A stretch of 64,000 nt of DNA from a virus. Location: positions 45,250 through 109,249 of IMG/VR virus record IMGVR_UViG_3300030109_006161; one strand, written 5' to 3'. Made by a program: the position numbers and the translations under genes. The notes below the pieces were generated by a model. It was not told the DNA's origin. It was given only the letters and a program-made list of their open reading frames with translations, and made no database searches. Of this stretch, positions 1 to 64,000 are shown in pieces. The number at the start of each line of letters is the position of its first letter. Position 1 is the first letter of the stretch.

Positions 1-136
1 GTGGGAACAAAAACCAGTACCAATTATACACTACTGTAAAAGTAAATGCAATTGTAAACAACTGACCTAGGAAATGTAATAGTTTACACTTTGGGTGCTG
101 ATGTAATGTTAAATAAAATTCGTAGTATTCTTTCAT
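1..136 (-). CDS. DUF962/Mpo1-like membrane protein (partial, runs off window)
   Basis: Manual translation MKEYYEFYLTLHQHPKCKLLHFLGQLFT...; fits the FYLxxH...LHFxG pattern; not in ORF track. Confidence 0.6.
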   Translation of the reverse strand, partial: MKEYYEFYLTLHQHPKCKLLHFLGQLFTIAFTFTVVYNWYWFLFP

Positions 137-152
137 GTGTTATTTCCTTAGA

Positions 153-1094
153 TTAGTTTTGATATTTATTATCTATCTTAACTAATGGGAAAACTTTCAA
201 AAGCTCATCAATACCATTCTCAACTGTAATAGTAGTTTCAAATCCTAACGAATTAATCTTATCATAAGAAACAACATAGTTCCTTTTATCAACATCGCCA
301 TCGAAATCAGCATAATGTACATAACACTCTGTTTTAGACTGAATTAGATCGCAAACGTCTCTCTTGGAATAATTCATGGAATTTGACCCGACGTTATAAA
401 CTTCACCACTCATCCTATCAGAATTATTTACAGCGAACTCAAACACTCTTGCAATATCTCTAACATGTATAAAAGTTCTCATAAAATGAGATTCATAAAT
501 AACTATGTATTTTTGAGTGTGTGCCAAATAAGATAAATCATTTACAAGCAAATCTAATCGTAATCTTGGACTTACACCAAAGGCTGTGGCAAAACGAAAG
601 GCGCTACTGTTTTCATATTTCATCACCTCTTGTTCGCCAAGAGTTTTACTTATACCATAAATACTCAGGGGATTCAGTGGTGTTTCTTCAGTACACACGT
701 CTTCAACTGCGCCATAGTTTGAACCTGTAGAACCATAGACTAAAAACTGCTTGCCATCCAGACAGGAAATAACATTTTTAGTACCCTGGTGATTTACTGC
801 GTGGGCTAATTCCTCATCTCTGCGACAGGCAGCATAGCCTACAATAGCTGCAAGGTGTATAACAATATCCTGTCCTTCTGTTGCTTTTTTTAGCTCGTCA
901 ACATCAAGTATATCACCCTTGATGAATCTAAAGTTGGGTTCACCAAAATTGTGAATAAGCCCACTACCATCAACAGTCAAGTTATCATACACTGTAACTT
1001 GATGACCGTTTTTCAATAACAAAGGAACTAATGTTGTACCGATATAGCCAGCACCACCAGTCACAAGTATCTTTTTACTCATTTTTTTCTCCAT
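153..1094 (-). CDS. NAD-dependent nucleotide-sugar epimerase/dehydratase (extended SDR)
   Basis: TGGAGYIG Rossmann motif, HLAA, YGISK (YxxxK); probable start 1082. Confidence 0.9.
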   Translation of the reverse strand: MEKKMSKKILVTGGAGYIGTTLVPLLLKNGHQVTVYDNLTVDGSGLIHNFGEPNFRFIKGDILDVDELKKATEGQDIVIHLAAIVGYAACRRDEELAHAVNHQGTKNVISCLDGKQFLVYGSTGSNYGAVEDVCTEETPLNPLSIYGISKTLGEQEVMKYENSSAFRFATAFGVSPRLRLDLLVNDLSYLAHTQKYIVIYESHFMRTFIHVRDIARVFEFAVNNSDRMSGEVYNVGSNSMNYSKRDVCDLIQSKTECYVHYADFDGDVDKRNYVVSYDKINSLGFETTITVENGIDELLKVFPLVKIDNKYQN

Positions 1095-1130
1095 ATCAAA
1101 TATAAATTATAATTTTTGTTTCGTAAAGAT

Positions 1131-2048
1131 CTAAAGATTTTCTTTATAAAAGTCAACCGTGTTCCTGATACCTTCTTTATGGTCGTAAAAAGAAAAGTCA
1201 GGAAACTTTTCCCGGAACAACTCTGTCGATAGAATTTTTACGGGATCGCCATCTGGATACTGAGTATCAAATACTAATTCTCCTTCAAAACCACAAGCCT
1301 CTTGAATAAGCAGTGCCGATTCCTTAATTGAGTATCCCTTAGCTTGACCTACGTTAACAGGGTATTCAAGATGATCTATATCCATAGCTCGAATTAACAC
1401 CTCTACAAAATCATCAACGTAAGCCCATTCTCTAACAGGATTACCAGTTCCCCAAACAACAAACTCTCTATCTCCAGCTTGTTGTGCTTTTAGCATTCTT
1501 ATAACCATGCCATTCAAGGCATGAGTCTTAGTTGGATCAAGGGAATCCCCAGGTCCGTATGTGTTAGGTAATAGCAAATTTACAGTTTTTACCCCATATT
1601 GATTGTAATAACATTGGGATAGGTAATAAATTGCTCTTTTAGAGTTACCAAAAGAAAAAACCGAATCGTGAACTCCTCCATCGAGCCAGTTTTCTTCTAA
1701 TTGAATTGAACTATCTCCAGGGTACGAGCAGTTAGAAAACGGTTGAATTATTTTTATCTTAGGGTTATAATCTAGCACTGCCCTGTAGACATTCAAGTTC
1801 ATCTGAAGGTTATCACCATATACGTCAGCAGCATATTTTCTAACATACATCATACTACCGCCATGTGATGCAAGGTTATAAATCAGGTCAGGGTTTTCTT
1901 TTTCCAGAAAATTTCTAAATGATTGATAATCTAAAAGATCAAGTCCTAGAGTCTTGGAAGTCCTAGAGACAGTGTGTCCTTCTTTCACAAGGCGTTCATA
2001 AACCTTTTCACCAATAAAACCAGTACCACCAAGCACTAAAATTTTCAT
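1131..2048 (-). CDS. GDP-L-fucose synthase-like epimerase/reductase
   Basis: GGTGFIG, NTYGPGD, HAL, VWGTGNPVREW motifs of the Fcl/WcaG family; start moved to MKILVLGG (SD AGGAG). Confidence 0.75.
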   Translation of the reverse strand: MKILVLGGTGFIGEKVYERLVKEGHTVSRTSKTLGLDLLDYQSFRNFLEKENPDLIYNLASHGGSMMYVRKYAADVYGDNLQMNLNVYRAVLDYNPKIKIIQPFSNCSYPGDSSIQLEENWLDGGVHDSVFSFGNSKRAIYYLSQCYYNQYGVKTVNLLLPNTYGPGDSLDPTKTHALNGMVIRMLKAQQAGDREFVVWGTGNPVREWAYVDDFVEVLIRAMDIDHLEYPVNVGQAKGYSIKESALLIQEACGFEGELVFDTQYPDGDPVKILSTELFREKFPDFSFYDHKEGIRNTVDFYKENL

Positions 2049-2049
2049 T

Positions 2050-2733
2050 CTATTCTCCTGAGTATCTAAAAGTATAGCCATGGATTTTTATCCTAGGTCC
2101 GTAGCCATTATAATAAGTTGATTTTATAATTTTGTTTAGGTCTTCCTTGGAAATGTTAATATCAATATTTTCTAGTTTGTCGATATCTCTTATTCGACCT
2201 GTTTTCTTACCCCACTCATCCGTATTTAGAGAAGATATCCTAGATAGTTCGTCAGGACCCTGCACTGATAGTATATGTATTATATTAGCAAAAGAATCAA
2301 ATTGACATCTATGAACCTTATCTAGTAAACTCCCTACGTCATCTTCATCTTCTATAATTACTTTGTAAACATTTATTATAACTCCATTGTCAACATTCTT
2401 ATTCATATAATGAACTGTTACCCCAGTTTCAGCATCTTCATTATATAAAGCCCAATTTATACCACCAGACCCTGGGTATCTAGGGTGTGATGGGTGAAAG
2501 TTTATAGCTGCGATACTAGCCTTATTTAAGAACTGTTCTGGTAAAATACAATAAGACTTATAATGAAATATATAATCTCCATTCCACTCTTGGATTTCTT
2601 TTGGTATTTTACTACCTCTTTTTTTAGATGCTTTCCAGAAGGTTGTTTCAAAACCTTTTGACACAAGAAGATCTACAGCGTTGTTACTATATCGACAATC
2701 CTCAAAACCTATAAAGAGTGCTTTATTACTCAT
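2050..2733 (-). CDS. Formyltransferase (nucleotide-sugar N-formyltransferase-like)
   Basis: INFHPS-PRYPG, GVTVHYM, VDNG motifs of Formyl_trans_N. Confidence 0.85.
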   Translation of the reverse strand: MSNKALFIGFEDCRYSNNAVDLLVSKGFETTFWKASKKRGSKIPKEIQEWNGDYIFHYKSYCILPEQFLNKASIAAINFHPSHPRYPGSGGINWALYNEDAETGVTVHYMNKNVDNGVIINVYKVIIEDEDDVGSLLDKVHRCQFDSFANIIHILSVQGPDELSRISSLNTDEWGKKTGRIRDIDKLENIDINISKEDLNKIIKSTYYNGYGPRIKIHGYTFRYSGE

Positions 2734-3319
2734 TCTTAAACACATCCATTTGAGATAGATCAGGCCAGTCAGTGTAAACCCACTGTTTTGGTTTAGTGAC
2801 TATTGCGTCAGGAAGCTTCTTAAGTCCAAGCTCTGCCGTTTCTGGTGTCATATAATAATGATAACCTATGGACTTAATATTCTGTACTGACCAGGAAAGA
2901 TCTGGACTTCTTCCGTCATAAGACATTCTTTTCAAGGTGTCATACTCTTCCTTGTTGTCAAATAAAATAACCCCACCCCTACCGAGGCTTAAATGTTTTC
3001 TAAATTGAAAACTGATACACATGTATGTCCCTGGGATATAGCTATTTTCTTTCCAGTGAACGGCGGCGTCAATAATGTTTTCTGTTAGATAATAATAATC
3101 TTTCCACTTTTCATCGGTCCATTCTAGTTTTATGTTTAGTTTATCAGCCAACATAGGCACAGACAAATAAGTGTGTCTTGGCACCTTTATTTTATTTGTA
3201 CCCTTCATGCGTAAACAAAGTTCTAAACCATGAGTACAACAATCTACTGCCACTGCATATGGCGCTCCAAAAAACTTTGCTATTTCATTTTCAAAATCTG
3301 TTATGGATTGGAACGACAT
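2726..3319 (-). CDS. Short DegT/DnrJ/EryC1/StrS PLP aminotransferase
   Basis: FENEIAKFFGAPYAVAVDCCT, DAA, SFQFRKHL..GRGG; only 197 aa. Confidence 0.8.
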   Translation of the reverse strand: MSFQSITDFENEIAKFFGAPYAVAVDCCTHGLELCLRMKGTNKIKVPRHTYLSVPMLADKLNIKLEWTDEKWKDYYYLTENIIDAAVHWKENSYIPGTYMCISFQFRKHLSLGRGGVILFDNKEEYDTLKRMSYDGRSPDLSWSVQNIKSIGYHYYMTPETAELGLKKLPDAIVTKPKQWVYTDWPDLSQMDVFKNE

Positions 3320-4290
3320 TTGATTTCCCTCGCTTTGTTTAGAATATTATCAGCCATATGTTTCCAAGTATAATTTTGGGAGACTAAGTTATAAGCGTTA
3401 TTTATAATTCTACTTCTTTCACTATCATTCGAAAGATAAAAATCTAGTTTTTCTTCGAAGTTGCTAAGATCATTTTCAAATGTAACACATGTTTCACCGT
3501 CTATGAAGAAGTCGCCATACTGTTCTGGCATATTATTACACAATATCAAAGTTTTTGAAAGTGCTGCCTCAAAATACCTAGGACCTATATCTAATAGCGG
3601 ACCAGTTGTTGAAAGCCATATTTTGCACTCATTTATTTTCGTTGCATAATCCTCAAGTGTATTGATACGATATTCTAAAGTGTTGCTAGAATTCCAGAAA
3701 ACATTATATTTTTCGTTATTATTGATAATGTTACCAACTCTTTCTCGGAGGTTGGAAGTTGGTCCTTCAATTTTATTACTACCATCAGCCTCAATACCAT
3801 GAAGGGCACCTGAAAAACCTATATCATAGATCTTCTCAACTTCACGAGGATGGAACAATTTTGGTGTGGCTGTAAAAAACGATCTCTGAGATGGTACGCC
3901 AGCTATTTCTCCATATCTTTTATAGTTATGCTCTTGTGATTCTAATAAAAGATCTACATTGTTTATTTTACAAAAGTTTAGTTTTTCTTCTAATAAATTC
4001 TGGGGTTTGTGGATCAAACAAAAAACAGGGATGTCAGTTTCTGCTAATCCTTCAATTTTTCCAAATGCCGCTGATACAGGGATAGCAAAATAACCAAGAC
4101 CAAATACGATTAAATCAATAGGAGCGTCGCCTGCTATATTAAGAAGATCATCTATATGTTTAGGTATGCCCTGTACTAACCAGATATTCACATTTTCATT
4201 TGTTGCAAGTTCTCGGAGAAGGTCTCCATAATATTGATACATATAATCATCAGATACTTTATTCTCGGCGTCAACATATATTATATTCAC
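3301..4290 (-). CDS. Glycosyltransferase (CgeB/Glyco_trans_1_2-like)
   Basis: YDIGFSG, PRYFEAA, F.DGE, R.RI..NAY..V...YTW C-terminal pattern. Confidence 0.75.
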   Translation of the reverse strand: MNIIYVDAENKVSDDYMYQYYGDLLRELATNENVNIWLVQGIPKHIDDLLNIAGDAPIDLIVFGLGYFAIPVSAAFGKIEGLAETDIPVFCLIHKPQNLLEEKLNFCKINNVDLLLESQEHNYKRYGEIAGVPSQRSFFTATPKLFHPREVEKIYDIGFSGALHGIEADGSNKIEGPTSNLRERVGNIINNNEKYNVFWNSSNTLEYRINTLEDYATKINECKIWLSTTGPLLDIGPRYFEAALSKTLILCNNMPEQYGDFFIDGETCVTFENDLSNFEEKLDFYLSNDSERSRIINNAYNLVSQNYTWKHMADNILNKAREIKCRSNP

Positions 4291-5195
4291 TTAGAGTTAT
4301 CCTTTACTCCTGGAGCGTAGTCACACAAATGACGTAGAGCGCCTTGACTGTGATATCCTTCGTCTACAGTTTTTAGATCATGTATGTTGTCCCCATGGTG
4401 TATGAGGTAAAACAAACTGTTTACGTCATTATCTCCCCATCTATACTTGTAAATGCCACCATATTGATTCACAGCGTTGATCCACTGTTTCCATTCAGGC
4501 GTTTCAAACATAGAAATCTTAACAACATATGAATCGGCACAAGGATAGAAATGAAAGTTTTTATCAGCCTCTGGATCTGATAATAAATTTTTCATAAACT
4601 CGGATTTTGGTTCGACATTATAATGCTTCAAATAGCCTTTTACAAACTTCCAAAGATTGATTCTGGTATCAAAGTTTCCCTGGTGAGGTATTTTCTTTGT
4701 TTGATCATATACCTTCAGAGCACCCATCGGTTCGGACTGATTCTTCATAACTTCGAATGGATCGTAAGTCATCGGCTTAACAAACATAGACTCATCGTCA
4801 ACACTCATTGTATAATCATATTTTTCAAATTCAGTATTAGGATAACCATAATAATTTGACATAAAGTGACACATGTGTAGATATCCCTTACGAGATATTG
4901 GAAATTGTGTCCTTACATACCAAACATCCTGTCGATTATAAAACAACTGATCTTCTGGGATGTGTGCTGGTGTTTCGTATGGAATAGATACAAAATTAAC
5001 ATTTTGTGGTGTCTCATTAGCAATCATCTGCCTGAATTCTTCTGAATCATAGATGTCATCAAAATAGAATACATAGACTGGGTAGTCATGCTTAATATTG
5101 TAGTTTTCCCACAAAGCTTTAAGGCTCTGTTGAATACAGGCTTTTCTAGAAGAAATGTATGTTATACAAGCTTTTAGTTTATTATCATTTTCCAT
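4287..5195 (-). CDS. GT15 (KRE2/MNT1-like) alpha-mannosyltransferase
   Basis: GYLHMCHF, KYDY...VD, GGIYKYRWGD match GT15 signatures (YRHMCRF, GGxYxxRWGD). Confidence 0.75.
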   Translation of the reverse strand: MENDNKLKACITYISSRKACIQQSLKALWENYNIKHDYPVYVFYFDDIYDSEEFRQMIANETPQNVNFVSIPYETPAHIPEDQLFYNRQDVWYVRTQFPISRKGYLHMCHFMSNYYGYPNTEFEKYDYTMSVDDESMFVKPMTYDPFEVMKNQSEPMGALKVYDQTKKIPHQGNFDTRINLWKFVKGYLKHYNVEPKSEFMKNLLSDPEADKNFHFYPCADSYVVKISMFETPEWKQWINAVNQYGGIYKYRWGDNDVNSLFYLIHHGDNIHDLKTVDEGYHSQGALRHLCDYAPGVKDNSK

Positions 5196-6198
5196 ATCTA
5201 ACTCCTGCGCTTTTATATATATCTGTTATCAAGTCCAACGAATCAAAAGAGATAGAGACATCAAAATCATCAAGCTTGGCGTATAACTCTGGGTGGTTCG
5301 GACACGAGCCTTTGTACTTACCATAAGAATTTGATTCTTTCGCCTCTTTCAATTGTAATATTATTTTTTCGTATTGCTTTTTTAGGTCTTTATGTTCTTT
5401 TAGGAAGTGTACTTTGGTTATTTTATCTAAAGCCTTGCCGCCGAGTTCTATGAAGCCATACTCTGTCATAATTGCCATAGAACATTCTATGTTTTTTGGC
5501 TCGCAGGCTATGGTAATCTCAACTGTTCCGCCAAAATCTCCAAAGTTCATCAAAGAATAGACAGTATCTTCTATGGTGGTTGTCTTATGCTTTGTGTTAT
5601 ACAAAGAAGATGAGTCAACTTGAGGCTTTCCAAAAAGATAACATAAGATGTCTAGGTAATGTATGCCACACTCGTGAAGAGTTCCGCCTCCAAGAAGAGG
5701 ATTGCCACGCCAGTCGTCAAAATATTCCTGAGGTCTTTGCCATCGCTGAATCAGGCTGACTCCTCTAATCTTACCCAACAGACCTGAATCTATCATTTGC
5801 TTAACGGCAGAGACGACTGGATTTAATCTTACTTGCAGAACTGAATATGCCCTCTGGTTATTATCTTTTGCTATCTTCTCTATTCTTCTGGCTAGTTCTG
5901 AACTGATACACACGGGTTTTTCTATCAACACGTCGCATTTGTTTTCCAAACAGTATTTTGCTTGGTGGAAATGTAGTGAATTTGGAGTAGCAATAACCAC
6001 AAAATTTATATCTTCATTATCAACCATATCTTTGAAGTCTGTGTACGTGGCTACATCGTACTTCGATGATAGTTTATTGAGTAAACTTTCATCGATATCA
6101 CAAAGTGCTTTAAGTTCAAAGTCTTTATTCTTTTCAATCGATTCTAGATGGCGGACTAATATCTTACCACAGCCGATTATTCCTACTGTATACTTCAT
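5185..6198 (-). CDS. Gfo/Idh/MocA oxidoreductase (WbpB/WlbA-like sugar dehydrogenase)
   Basis: GIIGCGKI, IATPNSLH, LIEKP, GGTL....IHYLD. Confidence 0.85.
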   Translation of the reverse strand: MKYTVGIIGCGKILVRHLESIEKNKDFELKALCDIDESLLNKLSSKYDVATYTDFKDMVDNEDINFVVIATPNSLHFHQAKYCLENKCDVLIEKPVCISSELARRIEKIAKDNNQRAYSVLQVRLNPVVSAVKQMIDSGLLGKIRGVSLIQRWQRPQEYFDDWRGNPLLGGGTLHECGIHYLDILCYLFGKPQVDSSSLYNTKHKTTTIEDTVYSLMNFGDFGGTVEITIACEPKNIECSMAIMTEYGFIELGGKALDKITKVHFLKEHKDLKKQYEKIILQLKEAKESNSYGKYKGSCPNHPELYAKLDDFDVSISFDSLDLITDIYKSAGVRYGK

Positions 6199-6203
6199 AT
6201 TTT

Positions 6204-7013
6204 CTACTTATAGTTTCCATCACGAATTTTTTTAGCCACGCTTTCTGCAATGGGACAATCTCCTGTTATCCCCTTCCTTTTGTATACAGGCTGATTATAA
6301 ACAACTTCTGGATAGTGTCCTGTTGACGGTCCTCTTAATCCCAATTCAGCACGAACTCCTGTCATGTGAATCTTCATTTGCTCTAGTGCCATTAAGCATA
6401 GTGGCTCAGCAAGACGGAAATTAAAACCAACATACTCATGGTTGTATTTTCCAACTTGACCTTGGTCGCATATTGATCGTATTTTTCTTGCATCCAACTT
6501 AGAGTTTTTAGGAATGCAGATCATACCGCCTTCAAATGTTGATATATTTTTTGTCTTGTAAAAAGAGAAAGTACCAACATCAGAAATCATACCAGCATTT
6601 CTATTTTTGGAATCAACAGCACCGAAAGACTGTGCTGTATCTTCAATAACAACTAGGTTATGTTTTTCTGCTATTTCCATAATTGCATCCATTTCACATA
6701 CTCTTCCATACAGATGAACTGGTATAATAGCTTTGGTATTAGGAGTTATGGCAGCTTCAATTTTTTCTGGGTCGATTAAGAGTGTCTTTGGATCTATGTC
6801 AACAAATACTGGTTTTGCTCCGGCAATAACTATAGCATTAGATGTTGCTATAAAAGTAAGAGGCGTAGTGATTACTTCATCTGTAGGTTCAAAATCCATA
6901 GACCACAAAGGGGCAATCAAAGCAGAAGTGCCGTTGTTTACTGCAATACAGTCCTCAAGATTATATGTATCTTTTACATATTCTTCGAAAATATTTCTAA
7001 CAATTGCTGGCAT
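6204..7013 (-). CDS. DegT-family sugar aminotransferase (shortened)
   Basis: NNGTSAL, TPLTFIAT, IIPVHLYG, IEDTAQS, SFYKTKN...EGG; start at MPAIV (SD GGAG). Confidence 0.88.
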   Translation of the reverse strand: MPAIVRNIFEEYVKDTYNLEDCIAVNNGTSALIAPLWSMDFEPTDEVITTPLTFIATSNAIVIAGAKPVFVDIDPKTLLIDPEKIEAAITPNTKAIIPVHLYGRVCEMDAIMEIAEKHNLVVIEDTAQSFGAVDSKNRNAGMISDVGTFSFYKTKNISTFEGGMICIPKNSKLDARKIRSICDQGQVGKYNHEYVGFNFRLAEPLCLMALEQMKIHMTGVRAELGLRGPSTGHYPEVVYNQPVYKRKGITGDCPIAESVAKKIRDGNYK

Positions 7014-7899
7014 AGACTTTCTCCATGAAAGAATCATACAAAGCTGCTGTATCTTTTATATTATAACTGTAATCGGAATAATTTTTAACTTTATTAGAAA
7101 AATCCAAAATAGGTGGATTATACAGTTCGACAGGACTATAATCCCAATCGTTCTCTTTTATAACAATAGCATCGCTACCTGCTATTTCTTTTGTACCTCC
7201 AGCACTGGAACAAATGATCTGACATCCTGATGCCAAGGCATCAACTACCACATTAGGACAATGATCTAACCAAGCGAGATGAATGAAGTACTTTGAGGCT
7301 TTATAAAGGGAATACAATTGTACTTGAGTTAAGTTTCCGAAGTAAGTTATTTGAGGATGTTTTACTTTTTCTTCTGGTGGCACAGAACCTGCAACTATTA
7401 ATAGATCATTATCACCACAATGTTCTAAGAAGTATCTAATGTTTTCGTTCAATCTTTTATGAGGTCTCCAAGAGGAAGCGCAGCACCAAATATTATCGTA
7501 CTTGTTATTGTTCATCTCTTCTGTTTTCACAATTGTTTGTAAATCAGCACCGTTGTGAATGACTGTAGAGCAAGGATGTTCTCCAAAATATTTCTTTATA
7601 AGTGTTTCACAGAAACTTGACTGGTAAATTACACCCTCACACATCTGATATGTTCTCAAAATATTCTTGTTGAGTAAGTTGTAATCTTGTGCTGTATTAA
7701 AGTAAATGCCATCCAACCTTAGAACTTGAGGGATATTCAATTTTTGACGAGGTGATTCAATAAAGCATAGAGACATATCAGCCTCGGCTATTGTTGTAAA
7801 TTCGTGACCCATTTCTACTAACTTTGGTCCAAGTTTGTTTGCAAAAGAGTTTGGACCGCTCGTACTATTGAGATTTACGTTTTCTAGATGTAACTTCAT
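6997..7899 (-). CDS. GT4-family glycosyltransferase
   Basis: VIHNG, WRPHKR, DHCPNVVVDALASG, GGTKEI. Confidence 0.8.
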   Translation of the reverse strand: MKLHLENVNLNSTSGPNSFANKLGPKLVEMGHEFTTIAEADMSLCFIESPRQKLNIPQVLRLDGIYFNTAQDYNLLNKNILRTYQMCEGVIYQSSFCETLIKKYFGEHPCSTVIHNGADLQTIVKTEEMNNNKYDNIWCCASSWRPHKRLNENIRYFLEHCGDNDLLIVAGSVPPEEKVKHPQITYFGNLTQVQLYSLYKASKYFIHLAWLDHCPNVVVDALASGCQIICSSAGGTKEIAGSDAIVIKENDWDYSPVELYNPPILDFSNKVKNYSDYSYNIKDTAALYDSFMEKVYASNC

Positions 7900-7901
7900 T
7901 T

Positions 7902-9515
7902 CTACAACCTGTCATATTTTTGCTTTTTTCTTATTTCAAGCATGTATTCATATTGTTTTTGTGCCTTTGTTTTATTGACAGCATTTGGATTAGTTACATT
8001 ATACACATAAGTAACCTCGGGAACAAATTTAGACCTAGAGCCTGCCATTTCTAACATAGGTAACATCATAACTTGATCGTATGATATTTCGTAAAAGTTT
8101 CCTTCTTTATTGATTAGATCTTCTTTTTTTACTTTATCCCACAAAGAAAATTTAAAGGTCTTAAGGTGTGATGCCCGCCACTTATCGGATCTAAAATTAT
8201 TGTTTTCGATTATTTCTTGGGGATATTCACTAGCCTCTTCTCCGATACCTCCGTCTGGGAATCTAGCAAAACTACCATAAGTCATCAAACAATCAGAGTT
8301 TTTGTAATAGTGGTTTAGTTGTGATAATACATTACAATTTGGAAACCAATCATCACCGTCTAAAACAACTATTACATCTTCTGGTGAGGGTTTTGACTCT
8401 AGGATTGTATCATATATGTTTTTTAATGCATATTTTTTATTAGAGCACTTCACAACACTAAACTTGTCGCCGGTTGTAAATCTTTCCGCAACTTGAAATG
8501 TATTGTCGGTAGACATATCGTCAGAAACATAACATTCATAATTTTCATACTTCTGATCTTGAACGCTTTCGATTGTTCTTGAGATCCAGTTTTCAGAATT
8601 ATAAACAGGAACAATAATCTTAAATCTTGTATCTTCTGGCTCTTGGTGTATTTGTGGGACTTTGCTTCCCATATGCTTATATGTTTCACTCCAGAAAATA
8701 TCCGCCCTGGTCTGGAGGTACTCTAATGCATGTTCTCTTGAGCCAGTAAACCAGTCTTCATTTTTGTGTTGTACATTATCATTGAGTATAAGCTCGCAAC
8801 CAAGTAATTTTGCCTCAATAACTGTTCTCGGACATGTGTCGGAACCCTCTGGTAGGAAAATAAATCCTTTTGCTTTTGCAAACTTTTTCAACATCGCAGA
8901 GTACTCTACCCCTGAGAAGGTTTCATATGGTATTTCTTTCTGTATAGCATATTCTACTGCCTTATTTGATCCTTTAACCCATGAGGGAGAGTCTTGAATC
9001 AGCCAAACATTATCTTTTTCATTTTGATCCAAAGAGTTTATATATTCAATAGTTTGATTATTAAATACAGAACTTAGAACACGAGTTGTTGGCTTTTCAA
9101 GAAAGGGGAACAAATCGTAATAGATTTGTCTTTGTGCTGCGGACATAAACCAAAGGTTGTTTGCTTTTGCGAAAAATATTGAAAATAGTTTTCCCCTTTG
9201 GCTGTTTTGACAATCACATTTACCCTCGCTAGCTATATGTTTTTCTGGCAATCTATAAGAGCAAAACTTATAATCATATTCTATGACTGTATAGTTTAGA
9301 TTTTTGCACGCATAAAGAATAATATCATTAGGTAACCCAGCACAGTTGCCAAATATCCAGTATTTATCCTGATGTTCGTCTATAATTTGCTTTGTTACTT
9401 TTTGAGAATGAACTGTCAATACAGGTATTTTTGTTGCATCAATAATTGCCTGAGTTGTTAGCTCACCTCCGCCCACGTAATCTTGGACGAAAAGGTCTTG
9501 GACAAAAACTATCAT
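7902..9515 (-). CDS. Bifunctional glycosyltransferase (GT-B N-terminus + GT2 C-terminus)
   Basis: DTCPRTVIEAKLLGC in N-half; IIVPVYN, DDMSTDNT, LDGDD in C-half. Confidence 0.85.
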   Translation of the reverse strand: MIVFVQDLFVQDYVGGGELTTQAIIDATKIPVLTVHSQKVTKQIIDEHQDKYWIFGNCAGLPNDIILYACKNLNYTVIEYDYKFCSYRLPEKHIASEGKCDCQNSQRGKLFSIFFAKANNLWFMSAAQRQIYYDLFPFLEKPTTRVLSSVFNNQTIEYINSLDQNEKDNVWLIQDSPSWVKGSNKAVEYAIQKEIPYETFSGVEYSAMLKKFAKAKGFIFLPEGSDTCPRTVIEAKLLGCELILNDNVQHKNEDWFTGSREHALEYLQTRADIFWSETYKHMGSKVPQIHQEPEDTRFKIIVPVYNSENWISRTIESVQDQKYENYECYVSDDMSTDNTFQVAERFTTGDKFSVVKCSNKKYALKNIYDTILESKPSPEDVIVVLDGDDWFPNCNVLSQLNHYYKNSDCLMTYGSFARFPDGGIGEEASEYPQEIIENNNFRSDKWRASHLKTFKFSLWDKVKKEDLINKEGNFYEISYDQVMMLPMLEMAGSRSKFVPEVTYVYNVTNPNAVNKTKAQKQYEYMLEIRKKQKYDRL

Positions 9516-9517
9516 CC

Positions 9518-10789
9518 CTAGCCCTCTTGACTTAGGGATGCAAACATATTATTTATCTCTTCGTCGTCTTTTGATGTGTCAATATATGGATCGAAAACAT
9601 CCAAGTATTTATTACAGATTATATCTTCACTAAAATTATGTTTCAGGTGTTCCTTTAGACCTTCAGCACGAACATTGCGGTAATTTAGACCGTTATACAT
9701 TTCTCGGAGTCTTTTTTTGTAACTTTCTTCTTCAGGATAACACCATTGAGCTTCCTTAGATATGACCCCTTCCCAAACAACTTCGGGTTGAACTGGTCCA
9801 ATACCAAATTTGATCTTTTCAAATAAAGGTGTATCTTTTACTTTCCCTGATTTTTCATTTTTTACTGGCGCATAAAGGAAATCATTTTGTCCCGACCAAG
9901 CTGGGGCAATAACAGGAAGTCCAGAATAAGCAGCTTCAAAAATTGGTAAACCAAATCCTTCACCATGCGTTGTTGTTACATATGCCTTAATTTTAGGGTG
10001 CGTATACAGTCCGTGCATTTCTTCAGCAGTCATATCTCCGTGGATGAAATATACTTTACACTTTCTATCTGATCCATACGATGCTAAAGTTAGCTCAATA
10101 TGTCTTGCTAGTTTTTTTCTATCGATAAGCGACATATTCATCTGATGACTTTTAATTACCAAGCCAACGTCTTCATTGTGCTTGAACTCATCTACAAACC
10201 ACTTAATACTAGCTACAATATTTTTTCTTGGACCCCACTGAGCAACAGTAAGGAAATTAAAATTACTCGAAATATCAATTTTGTCTGACATATCCACTGG
10301 CTCTAAATTCTTCACAGGATAACCAATAACTTCTACTGGGGTCTGACATTTTAGCAAATGAGTAGCACCAGTATTCTGATCTTGTACATGGTATTCAGTT
10401 CCTTCAAAAACATTTTTACTATGATTAGAGATAACAACAATTTTATCCATAAGGTTTGCTTGTTGTAGCCAAACTGGATCGACTCTATCAACTTCAATCC
10501 CGGCAGTAACTCCAATATTCACTTGTGCTAATCTTTTCCATTCATTTGGAATAGTAACTTGAATAGATAAGTCAAAATGAGGTGGAGGCGAGGACATTTT
10601 ATCCATGTCTTCTTTGAGATAGGGTCCTATTTTTTCAGGCTGCATGATCCACGAACTTTGTCCCCACTCCAAAGGCTGTACACAAACATTAATGGATGAA
10701 TTTCTTTTAAGTGACTTATAAACAAGTCTTGCATGTTCCCCATATCCACTTCTGGATAAAATTGGTGCTGTTAGTAATACGTTTTTCAT
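9518..10789 (-). CDS. GT4-family glycosyltransferase
   Basis: SGYG, PRKNI, GEGFGLPIFEAAYSGLPVI. Confidence 0.88.
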   Translation of the reverse strand: MKNVLLTAPILSRSGYGEHARLVYKSLKRNSSINVCVQPLEWGQSSWIMQPEKIGPYLKEDMDKMSSPPPHFDLSIQVTIPNEWKRLAQVNIGVTAGIEVDRVDPVWLQQANLMDKIVVISNHSKNVFEGTEYHVQDQNTGATHLLKCQTPVEVIGYPVKNLEPVDMSDKIDISSNFNFLTVAQWGPRKNIVASIKWFVDEFKHNEDVGLVIKSHQMNMSLIDRKKLARHIELTLASYGSDRKCKVYFIHGDMTAEEMHGLYTHPKIKAYVTTTHGEGFGLPIFEAAYSGLPVIAPAWSGQNDFLYAPVKNEKSGKVKDTPLFEKIKFGIGPVQPEVVWEGVISKEAQWCYPEEESYKKRLREMYNGLNYRNVRAEGLKEHLKHNFSEDIICNKYLDVFDPYIDTSKDDEEINNMFASLSQEG

Positions 10790-12060
10790 TTTATTTCAAT
10801 TGTCTCCCAACGGGTATAATTTTTTCGGCTATCCCAAGACCCTAAGCGATGGTGTAAATCTTGTAGATAATCAACCCAAAACTTTTGATAACTTTCAAAT
10901 GCGTAGTTTTTCTCAACATGTTGTCGTCCGGCTTTACCTAAATTATCACGTTCTTCTGGTGTCATTTTGTAAATCTTCTCAAGGGCGTCAGCAACATCTT
11001 TTTCACAAGTCCTGTCTTCAAAAATATAAGGAACATGCTGCGAGCCAATAATAGCTTTAGAACAAGGCTCAATACCTACTCCAAACCAATTTTCTCCATC
11101 AGTTACTTGCTCTTGCAGTCCGCCAGTCATAGTATTGACTACAGGAGTTTCTGTCGATAAAGATTCCAAAGAACTTAATCCAAAGCCCTCGGCATCAGCA
11201 ATATTTATAGTGCAGTCTGCCAAATTATACAACAGAGCTAAATCAGGTGCAGCTAGTTTTTGTCTGGAGAATTTTATCTGCCCCTGGTCGCATCCAACTG
11301 TTGCTGCTAGATATTCTAATGGTTGTCCGTGAGGATCGTTTGTGTCTGTATGCATAATAAGACATGCTTTATCATGTCCTACTCGATCAAGAAATGCCTT
11401 AAACCAATATACTAATGATCCGCTTTGCTTTCGTCGTGCATTGCGATTATTCCAGAAGAAAATAAATTTATCCTCCAGGTTCATGTTCTTTTTCATTTCA
11501 GAAATTTTTGTGAGACTTTCTTTGTCAGTTACTTTCTTGAATATATCTGGGTCAACTGCGTGTGGTAAGTAAACTTCCTCAGTTGTTGGCGATGCTTTCT
11601 GAACGCATTGACTAGTAACTTTAGAAATTGTAACAATAGCATCTGTACTTAGATAATATGGTGCATTGAATTCTGGAGTGGGAAAGTTATCCCACACATG
11701 ATAATAAACCATTGGTACAACTTGTCTGATTTCAGATTCCATTTGCCATAACCAGTCATAAAATCTAGGATCGGTCATGAACCAGATTAGGTCAGGTTTT
11801 TCTGATAGTATGGCGCTTCTTATTTGATTTGGCGTACCATAAGCATCCACGGGAATAATCTTCCAAGAAGAGCCATATTTTTCTAGTCCATGCTCTATTA
11901 CACTGTAATCTTTATGTTTGATTGCTCCCGCAAAAGATACAACTTCAAATTTACCACTCTCTAGTAATGCTTCGATCATATATTTTGTCTGAGTAGCTAC
12001 ACCCGATGGTAATAAGGGGTGGTCGCTTAGTGTAAGGATTTTTATCTTCTTATCGGACAT
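10786..12060 (-). CDS. GT4-family glycosyltransferase
   Basis: PHAVD, RNARRK, EGFGLSSLESLS..TPVV. Confidence 0.88.
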   Translation of the reverse strand: MSDKKIKILTLSDHPLLPSGVATQTKYMIEALLESGKFEVVSFAGAIKHKDYSVIEHGLEKYGSSWKIIPVDAYGTPNQIRSAILSEKPDLIWFMTDPRFYDWLWQMESEIRQVVPMVYYHVWDNFPTPEFNAPYYLSTDAIVTISKVTSQCVQKASPTTEEVYLPHAVDPDIFKKVTDKESLTKISEMKKNMNLEDKFIFFWNNRNARRKQSGSLVYWFKAFLDRVGHDKACLIMHTDTNDPHGQPLEYLAATVGCDQGQIKFSRQKLAAPDLALLYNLADCTINIADAEGFGLSSLESLSTETPVVNTMTGGLQEQVTDGENWFGVGIEPCSKAIIGSQHVPYIFEDRTCEKDVADALEKIYKMTPEERDNLGKAGRQHVEKNYAFESYQKFWVDYLQDLHHRLGSWDSRKNYTRWETIEIK

Positions 12061-12071
12061 GTTTGTTTTTC

Positions 12072-12911
12072 CTAATTGCAATATTCTGACCTATAAAATT
12101 CACATACACCTGGGCGGTGTTTGCAACTAGTACAGGAGTTTCTATTCTTAATATAACGTTCATTTGTGATATTGTATAGAGCAGTTGTCAAAGATTTTAG
12201 TGCGTCGGTTGTTCTTTTTTTCGCTGCTGTAACTCTTACAAATTCAACTTTTTTACCTGGTTTTGCAGTTCTTTTCAAAAGAACAAAATGGCAGTCAAGA
12301 TCATCTGGGCTTACGTCGTACTTTTGAGAATAAAAATGTTTATACATCACAAGTTGATAAGCCATTGTTTTATCACTTTTCTTTTCTCGTCGCCAACCCC
12401 AAGAACAAGTTTTCCAATCAATCAAGTGAACCTTTTCATCTTTATTTGAATGAACTACAAGATCAATAAAGCCCTTAAAGTTTTTCTTTGCATCCTTGAA
12501 TTCAGTAATAGGCTCATAAAGAAATTCTTCAGCAGCCAATACGTGCCAGTCCTCGCCAAGCTTTCCAAATTTTTCTACTAGAGAGCGATAAAGGTCGGGA
12601 ATAATTTCAATACCGTGTGCTAGCCACTCTTGCAAATCAAAATCGTTAGCTGCTCGTTGTTGTTCTAGTTCTGGCAGTGCTTTTAGTTCTTTTACAAACT
12701 GTTGCTTCAGCAGATTGATTATTTTTTCTTGAGACCTATATTGTTCAGTCTTTGTGAGAGTTTCCTCACATAAGGTATGTAAAGCTTTACCAAAGGCAGT
12801 ATAAATATTTCCTTCAAACTTATTGATCTTATCGATATAGGTAAGTTTATGATAGTGCGGGCAAATAAGCCAATTCTTCCACTCTGAATAAGAGATATGT
12901 TTTCCAGCCAA
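12072..12911 (-). CDS. Cas4/RecB-like PD-(D/E)xK exonuclease
   Basis: ISYS...CP, GKALH, GFIDLV, IDWKT, QL..Y, C-terminal CxxC...C cluster. Confidence 0.8.
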   Translation of the reverse strand: MAGKHISYSEWKNWLICPHYHKLTYIDKINKFEGNIYTAFGKALHTLCEETLTKTEQYRSQEKIINLLKQQFVKELKALPELEQQRAANDFDLQEWLAHGIEIIPDLYRSLVEKFGKLGEDWHVLAAEEFLYEPITEFKDAKKNFKGFIDLVVHSNKDEKVHLIDWKTCSWGWRREKKSDKTMAYQLVMYKHFYSQKYDVSPDDLDCHFVLLKRTAKPGKKVEFVRVTAAKKRTTDALKSLTTALYNITNERYIKNRNSCTSCKHRPGVCEFYRSEYCN

Positions 12912-12926
12912 AGTTTCGTCGCTTTC

Positions 12927-13586
12927 TTAGTTGTTGACGAGTTCATCAATCTTGTTATATAGTTCGGGACTAATTTTCTTTAGTTTTTGCTTGCTTCCTA
13001 AAAAATACTCTTCGAATCCAGTTCCAAAATATTCACGGAGAGAAACAGATGCATAAGGTCTTATATACATACCAGATGTAATCATTTTAAGCAAGTTTCC
13101 TCCAACCCTTTTGTATAAAAAGACATCAAAATTACGGTCATACTCAAGATTCATGAAATTATATTCTTTAGTCCAGTATCCTTCAGATCTTAATTCAAAT
13201 TCTAGCTCCGCTCGTTTTTTGAGGAACTCCTTTTTGATTTTCTCATCTGCGTATATCTCTTCAGGGTACAGCATTTCTACATGATGTGCGAACTCATGAA
13301 TTATATCATCGATAATATCAGCGGCATTATCTTGTTTGTTGGTAATATAAAAGATACCATTATCGTATAATGCATTAGCATCTTTCTTATCAAATATAGG
13401 AATATGTTCTATTCGAATTTGATTTAGAGATCTAAAGAACTTTGATGGTAATAATTTTTCTACAGAAGATAAAACACTTTGGAGATCTATATTATCCGGA
13501 CAGGGGTCAACCTCAACAACATCTACCCCAGCAAAATTAAAATACTTGGGCGTATTGTTTACTCTTTCAAATATATAATCTCTCAT
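12927..13586 (-). CDS. Zincin metallopeptidase-like protein
   Basis: IIHEFAHHVE (HExxH) plus downstream SLREYF. Confidence 0.6.
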   Translation of the reverse strand: MRDYIFERVNNTPKYFNFAGVDVVEVDPCPDNIDLQSVLSSVEKLLPSKFFRSLNQIRIEHIPIFDKKDANALYDNGIFYITNKQDNAADIIDDIIHEFAHHVEMLYPEEIYADEKIKKEFLKKRAELEFELRSEGYWTKEYNFMNLEYDRNFDVFLYKRVGGNLLKMITSGMYIRPYASVSLREYFGTGFEEYFLGSKQKLKKISPELYNKIDELVNN

Positions 13587-14887
13587 AGAATTTCCGAAGC
13601 TAAGGTTGCTAATTTAGATCTTTCGCCTTTAACTAGTGTCACATGACCCGCAATATCATATTGTTTGAATTTTTCAACAGCATGAGTAAGACCGTTTGAA
13701 ACTGAATCAACATAAGAGTTATCAATTTGTTGGATATCTCCAGTAAGCACTAATTTAGTTCCATGACCTACCCTTGTTATTATAGTCTTTAATTCGTGGG
13801 CTGTTAAGTTCTGAGCTTCGTCTACAATCAAGAAAGCATTGGAAATTGAGCGACCTCTAATGTATGTCATAGCTTCTATTTCAATGGTTCCTTGTTCTAT
13901 TTGCATATCTAAAGCACCACGGTCGCCAAACAGTTGTTCTAAGTTGTCTCTAATAGGGGCAATCCACGGCATCATTTTTTCTTCTAAAGTTCCCGGCAAA
14001 AATCCGATATCTCTACCCATGGGTTGAACTGGACGAGTTATAATCAATTTATCATATCCACCTTTTGCACTAGTGGTATTCATAACTTGCTCCAAGGCGC
14101 AAGCTGTGGCTAATAATGTTTTACCAGTTCCTGCTGGTCCTGTCAAGGAAAGAACATGTATATCTTTATCGAATAAGAGATCCATTGCATATTGCTGTTC
14201 TTTGTTGTTCGCTGATAAACCCCATATGTTTTTGTATTTGTTTATCTTTCGAAGAGGTTTATCATAGTCCATAAAACGACAGATTGCTGACTTACTTGTA
14301 CCTTCATTTTTTAATATAAGGTATTGGTTTGGGTAAAGTTTTGTTCCTTGTTGTGGTAATAATGTTTCTTTACCGGTATAAAATTGATCTATAAGGCTAA
14401 ACTCTACCTCTACTTCTTGAGTTCCGTCAAATAAATTCTCTATAGAGTTAATTACTTTCTCAGGTTGGTAGTCGTAACATTCTATACCGTGGGCGTCGCA
14501 CTTTACTCTCATATTGAGATCACGAGACACAACAATAACTTCTTTGCCTTCATCAATTAATCGGAGAGCAACAGCTATAATTTTATTATCAGCATCATTG
14601 TTATCTACCCCAGGAGGCATGTATTTTTCATCAAAATGTGCCGCTATTACTCTGCCTTTGCCTCTTCCTAAAGGAGCACCGGTAAGTAAACTACCTTTAG
14701 AACGAAGTGAGTCTAAAACTCTATTCATAGTTCTAGCGTTTAAGCCAGCAGTATCCTGCCTGTGTTTATGACGATCAATCTCATCTAAAACTATAGTTGG
14801 TATTGCGATATCGTTTTTACCAAAAGCTAATATGGAACCTGCCTCCGTGAGGTATACATTCGTATCTAAAATGATGGTTTTTTTCAT
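13583..14887 (-). CDS. phoH: PIN domain + PhoH ATPase (PhoH2-type)
   Basis: ILDTNV PIN motif; GPAGTGKT, GFLPG, YIRGRS, DEAQN, GDIQQID. Confidence 0.92.
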   Translation of the reverse strand: MKKTIILDTNVYLTEAGSILAFGKNDIAIPTIVLDEIDRHKHRQDTAGLNARTMNRVLDSLRSKGSLLTGAPLGRGKGRVIAAHFDEKYMPPGVDNNDADNKIIAVALRLIDEGKEVIVVSRDLNMRVKCDAHGIECYDYQPEKVINSIENLFDGTQEVEVEFSLIDQFYTGKETLLPQQGTKLYPNQYLILKNEGTSKSAICRFMDYDKPLRKINKYKNIWGLSANNKEQQYAMDLLFDKDIHVLSLTGPAGTGKTLLATACALEQVMNTTSAKGGYDKLIITRPVQPMGRDIGFLPGTLEEKMMPWIAPIRDNLEQLFGDRGALDMQIEQGTIEIEAMTYIRGRSISNAFLIVDEAQNLTAHELKTIITRVGHGTKLVLTGDIQQIDNSYVDSVSNGLTHAVEKFKQYDIAGHVTLVKGERSKLATLASEIL

Positions 14888-14944
14888 ATTTTCCCTGAAA
14901 TAAGTGGGTTTATATAATTAGTTTGGTCGGTATACTTAAAGGTA

Positions 14945-14969
14945 ATAAAAAAGCCGCCCGGAGGCGGCT
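14945..14969 (-). terminator. Intrinsic terminator after tmRNA
   Basis: AGCCGCC-TCCG-GGCGGCT followed by a T run on the minus strand. Confidence 0.85.
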
Positions 14970-15291
14970 GGTGGAGGTAGGGAGAATCGAACTCCCGTCT
15001 TGTCTAGTTCCATAGAAGGGTCATTCACAAGGTTAGGTCTGTTTTTTTCGTCAGACAGCCCGCTTGACTAGATCATCTTATTATGGCTGAGATAATCAAA
15101 AGCACTTAGAAGACAAAATACGGCTTTCTGTTTTTTGGCTGCCGTCGCCTCAAGTCAAGTCAGGTTATTAAGCTGCTTGTGCTAGTTGAAAATCGTCGTT
15201 TGCGATTAAAAGTTAAGCGTTTTTAGTGAGCCACGCTTCCCTCACCCTTGCACCTTTTCTACTTCCCCATCAGTCGATACCGGTTACCCCC
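14969..15291 (-). ncRNA. ssrA: tmRNA; tag (A)ANDDFQLAQAA at 15203-15168
   Basis: 5' GGGGGTA pairs with TACCTCC-A-CCA giving G3:U; T-arm GGGAG-TTCGATT-CTCCC; resume context TTAATC|GCA; tag ends AA then TAA TAA. Confidence 0.95.
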
Positions 15292-15301
15292 TTGTATAAT
15301 A

Positions 15302-15330
15302 GTTATACACTATAACGAATTACTTGTCAA
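15302..15330 (-). promoter_or_regulatory. sigma70 promoter of tmRNA
   Basis: TTGACA-17-TATAAC ending about 10 nt before the mature 5' end. Confidence 0.75.
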
Positions 15331-15354
15331 TTTATTCTTACATAAGTATTATAG

Positions 15355-15476
15355 CCGGCTGTTAACAGCTTAGCTGTAAAGGCTGTTAAGAATTAAAAAA
15401 TAGTTAAAAGTAGTTAAAACAGTTAAGGCTGTTAAAGCTTGCAAGCTATTATAACCAACTCTGACAAACCGTTAAG
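15355..15476. repeat. Iterated GTTAA / GGCTGTTAA short repeats
   Basis: About seven GTTAA cores, several at ~10-bp spacing, in non-coding DNA. Confidence 0.55.
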
Positions 15477-15481
15477 GGTAT

Positions 15482-16300
15482 TTATGAAAATAAATCTAAT
15501 TCTTCTGAATCTGATTCCTGATTATCATCCGAAGGTTCTGGTTCTCCTACGTTTCCTAGGTCTTCTTCTCCAGACTGCTCTTCTTCGTACTCATCGGTAG
15601 TAACGTCTGGTAAGTCTGATTGAAGTTCATCTTCGAACTTGTCAAAATAAAGAAGCATGTTTGTAATTAGGTAATCATAAAAGACATCTTTATCTTCTTC
15701 ATCTGCCAACATATCATAAGCATCAACAATTTGTTTCTCTACAGCCTTAAAGGTAACTGAGGCAAAGTTTCTACCGGTTTCATTTTGGTCTTCAATTTTT
15801 ACAAAAGGTTCGTCACCATCCTCTGCGCCTTCAATGTCAATAAATTCACCCTCTACAGATTGTTCTTCTTTTCCATCTGATTGTGGATCTAAATCAATTG
15901 ATATCTTTTCTAATAAAGTGTCAGAATCTACTGTATATTCAATATCTTCAGTTGCGACTGCTTGTTCGCCCTGGTTTTGTGATTCAATAGGTCTCAATGT
16001 GTTTTCTATGGCATGAACTATATGATTACGAAATGATGTACGTTGCTCTTTAGAGGTAGTAAGCATTTTATAATCATCTTCTACGATAGGAATTATTTTC
16101 TCCAACAAATCAGCAAGAACATTAATGCCAGTGCTTCGACTAGCTTCATCAGTACCTGTCTCAGCTTCGATTAATTGACGAACTACTTTTCGAATCTTTT
16201 CTTCGGCAAGTCTTTGTTGTTCTAGCTTTACAGCTATTCTTTTACGAACGTGTTCTCTGATAAGTTCTTCAGCAATTAGTTGGTTTCGATCAATAGTCAT
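15482..16300 (-). CDS. Acidic hypothetical protein, probable virion-internal protein
   Basis: ORF track; EELIRE / IRKVVRQLIE motifs; acidic tail. Confidence 0.55.
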   Translation of the reverse strand: MTIDRNQLIAEELIREHVRKRIAVKLEQQRLAEEKIRKVVRQLIEAETGTDEASRSTGINVLADLLEKIIPIVEDDYKMLTTSKEQRTSFRNHIVHAIENTLRPIESQNQGEQAVATEDIEYTVDSDTLLEKISIDLDPQSDGKEEQSVEGEFIDIEGAEDGDEPFVKIEDQNETGRNFASVTFKAVEKQIVDAYDMLADEEDKDVFYDYLITNMLLYFDKFEDELQSDLPDVTTDEYEEEQSGEEDLGNVGEPEPSDDNQESDSEELDLFS

Positions 16301-16310
16301 GGTATTATAA

Positions 16311-19300
16311 TTATCTCCGTCTTTGACGTTTTGCTTTTCTAACTTTTGGTTTCTCTCTTTTAGGTTTATTTCTTACCTTAACTGTGCCACCAAAAGGACC
16401 AGCATATCCAGCCACCGCACCAGCACTCATAGCAGACATTTCATCTAATGTGTTATCAATCAATGAGTTTAGTCTTTCGGTTTGTGGAATTACAGAATTC
16501 CAAATAGCATTTCCATCTACACCCGGCGGCATATATGCTAAAAATGTTTCTTTATCTCTCTCAGCAATTGCTTTTCTAAGATCACGAGCACTGTAAACAA
16601 GACCTTCTTTAGATTGCACTGGATCCTCAACGATGTCCTCTACATTTACACCGGGGTTATGACGCTCAGCATACGATTGCGCTCGGTCAAAGCGGGTATC
16701 ACCTACATCCTTACTGCTCTTCACTAAAAGAACTGTATCTCCGTCAGTAGCAGACTCAGGATCAGCAACAAACTCGTAGACTGCCTGGACTGGACTGCGA
16801 TAGTCTGCAATTTTTGCAGTAATGTTTGGTTCACCATTTTCAAGGTACTCTTCCCAGATACGCAACGACTGTTCATTACTTACTTCTGGGTAATCAACGG
16901 GAGAAATTAAAACAATCACCTCATCCACATCAGGGCGCTTAGCAATCTTATTCACATAATCAAAGTGACCACGATGTGGTGGTTTAAACTTACCAGGGAA
17001 TAGAGCTATGCGCTTACCTTCTTTTTCAGTAATGACCTGAGTATCATTATTTAGTGATTCGTTTCTTTGCCCTGGGGATTGGTTTACTGCCTTGGTTAAT
17101 TCATTTGCGATGACCGTGGTATTTCGGAGGGCTTTTTCACCAGCATTTATAGCTTTACTGCGATTTTCGTATGTGAAGTAATTACTAATATCCTCAGACA
17201 ATTGTTGGGTTGCTTCAAAAACATTGTCGATAGATGTCGATAAATTGTCCATGTATGTTTCGGCAATTTTAACAATACTGTCAGTATTCACGGGCAGTGT
17301 AGCCAAGACTTTATAATCGGCTTGTGCTCCACCAATTTTACCCAGAGTCGATACAGTTATAGACCATTGGGCTCCGCCGTCGCCTTTATTCTTGGATTCA
17401 GTCAATAAAGAGTTGAATCTATTCCAAATTTTTCTATTTCGCTCAACTGTCAGATACTTCAAACCCTCTTCTGCTACTTGTGGATCTTCTTGGTCTACTT
17501 CGGCAGCAACTTGAGCCAATTTATCTCTTCGAACCGCATCATAGCCATTTGTATTTCTTAGGATCGTATATTGTTCTTCCCAATTAGCAGCTTTTCTGTA
17601 TAGGTCGTAAGTATTCTTTGTTCCTTTTCTGTCAATACCAAAGACTCGCTTTGACACCTTGGCATCTGTACCCTGGGTAAGAAGATCAAAAATATTATCC
17701 CTTGTGATAACAAATTGTTCAATTTTTATTTCTTCGCCCAGTTTCCAGCCTACAATATAAACAACCTCACCATATTCATTTAAAGCGTCAACCAAGTTTG
17801 TAAAACTACCATGAATTACGCCCGCCTTACCGGCCTTACCGTCTTTGGTCTTTTGCTTTCGTTTATCGCTAAGTAGCTTTAGACTAATTGGAACTCCTGT
17901 ATGTCCTTCTAAGGTACTAAAAGCCATCATATCTTCGATAGGTAAATTACCTTTGTCAGTTATTTCTTTAGCTTGTTGTCCGGACAACATGGCAGACAGA
18001 AAACCCTCAAATACAAACCCAGCAGAGGATGATGTAAAGTTTTCGATAACCGCAGTTAAAGATTCAAGAATAATCAGGGTGCTAATCATTCTCTGAGGGG
18101 AGGTCATCTTATTATCAAGCTTAATTCTGTTTCTTAGATCTTCAAACCTTTTTTCAACACTAGCCCCTCCTGAAATTGTTGCAAAGATCTTCTCAACCTG
18201 AGACCTTTCCATAGATCCAGGATCCCCCCAAGCTTCTGATGGTGCAAACTTTGGCAAAGATAGAACAAACTTTCTAGCTCGATCAGACTTAATATTACTT
18301 TCTTTCTCTGTTATGATTGGTCTATCAACAACTAGAGATTCTTTTGTACTTCTTTTTAGATTCCCGTAACGGAACATCCCAAGTATCTGATTCATTGGGG
18401 CATAGTTCCCTGCAAATTTATAGGTATGTCCATCATAATCAAAGACCACCGCCTCGACTGGGGTAGTGATATTTGTAAAGTCTTTTATCTTATTAAGGTG
18501 CTGTTGCATAATTGCCATTGCCTCAGGATTTTCAGCACCTACTGAAGTTATGTCTTTTACAGCTTCTGCTAATTCAGCTTTTAGACGTGCGACCTCTTTG
18601 TCATTGTCCGCAATGAAAATACTCTTCAATCCTTTTAGCAGTTCTACAGTAAAATCATGAACTATTGTCTCAAGTGGTTCAATTGCTTGTTTTAACAACA
18701 TTTTTTGAGCTTTGATAATCTGCGTAAGGTCTTGTAAATCCTGATTGTTTAAGCCCTTTTTCAAGGCTTTTAGTCCAATATTCTTTGGCAATTTCAGGAT
18801 ATAAAAAATAATCTCATCTTTTAGATTTTTAGGTAAATCAGTATCAATACCATTTGACAACCTTCTGACCATATAATCTAAGATGGTTGAGTTATCTTTC
18901 AATCCTTCTGATTTCATTTCACTATCAATACCACCAATTGCTTTTTCTAAAGCGGTATCATCTTCTAGTTTCTGTAATTCTATTTTAGCTTGTCTGGCTA
19001 GATTGAAATCATCACCATGAAGTCTTTTTTTCATCCGATCGAAAGCATTATCTAGAGTTTCCAGGGTTCCTTCTGGTATGGGTTGCTTCTCCCCAGTTTC
19101 TCTGTCGAAGACAAAATGACCTACATCATGAATTTTTAAAGTCTTATCATCATATAGGATAACATTCTTAGACCCTGGGTCCATTACTTCTGCGTTATAC
19201 CAAATATTGGCATTTGGTCCAAATATTCTTTCCTTTTCTTGATCTGATAATGCTTCAACAGCTTTTTCAAAAGTAGAGAAACCACCAGTAAAAGCTTCAG

Positions 19301-19556
19301 TCAAGCCACCTCGTCCAGCAAATTTCTGAGCTAGTCCTGCACCATCTAATCCGCCGGATCTTAGATTACCTTTATTCCTGGCTCCTTTGGCTTTCCCTTC
19401 GGGAATAGAATAAGATAGAAAAAGGTTCTGTCCGTCTACTTTTTCTTCTGCGGTAAGTTCGCCGCTTGAAGCAGCATTTAGGATCTCTTTTATTTTACCA
19501 AAGGTTAATTCTCTATTCTCATAGAGATGATCCATATGACCTGCAACACCACCCAT
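16311..19556 (-). CDS. Multidomain protein: ligase-like KxDG domain + putative PD-(D/E)xK-like insert + HxGH nucleotidyltransferase
   Basis: EKVDGQN; AGFVFEGFL...IED...SLK; LFPGKFKPPHRGH and YSARDLR. Confidence 0.7.
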   Translation of the reverse strand: MGGVAGHMDHLYENRELTFGKIKEILNAASSGELTAEEKVDGQNLFLSYSIPEGKAKGARNKGNLRSGGLDGAGLAQKFAGRGGLTEAFTGGFSTFEKAVEALSDQEKERIFGPNANIWYNAEVMDPGSKNVILYDDKTLKIHDVGHFVFDRETGEKQPIPEGTLETLDNAFDRMKKRLHGDDFNLARQAKIELQKLEDDTALEKAIGGIDSEMKSEGLKDNSTILDYMVRRLSNGIDTDLPKNLKDEIIFYILKLPKNIGLKALKKGLNNQDLQDLTQIIKAQKMLLKQAIEPLETIVHDFTVELLKGLKSIFIADNDKEVARLKAELAEAVKDITSVGAENPEAMAIMQQHLNKIKDFTNITTPVEAVVFDYDGHTYKFAGNYAPMNQILGMFRYGNLKRSTKESLVVDRPIITEKESNIKSDRARKFVLSLPKFAPSEAWGDPGSMERSQVEKIFATISGGASVEKRFEDLRNRIKLDNKMTSPQRMISTLIILESLTAVIENFTSSSAGFVFEGFLSAMLSGQQAKEITDKGNLPIEDMMAFSTLEGHTGVPISLKLLSDKRKQKTKDGKAGKAGVIHGSFTNLVDALNEYGEVVYIVGWKLGEEIKIEQFVITRDNIFDLLTQGTDAKVSKRVFGIDRKGTKNTYDLYRKAANWEEQYTILRNTNGYDAVRRDKLAQVAAEVDQEDPQVAEEGLKYLTVERNRKIWNRFNSLLTESKNKGDGGAQWSITVSTLGKIGGAQADYKVLATLPVNTDSIVKIAETYMDNLSTSIDNVFEATQQLSEDISNYFTYENRSKAINAGEKALRNTTVIANELTKAVNQSPGQRNESLNNDTQVITEKEGKRIALFPGKFKPPHRGHFDYVNKIAKRPDVDEVIVLISPVDYPEVSNEQSLRIWEEYLENGEPNITAKIADYRSPVQAVYEFVADPESATDGDTVLLVKSSKDVGDTRFDRAQSYAERHNPGVNVEDIVEDPVQSKEGLVYSARDLRKAIAERDKETFLAYMPPGVDGNAIWNSVIPQTERLNSLIDNTLDEMSAMSAGAVAGYAGPFGGTVKVRNKPKREKPKVRKAKRQRRR

Positions 19557-19795
19557 TACTTATCCTCGGTGATTACTTTTAACTCTTCTTCTAAAGCATT
19601 TACACGCTCGTTTAGAGATCTCATTTGACGCTTGATTGATCTAATGTGCTCCTTTGCAATTTGGAGCCGACCGGTGTCTCTTTTGTTCGTAACTCTAATA
19701 TTAGATACGATATCATACAGGGCTTGGATAGAAGCTCCTGCATCAACTCTAATATCTTCATTTAGAAGTAATTTTTTAGTTATCTTTTTTAGCAC
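19556..19795 (-). CDS. Coiled-coil hypothetical protein
   Basis: ORF track frame; start reassigned to GTG (VLKKITKKLLLNE) because the upstream part overlaps a better-supported ORF. Confidence 0.55.
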   Translation of the reverse strand: MLKKITKKLLLNEDIRVDAGASIQALYDIVSNIRVTNKRDTGRLQIAKEHIRSIKRQMRSLNERVNALEEELKVITEDK

Positions 19796-19952
19796 TTGGT
19801 TTCTTAGCTTTCGGTGCGGCTTTTGCAGCAGGTTTCTTAGCTGGCTTTGCTTCAACTACTTTTTCTTCTTGCACTTCTACTTGTGGGGCTGCTTGTTTTC
19901 TTTTTGCTATAGCAGCTAATTTGCGTGCTCTTCTTAATCTTGGGCTTGCCAT
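19776..19952 (-). CDS. 58-aa Lys/Ala/Pro-rich basic protein (histone H1-tail-like)
   Basis: Manual translation MASPRLRRARK...AKPAKKPAAKAAPKAKKPSAKKDN; SD GGAGG 7 nt upstream. Confidence 0.7.
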   Translation of the reverse strand: MASPRLRRARKLAAIAKRKQAAPQVEVQEEKVVEAKPAKKPAAKAAPKAKKPSAKKDN

Positions 19953-20014
19953 GATATATCCTCCATATAGTTCAAAAGAACATAATAAATAGTTTGTATC
20001 TGAGTGTTTGACCT

Positions 20015-20311
20015 CTAAATAGGATCTAATCTTAGAACACTTCCCGTAATACTTAGAACAAATGCTTTCGAGGCCCCTGTGGTATCAGTGCCCTGAAGTT
20101 TGAATTGGTTTGCTGTACCAGACAGATGAAGACCATTTGGTTTCATTATAGAACCATCAAATGTTAGGTTACCAACCTGAGTTAAAGTATTAGTAGGTAT
20201 ATCGCCAAGGACATCTATTTTTGCAAGTTTAGAATCATCAATCCTTGTCTTTACTTTTTCGGTAGCATGAATATGCGGATCAATGTGACCCAAAAATCTT
20301 CTTCTAGCCAT
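20015..20311 (-). CDS. Hypothetical, possible tail/fibre accessory protein
   Basis: C-terminus resembles the C-terminus of the 922-aa fibre protein. Confidence 0.5.
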   Translation of the reverse strand: MARRRFLGHIDPHIHATEKVKTRIDDSKLAKIDVLGDIPTNTLTQVGNLTFDGSIMKPNGLHLSGTANQFKLQGTDTTGASKAFVLSITGSVLRLDPI

Positions 20312-20781
20312 TATCCTTCAGATCCGTCATAGCCAAACGATGTATTACTTGGATCGTTTAGATAGTGCCTCATTACAAAACCAGAAGCATGTAAACCATC
20401 TCCTTCACCCGCTACCTCTTCCCTATCAGACCATGCACTCAATATCATTCCATTATTGTGAGGTATACCAGGGTAAACCTGTATCAAGCCTGTTCCATGA
20501 GATATTGCTACTTTGATAGTTTTTGTTTCTAAAACACTTCCTATTCCTAGATATAAATTTATTGATGCAGAATGATAATTGTTGCAATATAAATAAATCT
20601 CATCTAAGGCACCAAGATCACACGTATGTATTGTTACTGCATTTGCAGACCCAGATGGTATTGAAATAGGATCGTTCGTAGAACCTGCCCCAGATAATTT
20701 ATATCTTGCATGACTTACAGGAGATCCAGTCCAAGATAGTCCTAGTGTAGGTGGTTCACTTGTTTTGTTGGAAAATCCCAT
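20311..20781 (-). CDS. Hypothetical beta-rich, probable structural protein
   Basis: ORF track; Ser/Gly/Thr-rich; late-type motif upstream. Confidence 0.5.
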   Translation of the reverse strand: MGFSNKTSEPPTLGLSWTGSPVSHARYKLSGAGSTNDPISIPSGSANAVTIHTCDLGALDEIYLYCNNYHSASINLYLGIGSVLETKTIKVAISHGTGLIQVYPGIPHNNGMILSAWSDREEVAGEGDGLHASGFVMRHYLNDPSNTSFGYDGSEG

Positions 20782-20819
20782 TTTTTATACCCTCACAATA
20801 GTATAAATATTCAACAAAT

Positions 20820-20999
20820 TTAGATTTTGTCATCACCAAACATGTTAGTTACTAAAATACCACGTTTTTTTTCTTCATTGTTGTTTTGTGAAACCACAAT
20901 CTCAGGCATTACCGGCAACTCTAATTCCAATTGGTATTGAGGTGTTATTTTTTCTCTTTTCACAATGACAACAAATTTAGTTTTGCTAATCGAGGACAT
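20820..20999 (-). CDS. 59-aa hypothetical protein
   Basis: Manual translation MSSISKTKFVVIVK...; SD AGGAG. Confidence 0.55.
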   Translation of the reverse strand: MSSISKTKFVVIVKREKITPQYQLELELPVMPEIVVSQNNNEEKKRGILVTNMFGDDKI

Positions 21000-21022
21000 C
21001 TTATCTCCTAAGGTATAATGTA

Positions 21023-21943
21023 TTATTTACCTAAAGACTTAACGGTTGGAATATGAAAATATTCGTCTAATTTGTGATTTAATCTGTCTAGTTTTTCAGT
21101 CGTTGTAGTTGAGGTGGCATCACCACCTTTATTTAGTGACCCCCAGACTTCCATCTCTGCTTTAGCAATTGATTTCTTTAAGAAAATCTTTATAGCTACC
21201 AAGGGTGAAGCAACTCCAATATTCTCCATTGATCTGTATCCTGCAAAAATAATACCGACCAGTTCGTTGTTTATATTTATTATTGGAGACCCACTGCTTC
21301 CAGGTTTTGTTGGTATAGTATACATCGCATACCCTTCTGGGGAATATCCAGAAAAGTAACCATCAAAAGTAAGAACCATTTGAGGAGATACAATACCGTG
21401 TGGTGCTGCCATATTGTAACAAAGTTCTCCACGCTTTGGCTCACTAGCAGAAACTCTAAGTACCGGGGGTTTTATAAAAACATTATCTACTGAGAGTAGA
21501 CATGTATCAAACCTCTTATCGATAGAAACAACCTTTGCCCTGTGCTTCAAGCCACTATAATCAACGACTGTAAATCTCTGACCTAAGTGAGTTATCTTAA
21601 CTCCGGACACCACGGCTTGTGGTTTGAATGTGCTCTTGCACGAGTGTCCGGCTGTTAGAACATAACTAATGCTACTGTCAACTTCACTATGAGCCACATA
21701 AGAACCAGAAGATACTGCTCTCATAACAGCTTTTTTACACTTTTCTTTCTTTGTCTTTTCATCAAGTTCACAACCTTCCCATAAGGTTTCGGTTCTAATC
21801 TGGACAAAAGATTTGACAGGAAAATTGTGCCTTACCGGCTTAATCTTGGGAGATGAAGCACACGCTCCAGCACAACTAGCAACCGTAATATACAACAGGG
21901 TGATTATACACACTCGGGGTAGGTCGGTAAATATACGCATCAT
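21023..21943 (-). CDS. Trypsin-like (S1) serine protease with signal/lipoprotein leader
   Basis: LTAGHSC, D in RFDTCLL, PGSSGSP; hydrophobic N-terminus with VASC. Confidence 0.85.
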   Translation of the reverse strand: MMRIFTDLPRVCIITLLYITVASCAGACASSPKIKPVRHNFPVKSFVQIRTETLWEGCELDEKTKKEKCKKAVMRAVSSGSYVAHSEVDSSISYVLTAGHSCKSTFKPQAVVSGVKITHLGQRFTVVDYSGLKHRAKVVSIDKRFDTCLLSVDNVFIKPPVLRVSASEPKRGELCYNMAAPHGIVSPQMVLTFDGYFSGYSPEGYAMYTIPTKPGSSGSPIININNELVGIIFAGYRSMENIGVASPLVAIKIFLKKSIAKAEMEVWGSLNKGGDATSTTTTEKLDRLNHKLDEYFHIPTVKSLGK

Positions 21944-22041
21944 AAAATAACTATCTTAGAATAAGAACTTAAAGAAAATTTTCTGCCTATGTAGTGTGTA
22001 GGAAAGCCACAGTTTGTACCTACAAAGGAAGGAAAAAGAAC

Positions 22042-22338
22042 ATGTTATCAGCCCCAAGAAGTTTACTATCTCTAACTACACTATTTGTATTATTCCTCAG
22101 TTCTGTCTCAAGTGCTACAGAGAACGAGAGTAGAATAATACCTCTTGAACCTGTCTGGGAAATGGTTGATGGAGAGTGGAAGTTTAAGGAATCTAAGACA
22201 ATTGAAAAAGAGATTCTCATACACATAACATCCTCTAGAAAAAATATTCAAAATAAAAACCTACTTATTAAAGAACTTGTAAAACTTCCTTTTGTGGTTA
22301 TTGTAGAAAAGAGTGACCTGGAGGTTGTGACAAAATAA
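22042..22338 (+). CDS. Secreted hypothetical protein
   Basis: Signal-peptide-like N-terminus; SD AAGGAAGG. Confidence 0.55.
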   Translation: MLSAPRSLLSLTTLFVLFLSSVSSATENESRIIPLEPVWEMVDGEWKFKESKTIEKEILIHITSSRKNIQNKNLLIKELVKLPFVVIVEKSDLEVVTK

Positions 22339-22348
22339 AAGGAGCAAT

Positions 22349-22819
22349 ATGAAATTATATACAAAGTCTAGAGCGCTCCTTGTATTTGTTTTATTTTTGG
22401 TGATAGGGTTATCTTCTTACCTTATTTATAAAAACACCCAGCCACAAATTCTACTAGCTAAGAATAACACCTATTATCTCCCAGGGCAAAAAAACAATTG
22501 CCTATGGATAATGCAAATCAATAGTAACGTTAGAGATTCTCTAGGTTCAAGTTCAGAAATAAAGATAGGTATCCCCCAAGCACAAAAAATGGGATATCTC
22601 GCTGGTAGGATTGAAGTCAGCAAAGATAAGACTCTTATACTAGCGTTTAATGCACCACAGTCTAATGGAAGTCAGCCGCCAATAGTTATGACTGCTGATT
22701 ATTATCACAAAAAGTTACCCATAGAAAACATAAGGTTCAGATGGACTCAAAGTAGTTTAGTTACAGTCGTTCTTTATAAGAATAGAAACAAATGCTTAGC
22801 ATCAATGGTGCCGAAATGA
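22349..22819 (+). CDS. Membrane-anchored hypothetical protein
   Basis: N-terminal TM; SD AAGGAG. Confidence 0.6.
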   Translation: MKLYTKSRALLVFVLFLVIGLSSYLIYKNTQPQILLAKNNTYYLPGQKNNCLWIMQINSNVRDSLGSSSEIKIGIPQAQKMGYLAGRIEVSKDKTLILAFNAPQSNGSQPPIVMTADYYHKKLPIENIRFRWTQSSLVTVVLYKNRNKCLASMVPK

Positions 22820-24096
22820 AAGATAAGTACGTTCGTTTTATTGTTTTTGTTTCTTATATTTTATTAGTTTGGCTTGTTCTTGGGTGCGAAGAAGATAGAC
22901 TCGTTAAACTTGAGTGCATCCCTGGTGAAAAACTTGTGTGCGACGAGAACGGGCAGGATTTTCCTGCGGCTGATCCTATTGATATCGCACAACGAGCAGG
23001 TCAGTGTTCTTACGGTTTAAAAACCTGTACAACAAGTGGTTGGTCTGAATGTTTAGGAGCACGGGGACCAGCCGAGGAAATTTGTGATGGCATAGATAAT
23101 GATTGTGATGCAGCTATAGATGAAACGTACCCAGAAATGCATCAGCTTTGCGGGTTTGAAGAAGATGCTGATTATGGGGTTGGTATCTGTACGCCTGGTG
23201 TTATGAAATGCGACAATGGAGGTCTGTATTGTGATGGGCATATTGGACCGACCGAAGAAATATGTGATGGGGTTGACAACAATTGCAATGGAACTGTTGA
23301 TGAAAATATTCCTAATTCAACAGCAGTTGTTTGTTATGAAGGACCAGATGGAACTTTAGGTATTGGAGAATGTCGAGCAGGAGTCAGATATTGCACTGAC
23401 GGTAACTTTGGTGGACCTTGTGATAATCAAACTTTACCAATTTTAGAAAGATGTGACGACCTAGACAACGATTGTGATGGTGAAGTGGATGAAGGTTTTG
23501 ATAATCGTGGTGTAGATTTAGTTTTTGTTCTCGATATATCCGGATCCTTTAGGGATGAGATAGACTCAATGATTCAAGGCATAGCTCCCCTTTTAGACGA
23601 CCCGATAACGAGCACATTTCGCTTTGGACTTGTTGTTGTAGGTGCTAGGGGCGGTGACGATCTAAGACCACCATATTACCTCGCAAGAATGGTTTCTGAT
23701 TTTGTATATGCTGATGAATTTCTTGCCGTGATAGAAGCCGGTAGAATGATTGATAGTGCAGGACAAGAACCAACAATAGATACAATGTTTTGGTCAATGA
23801 ATACATATCCGTTCTCATGGCGACCAGAAGCACAAAAAGTTATTATAACAATGACTGATGAAGAAGCTCAGACAATGAACGAGCGCCCTATGTCTTGCGT
23901 CGAGGTGGGTGAAATATCAAATACTTTAGGTTTTGAACTATTCGTGTTTGCCCTCGAACAACATCATAATACATTTATAAATTGTGTAAGAGGTGAAAGA
24001 GATAGACTTTACACTCCGACTGCAAATTCTGAAACTGTATTCTTACAAATTAGAGCTATTTTTGAAGATCTTTGTATTGGTCAGGGCGCTCCATAG
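22816..24096 (+). CDS. Lipoprotein with Cys-rich CDGxDNDCD repeats (MopE-related/myxobacterial type) and C-terminal VWA domain
   Basis: Lipobox LVLGC; three E.CD..DN.C(D/N) repeats; DLVFVLDISGS MIDAS, ITMTDE. Confidence 0.85.
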   Translation: MKDKYVRFIVFVSYILLVWLVLGCEEDRLVKLECIPGEKLVCDENGQDFPAADPIDIAQRAGQCSYGLKTCTTSGWSECLGARGPAEEICDGIDNDCDAAIDETYPEMHQLCGFEEDADYGVGICTPGVMKCDNGGLYCDGHIGPTEEICDGVDNNCNGTVDENIPNSTAVVCYEGPDGTLGIGECRAGVRYCTDGNFGGPCDNQTLPILERCDDLDNDCDGEVDEGFDNRGVDLVFVLDISGSFRDEIDSMIQGIAPLLDDPITSTFRFGLVVVGARGGDDLRPPYYLARMVSDFVYADEFLAVIEAGRMIDSAGQEPTIDTMFWSMNTYPFSWRPEAQKVIITMTDEEAQTMNERPMSCVEVGEISNTLGFELFVFALEQHHNTFINCVRGERDRLYTPTANSETVFLQIRAIFEDLCIGQGAP

Positions 24097-24186
24097 AGTG
24101 CCAAACACCATCAGGCGTCATATAAGCACCATATTTCCCTACTTCTGCTAGTATTATATCCTCGTCTTGAGCCTGACGAGGACCTT

Positions 24187-24462
24187 CTACTTTTTTTCAG
24201 GCTCATCCTCAAGTTCTGGTATTTGATTCACAACACTGTGTATTTGCTTGAGTTCTTTGACTGAATCATGCATGTGATTGATCAACCTGTTTATGGAGGT
24301 AAGTATTTCTTTATTATCACCAGTAGCTAAAGACTCTTGAAGTTTTTGGTTACATGTTCCAAACTTGTTAGTAAATCGACCAATAGATCGAGAGGTAAGA
24401 ATTGTAGCTACTGAGCGGATATCCTCTTCAGGTAGTGTAAAAGATACTTTCTTGTTTTTCAT
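24187..24462 (-). CDS. Hypothetical protein
   Basis: ORF track, coupled to upstream gene. Confidence 0.55.
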   Translation of the reverse strand: MKNKKVSFTLPEEDIRSVATILTSRSIGRFTNKFGTCNQKLQESLATGDNKEILTSINRLINHMHDSVKELKQIHSVVNQIPELEDEPEKK

Positions 24463-25037
24463 TGTAAACTCCTGACATGATTTAGAATAACTTGGACTAC
24501 TTGATCTTTCTCTTCATCATTTTCAGCTAGATAAAAAGCCCAAGCTGTAGTTGTTTTCTTATTAACTATTTCGCTTTCAATAGAATTGATATTATTTTCT
24601 AATAATAATATGGACTCTAGCGATAGTTCTATTAACTCTATATTGAGAGTCCCTGCTAAGTTCAGCAAAGTAGCTATATCATCTTCTTCATAGGCTAGCG
24701 AAGCTTCGGAAAATAAGCCTGAGTATGAGTTATCCCCTGTTTTATCAGGATGTGTTTTTTCGGCTATCTTTCTGTATAATAATCTTATGTCTTTGTTTTT
24801 TTTAGTTTTTTGTTTTATTTCCCTTTCTTCGCTTAGATCCTCTTCTATAATCTTAGGTGGTGGGGAATCCACTATCTCTACTTTGGGAAACATATGTTTG
24901 TAATCATCTGGATAGTGTTTTTCGATATATGCTCTTATTTCTTTTTCTTGTATTAGACAAATTTCGTCAACTTCTTCTTTTTCAAGCAGAAGATAAGAAT
25001 ATTGTAAAGTTAGTTTCTTTATTTTGATGGAAGACAT
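24459..25037 (-). CDS. J-domain (DnaJ-like) protein
   Basis: LYRKIAEKTHPDK (HPD motif); start moved to MSSIK, downstream of the terminator hairpin. Confidence 0.7.
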   Translation of the reverse strand: MSSIKIKKLTLQYSYLLLEKEEVDEICLIQEKEIRAYIEKHYPDDYKHMFPKVEIVDSPPPKIIEEDLSEEREIKQKTKKNKDIRLLYRKIAEKTHPDKTGDNSYSGLFSEASLAYEEDDIATLLNLAGTLNIELIELSLESILLLENNINSIESEIVNKKTTTAWAFYLAENDEEKDQVVQVILNHVRSLQ

Positions 25038-25053
25038 AATAATATAGATAGGT

Positions 25054-25083
25054 AAAAGGACGGGGGACCGAAGCCCCCCGCCC
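25054..25083 (-). terminator. Intrinsic terminator after fibre gene
   Basis: GGGCGGGGGGC-TTCG-GTCCCCCGTCC-TTTT. Confidence 0.85.
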
Positions 25084-25107
25084 ATAAAACCTACTTAGAA
25101 CTAAACT

Positions 25108-27876
25108 CTACTCAGCGTGAGCCGTCAGCACCAAGATGCCGCCTTCAACCTTGAAGGAGAAGTATGCATTAGCACCGGCAGCGGTAGAGCCCGATACACG
25201 AAGTTTATCGAGACCAAACTGCTGAACACCAGAGAAGGTGTGTGCCGAAGAGAATACATCAGCATTAAGCTTAGCATCTGTTACTGCACCAGCAACAATA
25301 TGAGAAGCACTAATAGCAAGATCAGCAATCTTCGGAGCAGTCACTGCATCAGCAGCAAGCTTGGCAGTTGTAACATTGAGATCGATCAGGGCAGCCGTGT
25401 CAACAGACCCAGTACCAAGAGCTTCGATATCAACAGCAGCCGATCCAAGTTTTGCACTTGTCACTGCATCATCATTGATCTTAGCAGTTGTTACTGCACT
25501 AGCAACAATGTTAGAAGCGCTAACAGACAAGGTGGCAAGCTCACTGTTTGTCACTGCATTAGCAACGATGTGAGAAGAACTAATTGCAAGAGCTTGAATG
25601 TTGTCACCAACAACAGCACCGTCAGCAAGTTTAGCTTCAGTTACTGCATCAGCAGCAATCTTAGCAGTTGTTACTGCACTAGCAACAATGTTAGAAGCAC
25701 TAACAGCCAAAGTAGCAAGCTCACTGTTTGTCACTGCATTAGCAATGATGTGAGAAGAGCTAATTGCAAGAGCTTGAATGTTATCGCCAACAACAGCGTT
25801 GTCAGCAAGTTTAGCTTCAGTTACTGCATCAGCAGCAATCTGACCTGTGTCAACAGCCAAGCCGGCAAGCTTAGCATTTGTTACTGCTTCATCATTGATC
25901 TTAGCAGTTGTTACTGCACCATCATTGATCTTAGCAGTTATCACTGCATCAGCAACAATGTTAGAAGCACTAACAGCCAATGGAGCAAGCTCACTGTTAG
26001 TAATTGCATTAGCAACAATATGAGAAGAACTAACTGCAAGAGCTTGAATATTGTCACCAACAACAGCGTTGTCAGCAAGTTTAATTTCAGTTACTGCATC
26101 AGCAGCAAGCTTGGCAGTTGTTACAGCCAGATCATTGATCTTAGCAGTTTCAACAGCGCTAGCAACAATGTTAGAAGCACTAACAGCCAAAGTAGCAAGT
26201 TCACTGTTAGTAATTGCATTAGCAACAATGTGAGAAGAACTAACTGCAAGAGCCTGGATATTGTCACCAACAACAGCACCATCAGCAAGTTTAGCTTCAG
26301 TTACTGCATCAGCATCAAGCTTAGCAGTTGTAACACCACCATCCTTCAATCGAAGAGCATCACTGTTAATTTCGATACCGGTATCATCAACGTTGACACT
26401 AAGAGCACCACCGCCGTTTACTCCATTTGGAGCAGCCATACCGAGACCATCACCAGCTACGTCTTGATGAAGCTCTAAACGGAAACCGTTCGATTGAGAT
26501 CCAAAAGTAAAGACATTTGCCGAAGCAGACAATCTAAGAGTGTCAGCACCAGAGAAGGTTGCTGCATCAATACCTTGACCAACATCAAAACTACCTACGT
26601 TGTAGGCTGCATTAAGGGCAGCAACGAGAGAGCCTGTGGCACCAGCGAAGCCGCTAACAAGGGCATGTCCTGCTGTGACATGTGCTGCATCAGCGCCCAT
26701 TACGCCCGACATTGCAAGGTGATCGAACTCACCGTTAGAACCGGTGACAAAACCACCTAAAAAACCACCATGTAACTGATAAGGAATAGCAAACGCCCCT
26801 GATGGGTGTGCATAAGCCATACTATTTCCTCCATTTGAAGTTATTTCGACCGAACTAAAGGAAGACGAAGCATAAGTGTTCGCACCTCTAATTTTATATG
26901 TAACTGATTCGGTAACTGTAACAGATTTGGAACTTCCTGTAACCGTTTCTGTACTATTAAGTACTCCGCCAATATGCTTTTGGAGTTGTAAACTTTCAGA
27001 ATAATAATCTTCCCAACTTAAAGTTACAGAATCTCCACTTTCAACAGTTGTAGCCGAGCTAGAAAAAGAGTTTATAACAGGTGTGATAGGCTCACCGCTG
27101 ATATAAACAGGTCTGGTTAAATCTAAACTATCATATGATAAAGACTGACTTTGGACAAGTACAATATCATCATAATAACCAATATTACTTGTTCCTGAAC
27201 CTCCTCCGCCTACACGGAAAAAAGGAGTTTGGTTGGTAACATTGTTTATGTTGTATCTTTTTGATGCTTGACCGGTATAACTCCATTCACAATCATTTCC
27301 ACTATTATCAACAAAAACATCACCATTGATATCAGTGAGAACAAATCGAAGAGTTTCACCAATTCTGGATGCATATATATGAATCCAGGGTAACCCAGTT
27401 AAATTTATTTGATAAGTTTTTGCTATATACTGATCGACATCAGGCGTATCATCACCGTATGGAGCATACCATCTGATATCATAATTTGTTAGAGAATGAC
27501 CATGGAGTGCATAACTTGACATAAGACCAAGATGAGAAGATATTATTGTTTTGTGATTGCCACCCTCGGAATAAAAGGATTCACTAGTGGGTTTCCACCA
27601 AAAAGCAAGAGCAAAATCACCTTGCCCTACAGTATCGATGGTTCCCGAGGCATTTAGATATGTTCTCCGACGATAGTAAGTCGGAGGGTTTACACTATTA
27701 TCCGCTGCATCAACATAACCAACGTGAAAAGAGCTTGAACCGAACCGCTGGATGTCGGTGGCTATTTCAATTCTTTCGTTTCCACTATATCCTGTTTCTA
27801 CAAATACTACACTATTTGCAGAAGAAGTGTGTATATTTGGGTTTTCACCCGTCCAGTGATATATTCTAGCGGTCAT
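25108..27876 (-). CDS. Tail-fibre-like protein: N-terminal LamG/ConA-like domain, C-terminal 10-aa repeat shaft
   Basis: DFALAFWWKP, WIHI, GYYDDIV LamG-like motifs; about 35 AVTxAK(L/I)-type 10-aa repeats. Confidence 0.75.
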   Translation of the reverse strand: MTARIYHWTGENPNIHTSSANSVVFVETGYSGNERIEIATDIQRFGSSSFHVGYVDAADNSVNPPTYYRRRTYLNASGTIDTVGQGDFALAFWWKPTSESFYSEGGNHKTIISSHLGLMSSYALHGHSLTNYDIRWYAPYGDDTPDVDQYIAKTYQINLTGLPWIHIYASRIGETLRFVLTDINGDVFVDNSGNDCEWSYTGQASKRYNINNVTNQTPFFRVGGGGSGTSNIGYYDDIVLVQSQSLSYDSLDLTRPVYISGEPITPVINSFSSSATTVESGDSVTLSWEDYYSESLQLQKHIGGVLNSTETVTGSSKSVTVTESVTYKIRGANTYASSSFSSVEITSNGGNSMAYAHPSGAFAIPYQLHGGFLGGFVTGSNGEFDHLAMSGVMGADAAHVTAGHALVSGFAGATGSLVAALNAAYNVGSFDVGQGIDAATFSGADTLRLSASANVFTFGSQSNGFRLELHQDVAGDGLGMAAPNGVNGGGALSVNVDDTGIEINSDALRLKDGGVTTAKLDADAVTEAKLADGAVVGDNIQALAVSSSHIVANAITNSELATLAVSASNIVASAVETAKINDLAVTTAKLAADAVTEIKLADNAVVGDNIQALAVSSSHIVANAITNSELAPLAVSASNIVADAVITAKINDGAVTTAKINDEAVTNAKLAGLAVDTGQIAADAVTEAKLADNAVVGDNIQALAISSSHIIANAVTNSELATLAVSASNIVASAVTTAKIAADAVTEAKLADGAVVGDNIQALAISSSHIVANAVTNSELATLSVSASNIVASAVTTAKINDDAVTSAKLGSAAVDIEALGTGSVDTAALIDLNVTTAKLAADAVTAPKIADLAISASHIVAGAVTDAKLNADVFSSAHTFSGVQQFGLDKLRVSGSTAAGANAYFSFKVEGGILVLTAHAE
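25260..26340 (-). repeat. Coding tandem repeat, 30-nt unit with a ~180-nt super-unit (4 copies)
   Basis: Block agcaacaatgttagaagc... recurs at 25501, 25681, 25951, 26161. Confidence 0.9.
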
Positions 27877-28029
27877 AGGTGACCCCCGTTTATTAGAGTT
27901 AATAAACTTATTAATAACTTATAAGAAAACCTGTTAGTAAAACAGAAACGGTAACAGGTTATAAAACGTGGTCTGGGCTATTAGTAGTGTCCGAGACACT
28001 TTATAAACGATAGTGGTTCATTTTTATTC

Positions 28030-28057
28030 AAAAAAAAAGCCCTGCGTTAGCAGGGCT
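28030..28057 (-). terminator. Intrinsic terminator closing the tRNA cluster
   Basis: AGCCCTGC-TAAC-GCAGGGCT followed by a long T run. Confidence 0.9.
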
Positions 28058-28144
28058 GGAGGAAGAGGTGGGATTCGAACCCACGGTACATCGCTGCACA
28101 AGGCATTTCTAGTGCCTCACCATCGACCACTCGGACACTCTTCC
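28057..28144 (-). tRNA. tRNA-Ser(AGA), class II
   Basis: Acceptor GGAAGAG/CTCTTCC-T-CCA; AGGCA-CT-AGA-AA-TGCCT; long variable arm; GTGGG-TTCGAAT-CCCAC. Confidence 0.88.
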
Positions 28145-28194
28145 ATAAACAGTTTTGTGACTTGTTTAGGTCACGGTACTAGAACCGCACTTTT

Positions 28195-28270
28195 TGGAGC
28201 CGCTTATCCGACTTGAACGGATGACCGTCGGTTTACAAAACCGAAGCTCTACCAACTGAGCTAAAGCGGC
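28195..28270 (-). tRNA. tRNA-Thr(UGU)
   Basis: GCCGCTT acceptor; TCGGT-TT-TGT-AA-ACCGA; encoded CCA. Confidence 0.95.
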
Positions 28271-28272
28271 AA

Positions 28273-28349
28273 TGGCACTCCCTAGAGGATTCGAACCTCT
28301 GACCTACGGCTTAGAAGGCCGTTGCTCTATCCGGCTGAGCTAAGGAAGC
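28273..28349 (-). tRNA. tRNA-Arg(UCU)
   Basis: ACGGC-CT-TCT-AA-GCCGT; encoded CCA. Confidence 0.95.
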
Positions 28350-28352
28350 TTA

Positions 28353-28429
28353 TGGTAGACCCGCAGGGACTCGAACCCCGATAGGATCGCTTATGAGGCG
28401 ACTGCATTAACCAATTATACTACAGGTCC
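28353..28429 (-). tRNA. tRNA-CAU, probably Ile2 (lysidine substrate)
   Basis: GTCGC-CT-CAT-AA-GCGAT; C4-G69 and C5-G68; A73; no initiator features. Confidence 0.85.
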
Positions 28430-28518
28430 ATAAAGATAATATTCAATTTTCACAAAACTTTAACCAGAGAGGGCAGCCCAAGCTGGTAAACCCATTTTAC
28501 GGGCAACAAAACAAAGTG

Positions 28519-28992
28519 TTAAGAAACTAGTTCTAAATCACGCTCAGAATAGAAAGGATTATATTGGTTGGCACTACCATCGTACTGAACCTTATAATTA
28601 CCACCAGACTCAGCTTGCATAACTAAAGCAACCTTACCAGCAAGTTTCCAACGGTTGTTGCGCTTGTTATCTTTGAATCGCACCAGCGAACCAACAGAGT
28701 ACTTAGGAGGCAGAGGAACAATAGTATTTAACGCTTGCGTCAGGTTGTTCCAAAACGTACCAGGGAAATAGTCCGTGTGAGGATCAGATTTTAGACCGTC
28801 ACGAACTGTGTGAGGAGAACTAATGGTTCCGTCACTGTTAGTCCAAAACGAGAGTAATTGATTAGAGTCCTCAAACCGAGCGTAGACTTTTATCTGACCA
28901 TTGTTATGATAGTCATTTTGTGTGATATCGACTTTACGGTCTACAACTTTAGCACGATTTTCAATTTTCTTGATAGCAGCTTCAAGCTTCAT
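28519..28992 (-). CDS. Early hypothetical protein with C-terminal SH3/KOW-like domain
   Basis: YSVGSLVRF...KVALV...YKVQY; own promoter. Confidence 0.65.
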   Translation of the reverse strand: MKLEAAIKKIENRAKVVDRKVDITQNDYHNNGQIKVYARFEDSNQLLSFWTNSDGTISSPHTVRDGLKSDPHTDYFPGTFWNNLTQALNTIVPLPPKYSVGSLVRFKDNKRNNRWKLAGKVALVMQAESGGNYKVQYDGSANQYNPFYSERDLELVS

Positions 28993-29013
28993 ATCTTTCT
29001 CCCTTACAACCTT

Positions 29014-29041
29014 ATATTACTACAGATCTAATGAAAGTCAA
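29014..29041 (-). promoter_or_regulatory. Early-type promoter
   Basis: TTGACT-16-TAATAT followed by GTAAGGGAGA leader. Confidence 0.8.
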
Positions 29042-29044
29042 GTT

Positions 29045-29194
29045 TTATTTTGGAGAATAAATAGCGTCGTCGATGCCTTCTAAATATCCGCAAGCAACAA
29101 AAATGCCAACCATCAAAACACCAGCAACCCACAGCCGCAGACCACCAGCACCTTCATGACTCTCAGGGTAGAAAATAATATTTCTGATATCCAT
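29045..29194 (-). CDS. 49-aa membrane protein
   Basis: Manual translation MDIRNIIFYPE...WVAGVLMVGIFVACGYL; SD GGAGG. Confidence 0.6.
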   Translation of the reverse strand: MDIRNIIFYPESHEGAGGLRLWVAGVLMVGIFVACGYLEGIDDAIYSPK

Positions 29195-29196
29195 TG

Positions 29197-29376
29197 TTAA
29201 AATCCTCCACATTCAGCAGGGAACAGGGGACCGTTTTGTTCTGCTTGATAAGCAGCCAACTCAGAAGGAACCTCAAAAACATCCATATCAATCATGAATG
29301 TTTCCACAGCATCCTGGACTGTAGGAGCCCAAATTTTAAAGCTAGCACCACGGACTTGAATCTCAAAGCAGTTCAT
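29197..29376 (-). CDS. 59-aa hypothetical early protein
   Basis: Manual translation MNCFEIQVRG...; SD AAGGAGG and promoter directly upstream. Confidence 0.7.
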   Translation of the reverse strand: MNCFEIQVRGASFKIWAPTVQDAVETFMIDMDVFEVPSELAAYQAEQNGPLFPAECGGF

Positions 29377-29396
29377 ACCTGCCTCCTTACAACACT

Positions 29397-29424
29397 ATAT
29401 TATCACTGATAAAGAAGAAGTCAA
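29397..29424 (-). promoter_or_regulatory. Early-type promoter
   Basis: TTGACT-16-TAATAT, leader GTAAGGAGG. Confidence 0.8.
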
Positions 29425-29429
29425 GCTTT

Positions 29430-30035
29430 TTATGCTAATTCTTCGTAACTTTTTTCTACAAGTTTTTTGATTGTTTTTTCGATGCCCGGATTTACGAGTC
29501 GAGCATTGGGAAGAATATCGTGACGGATAATGCTTCTCATAAACTGTTTGTCTTCATTCGCTGGATCTACCAAGAAGGGAACTTCCTTCCTGTTACACCA
29601 ATCTTCTAGCGAGCGTTTAGGGGTGAGGATAAACGGTCTAATAACGTTTTGATTGCGGTACGGGATGATCTTTGCGAGTCCGTGAATAGAAGAGAATAAA
29701 TACCACTCTATCACGTCGTCTAAGTTATGACCTGTAATGACCGGCTCATCAAAGCTGTGAAGGAACTTATAACGCTCGTTCCGCCAATGCTCCTCAAGCG
29801 ACTCACCTGGCGGGCAACTATTAAAATTAACACCAACCACAAGATCAATATCACGATTTTCACAGAACTCCTTTACAAAACTTTTACACTTAGTTCCGAA
29901 AGAAGTACCGTGATCAAAGTAAGCTGCTGTTACGTTATGGTTATTCGAAAGAAAGTCTAAAATAGCCATAGAATCTGGACCGCCTGAAACGGCGACTGTA
30001 AGATCCCTTGGCAACTTTCCCAAAACCTTAAGCAT
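29430..30035 (-). CDS. tilS: tRNA(Ile)-lysidine synthetase, catalytic domain only
   Basis: AVSGGPDSM, DHG, R..RY.FL, TGHNLDD, IRP, DPAN; true start MLKVLG with SD AAGGAG just after the tRNA-Val CCA. Confidence 0.88.
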   Translation of the reverse strand: MLKVLGKLPRDLTVAVSGGPDSMAILDFLSNNHNVTAAYFDHGTSFGTKCKSFVKEFCENRDIDLVVGVNFNSCPPGESLEEHWRNERYKFLHSFDEPVITGHNLDDVIEWYLFSSIHGLAKIIPYRNQNVIRPFILTPKRSLEDWCNRKEVPFLVDPANEDKQFMRSIIRHDILPNARLVNPGIEKTIKKLVEKSYEELA

Positions 30036-30046
30036 AACAACTCCTT

Positions 30047-30121
30047 TGGTGCGCTCGGTAGGGTTTGAACCTACGACCCCTGCCGTGTAAAGGCAACGCT
30101 CTACCACTGAGCTACAAGCGC
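30047..30121 (-). tRNA. tRNA-Val(UAC)
   Basis: TTGCC-TT-TAC-AC-GGCAG; encoded CCA. Confidence 0.95.
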
Positions 30122-30126
30122 ATCTC

Positions 30127-30211
30127 TGAAGAGTTTTCGCCCAAGTACATCTGGGCTCCTATCCCATTTTGTATCTAACCCTACAATCCGTCTTCCACAC
30201 GCAACTCTTCA
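30127..30211 (-). ncRNA. Candidate structured RNA of unknown class
   Basis: Perfect 9-bp closing stem TGAAGAGTT/AACTCTTCA enclosing two hairpins. Confidence 0.4.
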
Positions 30212-30329
30212 AAGGTATGTGGGTACTGAAGGTAGGGACGCTGGCTCTTTGTGCTTCCTGCCAGATCGGTTCGGGTTTACCCCTAGCACTTATCTTCGTT
30301 TTGTGTTTTTCTTTTTCATTTTAGTTTCC

Positions 30330-30578
30330 TTAACCAAGCCTATCTAAAGTCCTTTTAAGATCACAAAGCACATAAACTGTCGTATCACCTGAAGTTTTAA
30401 TCTTTGTGATAGGCGGCTGGATGTAATTAATTGGACCGTAAAGGGCATTGTCGTTGATTTTTTCATTATCAATGACAGCTTCTTGTATGACCTCTACAGT
30501 ACATACATTGTCCGAACTAATCCAGATTGACCCTTCTGGTGTGGCTCTCATATTAGTTTTTTCAAACTCTACAAACAT
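30330..30578 (-). CDS. Hypothetical protein
   Basis: ORF track; start at MFVEFEK with SD AAGGAG. Confidence 0.6.
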   Translation of the reverse strand: MFVEFEKTNMRATPEGSIWISSDNVCTVEVIQEAVIDNEKINDNALYGPINYIQPPITKIKTSGDTTVYVLCDLKRTLDRLG

Positions 30579-30603
30579 ATCTTTCTCCTTAGTTAGTTTG
30601 TAT

Positions 30604-30918
30604 TTATAGTCCATAGACGCCGATGACGTCTTTCGCTTTGTCTTCAAGAATATTTCCACGAGGGAAGTTGCGAGCAGGTGCTTTCCAAGAAGCAGCCTTC
30701 CAAATCAAGCCGTCCTCTTTGCTGACGAAGAACCAAACACTTCGGTGGTACTTACCGCCATCTTGGTAAACCTTGTAGTATTTACCACCCGCTCTGACTT
30801 TGACCTCTGGGCGAGGCAACGTCGGGAACTTAGAATCGTAGTGATTATTAAGAAGCTCCGCACACTGGTCAAGGAAACCGTTCATGTGGAACTCAACTTC
30901 AGGATTAGCAATAGCCAT
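30604..30918 (-). CDS. Conserved phage protein (KY.KV...G.I.KAASWKAPA family)
   Basis: GKYYKV, SVWFFV, GLIWKAASWKAPA..RGNI; own early promoter. Confidence 0.7.
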   Translation of the reverse strand: MAIANPEVEFHMNGFLDQCAELLNNHYDSKFPTLPRPEVKVRAGGKYYKVYQDGGKYHRSVWFFVSKEDGLIWKAASWKAPARNFPRGNILEDKAKDVIGVYGL

Positions 30919-30941
30919 TTATCTCTCTCCCTTACAACACT

Positions 30942-30969
30942 ATAATACTATGGATTAGAGATAGGTCAA
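30942..30969 (-). promoter_or_regulatory. Early-type promoter
   Basis: TTGACC-16-TATTAT plus GTAAGGGAGA leader. Confidence 0.8.
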
Positions 30970-30974
30970 GTTTT

Positions 30975-31190
30975 TTATTTACTTTTTTTGTTTTTTTTGC
31001 TACGCATATACAGAAATTGTTCCTTCTGTAATTTTGCTTTTGTCTTCAATAGCTTTTCTTTGCTCTTTATCAGTAATTCTCGTTGCTTCTCTGCGTGCTT
31101 TGATCGCAGCCACACGATGAGCATCAAAGTTCCACCAGGCAAAAGCAGGGCTAATAGAATACCAACCAGTAGTGTAAATGCCGTTACCAC
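30975..31190 (-). CDS. Small membrane protein
   Basis: Hydrophobic N-terminus, basic tail. Confidence 0.5.
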   Translation of the reverse strand: MVTAFTLLVGILLALLLPGGTLMLIVWLRSKHAEKQRELLIKSKEKLLKTKAKLQKEQFLYMRSKKNKKSK

Positions 31191-31958
31191 TCATGATTTC
31201 CTCTGATATTGTTGTAAAGCGATGATAGTATCCTCAGGACTTTCTACGTCATAATATTTATTACACATTCTAGCAATGGTGTAATCATTACCTCCCGGTG
31301 TAATTTTATCTCCAAAGAAAATACAGTCTTGCGGGTTCTCTGTGATATTTTTGAAAGCGTAAGTTTTATCCCATTCTTTACGAGTGATATCAATAGAAAT
31401 TTGACCGCCTAAATTGAATACTAACCCCCACCCTTTAAATTCGTTACGAAGTTTTTCAGCAATCCTTTTTCTTTCAGAACTTTTCTTATCCCATCTGACA
31501 TAATTCTCTCTTTGATCTAGGCTACAGTTTCGACCAACTACTGAGAAATTTATTTGGCTTTCACGCCACTCGATAAAAGTACCTGTCTTAAACTGAGTGT
31601 GTGACTCACTAGCTAATTTCAATAAGTAAGAGACAATGTGATTTATATCTGCTTGCGAATAATGATCTAACAGGCTAATCTTGTGAACTAATTCAGGTTC
31701 TACCGGATGTGTTTCATCATCCATATCAAGTTTACAATTCCAAACCCTGGTACCATTACAAGAAAAAACTTTATCAAAATTAGAAAGTAAAAAATCTACA
31801 GGGATTTGCCTTTCTATTTTCTCCATATCAGATCCTGATACTAGGTATTTTTTGTATGCTGGTCTTATTTTAGATAATTCTACCATCATATCAGGTGAAA
31901 TATCTTGAGTGGCAGGTGTTAGCGTGCCATCCATGTCAAAAATCAATGCTTTACTCAT
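31191..31958 (-). CDS. Eukaryote-type phosphomannomutase (HAD IIB, PMM2/SEC53-like)
   Basis: FDMDGTLT, GSD, GTFIEWR..QINFS..GR, GGQISID, WDKTY, FFGDK..PGGND. Confidence 0.88.
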   Translation of the reverse strand: MSKALIFDMDGTLTPATQDISPDMMVELSKIRPAYKKYLVSGSDMEKIERQIPVDFLLSNFDKVFSCNGTRVWNCKLDMDDETHPVEPELVHKISLLDHYSQADINHIVSYLLKLASESHTQFKTGTFIEWRESQINFSVVGRNCSLDQRENYVRWDKKSSERKRIAEKLRNEFKGWGLVFNLGGQISIDITRKEWDKTYAFKNITENPQDCIFFGDKITPGGNDYTIARMCNKYYDVESPEDTIIALQQYQRKS

Positions 31959-32344
31959 AGTAAATCTCCGAAACTCCCTTGAGTTGAGTATATTGTCATA
32001 TCTTCTATATCAGCCGGCGGTACCATTAAGAAAAAAGTTAAGTCAAATTCAATTTCATTATCAATAAACATAGTGCTTTTCATATGAGAGTTTTGATCCA
32101 ATATATTCTTATAATACGATCCAGGTTTTGTATTTGGAAGATATAATACAGTATATATTATAACTTGTTGGTTGTCTACCTCATTATAGAAGCCATCCGT
32201 AATAATACCTAGAAGATCCCATTTAGAACTGCGAACGTAGGTTCCTTTTGGTACAGCATTTTCAGGATAGGGTGAAGTATCCGACTCAAAAACGTCTCGG
32301 ATAACATCACTAACACTATCAAGTATATCTTTTTTTAGAGACAT
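31955..32344 (-). CDS. Hypothetical protein
   Basis: ORF track. Confidence 0.55.
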   Translation of the reverse strand: MSLKKDILDSVSDVIRDVFESDTSPYPENAVPKGTYVRSSKWDLLGIITDGFYNEVDNQQVIIYTVLYLPNTKPGSYYKNILDQNSHMKSTMFIDNEIEFDLTFFLMVPPADIEDMTIYSTQGSFGDLL

Positions 32345-32580
32345 CAGTGTGTTGTTGAATTTACTTTAGTTACATCTTCAAGTGTTAGTTCAACAGTTGC
32401 TGCTGCTTTCATTAACACTGCTCTTTCTTCTTTGTTCAAAATCTCTAAAGAGTCTAAGGCAGCAAAGAACTCATAAGGTGTTACTGGAGGGTCATTGGAG
32501 ATGCCCTCTAATATATGAGCGGCTTTTTGCACCAACTGAAGTCCTTGGTTCAACATATCTTTATCCATTTGTCTATCCAT
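32344..32580 (-). CDS. Hypothetical protein
   Basis: ORF track. Confidence 0.55.
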   Translation of the reverse strand: MDRQMDKDMLNQGLQLVQKAAHILEGISNDPPVTPYEFFAALDSLEILNKEERAVLMKAAATVELTLEDVTKVNSTTH

Positions 32581-32608
32581 ACTATTTTATTACCTTCTGG
32601 TATAAATG

Positions 32609-33613
32609 TCAAGTTATAAACTCATAATCTAAAAGTTTTATTCTCTTACTTTGGTTTTCGGTCGATTCAGAACAAAGATCAGTTGATAAATACTTTTTGT
32701 TATCATCTGCAAAGACTGTCGCTACTGTTTTATCGCTACCAATCTTATGTGCTTTGAGAATAGCGGCAAAGAGGTTAGCACCTGAGGAAATACCCACCGA
32801 AAGACCCATCTTGTTCATTTGTCTAGCCATAATGATTGCATCTGAGTCCTTTACTCTTATGATTTTACCCAATTCATCTAAACTAAGTATTTCGGGAACA
32901 AAACTATCTCCAATTCCTTCAATTCTATGAGACCCATCAGTATTATTGTCCGGAAACACCGGAAATGCTTGAAAATGCTTATTTTTTTCACTAAAATAGC
33001 GAAAAACACCCATAATGGTGCCTCCAGTGCCGGCACCAGCCACAAAAGCAGACAAAGGACTAAACCCATTATTTTTTAGTGTTTTTTCAAGTTCTGGGGC
33101 GGTCGTTGCTAGGTGTGAAGCCGGATTATGAGAGTTTTTGAACTGTTGAGGACAAAAGAACCCTTTTTTTTGACTTTTCTCGTTAGCAATATCAATACAC
33201 CTTAGAAAACCGCCGTCTTCAACACTAATTTCATGTAATTTTGCTCCATAAAAGCGCAATAGACGCTTTCTTTCTTCAGAAAGCCAATTTGGCATGTATA
33301 TTTCTACTTTATGTCCCAAAAAAGCACCCATGGCAGCAAAAGCAATACCAGTATTGCCACTAGTAGCTTCAATTATCGTATCTGAGGGACTTAGAACCCC
33401 TAGTTGGTGTGAATTCTTAATAATTTGTAGAGCCATTCTGTCTTTTATACTGCCAGAATAGTTCCAAGCTTCATATTTTGCAAATATTTCAACAGTTTCT
33501 TCGTTTATTTCACAAAAAACCCGTATAACCGGTGTGTTACCTACAAAATTAGATAGAGTTTCTATAGATTTCAGGTACTTATCCAAGATATCCCTTTCTA
33601 ACTGTCTCTCCAC
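32609..33613 (-). CDS. cysK: PLP-dependent cysteine synthase family protein
   Basis: VGNTP, SGSIKDR, EATSGNTG, GAGTGGT, HRIEGIG, GISSGAN, KYLST. Confidence 0.88.
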   Translation of the reverse strand: MERQLERDILDKYLKSIETLSNFVGNTPVIRVFCEINEETVEIFAKYEAWNYSGSIKDRMALQIIKNSHQLGVLSPSDTIIEATSGNTGIAFAAMGAFLGHKVEIYMPNWLSEERKRLLRFYGAKLHEISVEDGGFLRCIDIANEKSQKKGFFCPQQFKNSHNPASHLATTAPELEKTLKNNGFSPLSAFVAGAGTGGTIMGVFRYFSEKNKHFQAFPVFPDNNTDGSHRIEGIGDSFVPEILSLDELGKIIRVKDSDAIIMARQMNKMGLSVGISSGANLFAAILKAHKIGSDKTVATVFADDNKKYLSTDLCSESTENQSKRIKLLDYEFIT

Positions 33614-35541
33614 AGGTTATTAGATGCAAACTTAATGACTTCTTCTGCTGATTCTTCATTGTATCCATATTCTTCTATTAGAGTTTGTACCATTTCATTG
33701 TATTTACCTTGTTGCTTCTTATCTCTGCTTTTTGATTTGGTTACAATTCGTGATATATCTCTAACTGAGGCTGTTAATTTATTTTCAATAGCTTCCTTTA
33801 GCGGTGCATAACTTTGCCACGCAACTTTCTCGCCCCTTCTAAGCCGAGAAAACATATATGAAGTGATATCTACTCTGAAATTATCTCTTGCAGTACCAAC
33901 AATGCCAATTTGTTCTTCAATTGAAGCCATGAATCCTTCATCTGGCTGTATCTCTTCGTTTGTTACACCATCTTTTACAGTAGTCATATTAACATATGCC
34001 TCAGCATGATCCAAGTAATTATTAAACAAGGATTCTGCCTGTTCATCATAAGCTGAAACAAATGCTTTTGTAATTTCTTTTTCCAGTATATTAAGATATT
34101 CGTCATGTAGTGTTTTACCTAAGAAGTTCAGGTATCTATTTCTATCGTCCTCTACTACAATTTGATCTTTTACTTGTTTTATGAGCGCATCTCTAATCGA
34201 TATTGGGGTTACCATATTCTTATCACTATCAGACATCGCTGCATCAATAGCTTTCATAATAAATCTTGTAGATATACCTGTCATACCTTCGTCTCGTGCT
34301 TCATCCCGTAAGTCATTTATATCAATCTTCTTTACATGACCTTTTTCTATGACGTCTTTACCATTATAGATTTTCATCTTTGTCATAGGGTCCACTTTAT
34401 TTGATGGGTGTAATCTACTTAGAACTGCAAACATGGATGCTACCTCTAATGTATGAGGTGCAATGTGTCCATCAAAATCCGATAAACCCAAAAGCTTCTC
34501 GTAGATCTTTTGTTCTTCTGTGTATTCAAGACTGTATGGAACATTAACCCTAACAATACGGTCTAAAATAGCTTCATTAGTATTTTCTGATTTAAACTTG
34601 TTCCACTCTGCTTCATTGCAGTGTGCTAAAATAACACCATCAAAATAAATCATTGGTCCCTTACCTGGGGAGGGTACGGCTTTTTCCTGAGTTGCTGTAA
34701 TCATGGTGTGAAGAAACTCAATCTCGTTTTTAAACACCTCGACAAACTCAACGATACCACGGTTACCGACATTAAAGGCACCATTCAAGGATAAAACCCT
34801 AGGGTCATCCTCTGAGTATAAATCTAGTTTGGAAATATCTTCACTGCCAATAAGGATTGTAACGTCTTGACTATTAGCATCCATTGGAGGCACGACACCA
34901 ACACCCCTTCGCCCTCTAACTGAGAAAGATGATTGTGTTATTGGTACAGACATATAATCATTATTGTATTTTTCTTTTAAATTGTGCCGGCACACCGGAC
35001 ATAAATCACCTTCAATCTTTATTCCATATATCTCTTGAAATTTATCTCGCAAAGAACGAGGGATCAGGTGAAGTGGTTCCTCTCTTATGGGGCAGCCTTC
35101 AATATGATGCATTGGTTCACAATCTTCTAGAGCCCCTTTTATTCTTTCTAATAGAGCAGATTTACCTGCCCCGACAGGTCCCAGGAGTAGAAGTACCTGA
35201 CGGCTTTCCTCTCCTTTAAGAGACGCTGAACGGAGAAACCTCATGATCTTAGCTAGAGAACGCTCCATGCCAAAGAAATTGCTTTGAAAATAATTGTAGG
35301 TTCTAATTTCTTCCCCACCAAAAAGCTTATGACAACGATCATCCGACTTGGACATTCGTGTTATGCCATGTGATGTGATCGTATCATACAAACGTTTGTG
35401 AGATAGTTTAGTAATTGTAGAGTCTGCCTCTAACAATTCAATATATTCTTTTAGCGTTCCTTCAAACTTTTTAGGTTTTTTACTTTCTTTGTGTTTACCA
35501 ACCAGTTTAAGAAATTTATCAGACTTGTTTTCTTTTGGCAT
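33598..35541 (-). CDS. prkA: PrkA/YeaG AAA+ protein (annotated Ser kinase)
   Basis: FFGME, GPVGAGKS, NRGIVEFVEVFK, AHCNEAEW, NEAILDR, EGMTGISTRF. Confidence 0.93.
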   Translation of the reverse strand: MPKENKSDKFLKLVGKHKESKKPKKFEGTLKEYIELLEADSTITKLSHKRLYDTITSHGITRMSKSDDRCHKLFGGEEIRTYNYFQSNFFGMERSLAKIMRFLRSASLKGEESRQVLLLLGPVGAGKSALLERIKGALEDCEPMHHIEGCPIREEPLHLIPRSLRDKFQEIYGIKIEGDLCPVCRHNLKEKYNNDYMSVPITQSSFSVRGRRGVGVVPPMDANSQDVTILIGSEDISKLDLYSEDDPRVLSLNGAFNVGNRGIVEFVEVFKNEIEFLHTMITATQEKAVPSPGKGPMIYFDGVILAHCNEAEWNKFKSENTNEAILDRIVRVNVPYSLEYTEEQKIYEKLLGLSDFDGHIAPHTLEVASMFAVLSRLHPSNKVDPMTKMKIYNGKDVIEKGHVKKIDINDLRDEARDEGMTGISTRFIMKAIDAAMSDSDKNMVTPISIRDALIKQVKDQIVVEDDRNRYLNFLGKTLHDEYLNILEKEITKAFVSAYDEQAESLFNNYLDHAEAYVNMTTVKDGVTNEEIQPDEGFMASIEEQIGIVGTARDNFRVDITSYMFSRLRRGEKVAWQSYAPLKEAIENKLTASVRDISRIVTKSKSRDKKQQGKYNEMVQTLIEEYGYNEESAEEVIKFASNNLWRDS

Positions 35542-35546
35542 GTTTT

Positions 35547-36863
35547 TTAAAACTCCCATATTTCATCTTCAATTATGGTAGTGAATTTTACCCCACCAGT
35601 CCACAGTTCGTTAATCTGTCCGAAAACTTTATTAGCTTCAGACAATTCTAAATCTCGACCATCGTGTTCATGATGTAGGACCAATGTGCCATCTTGTAAC
35701 ATTTCCTCAACATACACCACTGGTGATGAATTAAGACCTATATTTTTAATTAGGTCGTCACGAATAGTTCTCCACCGTTCTCCGCCAGAAACATCGGTTA
35801 CTCGATGCACTCCATCTTTTTTATCAAACGCAAAACTGAATAAATTCAATTCATTACACAATTCTTCATCCAAATATTTTTTAATGAACGTTTCATCGGA
35901 ATGTGATTCTCTAGCTATAAGACATGCATCAAAACCTATCTTATCTTCAATATGTCTAAATATCTTGTACCCTAAGTGATAAGGGTTCACTCTTCCCAAG
36001 TGCGGTCTTATTACTTGGTTGTGTAATCTTATGAAAGCTAAATTATATTCTGTTGGTAAATCTAGCATATTCATTATTTTCTCGTGTATTAAAACAGCCC
36101 AACCCTCGTTCATAATTTTAGTTTTTGCTTGAGGTATAAAATACAAAGAGTTTTGTTCTACAATGTGAATAACATCTTTTTGCCAATCCGCTAAATATTT
36201 GTTGTTATTTCTTATAAATCCAAGTAAATTATAATCTGGCTCCAAAGGAATTTTATTTAGATTAAAATTATCATATTTGCCAGTTTTATCATTGGAGATT
36301 AGTTTTCTATAATACTCTTTCAAACTTTTTGGATCTCTTCTTTTCAACCCTGGACTTCTGGGTACTTGATATCTAATTGTGTGACAAGCATCAAGAATCC
36401 GCTCGACTGCATCGATTCCAATATGTGGATCTTCCATATATTTCTTGATACGCTTACCAGCAGACTTAAACCGGTCAATAACATTGTCTGCATCAGTATC
36501 AACGAACATCCTATTGTTCTTGAAAAAATCACTATGACCTACACAATGTGACATTGTAAGTAGATGAGTTGACATTGGGTTCTCTGTCATAAGGTAAGCA
36601 ATACTGGGGTTAGAATTTATAATCATTTCGTAAGGAAGACCCTGCATTCCTAAATTATATTCTGTCTGGATCCGATCAAATGATTTACCAAAAGACCAGT
36701 GCCGGTAATGAGTTGGCATTCCAGTATAAGCCATATGACCCATCATTTCTTTATAGTCGCAGATTTCATAATCAATGGGGTACCATTCTAAGCCAAGTTC
36801 TTCACCTAGCTTACAGATTTTATTATCCCACATTTGTAATTCACTCATACTCCACTCAGCCAC
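35547..36863 (-). CDS. spoVR: SpoVR/YcgB family protein
   Basis: GMPTHYRHWSFGK, YEMIINSNP, HCVGHSDFFKNN, YFIPQ.KTKIMNEGWA, NPYHLG. Confidence 0.93.
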   Translation of the reverse strand: MAEWSMSELQMWDNKICKLGEELGLEWYPIDYEICDYKEMMGHMAYTGMPTHYRHWSFGKSFDRIQTEYNLGMQGLPYEMIINSNPSIAYLMTENPMSTHLLTMSHCVGHSDFFKNNRMFVDTDADNVIDRFKSAGKRIKKYMEDPHIGIDAVERILDACHTIRYQVPRSPGLKRRDPKSLKEYYRKLISNDKTGKYDNFNLNKIPLEPDYNLLGFIRNNNKYLADWQKDVIHIVEQNSLYFIPQAKTKIMNEGWAVLIHEKIMNMLDLPTEYNLAFIRLHNQVIRPHLGRVNPYHLGYKIFRHIEDKIGFDACLIARESHSDETFIKKYLDEELCNELNLFSFAFDKKDGVHRVTDVSGGERWRTIRDDLIKNIGLNSSPVVYVEEMLQDGTLVLHHEHDGRDLELSEANKVFGQINELWTGGVKFTTIIEDEIWEF

Positions 36864-38049
36864 TTAATATACCTCCGAACAATTTCCTAAAAGATTTCCA
36901 AATGTCCTTGTGAGTAACAAGTCTCACTTTCTTGAAGTGTTTATCTTCTAGAGGTTTTATCTTGTCCCACAATCCTTCACCTGTAAAGGAAGCAAAAAAA
37001 GATAAAGAATCTCTATGGGACCTTTCTTCACCTATCTCTGTGTAACAAATCAACTGATTAATTTCTTTCAATTTCCGAAACAAAGATATACTCTCTTCAT
37101 TGTCAGAGGGCCAGTTCTCTCCATCACCACAATAAAATGTATATATATTCCAATTGTTTGGGTGATATCTTTTCTCAGTTATTTCTAATACTTTTCCTAA
37201 ACCGGAAGACGCCATAGTGCCACCGCCTGTAGCCCGAGTAAAAAACTGTTCTTCGTTTACTTCGTGAGCATCAGTTGTATGAGAGACAAAAACAACATCT
37301 ACAGAAGAATACCTATGATTTATAAATTGATACAGAAGAAAGAAAAAACTTCTAGCTAGGTATTTTTTCGATTTGTTCATTGATCCTGAAACATCCATTA
37401 CAAAAAATATAACTGCGGTAGTATTGTCTTTTTGAACTGGTGCTATGTGTTTGTATCTTAGGTCACTGTCATGAAATGGAAACCTGTCGTCTGAGTCAGG
37501 ATCATGTGTGCCAGCCTTTATTGCTGCTTTCTTTCTTTTTATTTTTTGCTTTATGGTTTCTTTTTTAGATAACCGAGGACGAATACCATAAGGGCGTTTT
37601 CCTTTTCGCTTCATCCTTTCTTCGGCTATGAACTTAAATCTTTTCTTTTCTAACTCTGGCAACTCAAGATCGGCAAAAAGATATTCTGCCAATTCTTCCA
37701 AAGACATCTCTATCTCATACATCTCCTCCCCAGGTTTATCACCTGGTTTGTTCCCTTGACTACCGTCCTGTCTTTGACGCTTACCAATCCTTTGTCCTTG
37801 TTGTACTTTTTTACCCTGCGCTGAACCTACACGTTTATTTTTTTCGTTGTTGCCATAAACGAACTGGTGCTCTTTGATACCTCTTACTGGTATCCTGACT
37901 TTCTTTTTTCCGTTTTGCCCGATAATGCTTTCTTCGGCTACAACATCTTTGATGCTGTCTTTTATGGCTCTCTCTATTTTTTCTCGATGCCTGGTTCGAT
38001 CACCAGCCGCACGGTCAGCAATTGTTTTATGTTCTCTGAAAGTACTCAT
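36856..38049 (-). CDS. yeaH: YeaH/YhbH (DUF444) vWA-like protein
   Basis: DR.RH, LELPEL, F.DSDLRY, MDVSGSM, GGTMASS, WNIY.F...DGENW. Confidence 0.92.
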   Translation of the reverse strand: MSTFREHKTIADRAAGDRTRHREKIERAIKDSIKDVVAEESIIGQNGKKKVRIPVRGIKEHQFVYGNNEKNKRVGSAQGKKVQQGQRIGKRQRQDGSQGNKPGDKPGEEMYEIEMSLEELAEYLFADLELPELEKKRFKFIAEERMKRKGKRPYGIRPRLSKKETIKQKIKRKKAAIKAGTHDPDSDDRFPFHDSDLRYKHIAPVQKDNTTAVIFFVMDVSGSMNKSKKYLARSFFFLLYQFINHRYSSVDVVFVSHTTDAHEVNEEQFFTRATGGGTMASSGLGKVLEITEKRYHPNNWNIYTFYCGDGENWPSDNEESISLFRKLKEINQLICYTEIGEERSHRDSLSFFASFTGEGLWDKIKPLEDKHFKKVRLVTHKDIWKSFRKLFGGILSG

Positions 38050-38074
38050 ATAGTAAGTAGTTTCGGAACGAAGG

Positions 38075-39244
38075 TTATTTTACAGTTACTGTTATTGTAT
38101 CGTCTTTGGCAGGCGTAAGTTCTGTAATTGCTATTGTATGAGAATTGCCGTCCAAATCTTTTATGATCACCAGTCCAGGTTCGGCTGATCCTGGCTTTGC
38201 TCTATAGGTGGTATCATCCATAATATATCCCTTATTGGATACTCTTTCATAATCAACTTTTTCACGACCGCTCGCTGTCTTCTTGACTACTTTTTCCAAA
38301 GTATTCCAAGTTACGGGCATACCTTTTTTAAAGTCTTTTTCCATGCGGAAAGATTCTTGGATACGTCCTGTTCTTCTGAGACTCTCAGTAACGACCTTAC
38401 GAATCAAACTCTCTGTGATTTCTAACCCTTCCTTTCGGTTGGCTGCTGCTTCTTCGGGAGCATTCCAATCAACTGTTCCGCCAGCAAGTGCTTTTGAGCT
38501 AGCTGCTACCTGTCCCTTGTCCGCATCAATTATAGGCATATCTGGTCTTTCTGGAGCCCAGTTAGGGAGTTTGAAACTTACTTTTCCTAAATTGGTTACC
38601 ATTTTAGCAACGGCTGCATCTACTGCTTCTTGTCCTTCTTTCCCTGTGAATTTTTTCAAGACGTCCATAACATCATCGGGGCTCAAAGACCAGACACCAG
38701 CTTTGACGTAAGCCATCAATTGGCTCTTTATTTTCTCAGGTACAAATTGATCAAAGCCACCTGTAGCAGGGTTTCCTTGATCAACACCAAACAGACCTTT
38801 AGACATAGTATTCAGTATGGCTACTAATTCTTTCCCTGGGTAGTCTACCAAGAGACCACCTACTTTTAGATTCGGATCGATCATTGCAGATGCAACCCAT
38901 CGATGGTGACCGTCCATAATAAACCCATCTTTACTAATCAATGCATTCAAGTTTCCGCCAGGTTGTAGATCTTTGTTTTTAGGGCTCAACATATTTATTA
39001 CAAAAGCCATAGCCTTTTTGATATTCATACTTGATTGAGATGGTTTTAGTTTTTGAACAGAGGTGATGCCCTCGGGTTTGTTTTTTACTCCGATGACGTC
39101 ATCTTTTGGGTCACCGTCTTTCAAACCTGATGTAGCAATCTTCTTGGCTATCTCTGGATTAACATCTGATAGCTTGAGTGGTGTTCTTTTTGCGTCGATC
39201 TTCTCAAGCACAAGTTTTCGAATTTGGTCTTTTGTAATTTTCAT
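38075..39244 (-). CDS. ParB/Srx-like domain protein with putative capsid-targeting motifs
   Basis: LKPSQ, ISKDGFIMDGHHRW; MKITKDQIRKLVLE N-terminus. Confidence 0.7.
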   Translation of the reverse strand: MKITKDQIRKLVLEKIDAKRTPLKLSDVNPEIAKKIATSGLKDGDPKDDVIGVKNKPEGITSVQKLKPSQSSMNIKKAMAFVINMLSPKNKDLQPGGNLNALISKDGFIMDGHHRWVASAMIDPNLKVGGLLVDYPGKELVAILNTMSKGLFGVDQGNPATGGFDQFVPEKIKSQLMAYVKAGVWSLSPDDVMDVLKKFTGKEGQEAVDAAVAKMVTNLGKVSFKLPNWAPERPDMPIIDADKGQVAASSKALAGGTVDWNAPEEAAANRKEGLEITESLIRKVVTESLRRTGRIQESFRMEKDFKKGMPVTWNTLEKVVKKTASGREKVDYERVSNKGYIMDDTTYRAKPGSAEPGLVIIKDLDGNSHTIAITELTPAKDDTITVTVK

Positions 39245-39289
39245 TTGTTATGAGTTCCTTGAGGGATATAAAAATGTATTATAAATAGT

Positions 39290-40099
39290 TTACGCTGGTG
39301 ATATATCCACTATTTTAATTGGTGTAGCGATAAACTCATTCCACAAGGATGTTTTCAATTCACCGTTACAATCGTTCTCTAGGTCAACACAAAGGTTTTC
39401 TTTTTCCCCAGGGTAGCCAAGCCTATAAAGATTGACGCACTTACGACCATTACTTACTGAATAAGATTTTACATCGCTGCGGAAGCCTGCTCGGACATTG
39501 CCTTCGAACTCCATAATCAAATTAGATTCTTTTCTGAAGAAGGGTCGTTCGGCTACCGTGTAAGAAGAAATGTCAAAAGGTTCCCCCTTATCAATTGCTC
39601 TTTGAATTCTTTCAACACCATTTTCAGATGTATAATGAAGCAGTGTTTTGGGGTTGTTAGTTGAGCCGTAGATTTGCTCGGTAAACTCGTCATCTATGAG
39701 AATGTATGGCTCAAGGTCTCCACGGGAATAAAAGTACGCCAATCTTAGCTTGTTAATGTCGGGGAAGTACTCTCCAAACTCTTTGCGAAGTCCCCATACA
39801 CGATGGTTTGCAAAATCCTCAATATGATCCATTACATTTTTGTGAGTAAGGAGATCGTAGCGATCAACTTCCACGTTTAGCTGGAAGTCATAAAAAGAAT
39901 AAACTAACTGCCTTAATTCATCTGGACCATCGATATCGCCACCCCTTATGGAATGACCATCTTTCTGAAGTTTCAATATTTGATTGGCGAAAGTTTCCCA
40001 CTCAGCGATAGTATGGAAAGATGTCTCTGGTTTTATATACCCATGCACGTAAACCTTGACGGCTTCGTTAACAAACTTCTTCCACCTAGTTGAATTCAT
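39290..40099 (-). CDS. Hypothetical protein, possible ADP-ribosyltransferase-like C-domain
   Basis: LLHYTS...ISSYT...WNEF pattern (weak). Confidence 0.4.
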   Translation of the reverse strand: MNSTRWKKFVNEAVKVYVHGYIKPETSFHTIAEWETFANQILKLQKDGHSIRGGDIDGPDELRQLVYSFYDFQLNVEVDRYDLLTHKNVMDHIEDFANHRVWGLRKEFGEYFPDINKLRLAYFYSRGDLEPYILIDDEFTEQIYGSTNNPKTLLHYTSENGVERIQRAIDKGEPFDISSYTVAERPFFRKESNLIMEFEGNVRAGFRSDVKSYSVSNGRKCVNLYRLGYPGEKENLCVDLENDCNGELKTSLWNEFIATPIKIVDISPA

Positions 40100-40299
40100 T
40101 AGAAAGGACCTAATCCAGACTTACCAGACTTTGCAGCTTTTTTTGTGAATGGAGGTGTGTTCTTGTTACCACCTGTTGCCGCAGTTGCGATCCTTTTGTT
40201 CATCCGCCTTTTATAAATTGCTTGCATCTTGCCTTCGGCGGCTGCCTCATTGACTACATTCCGAACAATTTCTTCGAGTCTCTTGAATGATATCTTCAT
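40099..40299 (-). CDS. Small basic, probable virion-internal protein
   Basis: MKISFKRLEEIVRNVVNE N-terminus. Confidence 0.55.
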   Translation of the reverse strand: MKISFKRLEEIVRNVVNEAAAEGKMQAIYKRRMNKRIATAATGGNKNTPPFTKKAAKSGKSGLGPF

Positions 40300-40509
40300 A
40301 ATTTTACATGTAATAGAGAGAGCTATTGAGCCACCACCACCATCCTTTATTTGCTTTCTTTTTTGACATTCTTATCTAACTCCTTGATTTTACTCATAAC
40401 AGATTTGGAAATGTTTTGGATCACATGCATTGTCTTCATTTCGTTAACGATGAAGTTCCATGTCTTATCTTTAGTAATCATTGTTTTCCCAAAATTAGTT
40501 GCCTTATAA

Positions 40510-40938
40510 TTAGTCTATTGTCTTGAATAAGGAACGACTAACATGAGTTGAAATAACACGATCCGCTTTTTTATAATAACCTGTGCTGATAACCATAAAC
40601 TCCCGGTCACCTAATTCGCAACATAAATCAACTTCAACTTTATAAAATGTTTTATCGCCCAAAGTTGTTTCTGGAATGACCTCAATTCGTTCGCTTCGGT
40701 TACCGCTGGCTTGGTTTTGGATTTGTTCGTAGAATATATTCATAGCTTGAAAATGGTTCATGCCAGATATTGAAGCTGTTTTAGCTTGCATGATACGTCT
40801 TGTATTCGTAGCTATCTGTGTTTCTAGTGAGACCGAACTATGCAAGTACATGGCACTAGCAGCAATGATGGCAGCCATGACCAGGGTAACAACAAGAGCG
40901 ATTCCTCTTCGACGTTTATTCCACATTGATAATGACAT
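40510..40938 (-). CDS. PilX/GspK-like minor pilin
   Basis: Basic leader KRRRG|IALVVTLVM, no E5, followed by TQIATN....QA...S.SG PilX_N pattern. Confidence 0.75.
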   Translation of the reverse strand: MSLSMWNKRRRGIALVVTLVMAAIIAASAMYLHSSVSLETQIATNTRRIMQAKTASISGMNHFQAMNIFYEQIQNQASGNRSERIEVIPETTLGDKTFYKVEVDLCCELGDREFMVISTGYYKKADRVISTHVSRSLFKTID

Positions 40939-41257
40939 TCCTAGTAGGTAGATTTACCAGCCCGTCCGGTAAATTTTTATTTTTCAAAGAAAGGTTGTTA
41001 GTAACCCAATCCCTTGTTCTTTGCAAACAAATATTACTTGGGACATTGTTATCCAGACATTCACGCTCTTTTACTTTTACAACCTGACAATAGCATCGCA
41101 TTTTGTTATGCAGATCCATAGCGGGAGATAATGTCATTTGTTCCGGCATAATCTCGTTTGTCCCAGGAACCCAATTAGGGCATTGAATTTGTTGCAAATT
41201 ATAGTACCCATTGTATGGACTAAAAAATGTTAGTAAAAACAGTAACTTATAAATCAT
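40916..41257 (-). CDS. Secreted Cys-rich hypothetical protein
   Basis: Hydrophobic N-terminus, 5 Cys. Confidence 0.5.
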   Translation of the reverse strand: MIYKLLFLLTFFSPYNGYYNLQQIQCPNWVPGTNEIMPEQMTLSPAMDLHNKMRCYCQVVKVKERECLDNNVPSNICLQRTRDWVTNNLSLKNKNLPDGLVNLPTRNVIINVE

Positions 41258-41369
41258 TGAAAAACCTCAACTTTCTTCATCATCTACATAGCCACCGAAA
41301 AAGCCGTTGGCAATAATAAAAGTTATAGCAACACTAAGCGTAAGAAAACCGACCACACACATACCGATA

Positions 41370-41612
41370 CTAATGTACATCATCATAAGTTGTCACCAGA
41401 ATCCTTCCTATGTTATTGGGATATCCCGTATGATATTGTAACCCATATTGTTGAATTATTTTAACACTTTCTTGCAACATGATCTCACTATTGCCCGTAA
41501 TAATCTCTACAAACAAACCAGAGTGTAAGTGTTGCTCTAAAAACCTTACAACCTCGTTTTGGACCTCATGGTGTCGAAGCCCATGTAGATCAAGTTTGGG
41601 AACGGGCATCAA
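41370..41612 (-). CDS. Stand-alone Smr-domain protein
   Basis: LDLHG...IITG...N.G.I.V. Confidence 0.75.
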   Translation of the reverse strand: MMPVPKLDLHGLRHHEVQNEVVRFLEQHLHSGLFVEIITGNSEIMLQESVKIIQQYGLQYHTGYPNNIGRILVTTYDDVH

Positions 41613-41806
41613 TCGCTTTTACCTTGCCGGCAGACCAGGCACCAAGTCTAGCCGACCAGTACCACCAGCCTTTGCCCCGCCGGGCGGTAGTATTTTTTTG
41701 CACCCAAAAGCATAGCAACAGAACTCCGACATAAATTTTTCTCATCACTTAAAATCTCCGATTTTTTTTCTAAAATTTTTTCAAGCAGGCAGGGCAGGCA
41801 AGGCAG

Positions 41807-42025
41807 TTAGCCACTGTCAAAATCGTCAACTCCGTGATAATTCTCTAAACTCAGTAAGCTCTCTTCGCCGGTAGCGCAGTCAACACCATAGAAATATCGG
41901 GAGTGACCGGACTCCCTAGTAATCAAGACAAGAGTACCCGGCTTATGTGGGGAGTAATTGTCAACTGCTGGTAAAGCTCGCACAAGATCCCCAACCTTAT
42001 AAGACCTGCTAGCAATATTAACCAT
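41807..42025 (-). CDS. SH3/KOW-like microprotein
   Basis: YKVGDLVRA. Confidence 0.5.
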   Translation of the reverse strand: MVNIASRSYKVGDLVRALPAVDNYSPHKPGTLVLITRESGHSRYFYGVDCATGEESLLSLENYHGVDDFDSG

Positions 42026-42139
42026 ATGAAGAACCCCCGTGCGGGCGTGCGGACACGGAGCCGCTGGCAATTGCTGAATCTAATATTGAGTACTCTCGCA
42101 AAGTCATGTCTGCTTCTAACTGCTGTTTCTGTTTATAAA

Positions 42140-42358
42140 TCATTTAGAAGCTGCTTTCGTAACTTTAGATAGCAATGTCATTCTTGGTCTAGCTATCCAA
42201 TAGTATTTATCTTGTGATTGAATTTTATACATATTATCTCTTGTCATCCTATAACTTCTTTCTATTACTATTCCTGTTCTAGTTACGGACGCTCCTAAGT
42301 GCCCGTGTATAAACTCTACTAGATCTCCTATTTCATAGTGCCAACCTGTGTCATTCAT
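42140..42358 (-). CDS. SH3/KOW-like microprotein
   Basis: YEIGDLVEF...RTGIVIE...YKI...LLSK. Confidence 0.65.
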   Translation of the reverse strand: MNDTGWHYEIGDLVEFIHGHLGASVTRTGIVIERSYRMTRDNMYKIQSQDKYYWIARPRMTLLSKVTKAASK

Positions 42359-42599
42359 TTTTTATTTCTACCTTTGATAACAACTCTAGATCTTCTCTGT
42401 GGAATATGTGTGTATCATCTTTGTCTGCTAGTTTGATGTGGTAGTAATCTCCCGGACGCTCATAGCCTACCTTTTGTATCTTGTTTTGTTCCGGCACAGA
42501 GTATACTAGCTCTATCACAATCGCTAGCCTACCAGTAAAGTATTTCAATGCTGTCGATGTTATCTTTACTAGATCACCTACATGTAAGATCTTGTCCAT
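42351..42599 (-). CDS. SH3/KOW-like microprotein
   Basis: LHVGDLVKI...AIVIE...YHI...LELLSK. Confidence 0.65.
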   Translation of the reverse strand: MDKILHVGDLVKITSTALKYFTGRLAIVIELVYSVPEQNKIQKVGYERPGDYYHIKLADKDDTHIFHREDLELLSKVEIKNE

Positions 42600-42601
42600 T
42601 G

Positions 42602-42802
42602 TTATTGTTCGCTAGCCTTAGATAAAAGCTTGAGCTTGTCTGTTGTCACCCAAAAGTCTCTAGTACTAGTTTTGATCCGGAAGCGATCTTTGTCTGAGTT
42701 GTACTCTACTACTAGTCCTGTTCGAAGGTTAGTAACGTTTAGGTGGTTGTGTACGAACTGAACTAAATCTCCAACTGCATAGTGTTGTTCTTTTTCACTC
42801 AT
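42602..42802 (-). CDS. SH3/KOW-like microprotein (paralog of 42140-42358)
   Basis: YAVGDLVQFVHNHL...RTGLVVE...LKLLSK. Confidence 0.65.
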   Translation of the reverse strand: MSEKEQHYAVGDLVQFVHNHLNVTNLRTGLVVEYNSDKDRFRIKTSTRDFWVTTDKLKLLSKASEQ

Positions 42803-42808
42803 TGTTTT

Positions 42809-43033
42809 TTACTTCCTTTGCAATTGAAGTTCGTGCAGCAGTACACGCTGTAAGCCTAGCGGCTCTCCAAACAGCACAGCAGCTTCGACCAGAACATCGC
42901 TGGCATCATACTGGGAATCTAACTCCTCTCCTGTATCATAGTCATAGAAGCCGATCATGATGCCTAGTTTGCCGGGAGGTTGCTGCCATGGCTCCCAAAC
43001 TACTAAATCACCTTTCTTGAAATCTGGCATCAC
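42809..43033 (-). CDS. SH3/KOW-like microprotein
   Basis: FKKGDLVVW...LGI. Confidence 0.6.
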   Translation of the reverse strand: MMPDFKKGDLVVWEPWQQPPGKLGIMIGFYDYDTGEELDSQYDASDVLVEAAVLFGEPLGLQRVLLHELQLQRK

Positions 43034-43218
43034 TATGGTTCATCCTGTATTTTATATAGATAGTTTTCTTCCCACCACGAAGGCTGGCTGTTTGAGAACT
43101 GGACCCTGTATTGATTCCGAGAGCGGGGTATGACTTCCTTGTCCAATACTAAACCTATCTTGGCATAGTTTACTATACCTGATTCTATTAGGAAAACAAT
43201 ATCTCCTACTTTAAACAT
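43033..43218 (-). CDS. SH3/KOW-like microprotein
   Basis: FKVGDIVFL...IGLVL...YRVQF. Confidence 0.65.
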   Translation of the reverse strand: MFKVGDIVFLIESGIVNYAKIGLVLDKEVIPRSRNQYRVQFSNSQPSWWEENYLYKIQDEP

Positions 43219-43489
43219 TATACTCTTTTCCTTTCGAAACGTAAAATCTCAGAAAATTAGCTACGTGTTGTGAATGCCCTTAGCACACCCCCCAGGGGGA
43301 GTCAACCCCTAGGGACTAACATTAGGGGCAGAGAGGGCTGGCAAGGCTGGCACACTACAGCAAGCAGTTGCAGTTATGCAAACAAAGCTGGTTATAGCTG
43401 TTACTATACTCTATTATATCTTCATTACTTTTATTTTGTTCCCTCAAAATTTCACATAAAATTCTCTAACTATCGAACATTCTCGGTGA

Positions 43490-44659
43490 TTAGCTGATAG
43501 CAATCACACGCTCATTGGTTTGGAAGTAGGGGCGGCTGGCACCCCGCTCATCAGTCAGCCACATACGCTGGGCTTTGCAGTTCTTAGGCTTAGGTGCTTC
43601 CATATCCGTCAAGATAATAACACCGTCAAAATCTCCACGCTTGTTGACATACTCGGTAGGAGCATCAAAGCAGGTACCGCCGCACATCACTCGCTCGGCT
43701 GAATGACTCTTGCCTTGCTTCCATTCGTAGACAAGCTTATTATCTACCTGGGTATCAAAGGGGATGACCGTGAAGCTGGCAAGCTTAGCAAGCTTATTCA
43801 GTTCGCCGAAGAAGTTCTCAAGCATCTCAGTACTGACACTACCGGACTGGTCGATGGCAATAGCGATCTTAGCTTGGCGCTTTACCTTCTTACCTGGGTG
43901 GATGTAAGCATAGCGCTTGTTGATCCTGCGGACAGTGCTGGATTTGTTAGCACGCTGTGAGGTCTTGATGAAGTACCTTAGTACCTTCTTCCAGTCTACC
44001 TTAGTTTCTAATCGCTTTATGATTTCTTTTTTTAGATCCCCTGAAACTGAACCCCAACCGTTGGGAGACTTGCTGGCTTCCTTAGCAGCTTCCTTCATCC
44101 CCTGTTTGAGTCGCTCCTTAGCCATCTGGTTGGCAGCAGCGGCAGCCTCATCACCTTCTTCATCCCAGCCTGAATGGTCATCAAGCTGTCCCGTGCCTGG
44201 CTCTCCTTCACCCTCACCACCACACTGATCGACCTGATCGTCCGTGATGTTCTTCAAGTACCACTCGGCACTCTTGAGCTTAGGCAGATCCTCAAAGGGA
44301 CCAACACCTGGCATACATGCTAGCTCTGGCAGTTCGCCAACTAAGTGGCTGTTGATAGCCAGGTCAGCAGCAATGTTCCACGTCTTGTGTGGTACACCTT
44401 CAGGCTTACGGCTGGTAACATGCTCGAAGATCAGGTGGTAGAACTCATGCTTGAGTACACCCTTGATGTGATCCTCTGGCAAGCTGGCAAAGAACTCAGG
44501 GTTGTAGATCATTTCGAACTGAGCGGTATCAGGGCATACCCGAACACCAGCAGTTGCGATGCTGCGATCCTCACGCTTTTCTAACTTACGGCTGAGAGCA
44601 GCAAAGAACGGCTCGTCCATCAGCAGTCTGTAAGCATGTAGTTTTAGATCAAAACTCAT
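43490..44659 (-). CDS. DUF2201-type metallopeptidase + VWA protein (MoxR partner)
   Basis: EPFF, TAGV, HEFYH, NIAADLAIN; IDQSGS, GGT.F, LTD. Confidence 0.88.
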   Translation of the reverse strand: MSFDLKLHAYRLLMDEPFFAALSRKLEKREDRSIATAGVRVCPDTAQFEMIYNPEFFASLPEDHIKGVLKHEFYHLIFEHVTSRKPEGVPHKTWNIAADLAINSHLVGELPELACMPGVGPFEDLPKLKSAEWYLKNITDDQVDQCGGEGEGEPGTGQLDDHSGWDEEGDEAAAAANQMAKERLKQGMKEAAKEASKSPNGWGSVSGDLKKEIIKRLETKVDWKKVLRYFIKTSQRANKSSTVRRINKRYAYIHPGKKVKRQAKIAIAIDQSGSVSTEMLENFFGELNKLAKLASFTVIPFDTQVDNKLVYEWKQGKSHSAERVMCGGTCFDAPTEYVNKRGDFDGVIILTDMEAPKPKNCKAQRMWLTDERGASRPYFQTNERVIAIS

Positions 44660-44681
44660 TACTTCTCTCCCTTACATATGT

Positions 44682-44709
44682 ATACTACCACGGTATAGTA
44701 TTCTGTCAA
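44682..44709 (-). promoter_or_regulatory. Early-type promoter
   Basis: TTGACA-16-TAGTAT plus GTAAGGGAGA leader. Confidence 0.82.
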
Positions 44710-44727
44710 CTTTTTATTTATCCCCAC

Positions 44728-44756
44728 AAAAACAAAAGCCCAGCCGAAGCTGAGCC
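44728..44756 (-). terminator. Intrinsic terminator after moxR
   Basis: GCTCAGC-TTCG-GCTGGGC-TTTTGTTTTT. Confidence 0.8.
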
Positions 44757-44790
44757 CTTGCCGATCTCAAAGGAACCGGTGTAAGAGAGA

Positions 44791-45834
44791 TTAGGCTCCC
44801 AAGATCTTACTCAAGTGGCTGCCGACAATGCCATCATTAGCAGAGTGGAATTTGATGACGTTTTCTTGTACGCCGCCAGTTGAGAGTACCGACCAAAGCT
44901 TCATAGCAGCTTCGGAGGGCAGGCTAACGAAGTAGCTAGCAAGGTTATTGATGTGATCGTCGCTGATCTCTGCTTTGCAGACGTCTTCTGCTTCGAGCTT
45001 CTCGATCATGGCACAGTGCTCGTTGAGCGACATGGCAGCCAGAGCGTCAACACGCTCGCCATTGAGAAGCTGATCGACCGTGACAACTCGCTCGTAGTTC
45101 TTAGCGAAGTCGTTGAGAGCGACAGCAGCTTCGAAGCCGACGAAGGACTGAGCCAGGGAGAACATCATGGGGCTAGCTTCTTCCAAGTAGCCAGCACCGT
45201 CAAGCACATCGTTCAGCCGCTTCCAGCTACGACGGCTGGGATAGCGCTTGTTAGGCTCGATGTCACCGTTGTGCTCTAAGTGGCTGCGGTTCTGGTTGAT
45301 GAAGTCCCACACAAGGCTATCAACATTATCTTTACCCCAGGCTAACCAATCTTCAACCGTGGGTTCGATGTCCCAAACACTCCAGCGATCCAGTTCAGCA
45401 GGATCCATTTCATTGACTTGGTATTGTTCCCCATGCTCTCCGCCGTTGATGGCAGCGAACACTACGGTATCTTCATGGAGATGATGACCATTGAGCTTAC
45501 GGCTGTCCGTGAGTTCGAAAATGCCTTGTCGTACTTCTAGCGTAGCACGATCAACCTCATCCAAGAAGAGTACCGAGGGCTCCTCACAAGCTTCCTTGAA
45601 CCAATCGGGAGGATTGAAGCTCGTGCGGTTGCCGTCAATGCTGGGAAGACCGACAAGATCGCCTTCCGTCATTTGGCTGGCACGCCGTTCGATAACGGGC
45701 AGTCCCATTGCAGCAGCAAGCTGATAAACAACTTGGCTCTTGCCAATACCGTGACGACCACGGAGAAGAACTGGAAGCTTGGCAGCGCTGACGGCTGGTG
45801 CAAGCTTGACAAAGGTTTTGAAGTCCACACTCAT
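44791..45834 (-). CDS. MoxR-like AAA+ ATPase
   Basis: GRHGIGKS, DLVGLP, LFLDEVDR, MDPAELDR, PSRRSW. Confidence 0.9.
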   Translation of the reverse strand: MSVDFKTFVKLAPAVSAAKLPVLLRGRHGIGKSQVVYQLAAAMGLPVIERRASQMTEGDLVGLPSIDGNRTSFNPPDWFKEACEEPSVLFLDEVDRATLEVRQGIFELTDSRKLNGHHLHEDTVVFAAINGGEHGEQYQVNEMDPAELDRWSVWDIEPTVEDWLAWGKDNVDSLVWDFINQNRSHLEHNGDIEPNKRYPSRRSWKRLNDVLDGAGYLEEASPMMFSLAQSFVGFEAAVALNDFAKNYERVVTVDQLLNGERVDALAAMSLNEHCAMIEKLEAEDVCKAEISDDHINNLASYFVSLPSEAAMKLWSVLSTGGVQENVIKFHSANDGIVGSHLSKILGA

Positions 45835-45858
45835 GTTATCTCTCTCCCTTACACTAGT

Positions 45859-45886
45859 ATATTACCACCGATACACTACCTGTCAA
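45859..45886 (-). promoter_or_regulatory. Early-type promoter
   Basis: TTGACA-16-TAATAT plus GTAAGGGAGA leader. Confidence 0.85.
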
Positions 45887-46193
45887 CTTTTAAATGCACT
45901 TTATTTAGTTTTATTTGCCCTATAAACTCTGCCTGCCTCATGATATAATGGTAGGATGCCTGCTTATATTAGTCCTTTACAATATGTATATTACTATGTA
46001 TTTGACACTCAGAGACAATCACTTCCAAATGCAGCCAAAGGCTGGCAATGCTGTAAAACGTTGTAATAACTCACATTCTCTTTTATTCTAACTATAATTT
46101 ACAGTCACTTCAATGGGTTGTGTGTACCGTGCAATAATTGCAGTGTATTATGCAGTTTATGCAGCAGCAATCTGCAACAGGCTGAAAAGGCTA

Positions 46194-46667
46194 TCAGAAC
46201 TTGATCTTCTTATCATCGGCAGACTCAATATAATCCTCAATAGAACCACTGAACTGGCTGGCACCCTCAAGCAGATCGTAGATAGATAAAGTGTCTTCTG
46301 TGCTCTCTGGGTCTACATGTATCTTACCTGAGAATATTCTTGATATTGTACTAGGGCTGATCTTCATATTGAAGAACCTTTTACTAAATGATTTAGCTAT
46401 TTCTCTTGTGCTAAACTTACCTTGTTGTTCTCTTATCCAGTCTACATGTAGTTTCGTTAGTTTGTGTGATTTTTGTCTTCTTTTTTTGGCTCGCCTTGCA
46501 TTTTGATCTCGTAGATTAGACAGAGTACAGGTTCGGCATCTCGGCTTGTAGCCATCCTTGGTGACACCAGCAGTGTGCTTATAATATTCCGAGACGGGTT
46601 GGACTCGCTCACACTTGGTACACTGTTTGACCCAATCGCCGTTCTCGTTGAAAAAAGCAGCAGGCAT
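46194..46667 (-). CDS. Zn-finger + HTH DNA-binding protein
   Basis: KQCTKC...RCRTC; STREIAK...ISPSTISRI. Confidence 0.65.
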   Translation of the reverse strand: MPAAFFNENGDWVKQCTKCERVQPVSEYYKHTAGVTKDGYKPRCRTCTLSNLRDQNARRAKKRRQKSHKLTKLHVDWIREQQGKFSTREIAKSFSKRFFNMKISPSTISRIFSGKIHVDPESTEDTLSIYDLLEGASQFSGSIEDYIESADDKKIKF

Positions 46668-46879
46668 GACTCAAACCTCTTCCCGCAAAGCATCAAAGGC
46701 AGAGTACAATGCTATCGGAATACACATCACTAAAAGCTTGAATAAGTTCTTCATCAGTCTCGGTGTTCATTGTTATCTTCTTTGAGCTTCTCAATAAGCA
46801 GATCAAGGAATTCCATGGTAAGCTTAGCTGTAAAGAATCCACCCACAGCAACAGCAATAAGTAAAAGTACTATCTGCAT

Positions 46880-47299
46880 CTAAAACTCCTCGCAGTGAAT
46901 CTCGTCAGGATTACAACTCACGGGAGGATTCCAGAAGTCATGGTATACTTGTCGCCATGCAGAATGTGGTTTTACCTCCATGGTTTGTAAGTGTGACATC
47001 AAATCATGATCTCGTGGTACACCGAAGACGAACTTACATAAATTAAGCCGGCGCTTGATGTCTTCCTTCACTTTAGGATTTTCTTCTTTACGATCCGCAA
47101 AGACCATCATCATACAATAGCGGTTAAACTCTTCCATCTCTTTTAATCGCACATCGAGACGCTCACAACAAGCTTCCTGATTTGTATAAACTTTGGCACG
47201 GACAGCACAACCGGAGGAGGCTAGCAACAACACGAGTAGACTTGCTACTATACCTCCCAATGTTACCCACTCAACCATGGTAAAGTTTTTATAATTCAT
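46880..47299 (-). CDS. Putative lipoprotein
   Basis: Hydrophobic stretch ending ASSGC. Confidence 0.55.
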   Translation of the reverse strand: MNYKNFTMVEWVTLGGIVASLLVLLLASSGCAVRAKVYTNQEACCERLDVRLKEMEEFNRYCMMMVFADRKEENPKVKEDIKRRLNLCKFVFGVPRDHDLMSHLQTMEVKPHSAWRQVYHDFWNPPVSCNPDEIHCEEF

Positions 47300-47300
47300 C

Positions 47301-47807
47301 TTAGTCTCCTTCACTATCTGGGACAATATATAGTTCTTTACAGGATTCACCGAATCTACCGATTGGATCCCAGATCATCTCATCAACCTCGTCCACCTCA
47401 TCTCGTTCATACATCTCGCTGATGACGCTTGCATCGACATCTAGCAACACTTCATCGTGAAGCAGATCTTTATTCATTACTGCGTAGCCGTGGACGTAGC
47501 TTTCGTATGAGTTAACCATGGCGGCGAGGATTAGCTTGTCTTCAAAATATTGAGTTGTGCTACAACCTCGCAACCAATCAACAGGAGCCTCCCACTTGGT
47601 TCGACATATGAATGACAGTTCGTCAGTTCGTCGGTCGTGTTCTAAATCCTCCAGTTCAATATAAGCGGTCGAGCCCCACTCTCTCTTGAAAGGAACCACG
47701 TCTTCAAAAAACTGTTCGCTGTCGATTGCAACATTTTCACTTAGCTCCTGAAACTCGGCGCTGGTAAAGTTGTGTACTGTTACATACGTTAGGGTACCCT
47801 TAGACAT
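47301..47807 (-). CDS. Acidic hypothetical protein
   Basis: ORF track; WG...F..TKWEAP pattern. Confidence 0.55.
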   Translation of the reverse strand: MSKGTLTYVTVHNFTSAEFQELSENVAIDSEQFFEDVVPFKREWGSTAYIELEDLEHDRRTDELSFICRTKWEAPVDWLRGCSTTQYFEDKLILAAMVNSYESYVHGYAVMNKDLLHDEVLLDVDASVISEMYERDEVDEVDEMIWDPIGRFGESCKELYIVPDSEGD

Positions 47808-48564
47808 ATAAAATTTCTCCTTGATCCTTTGAAAGTTTCTTTAGTCTTTCCAATGATTTATCTACATATTCTTTATTGAACTCACAGCCAACAAAGTTCC
47901 TATTCAAGTTATCGCAAGCGATCATGGTCGAGCCGGCACCGCTGAAACAATCCAACACAACATCACCAGGTTGAGTATGAGCTTTGATGATCCGCTCCAA
48001 AAGAGCAATCGGTTTCTGGGTCGAGTGCCAGCCGGCATACTCTTTGCTCGTCGTGTGATTATTCTTAGTCCACACATCGGTTGGGATCTTGCCTAAAGGA
48101 TTGTTCTGAGCGGTTGTTCGAATATTCTTCTTCATTTTATAAGGCACCCTTACATCATCAGCATTGAACATAAAGTCTTTGCCCTTAGAGTACATCAAGA
48201 TGTCCTCATGCTTGCGGGGGAACTTCTTTTTAGTTCTTCCGCCCCAATCATAAGCCCAGATGATCCAGTTTTGATATCGAGCACCGGGAATATTATTTAG
48301 AACATTCAGTTTATATTTTAGGAAAGTGTCAGACTTTGTAGTGCCCCAAACATAAAAACAGGAGTCATCTTTCATCACCCGAAAACACTCTTCGGTCCAC
48401 TCTTTACACCAGCTAAGATATTCTTGTTCTGAAGCCCACTGATTATCCCAGTCGTCTCGAACAATCTCAAAATATGGAGGATCGACCACAACGAGGTCAA
48501 CAGAGTTATCATCCAGTGTTTTTAAATACTTCAAGCAGTCAGCGTGCTTTAGCTCAAGCGTCAT
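47800..48564 (-). CDS. N4/N6 DNA methyltransferase (beta class)
   Basis: DPPY near N-terminus; HSTQKP, VLDCFSGAGST. Confidence 0.92.
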   Translation of the reverse strand: MTLELKHADCLKYLKTLDDNSVDLVVVDPPYFEIVRDDWDNQWASEQEYLSWCKEWTEECFRVMKDDSCFYVWGTTKSDTFLKYKLNVLNNIPGARYQNWIIWAYDWGGRTKKKFPRKHEDILMYSKGKDFMFNADDVRVPYKMKKNIRTTAQNNPLGKIPTDVWTKNNHTTSKEYAGWHSTQKPIALLERIIKAHTQPGDVVLDCFSGAGSTMIACDNLNRNFVGCEFNKEYVDKSLERLKKLSKDQGEILYV

Positions 48565-48814
48565 CTTCCCTCACAATCAGTTCAACATCAGTAGTTTCGG
48601 TATCCATCTCAATCCATACTCTGGCTCCACAACTCAGTGGTTTGTGGGGGCTATAGATGACCCTACCTAATTCTACACCATCTTTTGTTTTGATTATAGC
48701 CTCATGAGCGTAGTTATTTTCTTTATATGTTTTTACCGTCAAGACAGGTTCATCAGTACCCTGCTTGGTATTACGTTTGATGACGTGCTGGTTGACGTGG
48801 ATGATTTTCTTCAT
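48554..48814 (-). CDS. Conserved phage hypothetical protein
   Basis: IHVNQH...PVLTVK...PLSCGARVWIE. Confidence 0.65.
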   Translation of the reverse strand: MKKIIHVNQHVIKRNTKQGTDEPVLTVKTYKENNYAHEAIIKTKDGVELGRVIYSPHKPLSCGARVWIEMDTETTDVELIVREDDA

Positions 48815-48990
48815 TACGCATCTCCTATCTCTTGCCAGAATATTGGTCGGCTCCACTGAACTCCAGAGCCAGGATCCCAAAAGGCTTCTTCTTTAAGTAG
48901 TAGGTCGTAAGCCGATACACTCAACGGAGACAGCGCTGCCCAAGCCTCCGTGATGCGATCGATACGTGCGATTAGCTCTTGATTTTCCAT
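48814..48990 (-). CDS. 58-aa hypothetical protein
   Basis: Manual translation MENQELIARIDR...; SD AAGGAG. Confidence 0.6.
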   Translation of the reverse strand: MENQELIARIDRITEAWAALSPLSVSAYDLLLKEEAFWDPGSGVQWSRPIFWQEIGDA

Positions 48991-49001
48991 AGCTTTTCTC
49001 C

Positions 49002-49910
49002 TTACGCTACGATGAGTTCGCTACCAACTTCTTTGATAGCTTTGATGACTTTGTTGCCGAATCGCTTGCTCATCCACTTGCTACCCCACATGTAGACCGG
49101 CATACTGACGGGGAACTTGCTGTCACCCTCGTAGCCGTCAAGGTTCACACTGGAGCCATGAACAGGACAGAGCAGCTTGAACGAGTCGTGAGTGCCAGCA
49201 AAATAATTACTCTGCTGTTTAATGTTTCGTGGCGTTGCCACGCTGCGAGTGCGACCTTCGTGGTCTTTGATGATAATGGCCTTGCCGCCACGGAAGAGCC
49301 AATACTCAAGCACATTGCCTAAGCCGCTGCTCTCTTTAGGATCCTGATGACCGACCTGCGACCAATCAATGCCCTGAACCAGTCCGACCATATCAGTATA
49401 TTCTCTGGTGTTATAGTCAAAATCACGATACTGGATTAGAGCGCCGGGAACAACACCAGCAGCTTCAAAGCTCATCCGAGCAACCCGGTGAGCCAGAGCT
49501 TTCATCGCTCGGCACTCACGCTCGTGAGCTTCCTTAGCGGGGCAGTTGCGGCGGTTGTGACCATACTCGCCGCAGAAGCTACATTGGCGTTTTGCGCCAC
49601 GCTCTTTACGTCGGGCACGAGCAGCAAGACGCTCGCCGTGCTCTTGAAAGCGGCTGCCGTCCCAGTTGCTGATGTACTCGCCATCATCAATGTGGTGAAC
49701 TTCGTAGTAGTCGCTGACACCGTGGGCTGCCTTCTGCTTTTCTTGAAGGGGCTCAAGCCAGCTACTGCGCCAAGCTTCGGGATCAGGCTCAATGCCATAC
49801 TTAGCACAGACCTTGAGGACCTTCTCATAAGAAGCTTTGATGGCAGGACAGCCACGACGATTGTGACCGTATTGACCGCAAGCAGAACATTGATTAGTGC
49901 GATAACCCAT
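49002..49910 (-). CDS. Protein with two CCHC zinc knuckles
   Basis: CSACGQYGHNRRGC and CSFCGEYGHNRRNC. Confidence 0.8.
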   Translation of the reverse strand: MGYRTNQCSACGQYGHNRRGCPAIKASYEKVLKVCAKYGIEPDPEAWRSSWLEPLQEKQKAAHGVSDYYEVHHIDDGEYISNWDGSRFQEHGERLAARARRKERGAKRQCSFCGEYGHNRRNCPAKEAHERECRAMKALAHRVARMSFEAAGVVPGALIQYRDFDYNTREYTDMVGLVQGIDWSQVGHQDPKESSGLGNVLEYWLFRGGKAIIIKDHEGRTRSVATPRNIKQQSNYFAGTHDSFKLLCPVHGSSVNLDGYEGDSKFPVSMPVYMWGSKWMSKRFGNKVIKAIKEVGSELIVA

Positions 49911-49932
49911 AACAGTATCTCCCTTACATCTT

Positions 49933-49960
49933 ATATTACTACGGATTGGGAGTACGTCAA
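49933..49960 (-). promoter_or_regulatory. Early-type promoter
   Basis: TTGACG-16-TAATAT plus GTAAGGGAGA leader. Confidence 0.82.
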
Positions 49961-49980
49961 GTTTTAATTCGGTTTTATTT

Positions 49981-50268
49981 TTATAATCCGCCGAAATCTC
50001 GCATTAAATCGATGTACCATTCGTCAAAAGTGTTTTTGGTTTGCTGCTTTTTGCGGCGTTCTTTTTTGTAGTTAAACTTTGGAACCCAGCCCATTCGGTA
50101 CATCACTGAGCGAAGAACTCGTGGGTCCTCTTTCTTAAGTTGTTGTACGATTCTATGGGCTCGGCGACTAACCTGATTGTTGGATAGTCCACGCTTAGCA
50201 AATGCAGTAGGGGCTGCCAACTCTAATCCTAAAAGCACCACAAACAGTACAAAAAGTAACCTAGTCAT
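49981..50268 (-). CDS. Secreted basic hypothetical protein
   Basis: Signal peptide ending AFA. Confidence 0.55.
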   Translation of the reverse strand: MTRLLFVLFVVLLGLELAAPTAFAKRGLSNNQVSRRAHRIVQQLKKEDPRVLRSVMYRMGWVPKFNYKKERRKKQQTKNTFDEWYIDLMRDFGGL

Positions 50269-50606
50269 AGGTCTCTCCCTTCATTAGCGCCAGGCAATGC
50301 TTTTTCAATCTTCAAGCCGTAGAGAGCAGTATTTGGCACCACTAGTTTTCGATCAGTTTCGAGCATATGAAAAACCGTTTTAGTAGGAGTTTGGCGAATG
50401 ATTCGAGCCTTCTTGTTTCCACTGATCCATACAATATCATCAACATCAAAATCAGAACCAAACATAAACCTTAAACCGGCGGCATAGTTAGTTACAAAGT
50501 CTCTAAACAAAAACGTAACAAAAGCGATCAGGAACAGGATGCCGTAACCACCCACAAGATGCTCTGCTAGTTTAACTAATTCTTCAGCCAACCCTTCGTG
50601 ATTCAT
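50265..50606 (-). CDS. Minimal MscS-like protein (TM helix + beta domain)
   Basis: RDFVTNYAAGL..F...FDVDDIVWI...T.F....LVVPN. Confidence 0.65.
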   Translation of the reverse strand: MNHEGLAEELVKLAEHLVGGYGILFLIAFVTFLFRDFVTNYAAGLRFMFGSDFDVDDIVWISGNKKARIIRQTPTKTVFHMLETDRKLVVPNTALYGLKIEKALPGANEGRDL

Positions 50607-50627
50607 TAGATGCTCCTTCGGTCGGCA

Positions 50628-50852
50628 TTATTTATGCATACCCTTTTTCTTTTCTTCCTCTAAACCTTTCCTCAACAATTCACCAACGCTGGGTCCTCTG
50701 TCCTCCGGGACAAGCTCAGCGGCACATGTTGGACAGTGAAAAAGTTTGCCCTCCGGAAGCTCTAGTCGAATATCACACTTATCCACAAAGCCATTGTTTT
50801 TTTTGATTTTGTTTTCTAAATCTGCCGAACACACATAGTATTGTAAACTCAT
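50628..50852 (-). CDS. Small Zn-ribbon protein
   Basis: C...C and CPTC. Confidence 0.5.
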   Translation of the reverse strand: MSLQYYVCSADLENKIKKNNGFVDKCDIRLELPEGKLFHCPTCAAELVPEDRGPSVGELLRKGLEEEKKKGMHK

Positions 50853-51145
50853 TTTTTCTCACCTTTTCTCTGTTTATAAAGAGCCATGAGGGCTGTTGTT
50901 AGGTTGCCAACCGTGATGTGTCCGCAGATCACCATGGTTGCTAAAGTGTCCCCATTGACTACTATCATATATAGGGCGGCTATCGACCCAATGATAAAGA
51001 AAGCAAACTGCGATGGTACATTGATAGCATCGGCTGTCTCGGACCTCCACACGGTGAGGAGATGAGGGATATACACAAAGAAGGTAAGTAGCTGTGATAT
51101 GCCATAAGCGTAGGTAAGATACTCAGCCATGGTTGCGGTTACCAT
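50849..51145 (-). CDS. PQ-loop/SemiSWEET-like 3-TM protein
   Basis: YIPHLLTVWRS..A.AIN, three hydrophobic helices. Confidence 0.6.
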   Translation of the reverse strand: MVTATMAEYLTYAYGISQLLTFFVYIPHLLTVWRSETADAINVPSQFAFFIIGSIAALYMIVVNGDTLATMVICGHITVGNLTTALMALYKQRKGEKK

Positions 51146-51377
51146 AAACGTAGTCGCAAACCATCACTCCTTCCTCTACCTCACGCTGGATATTGGGATC
51201 ATCATAATGTCGTGCTTTCACATAACTTAAAGCAATACATAGACGCTCAAATTTCTTCATGCTCTTATTGCGAAGGTCTAGTGCAGCCTGGCATACATCC
51301 TGGCACTCTTTTGGTACGTCTTTGATCGGAGTCGCAGCGCAGCCGACAGCGAACAAAAACATCAATGATCTAATCAT
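51123..51377 (-). CDS. Putative lipoprotein
   Basis: Lipobox AVGC. Confidence 0.55.
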   Translation of the reverse strand: MIRSLMFLFAVGCAATPIKDVPKECQDVCQAALDLRNKSMKKFERLCIALSYVKARHYDDPNIQREVEEGVMVCDYVYGNRNHG

Positions 51378-51379
51378 GC

Positions 51380-51574
51380 TTAGTCTCCTAAATAATCTCT
51401 GATAAGCCGTTGCGGAGCATAGTACAGATCCCCACTCACTAACACCTCAGCAACTCTCAAAAACCTATCAAATTTAACTACTAAACCTATCTTCCAGTCT
51501 TTATCTAGTTCGGATGTTTTGAACCTCACCAGTTGTCCTGCTTGCCACATTGCTTTGGTCTCCCACGAGTTCAA
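51380..51574 (-). CDS. SH3/KOW-like microprotein
   Basis: WQAGQLVRF...IGLVV; start uncertain. Confidence 0.55.
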   Translation of the reverse strand: MNSWETKAMWQAGQLVRFKTSELDKDWKIGLVVKFDRFLRVAEVLVSGDLYYAPQRLIRDYLGD

Positions 51575-51875
51575 AATACTTATCGGCTATAACAGATTTA
51601 CAAAACCAAATCTCATTACCGACCTGAACTCGATAGCCCATGGGCTGGTCGAGACGATTATTGACAACATTGACGATCAACGCAACTTTTCCTTCGTACA
51701 ACTTATAAAACTTTTCAAAACTATGATGGTAGTGTTCTGCCGCTGGCGTAGGACACTCTCTTAGCCAAGTATCCTTGGCGGCACCAACCTGTGTGCCCCG
51801 GCTGCCTAAAGTCCAGTCGTTGACACTCTTGACATGTACTATCATGCCGGCTCTATAATTAGTCTTCAGCGTCAT
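51501..51875 (-). CDS. Hypothetical protein (SH3-like with insert)
   Basis: YRAGMIVHV...KVALIV...YRVQV. Confidence 0.55.
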   Translation of the reverse strand: MTLKTNYRAGMIVHVKSVNDWTLGSRGTQVGAAKDTWLRECPTPAAEHYHHSFEKFYKLYEGKVALIVNVVNNRLDQPMGYRVQVGNEIWFCKSVIADKYFELVGDQSNVASRTTGEVQNIRTR

Positions 51876-52143
51876 TATTTTTCGTTTTTAAGAATGACTG
51901 GAGCATGTTCGAGAAATTATAAAGTTGTGTCCCCATCTCGCCTGATAGTTCTACTGTCTCTGCTAAAACCTCAGGATCCAGAGCATCTTCCATGGCTCGG
52001 CGATAGCCCAGGTCAACTAATTCCTCAACAAACCTTTGAGTTTCCTGCGGAAGGTCTCCGTATTGCGTGGAAAGATTCATCAAGTCCTTTGTTACACTGT
52101 CCACTTCATCTTCGAAAATTTGTTGATAATTGATTATAGTCAT
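51859..52143 (-). CDS. Hypothetical protein
   Basis: ORF track; SD GAGGAG. Confidence 0.6.
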   Translation of the reverse strand: MTIINYQQIFEDEVDSVTKDLMNLSTQYGDLPQETQRFVEELVDLGYRRAMEDALDPEVLAETVELSGEMGTQLYNFSNMLQSFLKTKNNDAED

Positions 52144-52167
52144 AGTTTTCTCCTCATCTTGACTTTC

Positions 52168-52659
52168 TTAAGTATATAGGACTGTACGCCCTTCGTTTAG
52201 TTCTTTTAGCACGGAGTTTCTTTTTGTCACAGCTTCCTCAAGCGTGGCATAACCTCCAAACCATCTCTGTTTTCCATCGAGTTTAATATATGGATAATAT
52301 CTGTTTCGTATTTTTCTTACGCCTACAGCACCAGTCGTGTTGTTCTTATTTAGTTTAACCCGGTTGAGTCCATTTTCTGACTGGGAGACAAACCTTAGAT
52401 TTTCTTTTCTGTTGTCTAGTGTATCGCCGTTCTTGTGATCGACAATCTCACCCTTCTTTGCGTTCATGATCAGTCGATGAAAATAATACTCAAAGTCCTT
52501 GGCTGCATTTCGCTTAGTACGGCGGACATAGAATATACCTCGCCCATGGTCATTCCACACATGCCAGCTTTGTCTCTCAAGAAGATGTAGATCTTCTTTG
52601 TCAACTAAGATCTCTTTCTCACCGAATGTTGGTGACACTATAATATGTCTTTCAAACAT
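52168..52659 (-). mobile_element. HNH-AP2 homing endonuclease gene
   Basis: FHRLIM...VDHKNGDTLDNRKENLR; NTTGAVGV...GGYATLEEA. Confidence 0.88.
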
Positions 52660-52933
52660 TTTTTTCTCCACGATACGGCTCAATCTCATGACCGTACATC
52701 CAATATCTTTTGTTGCCTACAAATTCAACCAGAAACTGCCTTGGTCTGTCAGTCTTTGGTCGCTCGATAATAATTCCCACGGTGCCCGCTTCGACTATAG
52801 TCTTGTGAGATAAGTCCGGCACTGGGTGGACCCCAGGTGCTCTGATTTGTACCGGCACAGAATGAACCTTCATAGGAGTAATGACTAGTGTACCCACAGC
52901 CAATACTAGTGATTCACGTATTTCGATCGGCAT
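52652..52933 (-). CDS. Hypothetical protein (SH3-like)
   Basis: LAVGTLV...VGIIIE...FLVEF. Confidence 0.55.
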   Translation of the reverse strand: MPIEIRESLVLAVGTLVITPMKVHSVPVQIRAPGVHPVPDLSHKTIVEAGTVGIIIERPKTDRPRQFLVEFVGNKRYWMYGHEIEPYRGEKNV

Positions 52934-53398
52934 ATTTTTGCAAGACTTCGTAGAGTCTTTGTGGCGTCAGGTCGTTGTAGTGGTAAAGGTTGTCAATTGC
53001 TCCTGCCAGCCTCAAGGCATATGCTATCCACTCAGAACAATACCAGCGACCTGTGCGCTTTATAAAGAATGGCGTAAACTTAGACAGGATCATTCCAGGC
53101 CAATCATAGCCATCACCCTTCGTATCATCAAAGAATTTTTCTATGGTTTCCAGTTGCTCGTCGGAGACAGGTACGCAAATCATGTCGTAGTCTTCTTCAG
53201 GTTCATCAAAAGGTTTCCTGCGTATGCCTGCCGTACCAAAAGGAGTAATACTGATACAAGTTTGATCGGGCATAATAAGTTCTGCATGGGAGTAGTTGCT
53301 TTTAGTGGTCCAGCGGACAATCTGATTGTGCCAATGTCCCTCACCTTTGTAAAAGGCTACACAAAGTTGCTGTGGTTTTGCTCTTTCAGTTACCCCAT
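52914..53398 (-). CDS. Permuted papain-like (NlpC/P60, YiiX-type) amidase; start codon out of frame
   Basis: VAFYKG...RWTTKSNYSHAEL, GYDW.G, WYCSEW; frame open to ~53408 with no in-frame ATG/GTG/TTG before the His. Confidence 0.7.
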
Positions 53399-53479
53399 AG
53401 TATAATAATTATGCTTCCAATATCTTATTACGGAAAAAAATTTGGCGACGGCTGCGCCTTCTTGCGCCCTGAGATATAT

Positions 53480-53728
53480 CTATGAGGTGCCCTCGGGTCC
53501 AAAGACCTCCATCGCCAACTCGGTGGACGCTCGGTCCAACTCTCTCCCTGCTTTTTCTAATACCTCTTCCAAAAGGTGAAGTGTGACCTCCGCCTTGCAG
53601 CCGGGCTCGAACTCGTGTGCGAGGTCTTTTGCCTTGACTACCCATCCGATTGTGTCTTCGAGGCGTCCGCTCGCTTCCGTGAAGGAGGTGAATGTTTTAT
53701 CGATAAGTCTTCCGGGTCTAGTAGCCAT
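53480..53728 (-). CDS. Hypothetical protein
   Basis: SD AAGGAG; TTGCTA-16-TATAAT promoter at 53781-53754. Confidence 0.6.
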   Translation of the reverse strand: MATRPGRLIDKTFTSFTEASGRLEDTIGWVVKAKDLAHEFEPGCKAEVTLHLLEEVLEKAGRELDRASTELAMEVFGPEGTS

Positions 53729-53967
53729 GGGAGGCTCCTTTCTTTATGTCATTATTATATTACGAAAGAAGAAAATAGCAAGTTATAAATCCACCTAGAA
53801 AGAACAAAGGATAAAGATACCGACTTATCAGCGCCCGGCGGTACCAAAACCCCGTCGCCATTGTCAACTCAATAACAATGAGTCTCAAAGCTGCCGGATC
53901 CTCTTCGGACAATAAGCCTTCAAGCACAGCCTGTGCTTCGGCTTCGTTAATTTCGGGTGGGATCATC

Positions 53968-54330
53968 CTACTTTTCCTTCAGCCACTTTGGGTCTTTTAC
54001 TTTAGCAGCGCCTTTTTTAATCTTTAGAAGTTTAGCTACGGGTGGGATATGCATCCAATCAACCCGATACGTTCCTTCAAAGTCTCCTATTTGGTGTGGT
54101 TGGCAGCCAAGCTTTTGAAGCTTTCTATTGAGGTATGTAAACTGTCTTTGTGTTTCCCTAGTTACATACAGTCCAATGGATCCCGTTTCAAAGTTACAAT
54201 AAAATTGATCCTCTTTAAATTTACCGATCGCTCGGGCAATAGGTAAGCCGTCTCCCGCTTCCCTAAGTCTAAGTCGGTTGTTGCGGCAAAAGACTTTAAA
54301 GTCATCAATATATTTTTGTGCCTTACTCAT
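53968..54330 (-). CDS. Hypothetical basic protein
   Basis: ORF track. Confidence 0.6.
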   Translation of the reverse strand: MSKAQKYIDDFKVFCRNNRLRLREAGDGLPIARAIGKFKEDQFYCNFETGSIGLYVTRETQRQFTYLNRKLQKLGCQPHQIGDFEGTYRVDWMHIPPVAKLLKIKKGAAKVKDPKWLKEK

Positions 54331-54604
54331 TGTTTTATCCTTTCACGATAAACAGGCTTTAGTATTTCTTTCGGACATTCTCCGAATCAACCATGATAAA
54401 GTTCTATTATTATTGATAATTTCATTCTTGAAATATGGATTGTTACGGGTCAGCGGATAATAATAATTTACCCACAATAACCAATCTTCAAACACAACAG
54501 GTTCCAAAAAAGATCTCTCAAGCTCGGTGCAGGTTTCTCCGTATGTAAAACCATTCTCGGCACACATATATAGGCAGCGCCTTCTTTGAACCATATTCTT
54601 CATA

Positions 54605-55066
54605 TTACCTCGTATACATGTCAGCTATGTCAGCAGCCCAAGCGTCAGGTTTTACCAGTACGGGATAGCCCATCCCCTTTATCATACCCATTATAACATC
54701 GATAGTTACATTACTTAAGGCGTCTTTCTTTGGGTTGACGTCAGAATGTATTGTCGGACGCTTGCCAGTTATCTCCACAAGAATATTAGCCACCTCCAGA
54801 GACACAAAGGTTTCATGAAAAAGTCGGTCTCTCATTGATGGGAACACACTAGTTCTACATTTCTGATAAGCCACAACAGCACCTTTACCCTTTTCTCTAA
54901 AACAAATGGTAGTGATCACTGTGACGTAATCAGAGTTAGGTTTTGTATCGGTACCTACATGCATCGAGTACCTATCAGATTTGCTGTAGCGATTGATATA
55001 TTCCCTGATATTAGCGATGGGTTCGCCATTCAAATCTTGCCAGGGATGTTCGTCTAGTATATTCAC
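54605..55066 (-). CDS. RNase H-like YkuK (DUF458) family protein
   Basis: HVGTD, RLFHET..SLEVA, IHSDVN, KPDAWAA..AD. Confidence 0.82.
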   Translation of the reverse strand: MNILDEHPWQDLNGEPIANIREYINRYSKSDRYSMHVGTDTKPNSDYVTVITTICFREKGKGAVVAYQKCRTSVFPSMRDRLFHETFVSLEVANILVEITGKRPTIHSDVNPKKDALSNVTIDVIMGMIKGMGYPVLVKPDAWAADIADMYTR

Positions 55067-55169
55067 TAGTCCTCAATCAATGCTTTAGCTGCCATTGTTA
55101 CTGCAATGACACCTAAAAAAACTAAACCAACGGTAGTGTTCCAAACAATTTGTGCGCCCTTATCAAGCA

Positions 55170-55400
55170 TCACCAAGATCCCCCATAGGGACCTGTCCTT
55201 TTTCTTGGTGTATTGAGATCGATCGATCTTTCGAGCAACTCAATTACCTGAGTCGTAAGCTCTTCGACTGTGTTAGCATCCTTAATACAAGTAGTTCTGA
55301 TCTGCGCAATTGCTTCCTCGTCCAAGACCAGAGTTAGTTTTAGACTTTTAGTAAGAGCGTTGTACTCAGGCTCAAAGGCTTCGATGACTCTAGTCTTCAT
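55170..55400 (-). CDS. Hypothetical protein
   Basis: Start MKTRV with SD GGAGG. Confidence 0.55.
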   Translation of the reverse strand: MKTRVIEAFEPEYNALTKSLKLTLVLDEEAIAQIRTTCIKDANTVEELTTQVIELLERSIDLNTPRKRTGPYGGSW

Positions 55401-55562
55401 AATAATCCTCCAGTTGCTGTTCCACAGCGTGAAGGCGGATAAGCATGTAAATAAAAGCAGCCACATACCCAAAAGTAAATCCGGTGACAGTATCCATGTA
55501 AAAATCGAACCCGGTACATGCTGCCAAGAAAATCAATGAAAAATAATAAAAACTTAAGTACT

Positions 55563-55895
55563 TTAGTTTTGTTCTAGCGAGATCCCGCATTGTCTCAACC
55601 TCCTTAATGCATCCTCAACATTATCTGATAAATTTGTCAACTTAGTTAGTTGCTTCTTTGTCAACAAAACAAGATTTGTCTCTTCATCTACTTCATTAGT
55701 GGACAACTCTATTGTCATATATTCAAGTTGGCGAGACAGGGCGACGACGGCAAACGAGTATTCCACTGCATCTGGTATCCGATATTCTTGATCCGGTAAC
55801 TCTACCAGGCTACACAAAAAATCTAAGTCTCTTTCTGTTTTATCAATGCCGAACAATAGCGTATCTAAGTTCATGCCATAAGTTTTAGCGCTCAT
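55563..55895 (-). CDS. Hypothetical protein
   Basis: ORF track. Confidence 0.55.
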   Translation of the reverse strand: MSAKTYGMNLDTLLFGIDKTERDLDFLCSLVELPDQEYRIPDAVEYSFAVVALSRQLEYMTIELSTNEVDEETNLVLLTKKQLTKLTNLSDNVEDALRRLRQCGISLEQN

Positions 55896-56398
55896 TTTAC
55901 TCTCCGCTCAGACCAACTGGGGTATTTCCTTTTGTATCTTTTCCGTCGCTGCTCGACCCGGCGGGCATATGACACTATCTTATCTATGTTTTTAGATTTC
56001 ATCCACGCAGGTCCACCGTTGTAGCAAGCGAATAAATTAACACCCACACACGTCTTGTAAAGGCGCATTTCTTTTAGAACAACCACCGCAGCGACTGTAG
56101 CGTGAACGGGATCATTCATATCTTTCTCAAACTGTTTATAGGATTCATAACGCCAGATTCTTTTCCCCCAGAATCGCCAGTTGATCTGAAAGATGCCGAC
56201 ATCACCAGTGTGAGATCTCTGACCTTTGCGAATACCTGACTCCTGAAAAGCTATTGACATGAGAACATAGGGGTCCTCACCAAGACGGGCTGCTTCTTTT
56301 ATTATTACCGAAGAAATTTCTTTTTGCTCCGCATTAAAATTAGCAGGATATCCCGTAGACACCAACGTGGAGACAAGTATGATAAACTTCTCGATCAT
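55892..56398 (-). CDS. Lytic transglycosylase (SLT domain)
   Basis: IAFQES, GIFQIN, ACYNGG. Confidence 0.85.
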   Translation of the reverse strand: MIEKFIILVSTLVSTGYPANFNAEQKEISSVIIKEAARLGEDPYVLMSIAFQESGIRKGQRSHTGDVGIFQINWRFWGKRIWRYESYKQFEKDMNDPVHATVAAVVVLKEMRLYKTCVGVNLFACYNGGPAWMKSKNIDKIVSYARRVEQRRKRYKRKYPSWSERRVK

Positions 56399-56997
56399 TC
56401 GAAATCAATATCCACGTCTACTTTCACTGTCATCCTGGGAACCCTGATATGATTTACTAGACCATGGCGTTTAGCCTCGGAGGCGTCCATAAACCAATCA
56501 GCGTGCTTCTTGTTAAACACTTTCTTTTTAAAGTAATCATCTTTTTTGCCGCAATTGCGAGCCATCATCGTAAAGATCTTTTCATCAAGGCGATCTGCCT
56601 CGGCAACATCAGCTTTAAGCTCTTCGATCTTCCCACGTCCGCCGCTGCTTACATCATGAATCATAATGGTAGCGTCTTCGTCAGCAAAGCGCATACCTTG
56701 TTCGCCAAAAGAAAGAAGAACAGCGCCGCATGACATAGCCTTACCCTCTACGATCGTAGCGACTGGGATCTCCGATGATTTGATAGCTGAAATCATAGAC
56801 ATCAGCGAATATACTTGTCCGCCATAAGAGTCAATGACTACCGGTACAACTTTCTGTCCTGTGCTCTGAGCGGCTGCCATCTTGGAATTAAAATCTTGGG
56901 CTGCCTTTTCGTCAAACTTGTTTACACGAATAATAACAGGCTGGTGTTTTAACTCAAAATCTTTTAGCAGCGGTGAAAACTCTGTCTTCCATAGCAT
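56395..56997 (-). CDS. clpP: ClpP-family protease
   Basis: IDSYGGQV, GKAMSCGA (Ser), IMIHD (His), DWFM..EA...GLV (Asp). Confidence 0.88.
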   Translation of the reverse strand: MLWKTEFSPLLKDFELKHQPVIIRVNKFDEKAAQDFNSKMAAAQSTGQKVVPVVIDSYGGQVYSLMSMISAIKSSEIPVATIVEGKAMSCGAVLLSFGEQGMRFADEDATIMIHDVSSGGRGKIEELKADVAEADRLDEKIFTMMARNCGKKDDYFKKKVFNKKHADWFMDASEAKRHGLVNHIRVPRMTVKVDVDIDFE

Positions 56998-57003
56998 ATT
57001 ATC

Positions 57004-57261
57004 TTACCCTCTCAGTAATTGCTTGCCCTTTTTTAAATACTCTTGGAGGTCCGTAAAGCCTCCAATAAACTTTTCTCGCCCCTCAGTGATCTCAACCACT
57101 ACTGGGACTGTTTGCCAATTGTATGTATTTTTTATTTCTGTTAGTAGTTCTGGTTGGTTGTCTAATCCATAACACTCAAAGTCATGCTGATTCTCAGACA
57201 ATAACTTAATAGCTGCATGGCAAAAAGGACAACTCGTCTTCGTATACAATCTAAACTTCAC
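57004..57261 (-). CDS. Glutaredoxin
   Basis: CPFC, TVP, IGGFTDL. Confidence 0.92.
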   Translation of the reverse strand: MKFRLYTKTSCPFCHAAIKLLSENQHDFECYGLDNQPELLTEIKNTYNWQTVPVVVEITEGREKFIGGFTDLQEYLKKGKQLLRG

Positions 57262-58126
57262 TTATAACCTCCATTTGTACGGGATGTACTCGTTCATAAA
57301 TAGTTCCGCCAAAGTTAACTCGGTACAATTCTTTGCCGGCATATGATGAAGTATTACGGGATCTACCAAGTATAATACCATATGGATGGGTAGCAGCGGC
57401 ATGGGTCTCACACCACTGAAAGAAACTAGCGATAAGTTCAGTGTTATTACCTTTATAAAGAAACTTGTCTCGATGTGATAATATATCTGTTAGCTCGTAT
57501 CGCTTGTCATGACAGTTGTTCTCCGAACAGTAAGATAACACCAGACTCTCCATCACAGTTGATAACTTATCCCTATTAGGCATAAAGTAACCCATCCTAG
57601 CAGAGACTAAAGATCCCGTCTTGTAAGGAGACTTTTCAAGAATGTGATTCTCAAACTCCTCAAAGGACGACCACTCTTTCTTGTCACTTTTCATCATTAA
57701 TTTCAAAGCTTTGTCATAACAAAAGACCGAGGAAAAAGCTGTGAATATTTTGTCGTAATTTCTCATAAAAGCATTGTTATTAACATAGACGCTGCTCGGC
57801 AAACAAAGGACATTATTTTCGCCAACCATAAACCTTTTTTTACCTTTAGATATTGTAAAAGACACAATCCTTGTGCCATCACTGGAGTTGCCTTCGTAGC
57901 GCAAACCTTTACACCATATAAAACGACCACCACGAACTAAGGTTTTATTTACCTTTTCTTTACCGACTCCGCTAAGAAAAACAAGACGTAAAGATTTTCT
58001 ATCTACTGATTTGGCGTAGTTATAACGCCGGGTCGCAAAATTCTCATAATAAGGATTGGTTACCTTCCCAAGAGAGGTTCTACGAGCACAGAAATTATCA
58101 GCTAAGTCATACCAATTTGAAGACAT
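57251..58126 (-). CDS. Hypothetical protein
   Basis: ORF track; split SH3-like C-terminal motif. Confidence 0.55.
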   Translation of the reverse strand: MSSNWYDLADNFCARRTSLGKVTNPYYENFATRRYNYAKSVDRKSLRLVFLSGVGKEKVNKTLVRGGRFIWCKGLRYEGNSSDGTRIVSFTISKGKKRFMVGENNVLCLPSSVYVNNNAFMRNYDKIFTAFSSVFCYDKALKLMMKSDKKEWSSFEEFENHILEKSPYKTGSLVSARMGYFMPNRDKLSTVMESLVLSYCSENNCHDKRYELTDILSHRDKFLYKGNNTELIASFFQWCETHAAATHPYGIILGRSRNTSSYAGKELYRVNFGGTIYERVHPVQMEVISEV

Positions 58127-58129
58127 ATA

Positions 58130-58450
58130 TTATTTCAACATCTGTTCTAACTTATGAAAAGACATGGCGATGACAAGCTCTGATGAACGGAAACTATTAC
58201 CATCCACTACAACACGGCAAAACTCAGAGTTCTTCGGAAAGTTAGTGAGCATTGAAATATCACTAGAAGAAGTGAACTCATGATCGTAAACTGCTACAAC
58301 ATATTCTGGGTTTAACAAACACTCTCTGGTCCAATATTCCTTACGGGTATTTATTTTCTTTGATCCGTCAGGTTCCTCTTCGTATTCTTTCACAGTCCTA
58401 AGATATACTTCATTAAGTTTAAGCACGGGATACAACCTCCATAGTATCAA
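58130..58450 (-). CDS. Hypothetical protein
   Basis: ORF track. Confidence 0.5.
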   Translation of the reverse strand: MILWRLYPVLKLNEVYLRTVKEYEEEPDGSKKINTRKEYWTRECLLNPEYVVAVYDHEFTSSSDISMLTNFPKNSEFCRVVVDGNSFRSSELVIAMSFHKLEQMLK

Positions 58451-58643
58451 TTGTTCTCACAAGCCATTCGTTTCCTTTAACGTGGACCTTGTGATAAATA
58501 TCTTCTTTGTTTACTTGTGGCTCGACCATAACTGCTAACGCTGGCTCTTCAAGTTTAATCCATTTCTTGACAGTATAATTATCAATCAACATAATGTCAG
58601 AGGGTAAATAAACTAGGTCACCCTTCTTCAGGTTCGCTTTCAT
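58419..58643 (-). CDS. SH3/KOW-like microprotein
   Basis: LKKGDLVYL...HKVHV. Confidence 0.55.
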   Translation of the reverse strand: MKANLKKGDLVYLPSDIMLIDNYTVKKWIKLEEPALAVMVEPQVNKEDIYHKVHVKGNEWLVRTIDTMEVVSRA

Positions 58644-59058
58644 CGGGGTCGATGTCCTCTCTATCTGAGATTTTTTCAATGAATTTATCAAAGTCGCCCA
58701 TGCTCTTTACTGCACTCTGGACATCTCTCATGTTGCGTACCAACTCCCCCAGTTGAGGATGATTTTCAGTGTCTTCATTAGGCTCGACAGGCAGTGGCAA
58801 CGAGGCGTCCTGAGGCTGGAGAGTCTCAAAACGAGCCCGCTCAAAACCAACTAACATTTGCTGATACTGCTTGAGTTGTGCCGTTGCTTGCTGCACGAGA
58901 TCAAGAGCCTCAGCAACTTCCTCTAGCAGAGTCGCCCTGTCCGCATTAGATAAAATGTTTGCTGCCACTCGCAAAGTGTGTGACTCCTGGATCACCAAAG
59001 AACCCATTGTCTCTTCTACTTTGTCAAGGTCGATATCAAAACTAATTGTTGCTCGCAT
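58618..59058 (-). CDS. Hypothetical protein
   Basis: SD AAGGAGG. Confidence 0.6.
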   Translation of the reverse strand: MRATISFDIDLDKVEETMGSLVIQESHTLRVAANILSNADRATLLEEVAEALDLVQQATAQLKQYQQMLVGFERARFETLQPQDASLPLPVEPNEDTENHPQLGELVRNMRDVQSAVKSMGDFDKFIEKISDREDIDPDESEPEEG

Positions 59059-59110
59059 ATACGAACCCTCCTTTAATAGGATTATACCCTATTGTTATTT
59101 GTTCTTTAAG

Positions 59111-59746
59111 TTATTTCTTTTTCTTTGCCGCCGCTTTCAAGCAGCGGTCTTGAAGCTTGACTTGCTCGCCATTTACAAGAATGGTTGACGAAGCGTAGAG
59201 ACCCTTGGCGTGGTTAGCCACAACTAGACCCATCTGGTCGTGAAGCTTGGGATTACTGACCAGGTTGAAGTTGGCTCGCACCTTACACAGAGAGCCCACA
59301 GGGAAGGCTGGCGGCTCGGTCGCAGCCTTAATAGCTTTCTGAGCGTACTTGTTTTTAGTAAGGGCATTGAACTGCTTTTCAGTGGGAACAAAGTCCTCAT
59401 CCGTACCAATCTTAAGAGACAAGTCACGGAAGTAAGTCGTCGTAACGTAGTAGTTAGCACAAATAAGAGCGGTGGGGCGGTGCTCTTTCTTGTAGGATTG
59501 AGCCCAGCGTTCTCGTTTGAGTTGTGACTCTGGAGAATAGCGTCGTTCCATACTGTCAATACACTCAATCTGCTTGGGAGACAGCTTACCGCCATCCTCA
59601 AACTGTGCCTTGAGAGATTCCGCAAAGCTGCGATCTTTATCAGAAAGCTTCTTAGCCATCAGTGCTTCAAAACGAACAGTGCCGTTAGGAACCTCAAGAC
59701 GTTCTGTGCGCTGTCGTTTAGGATACATTTGGTGCCAGTAGCTCAT
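59111..59746 (-). CDS. Early hypothetical protein with C-terminal SH3-like domain
   Basis: F.ESL..Q....KLSPKQ N-domain; FPVGSLCKV; own promoter. Confidence 0.65.
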   Translation of the reverse strand: MSYWHQMYPKRQRTERLEVPNGTVRFEALMAKKLSDKDRSFAESLKAQFEDGGKLSPKQIECIDSMERRYSPESQLKRERWAQSYKKEHRPTALICANYYVTTTYFRDLSLKIGTDEDFVPTEKQFNALTKNKYAQKAIKAATEPPAFPVGSLCKVRANFNLVSNPKLHDQMGLVVANHAKGLYASSTILVNGEQVKLQDRCLKAAAKKKK

Positions 59747-59767
59747 ATCTAATCTCCCTGCATATGT

Positions 59768-59795
59768 ATATTACCATAGGTCAGCAGGTCGTCAA
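59768..59795 (-). promoter_or_regulatory. Early-type promoter
   Basis: TTGACG-16-TAATAT plus GCAGGGAGA leader. Confidence 0.8.
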
Positions 59796-59803
59796 GCTTT
59801 TAT

Positions 59804-60163
59804 TTAAACTTTATATTCCCAAATCCATCGCCAGCGTTTACGGCGTTGGGTATAAAACTCTGTGGCTGCCTTATGATAAGCTTCTTGTTCTGCTCGGATG
59901 CTATGATAGGCTATCTTTCCGTGTCTGTATTTTATATATCCCTTTAGGTAATCCCAATAATAAAGGATTATGAATCCAATCAATAAAGTCTCTAGCATCT
60001 GTTGAAAGTGGATGGTCTCGTGACGCTTAGTCTCTTCGCTCATTATCCCTCTACTGAAAACCAAGAAGAAAAGGGTAATGGCTCCAATGTTTATTGGAGC
60101 TAAATAAGAAAGCCACACAGGTATACGACTGTTCTCTATAAAAATAGGCTTCCAATCTCTCAT
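59804..60163 (-). CDS. Small HExxH membrane-associated protein
   Basis: RHETIH..Q, AY..I..EQEAY. Confidence 0.65.
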   Translation of the reverse strand: MRDWKPIFIENSRIPVWLSYLAPINIGAITLFFLVFSRGIMSEETKRHETIHFQQMLETLLIGFIILYYWDYLKGYIKYRHGKIAYHSIRAEQEAYHKAATEFYTQRRKRWRWIWEYKV

Positions 60164-60295
60164 CTTATTCTCCCCAGTCTTCCCACATCCAGCGGGTCTC
60201 GATGTGTCTATTTAGTTTTCTCTCAGTCTCTTTGAGCTTGATGCGATAGTAAACTGTGGGTATAGAAAAAACAATTGCAGTTATTACACAGGCAA

Positions 60296-60754
60296 TCATT
60301 TCATTATCAAGTCCATAAAGTGTTTCAACCACATACCACCAGCAGCCGTAGCGATGAGCCACATCACTCGCTGTATGTTGACTTTCCAGTCCTTGAGTTG
60401 GGCAAATTCAATCTGCATCTTTTCAAACTGTTCTAGGTCTTTGTCGGCTTTCTTTTTCCACACTTGCAATTCTTTTGCAAAATCTAACGCTGGTTTTGAT
60501 TCTTTGACAAACTCAAAACGACGCTGAGACTCTGACTCTAGCTCCTTGACACGACTGAATAGTCCCGAATCAGGCTCATAAAGATTTTGTTTTACTCCCC
60601 GAACTCCATCAAGGATATCATTTTGAGTTTCTTTGATATGCTCTACTTCCAACATTAACTTGTCAAACCCACCGTTCATTGACTGAGCGTTAGATATTTT
60701 ATTTTCAACTTTTTCGACTTTTTCTAAAACAATTTTTAAAATTTCATCGCTCAT
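60296..60754 (-). CDS. Coiled-coil protein with C-terminal TM
   Basis: ORF track; start moved to MSDEIL. Confidence 0.55.
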   Translation of the reverse strand: MSDEILKIVLEKVEKVENKISNAQSMNGGFDKLMLEVEHIKETQNDILDGVRGVKQNLYEPDSGLFSRVKELESESQRRFEFVKESKPALDFAKELQVWKKKADKDLEQFEKMQIEFAQLKDWKVNIQRVMWLIATAAGGMWLKHFMDLIMK

Positions 60755-60770
60755 TAATATTGCTCCAAAC

Positions 60771-60816
60771 AAAAAAAGACCAGGCAATAGATACTCTGGT
60801 CTTTTTAGGATGTAAC
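60771..60816. terminator. Terminator hairpin after groEL (possibly bidirectional)
   Basis: A7-GACCAG...CTGGTC-T5. Confidence 0.7.
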
Positions 60817-60849
60817 CGGCTATTCTAATTAGTCGCTAGACTTGTGTTT

Positions 60850-62627
<1,778 letters not shown>

Positions 62628-63026
62628 ACGTTAAATCTTGTCCTGCAAGTGGATGATTGAGATCGGCAGTGATGGTTGTCTCTTGCATCTCCACAAGACG
62701 AGCGATGACTTGGCGACCATCTGGACCTTGAAGTGGGATTGGCATTCCAGCCTCAAAGGGGAAATCATCTGGGAACATACTTTTCTCTAAAGTTGTCATT
62801 GCTTCTGGGATTGGATCTCCATAAGCGTCTGCCGACTCAATAGTAAAAGTCTTACTATCACCAGCACCCATGCCGGTCAAAGCACTTTCAAAACCTACAA
62901 TGAGATTTCCCTGGCCGGTTGTAACGGTCATTGGTTCGTTGCGCTCAAAGGAACTGTCAAAGGTAGTTCCATCATTTAGTGTCCCCTTGTAATGCAAGGT
63001 CACCGTGCTTCCGTTTTGTACTGTTG

Positions 63027-63821
63027 TCATCTTTTTGTCTCCTTAGTGTTTAAGATGAGTATTTCTTTGGACTTTTTGTCCTTAGACATTCCGTAACTCC
63101 ATTCAGGATATACGATTTCATAATCTTTGTATAGTTCTAAAATAAATGGACTCGGGTTATAGGATAAAATCCAGTTATTCTTTTTCTTCATTACCTCCGC
63201 CAGACCCAGATGGTCGAAGCCTTTATGGGCTGAGCCATTCTTGCCATAGAGAACTGGGTTGTCAATAGCGTAGGGCGGATCAGCATAGATGAAGGCATTG
63301 TCGTGATGACGAGCAAGGCTTTCTTTAAAATCTGCTAGCTCAACACTTAGAGCAGGACATAGGAAATTTCTAAGCCGTTCAATACTGCTTTCGGTAAACC
63401 GCTTGTCCGCTGCTTGTTGCGAGTATCCACCACTCAGAGTTGCCCCGCTAAATGATGAGCGGTTTAAAGCATAATACATACAGGCTCGCATCTCTCGCCA
63501 AAGGTAATGAGTGTTGTCCATGTGAGTCCAAGACTGCTTGGTCTGGTATTCTCTGAATTTTTGCTTATCACAAGGATGGAAAAGAGATTCCAACATATTA
63601 GCTGTGCCGTGCGGGTCGCTTAGTGTTTGTTTCCAAAAGTTGACTAGGGGCTCAAAGATTTCATAACCAAAAACTCTCACACCCTGCGAGGCGTAGTGGA
63701 TCTCAATGGACCCACCACCAAAAAAGGGACTGACAATTTCTGTCAGGTCTTTTGGGAAATAAGGTGTGATATGTTTGAGGGCTCTAGTTTTACCACCGGG
63801 GTATCTTAAGAGTGATTTCAA
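63027..63821 (-). CDS. D12-class N6-adenine DNA methyltransferase (Dam-like)
   Basis: LRYPGGK, PFFGGGS, YADPPY, LSYN. Confidence 0.92.
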   Translation of the reverse strand: MKSLLRYPGGKTRALKHITPYFPKDLTEIVSPFFGGGSIEIHYASQGVRVFGYEIFEPLVNFWKQTLSDPHGTANMLESLFHPCDKQKFREYQTKQSWTHMDNTHYLWREMRACMYYALNRSSFSGATLSGGYSQQAADKRFTESSIERLRNFLCPALSVELADFKESLARHHDNAFIYADPPYAIDNPVLYGKNGSAHKGFDHLGLAEVMKKKNNWILSYNPSPFILELYKDYEIVYPEWSYGMSKDKKSKEILILNTKETKR

Positions 63822-64000
63822 GTTTCCTCACTTTCTTCGGGCTCTACTTCCAGTCCTTCAGGTTCGGCTGGATCGTCTTGTGATTGATTTAATCTTTTTG
63901 CTCTTTCTTCCATCATTGCCAGAATGGACTCGGGATCATCTAGCGTATACGGAGACTGCGCCAATCCAGCGCCGTCCAAACGAGCAGAGGTTCTGAACGG
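63818..64000 (-). CDS. C-terminal part of an acidic protein (partial)
   Basis: Open frame from window end to TGA at 63818. Confidence 0.45.
   Translation of the reverse strand, partial: PFRTSARLDGAGLAQSPYTLDDPESILAMMEERAKRLNQSQDDPAEPEGLEVEPEESEET

Follow-up and report, generated by a model that had tools for sequence, protein, structure and literature searches.

Why should the nucleotides directly following the stop codon of a phage moxR-like gene be complementary to the leader with which the same gene begins? The question arises in the window (the whole stretch of DNA analyzed here, 64 kb in length), which is the right-hand part of a 109-kb viral record rated about half complete. The 16-mer UCUCUCUUACACCGGU (= TCTCTCTTACACCGGT) at 44790-44775 lies directly 3' of the TAA codon at 44793-44791, and its upstream partner ACTAGTGTAAGGGAGA (45858-45843) pairs with it at 15 of 16 positions, with two G:U pairs and one A x C mismatch. 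Sequence, coordinates and pairing are exactly as a first-pass annotation of this DNA had stated. The same annotation had described an 11-nt complementarity to the leaders of the downstream VWA gene and of other early genes, and the 11-nt core is indeed found in five leaders of the window, with each of which the 3' element can pair across that core. The terminator that it had placed after the element was also recovered, as a strong hairpin that begins 15 nt past the 16-mer.

The genes sampled (PhoH, GroEL, tail fibre, glycosyltransferases, DNA methylase and five tRNAs) would fit a large uncultured marine phage. A nucleotide search of isolate phages gave no match, the closest MoxR proteins among isolate phages are at most 31% identical, and no cultured relative or host is known from these searches. 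MoxR-type ATPases combine an AAA_5/AAA_3-type domain with a VWA-domain neighbor, and both features are present: the product scores 47.9 bits with Pfam AAA_5 (cut-off 22), AAA_3 staying under its own cut-off, and the gene adjoins a DUF2201_N/DUF2201 gene (Table 1). The GC content of the moxR-VWA block (44001-46000) is about 50% vs. 34-45% in the remaining window. An Rfam search over 43400-46200 returned nothing meaningful, the top match being SorY with 22 bits against a threshold of 111.

Both moxR and the VWA gene possess one promoter/leader cassette each. Five near-identical cassettes are found in the window, with a layout consisting of an AT-rich tract, TTGACA, 16 nt with TG, TAnTAT, about 6 nt, UGUAAGGGAGA and the start codon. 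The 11-nt leader core (TGTAAGGGAGA) is identical in all five, and its copies lie on the - strand, each downstream of a TTGAC-N16-17-TAnnAT promoter. The predicted moxR promoter showed 10/12 consensus matches plus an extended -10 in a consensus scan, and on the same consensus basis transcription is predicted to start near 45852. Folded alone, the moxR leader has no structure (0 kcal/mol), and the SD would for this reason be open unless paired. An apparent decayed cassette (TGTCAA ... TAGTAATAT ACATAT TGTAAAGGAC) lies at 45970-46010 (-), about 110 nt upstream of the moxR promoter, inside a non-coding gap of about 300 nt and with no gene behind it.

Table 1. Features of the moxR locus (positions in the window).
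Feature	Positions	Strand	Details
moxR-like AAA+ ATPase gene, 347 aa	44791..45834	-	stop TAA 44793-44791; Pfam AAA_5 E = 1.8e-12
Partner gene, putative metallopeptidase with VWA-like domain, 389 aa	43490..44659	-	Pfam DUF2201_N E = 3.3e-23, DUF2201 E = 2e-10
moxR promoter, predicted	45859..45886	-	-35 TTGACA 45886-45881; 16-nt spacer with TG; -10 TAATAT 45864-45859
moxR 5' leader	45835..45853	-	UGUAAGGGAGA 45853-45843, putative partner of the 3' loop; SD core GGGAG 45848-45844
Predicted hairpin, 5' arm GAUCUUGGGAGCC, last coding nucleotides	44794..44806	-	fold -15.5 kcal/mol
Predicted hairpin, 16-nt loop (stop codon and CU-rich anti-leader)	44778..44793	-	core UCUCUCUUACA 44790-44780
Predicted hairpin, 3' arm GGUUCCUUUGAGAUC, in the 3' UTR	44763..44777	-	folding and family comparison
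Intrinsic terminator, predicted	44727..44762	-	12-14 bp stem, UUCG loop, U-tract; -17.7 kcal/mol, z = -4.5
Promoter and leader cassette of the downstream VWA gene	44660..44709	-	-35 44709-44704; -10 44687-44682; leader core 44676-44666

The complementarity observed in the DNA is probably longer than the duplex formed by the RNA. The five outermost positions of the upstream 16-mer (45858-45854) immediately follow the -10 hexamer (45864-45859) and, across the family, pair at or under chance; they are probably upstream of the transcription start and hence untranscribed. Because of both observations, the likely RNA duplex of the window genome is reduced to some 10-12 bp, about UGUAAGGGAGA with UCUCUCUUACA, so that around 10-12 positions of the 16-nt duplex first described are credible whereas the outermost five or so pairs are probably absent from the RNA. 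The moxR 3' element is the sole antisense match to the 11-nt leader core with at most one mismatch, although one such match is about the shuffle expectation for the window genome alone, and by duplex energy the moxR site ranks 4th on its own strand across the 109 kb. The match in the window genome alone is therefore near chance, whether judged by count or by energy. The three same-strand sites with an equal or better energy in the genome-wide scan were taken as chance; two of them are inside same-strand reading frames or antisense to a + strand gene and the third is outside the window. What goes beyond chance is the position of the element: the post-stop segment of moxR reaches -18.3 against the leader compared to -13.4 for the next-best ORF (mean -5.2, sd 3.1, 146 ORFs of at least 80 aa), and moxR is the only ORF of the 146 with this feature. 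Its 3' loop is likewise the only strong complement of the leader in an untranslated region. An antisense leader reading into moxR was also considered and rejected, the + strand having neither a promoter nor a start codon there.

Comparison with relatives gave a clearer picture. Scans of viral and metagenome collections led to 160 related loci, 97 of which encode a MoxR at least 75% identical, giving 74 distinct leader/tail pairs. A CU-rich tract follows the stop codon in all 74, although in one of them (L152) it is displaced: at L152:1274-1342 the gene end is apparently duplicated (GATCTTGGGAGCCTGA ... GATCTCGGGAGGCTG) and the anti-leader has been pushed about 24 nt from the stop. Among the 72 relatives with enough flank, the element follows the stop without a gap in 66 and after a single nucleotide in 4, and the distance from element to terminator is variable (25 to 139 nt). 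The predicted duplex with the gene's own leader has a mean energy of -19.3 kcal/mol, with 69/74 at -15 or lower, and holds at least three of the four SD core nucleotides in 67/74. A 3' UTR complement to the SD region of the same gene, the arrangement that defines the icaR type, is thus present in the window (11-bp core) as well as in the relatives, and conservation of the putative SD-masking core is firm in these alignments. In more distant moxR relatives (n = 56-57, <75% identity) an own-leader signal was absent from the 3' flank (-10.1 vs. -9.9, p = 0.34) and from the hairpin loops alike, and the predicted device is for this reason specific to the clade of MoxR proteins at least 75% identical. 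One of these distant loci, L040:2960-4110 (62% identity), has a leader CCCUUCCCCAAAGGA that pairs with UCCUUGGGGAAGGA directly past the stop at -23.7 kcal/mol, the best of 56 tails; this complementarity is unrelated to that of the clade and may be an independent case or chance.

The description of the element as sequence right after the stop is correct, but it missed the structure that would present it. Full-length folds lacking the 5'-3' helix led to a hairpin in which the last coding nucleotides are paired with a conserved 3' UTR segment. In the window, GAUCUUGGGAGCC and GGUUCCUUUGAGAUC form a 13 bp stem, the loop consists exactly of the stop codon and the anti-leader, and the terminator hairpin abuts the whole. 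According to folding and family comparison, the post-stop element is what a conserved stop-spanning hairpin exposes in its loop, a feature that is new here. Loops are 12-39 nt long in the family (median near 19 nt) and the arms are of two types: type I as in the window and type II, CCUGGGAG(CC) with (G)CUCYCAGG. RNAalifold on all 74 mixed sequences recovered a 5-bp core alone because the two types align in different registers, and the types were therefore analyzed separately. In the type I subset (32 sequences) 95.9% of cells are paired and five pairs are changed on both sides, a level that 0/500 shuffles reach, and sliding the register lowers pairing to 23-61%. Compensatory arm changes reach synonymous Leu codons (UUG, CUG, CUA) and are also found in variants with altered C-terminal amino acids (L007, L104, L109, L155, and L156). 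At L019:4021-4089 and L139:1518-1586 a U-run comes immediately after the GGGAGC ... GCUCCC stem that encloses the stop codon; in these two relatives the hairpin over the stop seems to serve as terminator as well, and its loop contains both the CU tract and a small internal hairpin. Neither a Rho-loading site nor a stop-context effect was accepted as the principal function of the tract, given its length of 9-21 nt, the varying stop codon (TAA, TAG or TGA) and the intrinsic terminator that follows.

Compensatory changes between leader and tail, which the first-pass annotation had named as a check, were found in the relatives. Five complementary classes were distinguished: leader TGTAAGG with tail CCTTACA, GTTGAGAG with CTCTCAAC, GTGAGAG with CTCTCAT (via G:U) or CTCTCAC, ATGAGAG with CTCTCAT, and TGGAGAG with CTCTCCA. 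In a gapless register anchored at the junction of purine run and pyrimidine run, 700/864 cells pair (81%) compared to 640.7 (74%) with shuffled partners, and 0/5000 shuffles match this value. The three outermost informative pairs each occur in two Watson-Crick types (TA/GC, GC/TA, and GC/AT), with 0-1/5000 shuffles reaching their pairing. Complementarity ends 4-6 nt past the -10 hexamer, and the outermost co-varying pairs, located in this same interval, precede the canonical start (the 7th nt). Recombinant genomes with mismatched classes retain the GA/CU core over the SD alone. Mismatches in a type-blind alignment are asymmetric, with 30 G/A (a G:U on the mRNA strand) vs. 3 A/G, and this tolerance of G:U on the mRNA strand only points to RNA and not to DNA. 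On the other hand, the gene tree implies about 23 reshufflings each of the leader and the tail classes, and recombination inside the gene could keep the flanks matched without selection. Phylogenetically independent contrasts went in the favorable direction (4:0 and about 3.4:0.3), but they are underpowered (p = 0.125-0.25) and confounded by recombination. The evidence for outer co-variation in these sequences is consequently good but not conclusive.

Since the leader core is common to several genes, the partner of the loop had to be distinguished among them. The loop pairs with the five leaders of the window at -15.4 to -18.5 kcal/mol, i.e., within about 3 kcal/mol, and GA-rich leaders and CU-rich loops are in general promiscuous, non-own partners still averaging -17.8 kcal/mol. 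Nevertheless, pairing with the own leader is stronger than that with the VWA leader downstream in 48/63 relatives (mean -19.7 vs. -17.9 kcal/mol). Early-type leaders were also collected from five relatives with long contigs (5-9 per genome) and from the window: the moxR leader is the best partner of the loop in four of the five relatives, the second in one, and the first of five in the window, so that the own leader comes first in 5/6 genomes when all early leaders are compared. In three genomes the variant that matches the loop is carried by the moxR leader only, and variants such as GTTGAGAG/CTCAAC match the moxR leader only. These rankings favor a pairing with the gene's own message over a regulon-wide sRNA or a VWA coupling, and the element could touch other leaders too via the shared core. 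In four of the long contigs (G002-G005, from L005, L006, L008, and L012) 5-9 early cassettes were found each, and the leader is not uniform within a genome, with the variants TGTAAGG, TGAGGGAG, TGGAGAG, ACAAGGAG, and TTGAAGGGAGG.

We lean, with moderate confidence, toward an end-to-end pairing of the moxR message that masks its own SD, is lifted by finishing ribosomes and limits MoxR synthesis. The message would extend from its own sigma-70-type promoter to the strong terminator, and its 3' end would fold as a hairpin in which the end of the coding sequence pairs with a stretch of the 3' UTR and whose loop would show the stop codon and the CU tract. This tract would pair with the initial 10-16 nt of that mRNA, SD included, joining its two ends and hiding the ribosome-binding site. 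A ribosome reading the last codons would have to melt the hairpin arm and, once at the stop codon, would occupy the SD-pairing portion of the loop; masking would be relieved while ribosomes finish and restored afterwards. The net effect would most likely be a gene-specific limit on MoxR synthesis, the gene having otherwise the same standard strong promoter/leader cassette as its VWA partner and other early genes. What the sequences show is the complementarity with its place, conservation and co-variation, as well as the hairpin; we infer the transcript ends, the pairing in cells, its repressive direction and the gating by ribosomes, the lifting step being derived from the known footprint and helicase action of the ribosome. 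That ribosomes lift the mask while terminating is suggested by the strict stop adjacency together with the coding 5' arm. A closed loop freed by terminating ribosomes had been among the first-pass proposals; its pairing with the own leader is favored by the leader comparisons and the outer co-variation, and its ribosome link, which is consistent with the stop adjacency and the hairpin, stays conjectural.

Leader and loop are about 1.05 kb apart on the message, and the predicted folds are compatible with their pairing to a variable degree. The 5'-3' helix is in the minimum-energy structure of 8/13 whole-mRNA folds and reaches P >= 0.8 in 9/13. In the window, a nested fold with the hairpin and without the 5'-3' helix is favored by 1.9 kcal/mol, the helix having P ~0.5. 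The hairpin stem and the leader-loop helix cross each other in a pseudoknot topology with linkers of 3 nt and 1-2 nt; judging from these models, both are probably not fully formed at once, and partial or alternative states may be expected. A stricter version of the mechanism, in which the SD would be accessible solely during the time that a ribosome melts the hairpin and occupies its loop, each finishing ribosome licenses about one initiation and a message without a successor ribosome locks shut, seems to us rather doubtful. If true, such a termination-gated loop would set the protein yield per mRNA as a self-contained counter or timer, independently of promoter and leader strength.

Other explanations have to account for the same features. 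The last 65-85 nt or so of the message (loop hairpin, terminator, and U-tail) could be processed into a trans-acting sRNA that masks all early SDs and shuts off the early regulon. Like the 3' ends that give rise to CpxQ/SroC-type sRNAs, that of moxR has a seed followed by a Rho-independent terminator near the stop codon of an mRNA, here as two hairpins plus a U-tail (-35.7 kcal/mol, z = -4.6), and the loop is complementary to the 11-nt core common to the five leaders. Since the processing of known 3'-derived sRNAs, CpxQ among them, takes place close to the stop codon, stop adjacency is no argument against this reading. Nevertheless, CpxQ/SroC-type sRNAs are separate RNAs acting on other mRNAs, whereas the best target of the moxR loop is the parent leader; it follows this leader and not the commonest one of each genome, the matching variant being on moxR only in three of the genomes where it comes first. 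Moreover, the consensus scan revealed no promoter-like site within the moxR 3' end, and the hairpin takes its 5' arm from the coding region. The sRNA of the first-pass annotation thus retains its hairpins, U-tail and fit to five leaders and loses ground on promoter and target, and we consider it unlikely. The same annotation had proposed a translational coupling, according to which the element would pair, on read-through transcripts, with the VWA leader about 100 nt away, and ribosomes finishing moxR would unmask the VWA start and set the MoxR:VWA ratio. The VWA leader is much nearer than the moxR leader, it pairs with the loop at the mean of -17.9 kcal/mol given above, and a weak co-variation exists at one flank position (21/5000 shuffles). 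However, a strong terminator (-17.7 kcal/mol plus U-tract) and a full, separate promoter stand between the genes, so that most VWA transcripts would be without the element, and the VWA leader pairs less well than the own leader, which alone is matched by the CTCAAC-type variants. The case for coupling is consequently weak, and both the unmasking and the setting of the ratio appear very unlikely.

It is also conceivable that the hairpin with its CU loop binds a protein, directs RNase processing or stabilizes the 3' end, in which case its complementarity to the leader would be a by-product of GA/CU low complexity. The stem is itself conserved and GA/CU repeats pair with nearly any family member, but low complexity cannot give the class-specific outer pairs (TGTAA/TTACA, GTTGA/TCAAC, ATGA/TCAT, and TGGA/TCCA), nor does it agree with the first rank of the own leader among all early leaders in 5/6 genomes; we regard this explanation as quite improbable. 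Even less can be said for an inverted repeat acting at the DNA level, as a recombination site or mobile-cassette end without any RNA role, to which we attach hardly any probability. Inverted copies do bracket the gene, the reshuffling of leader and tail classes indicates that recombination is frequent here, and terminator/promoter cassettes of T4-type phages mediate shuffling (PMC2839356, PMC4122927). A DNA repeat would nevertheless leave unexplained the 30 to 3 strand asymmetry of the mismatches, the end of the complementarity near the expected transcription start and not into the promoter, the use as one arm of a leader common to other genes, and the location of the element in the loop of an RNA hairpin with a co-varying stem.

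The end-to-end pairing proposed for moxR has partial precedents. In the icaR mRNA of Staphylococcus aureus, a pyrimidine-rich motif in the 3' UTR base-pairs with the message's own SD region and blocks the initiation complex (PMC3868564). Both messages have a 3' UTR complement of their own SD region, but the icaR motif is located 260 nt past the stop in a long 3' UTR, involves about 40 paired nt and is a substrate of RNase III, whereas the phage-borne moxR element begins directly at the stop, belongs to the loop of a partly coding hairpin, and is predicted to form 10-16 bp from about the 5' end. A duplex of 10-16 bp is probably too short on its own for cutting by RNase III. In Bacillus subtilis, pyrimidine-rich anti-SD sequences pair with an SD located hundreds of nt upstream and reduce the mRNA level, as was also seen at one 3' UTR site; those inside coding regions lower translation as well, and the effects fall with distance and depend on local structure (Gill et al. 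2025, PMC12697547). These anti-SDs are engineered insertions of a kind that natural genes avoid, unlike that of moxR, which is conserved, presented by a hairpin loop and tied in position to the stop codon. The icaR and B. subtilis studies show that anti-SD motifs can block initiation or lower translation and mRNA level, and for this reason a gene-specific brake on MoxR is the direction of control that we favor. By analogy with the hbs mRNA of B. subtilis, in which a 14-bp 5'/3'-UTR interaction influences the cutting of the leader by RNase Y and has a protective effect on the message (PMC5737220), such a pairing can however protect rather than repress. The hbs case resembles moxR in the short long-range duplex joining both UTRs of a monocistronic mRNA and differs from it in that the SD is left uncovered by the hbs pairing.

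Control of its own message is seldom attributed to a bacterial or phage 3' UTR, icaR and hbs being the main worked examples found in our literature searches. Here, an anti-SD sequence of a kind normally purged by bacterial genes has been retained in a natural and widespread lineage of ocean phages, at a fixed place, the predicted hairpin loop over the stop, where it changes along with the leader of its own gene. The locus therefore offers a compact phage example in which end-to-end mRNA pairing can be tested. A brake at the 3' end of a gene is a way of tuning that gene alone despite a shared promoter/leader cassette, and phages may possibly tune single genes with standard cassettes in this manner. 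If the ribosome gating is true, it would be a new link from termination to initiation. The element might also find use as a small, portable module with which expression levels are set.

The cassettes themselves recall the PeSL of T4-type phages, in which a composite terminator and early promoter are located between genes, repeated in variable regions and subject to frequent recombination (PMC2839356, PMC4122927). The predicted terminator at 44762-44727 followed by a promoter at 44709-44682 is PeSL-like, as is the presence of five cassettes in the window. PeSL have been described as recombination and regulatory cassettes without an anti-leader loop upstream of the terminator, and their host phages are T4-type myoviruses, whereas the window phage is known here by accessory genes only (PhoH, GroEL, and tail fibre). 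Two of these genes, at 60850-62436 and 13583-14887 (-), encode a full-length GroEL-type chaperonin and a PhoH-like protein, and the best GroEL matches in the phage collection are 40-44% identical, with two Salmonella records first, followed by Flavobacterium, Acinetobacter, and Vibrio phages.
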